NCBI GenBank assembly: GCA_009859145.1
Contig: VRVR01000035.1
Location: 240,140-249,553 of the forward strand
DNA length: 9,414 nt
Source of the DNA: Andalucia godoyi And28
Taxonomy: Eukaryota > Protista > Jakobida
Reading direction: 5' to 3'
The notes below the pieces were generated by a model, which saw only the letters and a list, made by a program, of their open reading frames with translations, was not told the origin of the DNA and searched no databases. Positions 1 through 9,414 of this stretch are shown here, in pieces. Each line of letters begins with the position of its first letter. The first letter of the stretch is position 1. Both the position numbers and the translations under genes were made by a program.

Positions 1-28
<28 letters not shown>
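1..28. repeat. (CT)14 microsatellite, cut by the window edge, at the start of a ~145-nt pyrimidine-rich tract
   Basis: Direct read: ctct... at 1-28, then T/C-rich sequence to 147. Confidence 0.95.
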
Positions 29-32
<4 letters not shown>

Positions 33-147
33 TTTTTGTTGTATTCGCATGTTATTTCAGTCCACCTGCTTGCTCACCTCGCTTCTCACAATGGTCTTTT
101 CTCTTTCTCTTTCTTTTGGTTTTTTGTTGTTGCTTATCCATCATTAG

Positions 148-222
148 AAACCGTATGCAAAGCAGTTCTTGGGAGACCAGTCCGTTTGCGACGTCGACGT
201 TGACATCTCATGGCGCCCGTAA
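148..222 (+). CDS. Possible last coding exon of an upstream gene (KPYAKQFLGDQSVCDVDVDISWRP*), product unknown
   Basis: A long pyrimidine tract ends in TCATTAG (AG 146-147), the same acceptor context as intron 2 of the C2-WW gene. An open frame follows to TAA 220-222, with AATAAA at 281-286. No family recognised; phase assumed. Confidence 0.3.
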   Translation, partial: KPYAKQFLGDQSVCDVDVDISWRP

Positions 223-447
223 TTTCCACATGCAAGCATCTGCGTCCAAAAAGAAGAGAGTCGTCGAGGAAGAAGAAAGCAATAAAAAGAAAAAATAACA
301 TGAAGACGTCAAGAATGCCATCTGCTGTACCGAAATTCGCTCTCCTAGCCGTGCATCACGTTCTGCGGTACGACACGATATCACGATGAATATTTTATTC
401 CTACAGCAAGACTGGGTGGATCTTGTGTCGCTGCATCGTTGCGCAGA

Positions 448-1716
448 ATGGATCATCCGATCGTTGCGATTGCGCGAGCGGACCAAGCTGCAAGTGTGCG
501 GCAGTCTTTGAATTTAATTTTGGGAAACCGCAAGCTGCACAAGGACCCCGTGGCTGCGTTTGATCGACGGCTCTTCCAGTGCCGAACGGCTTCACGCGAT
601 CCTTTGTTTCCGGACAGCATGTTTTGCGACGGTTTCCTCAAGGATGATTTGATGAAGGCGGGTGTAGCAGAGGAACAGGAGGCACTGGCGATCGGAAATT
701 CAGTGAAGACGGCGTCGAAGCTGGCCGCGATGATCTTGAAGCAGTGTCGTCAGCTGTGCGAAGCAGAGGCATCATTGGAGATTTCGACATGTGCTGATCT
801 TGTGCGGCTGGAGCGGTTTGCAGACCACGATTTCGCAAATGTGGTGTTTTCATGCACGGAATTCAGAAGGAGAATCGATGCGAAGAAATGGGCTGTTGTG
901 CTGCGTGCATGCCCGACGCTGGCTTCGGCCGACACAATTCTGCTCAGCATTGATCCTGCCTTGTTGGATCGCTTGCGAAAGACATTCCATGAGAATTGCA
1001 AATCGATGAAGGGCTTTGCTTTGCATTTGTTTTTGCTTATGTATAGATACGATACACTTGGTGGTCCTGGGTACCAAGGAGCGCTGCCGGACGACGTCTT
1101 TGAGCTTCTGCGAAACACGTTCGATGTGTCAGTCGAGAGCTTTGCGTCGCCACTGAATCGTGTTCTTCCGCACTTTTGCTCGGCATTTCCAGATACCGAT
1201 GCGATTTTTGGCAGTCTGGGTTCGTTTTTTGCCGTCGACAGGATTCCAGAAGGCTCGAATGGCTCATTTGAAGCCAATCCGCCGTTTGACTTGTCCTTCA
1301 TGGCAGATTTCGTGGACCACATGACAAGACTTTTAAAGACGCCGAAGCCGTGCAGTTTTGTCGTCATCGTACCCGCGTACAAGAAAGATGCAGAGTATTG
1401 GGCGAAACTGGCGACACATCCAATGCTACGCTTGATGGCTTCTCTGGGGTCTTCCAAGCATGCATACAAGGAAGGATTTCACTATCGACTCCGAAAAAAG
1501 CTGCGCATGGCCGAATTCGAAACGGGTGTTTTCGTCATTCAGAATGACGCAGGCGCTAAGAACTGGCCTATACCGAAGGACTTCAAGACAGACTTGCACA
1601 CCGCGTTTGATTCCGAAGATGCACCAAGTTCTTCCGCGAAGACTGCAGGTCGAAAATGTGGTGACACGGAATCCGCTGATGCTGGGCGCAGCGCAAAGAA
1701 GTTCCGAAAGTCCTGA
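448..1716 (+). CDS. PCIF1: PCIF1/CAPAM-like cap-specific adenosine N6-methyltransferase, ~422 aa, apparently intronless
   Basis: Motifs match PCIF1: AFDRRLFQCR..DPLFP (cf. SFNRWMLER..DPLLP), RYDTLGGPGYQGALP, FELLRNTFDVSVESFASPLN (FASPLN 1141-1158), FCSAFPDTDAIFGSLGSFF, GSFEANPPF (NPPF 1276-1287), SFVVIVP, H.YKEGFHY. The ORF track starts at TTG 439; the first in-frame ATG is 448. Stop TGA 1714-1716. Confidence 0.92.
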   Translation: MDHPIVAIARADQAASVRQSLNLILGNRKLHKDPVAAFDRRLFQCRTASRDPLFPDSMFCDGFLKDDLMKAGVAEEQEALAIGNSVKTASKLAAMILKQCRQLCEAEASLEISTCADLVRLERFADHDFANVVFSCTEFRRRIDAKKWAVVLRACPTLASADTILLSIDPALLDRLRKTFHENCKSMKGFALHLFLLMYRYDTLGGPGYQGALPDDVFELLRNTFDVSVESFASPLNRVLPHFCSAFPDTDAIFGSLGSFFAVDRIPEGSNGSFEANPPFDLSFMADFVDHMTRLLKTPKPCSFVVIVPAYKKDAEYWAKLATHPMLRLMASLGSSKHAYKEGFHYRLRKKLRMAEFETGVFVIQNDAGAKNWPIPKDFKTDLHTAFDSEDAPSSSAKTAGRKCGDTESADAGRSAKKFRKS

Positions 1717-1818
1717 AAAAGGTTTTTCTAAGCAAATGCTGCTGTGCGCGCTGTTCCAGCTTCCTTACGCCCTCGGAAGTCGGATTCCGCAAATCAATTC
1801 AAACCAATGTACAGATTA

Positions 1819-1824
1819 TTTATT
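1819..1824 (-). terminator. Candidate AATAAA polyadenylation signal of the RING-IBR-RCR gene
   Basis: + strand TTTATT at 1819-1824, ~85 nt downstream of the TGA at 1909-1911. Confidence 0.45.
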
Positions 1825-1866
1825 TATGCCAATGTATCAAAAATTGCTGCACATGCTGATGATGAC

Positions 1867-1897
1867 AATAGTAATAGTAAGAATAATAATAATAATA
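1867..1897. repeat. Imperfect (AAT)n microsatellite between the convergent genes; pure (AAT)5 at 1882-1896
   Basis: Direct read: aatagtaatagtaagaataataataataata. Confidence 0.8.
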
Positions 1898-1908
1898 CAA
1901 TCCAAAAC

Positions 1909-4401
1909 TCAAAATTTGCCCAAATGTCTGCAAATTGCACATCCGAGAAGAAACTCCTGGCCGGCAGGCGGGTGCTTCATCTGCGTAGGGCACAGCCGTG
2001 GGCCGGGGCACCGCGGTAAATCCTTGATATTATATTTCGTGACGTAGTCACCGCGATCTTGCCGGGTATGGCAGGAGTCGCAAAAGTGCGTATTACCCCA
2101 GCAGTACCAGTTTGCAATGTTGCAGCAATATCTGCACTTGTACTCAATGAACCGCTTGCCATGGGTCATGCAGATCGCCTCGGGACGATTACCCGCGACA
2201 CAGGATCCGCAAATCAACTCTTTGCGATTGATTCTTCGCTTGTTTGGCTCTAAACTGACTGTATCGACGCCTTTGCAAAACTTCTTTTTGAGCCAGGCCT
2301 TGAGTGACGCGAACACCCCTCCGCGATCACCGCCATCGACTTCCTGGGCCTTTCTTTCAAGAGAGACACCAACGCTGCCTCGGTCTGCATGCTCGTTGTT
2401 GTTGTCTCCCGTTCCGTCAGCGTCTCCGGACTCGTCATCCTCAACAACCTCCTCTTCTACTGCAGCCATGCACTGCTTCATTCCGCCAAAGTATGGCTGC
2501 TCACACTCTGCGCACATGTAGTACATGAAGTGTCTAAGGGGATCCTCATCTTCCGCCAGTTTGTACTGCTCGACTGCAGCTCTTTCCAGCGCCTTGCTTT
2601 TGACGTCCTCTCGCAGTTTCCAGTGAGGAGCAAGATACTTGCGCAGGCTGTCGTGATCAATGTCCTTTGTGCACAGTGGGCACTGCAGAAAGCCAAACGA
2701 GATGTGTGCAGTGTGCCATGCCTTTTGAAGCCGTTTGCGTATGCACATGTAATGAAAAACGTGTCCACATTTCAACTGGACGCTCGGAGACGCAGAGAAG
2801 GTTTCGGTCCAGCAGATATTGCAGAAGTCTTCGCCCATCTGAGAACAAGCGAGACACTCCAGATGGTCCTTTTCACCACGAACTCCACCACATGCATGTC
2901 CGCAATCGAGAGTCGCCGAGCACGAAATTGACGATCGCAACTGGCACTCCTTGGAAGAGCAGCAGTCCGCCGGTCGATACAGTCTTGGAACGGGAGGTTT
3001 CTGCGAAGCGTTAGAAAGCCGCTCTGCGAAAACGCTGCTGCTGCCTGAGGATGATGGATAACCGCTGCTATACGCAGAGGGCGGGGTGGGAGCGTGTTGC
3101 TGCTGCTCGGAAGGCAGAGCAGCCGCAAGATCTGCCTTTTTCGCAAGCGGTCCACTGATTGGAATTTGGCACCATCTGCATTTTTGCGCAACGAGTGTCT
3201 GGCGATACTCTTCACACGTAAGATTGTGATGAAACGGCATTGCTTTGCAACTTGCACAAAACTCGGTAGCGCACTCTCGGCATCGAAACCGGTTCTGATC
3301 GTGGTTCTCCTTGCGCTGCTTGTCAATTGCAACACTAGAAATTGTTTCTCCGGCAAGCGGCGATGGTTGTTCCGATACCAATTCAACTGCATCTGCGTTT
3401 GACTGCGTTCTCATGTTCTGATTCTGATTCTGGTTCTGGTTATGGTCGTGGACATGGGCGTGATTGGGTCCATGTCCTTGCTCACCGTGATGATGATGAC
3501 CACGGCGGCAGCAGTTCAGCCTCTGAAGAAGTGTTATCCTTGGCACCTCCTGTTTTGCTTTCCGAGAATGCAACGATGGTGAGAGGCACGGGGCTGCAGG
3601 AAGCGGCTCAAATACACATCCGCAGCCTTGCTTTGGACATCGAACCAACTTCAGAGAGTCATGCTGCGCTTCATCGATTGACTGGCCATTTCTGACGGTT
3701 ATCGCTGCTGTCGTCGTTTCTGCGCTTGCCAACAAACTGTCGACAACGTTCGTTACGGATGCTGAAACAGATGAAACAGATGATGACGAAGATGAAGAAG
3801 ACGGGTGGTCCAAAAGAGCAAGGAACTTGGCTTCGAGATAGCTTTCAAAGATCGGGCCGAGTTCCTTGATGGAGACCTGAACATCGCAGACGGGACACGT
3901 AGTCTTTTCGTACCGTCTTAGATGCTGATCGATGCATTCCGAGCAAACGCAGTGATTACACTCTTCGAGAATAGTAATCTTTCGAACAAAGGTTTCCTTT
4001 TCACACTTTTCACATTGAATTCGCCCCGGAGAAGTCTGCGGAAGACTGTCGAACTCATCTCCGGCACCAAGGACATTGGAGTCCCCAAAGACACACGATC
4101 GCTTTGCACTGCTCGGCTGTTTCTTCCTCGACGACAGCCTGCTTCCAGGGCCGCAGCTTGCACTACTGCGGACCGGAGTAGTCTGGCTCGAACCGTCAAA
4201 TCGCGGAAGCACATTCACAGAACCTGACACAGAAGCTGAAGAAGAAACTGCAGATGAATTGTGATCCGCGAACAAAGCGACCGCATTCGTCGCGCAATCG
4301 CTCTTGCTTGGAGTCGTCTTGATAACACACGGATGCATCGCAGGCGAATTGCCCACTTCTTGAAATGGCTTTCGTCTCGGAGTTGTTTCAACCGACTGCA
4401 T
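1909..4401 (-). CDS. Putative E3 ubiquitin ligase: RING-HC (RBR RING1-like) + IBR + MYCBP2/Highwire/RPM-1-type C-terminal RING-H2 and tandem-cysteine (RCR) domain, ~830 aa
   Basis: C3HC4 RING CEKC..CNHCVCSEC..CPVC (4014-3886). IBR CPKQGC...CRECATEFCASCKAMPFHHNLTC (3639-3214). PHR-type Zn segments CRWC...CSSKEC and CGHACGGVRGE. RING-H2 CNICWTE..LKCGHVFHYMC..ISFGFLQCPLC (2823-2671). Then YYMCAECEQPYFGGMKQC, ELICGSC, HGKRFIEYKCRYCCNIANWYCWGNTHFCDSCH and HPPAGQEFLLGCAICR, collinear with the MYCBP2 C-terminus. Start is ATG 4401 or 4338. Not a full-length MYCBP2 orthologue, so no symbol is given. Confidence 0.9.
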   Translation of the reverse strand: MQSVETTPRRKPFQEVGNSPAMHPCVIKTTPSKSDCATNAVALFADHNSSAVSSSASVSGSVNVLPRFDGSSQTTPVRSSASCGPGSRLSSRKKQPSSAKRSCVFGDSNVLGAGDEFDSLPQTSPGRIQCEKCEKETFVRKITILEECNHCVCSECIDQHLRRYEKTTCPVCDVQVSIKELGPIFESYLEAKFLALLDHPSSSSSSSSVSSVSASVTNVVDSLLASAETTTAAITVRNGQSIDEAQHDSLKLVRCPKQGCGCVFEPLPAAPCLSPSLHSRKAKQEVPRITLLQRLNCCRRGHHHHGEQGHGPNHAHVHDHNQNQNQNQNMRTQSNADAVELVSEQPSPLAGETISSVAIDKQRKENHDQNRFRCRECATEFCASCKAMPFHHNLTCEEYRQTLVAQKCRWCQIPISGPLAKKADLAAALPSEQQQHAPTPPSAYSSGYPSSSGSSSVFAERLSNASQKPPVPRLYRPADCCSSKECQLRSSISCSATLDCGHACGGVRGEKDHLECLACSQMGEDFCNICWTETFSASPSVQLKCGHVFHYMCIRKRLQKAWHTAHISFGFLQCPLCTKDIDHDSLRKYLAPHWKLREDVKSKALERAAVEQYKLAEDEDPLRHFMYYMCAECEQPYFGGMKQCMAAVEEEVVEDDESGDADGTGDNNNEHADRGSVGVSLERKAQEVDGGDRGGVFASLKAWLKKKFCKGVDTVSLEPNKRRINRKELICGSCVAGNRPEAICMTHGKRFIEYKCRYCCNIANWYCWGNTHFCDSCHTRQDRGDYVTKYNIKDLPRCPGPRLCPTQMKHPPAGQEFLLGCAICRHLGKF

Positions 4402-4700
4402 ATTCCACGAAAGTGTTTTCTTAACGTTTTAACCAATTCCCGAATGACGCAAAAGTGTACAAAAATTGACTATGCAATAGCCTCCGCTTGCAAATATATA
4501 TAATTATTAAAAATAAAATATGAGCAGCCGCACACTTCTATGTGCATACACGAAAATGAAGGCAAACCAACAAACAATTAATAAAAAAAAACCGATTAAC
4601 TGCCATTTCGGAAGGAAAAACCTTTAAAGTCGAAAAGCAGAAAGATTAGCGAGATGAAAGACGCGGGAAGAATTAACGGTGTGAGACTACGACTGGTTAA

Positions 4701-5879
4701 TTATTTAATGTAGTCGCGGGCCCAGATTTCCACGTTTGGAAATTCCCACTGGAGCTCGTCAACGGGTGCGGTCTGGAGAGCGGGACATGTGCTTGCGTTT
4801 AAGTGCTTGAGCATTGGGCAAGCAGTCAGGAACTGCCGTACGACGTCTGCATCGATTCCGGGACACCCGTCAACGACGAGGGTTTGAAGACGGGTGCACA
4901 TCATGAGTGCTTGAAGGACAGTCTGAGGAACGACCGCTGCATAGCGCGCAATGGAGACGGTCGTGAGCGTCTCGGCCAGCTTACCGAACAAAGCAGCCAG
5001 CCCGGCTTCCGAGTGCCCGCTTGCATTTACACTGCCGCTTGTGCTTGTGCTTGCGCTTGCACTCACGTTCATGCCTTCAAGAATCAGCGTCCGTAGTCGC
5101 GACACGCGGCCGACCTCGGCAAGATCGTCGTCGGTGAGTGGGATGCGAGACAGACAGAGCTCCTCAAGGGCGCCAAATGCGGCGAGCGACCCGGTGGCGA
5201 GCGGAGTGATACCGCGGCACGCCCACAAGTTCAGGTGGGTCAGAGTGGTCGTCAGCGCCGGAGACGGGGTGCCAGCAGCACCCGCAGTCGTACTCGGCGG
5301 CGCCGGCGGATGGTGTGAGTTGACGCTCGCGATCTGCGGGCTTGATGCAGTAGCACTGGCAGCGGAAGGGAGGGGAGGGGGCGAAGCGAGTGACGCTAGA
5401 AAGACAGGGGTGATGCTGGCACACCCGGCTACGGTGAGCATTTGCAAGGCCGGGCATCCGTGGGCGATGAGCGTGGCGTCCGCGTCGGCGAGCGGGGCAA
5501 ATGACAGATCGAGCTTGATGAGGAGTCGTAGCGGGTGAACGGCGAGTGCAGCGAGGATCGACGTTGTGCAAAACGTAGGAATCGAAAGACTCGTGCAGCT
5601 TGCATGAACGGCGAGAAACAGATCCGAGAGAGTCCGCGGCAGAACACCGCGCGCCACAAGAACACTGCCGAGATCCACCTCGCGAAATACCCCACTCGCG
5701 TCGCCGCAGTACGTTCGAAGAAACGCCGTGCTCACGAGTCGCAGTCGCCACAGTTCAATTCCTGTCAAATACACACTTATCCGACGGACAAACAGCTCGT
5801 CCAGCACATACGGCTTCCATAACAGCGTCGAGTCACGCTTCGTTCGAACCAATCCCGCTCGCGACAATTGCCCAACCAT
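4701..5879 (-). CDS. F-box / leucine-rich-repeat (FBXL-like, cysteine-containing LRR) protein, 392 aa
   Basis: F-box-like VLDELFVRRISVYLTGIELWRLRLVSTAF (~5807-5720). LRRs: LIKLDLSFAPL, CPALQMLTVAGCASIT, LTHLNLWACRGIT, LEELCLSRIPLTD, LRTLILEG, LQTLVVDGCPGID, CPMLKHLNASTC. An in-frame TAG (5885-5883) lies just upstream of ATG 5879. Stop TAA 4703-4701. Confidence 0.8.
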   Translation of the reverse strand: MVGQLSRAGLVRTKRDSTLLWKPYVLDELFVRRISVYLTGIELWRLRLVSTAFLRTYCGDASGVFREVDLGSVLVARGVLPRTLSDLFLAVHASCTSLSIPTFCTTSILAALAVHPLRLLIKLDLSFAPLADADATLIAHGCPALQMLTVAGCASITPVFLASLASPPPLPSAASATASSPQIASVNSHHPPAPPSTTAGAAGTPSPALTTTLTHLNLWACRGITPLATGSLAAFGALEELCLSRIPLTDDDLAEVGRVSRLRTLILEGMNVSASASTSTSGSVNASGHSEAGLAALFGKLAETLTTVSIARYAAVVPQTVLQALMMCTRLQTLVVDGCPGIDADVVRQFLTACPMLKHLNASTCPALQTAPVDELQWEFPNVEIWARDYIK

Positions 5880-6039
5880 TCTCTATCTCCTCTTTTTTTC
5901 CCTCTCTCTTGCTTTCTATTCAGCTGTTTTTCTTCTTCCCTCAGACGTCCATCTTATCAGTGCTGCTTTTGAACTGCGCCAAGAGGGGCAGGTTCAGTAC
6001 AGTCGGTGGCAACTTCTTCTGGAGGACGTGTGTTTCTGC

Positions 6040-6121
6040 ATCACCGATCCACGCACACACACGCACATACTCGCACACACTCGCTCTGGCTCACACTAGT
6101 TACTGCTGTCCTATTTTTATT
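6040..6121 (-). terminator. Candidate polyadenylation site of the C2-WW gene: AATAAA followed by a GT-rich element
   Basis: + strand TTTATT at 6116-6121 (~80 nt after the stop). About 20 nt further downstream the minus strand reads tgtgag..gagtgtgtgcgagtatgtgcgtgtgtgtgcgtgg, i.e. the imperfect CA repeat seen on +. Confidence 0.5.
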
Positions 6122-6201
6122 TTGAAATGATGATCGTGATGTTTTGGATTTTTCTTGCATTAAATTTAATAAAAACAGAAGAAGAAGAAAAAAGAAATGC
6201 T

Positions 6202-8469
6202 TCACTGATAGGGATTCGAGGACGCGGAAGCGTGTGACGCGGTTGCAAAGAACGCTGCGTTTTGGGCCAATGACCACCGTGCAGAGGAAACGCGGTGCAG
6301 GTCTTGGTGCGCCAGGCGCGGGTCGTCCCATGTAGTGGTGCGCATGTTGTGGTCGATAAAGTATACGCGTCCGGAGGCAGGATCGGTGCGCTGTTCCCAT
6401 CCCGTCGGCAGATCGCTGGTTGGGCAGGGGGTCTGCATGGACGGCGCATAGTTGGCGGCAGGCACTGGAGCGGCAACAGACACATTGTTCACAGGCTGCG
6501 CAACAAACGGCATCGCTGGCTTCGGGTTGCCATACGACGTATTTTGATATAGCAACGAAGTCGGCATCGCCCCGTATGGATTGCTCGGCGCACCAAAAGA
6601 GGTCGGTGTGGAGTAGGACGACCCTCCAGCGCCAACTGAAGTGGGTGCAATGGACGAGAGTGGTGCGGAGACTAGCGGAGTGCCGTAGGGTGAGGAGGTT
6701 GTTTGCGGGATTTGAGGCTGCGGCTGGGTCTGTGGACGCAGGGGTCCGAGGTTCGGCGTTGGGCCAATGACAACGGCTGCGCTGTTCGGGCCGGAATACG
6801 GAGTCGATGCGGCGCCGAGTGTCAGTGGAGCCGCAACAACGCCAGATCCATACTGCAATCCGTATGGAACTGGCTGCGTCGAACTGCCATACGGAAATCC
6901 CGCGGTAGCTGTTGGTGCTGCTGGTGCTGGTGCTGGTGCTGCTGGAACAACAGCCGGAGATGGGTGGATGCTGATGACGGGTGCCTGCACGAGGGGTACC
7001 GGAGTGGGCTGCGGCCCATACGGGGAGGAACTGCTCAGCGACGGAGAGAGGCCTCCGAAAGGCAAAGCCGTGTTTAACAAAGAATTTGCAGGATACGGGG
7101 TGCTGACGCCGGTCGAGAGTGGAAGCTGCGGCTGCTGCGGCTGCTGCTGAGGCAACTGCGGCTGTGGTTGCTGCTGAGCGGATTGGGCTGGAGGAATGGG
7201 CATAGGCAACCGGGTGTCTGGAGCAAGTGAGCCAAGCAGAGCCTTTCCAGAGTGAACTCCCGTTTCGTTGCGCACACCACCGACCATCTGGCCAAGCACC
7301 GGGACGTTTGCCAGAAACAAGAGACCTGAAAACGTGCCAATGATCAACCCTGAAGGACCGACAATGGACTCGGAAACGTTCACTGCATTGGAAGGTGGCC
7401 AGCTTGCGGATCCAAGCCCGCTTATATACTTGCTAATGGACATCAACGCAGAACCCAATACTGCGTCTTCTCCGGTTCGTGCACTTCGAAATGAAAATGT
7501 GACGGACCCGTTCAGAAATTCAGCGAGCGACACCTCACGAAACAGCTGCGGTGCGTCGTGCCATGTGGAGCTGAAACCTGACCCGTTCGTGATGACGCAC
7601 GACTGCTTTGCAGTCGCTACCTTTTGTTTTTGCTCCCAATCCGAAGTCCACTGATACACAAGATATGCATTCGCATGCGGCTGTCCCGCAAGCGCTGTCC
7701 CGACAACCGAGATCTGCGCAGACAGTTCTTTGAAAGTAAACACTACTTCTGAAATATTTTCAAAAACACAACGGAAGGAAATGCGGCCTGCGGGGACACC
7801 GTTCTTTCGAAGCAGCAAGTCATGATGAACAGGCCCAGTCGCAAGAGACTCGAGGTCCACAGTCACTGAGCCAATCAGCACATTGGTCCCAAAACGACTA
7901 TAGTCATACACTTCCAGCAAAAACTCCTTCTTGTCCAGAAACTTCACGTGTCGCGTCTCGTACTTAAACTCGATGACGTGGTCCGTCCAGCTGGCATCTC
8001 GTGCTAATGACCAGACGAAAAAAATACCAGGATACTGTGAATCGCTCACATGCGCAGAAAATAAACAAGGAGAGAAAGAAGGGGAGAGGAGGAGGAGGAG
8101 AAGAAGAAGAAGAAGAAGAAGAAGAAGAAGAAGAAGAAGAAGAAGAAGAAGAAGAAGAAGAAGAAGAAGAAGAAGAAGAAGAAGAAGGGATAAAAGGCAG
8201 CATACTTTTAGGGAAATGCGAAGTCTTGAAAGTTCGGAAATGGTCAAAGTCCCCTTGGATGTAAGGATCGGGTTCCTTATGACTGGAATTCGGAAGAAAA
8301 GTGAGGGAAGGAAGCAGAGAGAACAGCGTGTATTGAACACCGTGAGCAATGCAATCAACATAAGCAACGGACAGCAGCAAAGGATACAGGGGTAAACATA
8401 CGAAGAAGTCAGTGGTAGATTAGAAACTGCAAAGTTGGACACATGAACACGAAACAAGGACGCGGACAT
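6202..8469 (-). CDS. C2-domain + second C2-like domain + Pro/Gln/Tyr-rich region + C-terminal WW protein; exons 8469-8402, 8282-8206, 8003-6202
   Basis: Splicing restores a contiguous C2 domain: MSASLFRVHVSNFAVSNLPLTSS|HKEPDPYIQGDFDHFRTFKTSHFPK|TRDASW...FLLEVYDYSRFGTNVLIGSVTVDL. Splice phases match (2/2, 1/1). Second C2-like region: VVFTFKELSA...AYLVYQW...STW...VTFSF..GEDAVLGSALMSIS. WW: LPTGWEQRTDPASGRVYFIDHNMRTTTWDDPR (6411-6316). Stop TGA 6204-6202. An upstream in-frame ATG at 8580 is an alternative start. Confidence 0.82.
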   Translation of the reverse strand: MSASLFRVHVSNFAVSNLPLTSSYVYPCILCCCPLLMLIALLTVFNTRCSLCFLPSLFFRIPVIRNPILTSKGTLTISELSRLRISLKVCCLLSLLLLLLLLLLLLLLLLLLLLLLLLLLLLLLLLLLSPSFSPCLFSAHVSDSQYPGIFFVWSLARDASWTDHVIEFKYETRHVKFLDKKEFLLEVYDYSRFGTNVLIGSVTVDLESLATGPVHHDLLLRKNGVPAGRISFRCVFENISEVVFTFKELSAQISVVGTALAGQPHANAYLVYQWTSDWEQKQKVATAKQSCVITNGSGFSSTWHDAPQLFREVSLAEFLNGSVTFSFRSARTGEDAVLGSALMSISKYISGLGSASWPPSNAVNVSESIVGPSGLIIGTFSGLLFLANVPVLGQMVGGVRNETGVHSGKALLGSLAPDTRLPMPIPPAQSAQQQPQPQLPQQQPQQPQLPLSTGVSTPYPANSLLNTALPFGGLSPSLSSSSPYGPQPTPVPLVQAPVISIHPSPAVVPAAPAPAPAAPTATAGFPYGSSTQPVPYGLQYGSGVVAAPLTLGAASTPYSGPNSAAVVIGPTPNLGPLRPQTQPQPQIPQTTSSPYGTPLVSAPLSSIAPTSVGAGGSSYSTPTSFGAPSNPYGAMPTSLLYQNTSYGNPKPAMPFVAQPVNNVSVAAPVPAANYAPSMQTPCPTSDLPTGWEQRTDPASGRVYFIDHNMRTTTWDDPRLAHQDLHRVSSARWSLAQNAAFFATASHASASSNPYQ
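8004..8205 (-). other. Intron 2 of the C2-WW gene (202 nt, GTATGC...TCATTAG)
   Basis: Donor GT 8205-8204, acceptor AG 8005-8004. Joining gives K-T-R-D-A-S-W, matching the C2 KT.NP.W motif. Contains the CTT repeat. Confidence 0.8.
8086..8187. repeat. Compound microsatellite (GAG)5(AAG)29 inside a 124-nt pure-purine tract (8067-8190)
   Basis: Direct read. The transcript strand reads (CTT)29(CTC)5. Confidence 0.97.
8283..8401 (-). other. Intron 1 of the C2-WW gene (119 nt, GTATGT...polypyrimidine...TTCCAG)
   Basis: Donor GT 8401-8400, acceptor AG 8284-8283. Joining links exon 1 to the DPYIQ C2 strand, which the ORF track shows in another frame (ORF 7964..8380). Confidence 0.82.
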
Positions 8470-8605
8470 GTGTTGCGCAAATCGGTCGCCACTCTCTAGG
8501 CCTTTGGATAGCTCGGTAGAACAGGGTCGGTCACTCAGAACACCAGACACCAAAGATCCGAGAAAGGACTGCAAAAGCATCTATATGGCAAGTGCGGGGA
8601 TCGAC

Positions 8606-8615
8606 TAGTGATGCG
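8606..8615 (+). mobile_element. Candidate terminal inverted repeat (one end) of the hAT element: TAGTGATGCG
   Basis: Resembles Ac-type hAT termini (TAGGGATGAAA) and lies ~170 nt beyond the 3' end of the transposase remnant. The partner end would be outside the window, so this is unconfirmed. Confidence 0.3.
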
Positions 8616-8771
8616 AAAAAGCGGCAGTTTTCTGACGGCTAGCGGGCTGACAAGGCACTGCAGCAGTTCGCCAGCGGTGGCAGGTAATCATCAAACTACT
8701 GCTCCTATTTGAAGTGATCGCACAAAGAAATCTTTATTATTGGTCACAAAGACGATTCGAATTGAAGGGCA

Positions 8772-9414
8772 TCAATTAGAGTCGTCGATTTCCGAGGCAA
8801 CTTGCGAATGTGAGGAGCGAACAGCTATGTTTGCTGGTGCTCCATCCATTTCCTCGAGAGCCATATACGCTTTTTTGTGTCAGACAGAGCCGCATCCGGA
8901 ATGCAGCTCTCGTAATTACCTCGGATTAGCAACATGTTGCTAAACGGTTCGTGGAAGTCGTCGTCGGCGCCTGTCAGAGATACATTGCCCAGAGACCGAA
9001 AAGACTCGACTTCCACTATCTTACTCTTTTTTGATATTCCAGCAAGTCTCTCGCTGCTTTGTTGCTGCGATTGAAAAATTCAATGAGCTTCTTTGCTCTG
9101 TCGACGATGTGCTGCAAAATTGGGTTGTCAAATGCTCCCTGGACTGCCAGCTGCAGTGTGTGAATGAAGCAGCGAGAGTGTGGCAGTCCTGCGTTGACTA
9201 TTGCATTCACCTGAACATCGGCATTGTCTGAAGTCACAGAAACAACTTGCTCCTTTGTAATACCGTATTCTGACAAACACTGATCCAGCGAAGTGGTCAG
9301 AACATCAGTCGATTCCGATGAGGACATGCATTTAAGCAGCAGCGAAACCATTCGAAACTTTTCATCAATGAAGTGTCCGGTCGCGGCAACGTAATGATGC
9401 CCACTCTTTGAGGG
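8772..9414 (-). pseudogene. hAT-superfamily (Ac/ZBED1-like) transposase, 5' part outside the window, 3' part degenerate and truncated
   Basis: Open from the window edge: PSKSGHHYVAATGHFIDEKFRMVSLLL (cf. WTS...Y..VTAHFID..W.L), VTSDNA (second catalytic Asp 9228-9226), CFIHTLQLAV (CxxH motif 9171-9160), KKLIEFFNRS. Beyond 9016 there are stops, a frameshift and only a degenerate EVITR...TQK segment. The third catalytic Glu and the dimerisation domain are absent. Confidence 0.85.
8971..9024 (-). other. Probable 54-nt intron in the hAT transposase (GTAAGA...CTGACAG)
   Basis: Consensus donor at 9024, CTGAC immediately before the acceptor AG 8972-8971. Removal deletes two in-frame stops (TAG 9018-9016 and a TGA) and keeps the frame into ..NRLAT..SEVITR. 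Confidence 0.5.

What the first reader, a model, noticed from the sequence alone, without database searches (positions are those of the whole stretch)
1909..4014. Hybrid E3 ligase: RBR-type RING1-IBR fused to a MYCBP2-type RING-Cys-relay module
Seen: a C3HC4 RING, a helical linker and an IBR. Where an RBR would carry RING2/Rcat, the protein instead has the PHR Zn segments, RING-H2 and tandem-cysteine domain. Established: RBRs (Parkin, HOIP, ARIH1) pass ubiquitin from RING1-bound E2 to a RING2 Cys. MYCBP2 relays it from C4520 to C4572 and esterifies Thr/Ser. Both relay Cys equivalents are present here (MKQC 2472-2470; WYC 2103-2101). Inference: one ~830-aa chain with two potential E2-binding RINGs feeding one relay, lacking MYCBP2's RCC1, PHR-repeat and FBD1 regions. 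It could use two E2s, or use RING1-IBR for allosteric ubiquitin sensing. Similar architectures may exist among unannotated protist proteins; I know of no functional description.
Basis: partly seen in the sequence, partly recalled or inferred. Interest (0 to 1): 0.85.

Follow-up and report, generated by a model that had tools for sequence, protein, structure and literature searches.

The report
RBR-fronted RING-Cys-relay ubiquitin ligase
A gene of the free-living protist Andalucia godoyi encodes a compact ubiquitin ligase that joins the front half of an RBR ligase to the two-cysteine relay engine so far described only in the giant animal protein MYCBP2, and the same design occurs in many other protist lineages.

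Summary
Window 1909-4401 (- strand) is one uninterrupted 830-aa ORF on an Andalucia godoyi (jakobid) nuclear contig. Residues 519-830 match the MYCBP2 RING-Cys-relay (RCR) crystal structures (phmmer 4e-50; Foldseek 1.9e-19). Both relay cysteines (C644, C767) and the Glu/His partners (E728, H778) are present. Upstream lie a C3HC4 RING (130-172), helices and a C6HC IBR (253-396).

On this protein alone the IBR call is below Pfam's threshold. At family level it is solid:
- Most of the relatives checked keep every RING1 and IBR zinc ligand.
- Pfam calls an IBR in 36 of 65 aligned members.
- A RING1-IBR profile hits only RBR ligases at the top of the PDB (ARIH2 1.4e-13, HOIL-1, HOIP, RNF14, ARIH1, CUL9, RNF216).

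No RING2/Rcat exists. Eleven residues after the IBR the chain enters the CRxC zinc block that also opens the RCR module of MYCBP2.

The full architecture occurs in stramenopiles, Amoebozoa, glaucophytes, Rhodelphis, cryptophytes, Heterolobosea and metamonads. Reviews still call MYCBP2 the sole RCR ligase. Databases label relatives 'MYCBP2/highwire-like' or 'RCR-type E3', and I found no paper describing the RBR front end. The role of RING1-IBR is untested. I rate it a new variant of a known kind, interest about 0.7.

The parts
1909..4401 (-). Whole ORF, 830 aa plus stop: RING1-IBR-RCR ubiquitin ligase of Andalucia godoyi
   Evidence: ORF; contig VRVR01000035.1 belongs to the A. godoyi assembly; no gene with this product is on record
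4027..4401 (-). N-terminal aa 1-125, Ser/Pro-rich, predicted disordered, no domain
   Evidence: most of aa 1-122 has pLDDT below 50; no Pfam hit
3886..4014 (-). RING1, C3HC4, aa 130-172
   Evidence: pattern; ligands conserved in at least 90% of 65 relatives; profile aligns to RING1 of ARIH2, HOIL-1, HOIP; pLDDT 92-94
3694..3870 (-). Helical RING1-IBR linker, aa 178-236, carrying a poly-Ser insert. C172 to C255 is 82 aa here against a family median of 38
   Evidence: helices 178-198 and 208-236; lengths; the linker aligns with the RBR RING1-IBR helix region
3214..3645 (-). IBR (C6HC), aa 253-396: C255, C260 ... C374, C377, C382, C385, H391, C396
   Evidence: Pfam IBR 1.3e-3, sub-threshold; IBR called in 36/65 relatives, best 4e-11; (pLDDT above 90 on both halves)
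3346..3582 (-). Lineage-specific disordered insert inside the IBR, aa 274-352, His-rich with an (NQ)n run
3169..3180 (-). CRWC zinc knuckle (C408, C411), 11 residues after the last IBR ligand. First element of the block shared with MYCBP2
   Evidence: C408 invariant, C411 at least 90%; MYCBP2 orthologues align from their own 'CRFC'; spacing 8-12 in all 65
2977..3120 (-). Low-complexity loop, aa 428-475, between the CRWC knuckle and the rest of the zinc block. C411 to C481 is 69 aa here against a median of 22
2845..2964 (-). Pre-RING Cys/His zinc block, aa 480-519 (C481, C486, C494, C500, H502, C504, H513, C516, C519). Shared with MYCBP2 and lying outside the solved RCR structures
   Evidence: pLDDT 95; no PDB or Pfam match
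2671..2823 (-). RING-H2 of the RCR module, aa 527-577
   Evidence: zf-RING_2 8.4e-7, above cut-off; (I529 is I/V in 65/65, P575 in 55/65)
2572..2652 (-). Linker helix between RING-H2 and the tandem-cysteine domain, aa 584-610
   Evidence: aligned to MYCBP2; helix 584-610, pLDDT above 90
2464..2529 (-). First part of the tandem-cysteine domain, aa 625-646, with the upstream relay cysteine C644 (codon 2470-2472), equivalent to MYCBP2 C4520
   Evidence: alignment 'YFGGEARC' / 'YFGGMKQC'; C in 65/65
2236..2463 (-). Insert of 76 aa in the mediator loop, aa 647-722, acidic at its start and basic/helical at its end. C644 to E728 is 83 aa here against a family median of 13
   Evidence: longest of 65; the closest relative P0002 has a similar insert; disordered except helix 696-708
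1912..2235 (-). Second part of the tandem-cysteine domain, aa 723-830. Holds E728 (2218-2220), downstream relay cysteine C767 (2101-2103) and H778 (2068-2070)
   Evidence: C767 65/65, H778 63/65, E/D at 728 in 53/65; Cys-His-Glu triad of MYCBP2 as described in PMC9527308

Best explanation
The ORF encodes a functional transthiolating ubiquitin E3. It belongs to an undescribed but widespread protist family of about 500-800 aa. The family has the order RING1 - helices - IBR - CRxC/zinc block - RING-H2 - helix - tandem-cysteine domain.

Proposed mechanism:
1. The RCR half is the catalytic engine and works as in MYCBP2. The RING-H2 (aa 527-577) docks a charged E2.
2. Ubiquitin is taken as a thioester by C644 on the flexible mediator loop.
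3. Ubiquitin is relayed to C767.
4. It is discharged with the help of H778 and E728, probably onto a hydroxyl (Ser/Thr or a non-protein OH) rather than a lysine.
5. The RBR-derived RING1-IBR has lost its Rcat and is tied 11 residues ahead of the first zinc knuckle of the RCR module. I take it to be an accessory ubiquitin or E2~ubiquitin binding platform that regulates or primes the relay, as RING1-IBR surfaces do in RBR ligases. I do not take it to be the main entry port in this species.

Shown: the architecture, the residue conservation and the family distribution. Inferred: every catalytic step and the role of RING1-IBR.
For: RCR half:
- MYCBP2 5o6c/6t7f match at E=4e-50 by sequence and 1.9e-19 by fold.
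- C644 and C767 are invariant in 65/65 relatives. H778 is kept in 63/65, E/D728 in 53/65, F773 in 61/65.
- RING-H2 E2-contact positions: I529 is I/V in 65/65, P575 is kept in 55/65.
- The Cys-His-Glu triad and the relay are described for MYCBP2 in PMC9527308.

Front half:
- All RING1 and IBR ligands are conserved in at least 90% of relatives.
- Pfam IBR is called in 36/65 members, best E 4e-11.
- The profile against the PDB gives ARIH2 1.4e-13, HOIL-1 3e-11, HOIP 8e-9, then RNF14, ARIH1, CUL9, RNF216 and RNF144A. The alignments run RING1 to IBR.
- Foldseek of the front-half model has RBR ligases among its best hits: HOIL-1L (E=5e-3, prob 0.99), the RNF14 RING, HOIL-1 and HOIP, with RNF216 tenth.

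Junction and single-chain status:
- The IBR-to-CRxC spacing is fixed at 8-12 residues in all 65.
- MYCBP2 orthologues share the block starting at CRFC.
- It is one polypeptide: a single ORF in a genome where most genes lack introns (PMC7050145). The same architecture appears in transcriptome-derived proteins from eight named protist genera.

RING1 as accessory here: K132 sits where 42/65 relatives have L/V/I.
Against: - No biochemical datum exists for any family member.
- The Thr-pocket residue F4586 of MYCBP2 (numbering from my memory of Pao et al. 2018) is Q781 here, and Q in 39/65 relatives. F4573 is W in 58/65. The preferred nucleophile may therefore differ.
- The 83-residue gap between C644 and E728 is the longest of the 65 and could alter or slow the relay.
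- In most relatives RING1 keeps a hydrophobic E2-contact residue and the Pro after the seventh ligand (44/65). In the family as a whole RING1 may therefore be a true E2 dock.
- No model coordinates or PAE were available, so the relative placement of RING1-IBR and the mediator loop is unknown.
Confidence: 0.65

Rival explanations
1. Dual-port or RBR-like entry. RING1-IBR is a true E2~Ub dock (for example for a UBE2L3-like, Cys-reactive E2). It hands ubiquitin to the mediator-loop cysteine C644, which stands in for the missing Rcat cysteine. The RING-H2 is a second port or mainly structural.
For: In RBR ligases RING1-IBR is the platform that presents E2~Ub to a cysteine, and the front half here is specifically RBR-like. 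In the family, RING1 keeps L/V/I at the E2-contact position in 42/65 and Pro after the seventh ligand in 44/65. The mediator loop is flexible, and in A. godoyi it is extended by 76 residues, which could give it reach.
Against: The RING-H2 E2-contact residues are more strictly conserved (I/V 65/65) than those of RING1. A. godoyi itself has K132 at the RING1 contact position. MYCBP2 works without any RING1-IBR. No geometry is available.
Confidence: 0.2
2. The protein is a degenerate or non-relay enzyme. The large inserts in the IBR and the mediator loop have disabled the front end, the relay or both. It then acts as a plain RING E3 or a scaffold.
For: A. godoyi has the longest mediator-loop gap of the 65 (83 aa against a median of 13), a far longer IBR loop (113 against 42) and the longest RING1-IBR linker (82 against 38). 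Pfam's IBR call is sub-threshold on this protein.
Against: Every zinc ligand and both catalytic cysteines are intact. The inserts sit in loops that vary in length across the family. The closest relative keeps a mediator-loop insert of similar length with a similar acidic start, which suggests selection. AlphaFold folds both IBR halves together with pLDDT above 90.
Confidence: 0.08
3. Artefact. Two neighbouring genes (a RING1-IBR gene and an RCR gene) are read through as one ORF, or the contig is mis-assembled.
For: No transcript evidence was available to me. The exact product is not among the genes on record for the assembly.
Against: There are 830 codons without a stop. The junction (IBR - 11 aa - CRxC) is conserved in spacing in all 65 relatives. 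The same fused architecture occurs in 132 proteins, including transcriptome assemblies. The same ORF is present in the public contig.
Confidence: 0.02

Closest known systems
MYCBP2 / PHR proteins (Highwire, RPM-1): the RING-Cys-relay (RCR) module, PDB 5O6C and 6T7F
   Same: The CRxC + Cys/His zinc block, RING-H2, linker helix and tandem-cysteine domain are shared. So are the upstream and downstream relay cysteines and the Glu/His partners. Foldseek reports 31-32% identity over the module.
   Different: 830 aa instead of about 4,600. There is no RCC1-like, PHR, RAE1-binding, FBD1 or Myc-binding region. An RBR-type RING1-IBR sits directly in front of the module. The residue equivalent to F4586 is Q, and F4573 is W. 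There is a 76-aa insert after the upstream cysteine. MYCBP2 orthologues have no RING1-IBR, only a B-box-like finger about 90 aa upstream that weakly resembles the second half of an IBR.
RBR ligases (ARIH2/ARIH1, HOIL-1, HOIP, RNF14, RNF216, CUL9, RNF144A)
   Same: C3HC4 RING1, helical linker and C6HC IBR in the same order, with recognisable sequence similarity (profile E 1.4e-13 to 4e-5; Foldseek).
   Different: There is no RING2/Rcat and no 'GC-x-H-M-x-C' catalytic motif. Only a CxxC knuckle follows, after 11 residues, and it belongs to the RCR zinc block. The link to the next domain is short and fixed in length, not long and flexible.
Database-only protist relatives labelled 'RCR-type E3 ubiquitin transferase' or 'E3 ubiquitin-protein ligase MYCBP2/highwire'. 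Examples: Cavenderia fasciculata DFA_01858, Balamuthia mandrillaris KAL6054132.1 and Anaeramoeba flamelloides. A Dictyostelium discoideum protein, DDB_G0284853, is called 'mycBP2/Highwire-like' in PMC6743453.
   Same: The database proteins are in the same family with the same full architecture. Automatic annotation already recognises the RCR part, and precomputed Pfam often lists an IBR.
   Different: None has a functional or structural description. The one paper I found that mentions a protist MYCBP2-like protein treats it only as a non-confirmed pull-down candidate and does not note the RBR front end. I did not retrieve that Dictyostelium protein, so its architecture is unchecked. The A. godoyi protein itself is not on record as a called gene.

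Membership tests
RING-Cys-relay (RCR) E3 class | RING-H2 that docks the E2 | tested here: met
   Pfam zf-RING_2 8.4e-7, 29.6 bits, above the cut-off of 27.3, aa 527-577. It aligns to the MYCBP2 RING. I529 and P575 are conserved.
RING-Cys-relay (RCR) E3 class | Tandem-cysteine domain with an upstream cysteine in a mediator loop and a downstream cysteine | tested here: met
   C644 aligns with C4520 and C767 with C4572. Both are invariant in 65/65 relatives. Foldseek to 6t7f/5o6c gives about 1e-19.
RING-Cys-relay (RCR) E3 class | Glu and His partners of the downstream cysteine (catalytic triad) | tested here: met
   E728 and H778 align with E4534 and H4583 (numbering derived from chain offsets). 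H is kept in 63/65 and E/D in 53/65. The triad is described in PMC9527308.
RING-Cys-relay (RCR) E3 class | Hydrophobic pocket that selects threonine (F4573, F4578, F4586; residue list recalled from Pao et al. 2018) | tested here: inconclusive
   The equivalents are W768, F773 and Q781. The third position is Q in 39/65 and A in 13/65 relatives.
RING-Cys-relay (RCR) E3 class | Two sequential thioesters and esterification activity | not testable with these tools
   Needs biochemistry.
RBR (RING-between-RING) E3 family | RING1, C3HC4 | tested here: met
   All eight ligands are present. They are conserved in at least 90% of relatives. The profile aligns to RING1 of ARIH2, HOIL-1 and HOIP.
RBR (RING-between-RING) E3 family | IBR, C6HC | tested here: met
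   All eight ligands are present. Pfam IBR is sub-threshold here (19.2 bits against 24.3) but is called in 36/65 relatives, best 4e-11. Both halves fold with pLDDT above 90.
RBR (RING-between-RING) E3 family | RING2/Rcat with the catalytic cysteine | tested here: not met
   There is only one IBR-type stretch per protein. The region after the IBR has no Pfam or PDB match. It is the CRxC zinc block shared with MYCBP2.
PHR proteins (MYCBP2/Highwire/RPM-1 orthologues) | RCC1-like domain, PHR repeats and FBD1/Myc-binding regions in a protein of about 3,500-4,700 aa | tested here: not met
   The protein is 830 aa. No such Pfam domain is found, and aa 1-125 are disordered.

The most novel reading that the evidence does not exclude
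The RING1-IBR-RCR design is the ancestral form of the RCR class, old enough to date to the last eukaryotic common ancestor. It arose from an RBR ligase whose Rcat was replaced by a two-cysteine relay, and animal MYCBP2 is a derived giant that lost the front end. In this family RING1-IBR is a working E2~ubiquitin port that feeds the mediator-loop cysteine. That gives a three-station transfer with two entry ports and ester-forming output in small, tractable proteins.
Probability: 0.25. Interest if true: 0.85.

Novelty: new variant of a known kind. Interest (0 to 1): 0.7.

Why it matters
Reviews up to 2026 treat MYCBP2 as the single member of the RCR class and describe it as conserved from worms to mammals. 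This window shows three things:
- The RCR engine is not confined to animals.
- It exists in proteins of 500-800 aa that should be far easier to express, crystallise and mutate than a 510-kDa protein.
- In those proteins it is fused to the E2~Ub-presenting half of an RBR ligase.

That links two of the transthiolating E3 classes in one chain. It offers a natural experiment on why a second cysteine is needed. It also widens the likely reach of non-lysine (ester) ubiquitination to most eukaryotic supergroups.

Tried and rejected
1. The search for homologous proteins with the whole protein returned only itself, because low-complexity words filled the candidate list. A trimmed family alignment worked.
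2. An exact-product look-up found no called gene. The neighbouring LRR gene gave the contig and the organism.
3. Is the CRxC/zinc block a degenerate Rcat? A profile of it found nothing in the PDB (best hit SLX1, E=0.13) and nothing in Pfam. There is no support for the idea.
4. Does MYCBP2 keep a hidden RING1-IBR? Only a B-box-like finger about 90 aa upstream of CRFC weakly matches the second half of the IBR. hhalign gave probability 79%, and hmmsearch domain E-values were 1e-4 to 1e-2 in a 15-sequence set. This is inconclusive and may be generic zinc-finger resemblance. One Thecamonas protein (AMSG_12273) showed a longer linker+IBR-like match in that permissive search (E=1.3e-5) and could be an intermediate.
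5. Foldseek of the multi-domain models against RBR structures gave RBR ligases among the best hits, but with weak scores (E 5e-3 to 0.06). The disordered inserts and the free domain arrangement explain this. I rely on the sequence profile instead.
6. Rosetta-stone idea: some relatives carry an N-terminal C2 domain (7/65) and a C2+WW gene lies two genes away. BLASTP shows no similarity, so I rejected it.
7. Literature searches for an RBR-RCR hybrid or a protist RCR ligase found only the Dictyostelium pull-down mention.
Full report
**Source and gene.**
The window is part of contig VRVR01000035.1 of assembly GCA_009859145.1. The neighbouring 392-aa product is on record there. The accession prefix belongs to the nuclear genome of the jakobid Andalucia godoyi (PMC7050145). 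That genome is about 20 Mb and compact, and most of its genes lack introns.

The finding lies in ORF 1909..4401 on the minus strand. It is 830 codons long, has no stop, and an in-frame stop lies just upstream of the first ATG. The same ORF is present in the public contig. No gene with this product is on record, so the protein is effectively unannotated.

**Check of the observation.**
The C-terminal 312 residues match the solved RING-Cys-relay module of human MYCBP2:
- phmmer gives 5o6c at E=4e-50 and 6t7f at 8.7e-50, in two blocks, aa 519-647 and 726-827.
- The AlphaFold model matches the same structures at 1.9e-19 and 8.8e-19.

Four residues align with the catalytic residues of MYCBP2:

| This protein | Sequence context or codon | MYCBP2 equivalent |
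|---|---|---|
| C644 | 'YFGGMKQC', codon 2470-2472 | C4520 |
| C767 | 'NWYCWGNTHFC', codon 2101-2103 | C4572 |
| E728 | codon 2218-2220 | E4534 |
| H778 | codon 2068-2070 | H4583 |

PMC9527308 describes the Cys-His-Glu triad.

Upstream lies a C3HC4 RING (C130...C172) and predicted helices (178-198 and 208-236). Then comes a C6HC pattern split by a disordered His/Asn/Gln-rich insert: C255 and C260, then C374, C377, C382, C385, H391 and C396. On this one sequence the front half is only weakly recognised. The RING gives generic hits (RNF4 8e-5). Pfam IBR scores 19.2 bits against a cut-off of 24.3.

**Family evidence.**
An exhaustive HMMER search of 1.84 billion cluster representatives found 1,818 relatives at E<=1e-3, and 341 at E<=1e-30. 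Most of the best are proteins of 450-1,000 aa.

In a MAFFT alignment of 65 of them:
- Both relay cysteines and most RCR zinc ligands are invariant.
- All RING1 ligands, all IBR ligands and the pair C408/C411 are conserved in at least 90%.
- Pfam calls an IBR in 36 of the 65, best E 4e-11.

A profile of the RING1-to-CRxC region (26 sequences) was searched against all PDB sequences. At the top it finds only RBR ligases:

| PDB hit | E-value |
|---|---|
| ARIH2 | 1.4e-13 |
| HOIL-1 | 3e-11 |
| HOIP | 8e-9 |
| RNF14 | 1e-6 |
| ARIH1 | 1e-6 |
| CUL9 | 3e-6 |
| RNF216 | 5e-6 |
| RNF144A | 4e-5 |

The alignments run through RING1, the linker helices and both halves of the IBR.

Foldseek of an AlphaFold model of this region also puts RBR ligases among its best hits (HOIL-1L, RNF14, HOIL-1, HOIP, with RNF216 tenth). 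The scores are weak, E 5e-3 to 0.06. I attribute that to the disordered inserts.

The front half is therefore RBR-type, not merely 'a RING and some cysteines'.

**What replaces the Rcat.**
Eleven residues after the last IBR ligand comes a CRxC knuckle (C408/C411). The spacing is 8-12 in all 65 relatives. A variable loop and a Cys/His-rich block follow (C481...C519).

MYCBP2 orthologues align with the family from their own 'CRFC' onward. This block is therefore the true N-terminal edge of the RCR module. It lies outside the crystallised construct.

A profile of the block matches nothing in the PDB or in Pfam. Only one IBR-type stretch is found per protein. There is no RING2/Rcat.

**Distribution.**
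I collected 207 RCR-bearing proteins. Of these, 163 match the RING1-IBR profile and 132 cover it fully. The remainder are large animal MYCBP2 proteins, fragments, and a few mid-sized proteins without the front end.

The full architecture is present in named organisms from most supergroups:

| Organism | Group |
|---|---|
| Platysulcus | stramenopile |
| Balamuthia, Cavenderia | Amoebozoa |
| Gloeochaete | glaucophyte |
| Rhodelphis | Archaeplastida |
| Guillardia | cryptophyte |
| Acrasis, Andalucia | Discoba |
| Anaeramoeba | metamonad |

Thecamonas and Pelagodinium proteins show at least the IBR-RCR part. Several of these sequences come from transcriptomes, which argues against a gene-model artefact.

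**Peculiarities of the A. godoyi protein.**
Compared with its relatives it carries large disordered inserts:

| Interval | This protein | Family median |
|---|---|---|
| RING1-IBR linker (C172 to C255) | 82 aa | 38 aa |
| IBR loop (C260 to C374) | 113 aa | 42 aa |
| CRxC to next zinc ligand (C411 to C481) | 69 aa | 22 aa |
| Mediator loop (C644 to E728) | 83 aa | 13 aa |

The mediator-loop gap is the longest of the 65. The closest relative, a metagenomic fragment with 56% identity, has an insert of similar length with the same acidic start. The insert is therefore a lineage trait and not noise.

The RING1 position that usually contacts the E2 is K132 here. It is L/V/I in 42 of 65 relatives.

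**Mechanism.**
The strictly conserved RING-H2 contact residues are I/V at 529 in 65/65 and Pro575 in 55/65. Together with the two invariant cysteines and the Glu/His partners, they make an MYCBP2-like relay the most likely chemistry. The path would be E2~Ub on RING-H2, then C644, then C767, then the substrate.

The output is probably an ester. This is less certain, because the pocket differs: the equivalent of F4586 is Gln and that of F4573 is Trp. The residue list is from my memory of Pao et al. 2018.

The role of RING1-IBR is inference only. In RBR ligases this pair presents E2~Ub and binds allosteric ubiquitin. Here it is tied by a short, fixed spacer to the RCR zinc block. I favour an accessory or regulatory ubiquitin/E2~Ub platform for this species. 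I keep a second loading port that feeds C644 as the main rival (0.2). I could not inspect model coordinates or PAE.

**Comparison and novelty.**
- The protein works like an RCR ligase and meets the sequence and structural criteria of that class.
- It is not a PHR/MYCBP2 orthologue, because it has no RCC1, PHR or FBD1 regions.
- It is not a canonical RBR, because it has no Rcat.

Reviews call MYCBP2 the sole RCR ligase, conserved from C. elegans to mammals. Databases label protist relatives 'RCR-type E3 ubiquitin transferase' or 'MYCBP2/highwire'. One paper mentions a Dictyostelium 'mycBP2/Highwire-like protein' as an unconfirmed pull-down hit. I found no description of the RBR front end or of any activity. 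These searches cover open-access papers and bioRxiv only.

I therefore rate it a new variant of a known kind, with interest 0.7.

Noticed in passing
window 439-1716 (+): ORF with a strong PCIF1_WW domain hit (E=1.2e-45), i.e. a PCIF1-like, cap-specific adenosine methyltransferase-type protein. It converges on the ligase gene, with only 192 bp between the two stop codons.
   Followed up: no
window 4701-5879 (-): 392-aa ORF with weak, sub-threshold leucine-rich-repeat hits only. Its exact product is a called gene in the A. godoyi assembly, and that is how the source was identified.
   Followed up: partly
window 6202-8580 (-), repeat at 8099-8187: 792-aa ORF with a clear WW domain (E=2e-13) and a weak C2 hit. 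A perfect 30-copy AGA/TCT trinucleotide repeat at 8099-8187 reads as a poly-Leu run of about 40 in this frame. The first ~190 codons are therefore doubtful, and the real start may be a downstream ATG. Its C2 is not similar to the C2 domains fused to some RBR-RCR relatives.
   Followed up: partly
window 9016-9351 (-): 111-aa ORF with weak DUF659 (hAT-transposase-associated) similarity (E=1.7e-3, below cut-off). It may be a transposon remnant.
   Followed up: no
window 1-29: Perfect (CT)14 dinucleotide repeat at the window edge.
   Followed up: no
L001 (21 kb around the window in VRVR01000035.1): Only two genes are on record in 21 kb of a gene-dense contig that holds many long ORFs. The 830-aa ligase ORF (L001:11479-13971) is not among them. 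The public assembly is sparsely annotated.
   Followed up: partly
relatives P0004, P0008, P0156-P0158 and others (alignment A1): Family members carry varied N-terminal add-ons ahead of RING1: C2 (7/65), RanBP-type zinc finger (2), ubiquitin-like (1), SAP (1), PH (1). This hints at different targeting in different lineages. A. godoyi has only a disordered N-terminus.
   Followed up: no
MYCBP2 orthologues P0083, P0104, P0129; Thecamonas P0112: A B-box-like finger about 90 aa upstream of the CRFC knuckle weakly resembles the second half of the IBR. Thecamonas AMSG_12273 shows a longer linker+IBR-like match (E=1.3e-5 in a small search). This may be a trace of a lost RBR front end, or generic zinc-finger similarity.
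   Followed up: partly
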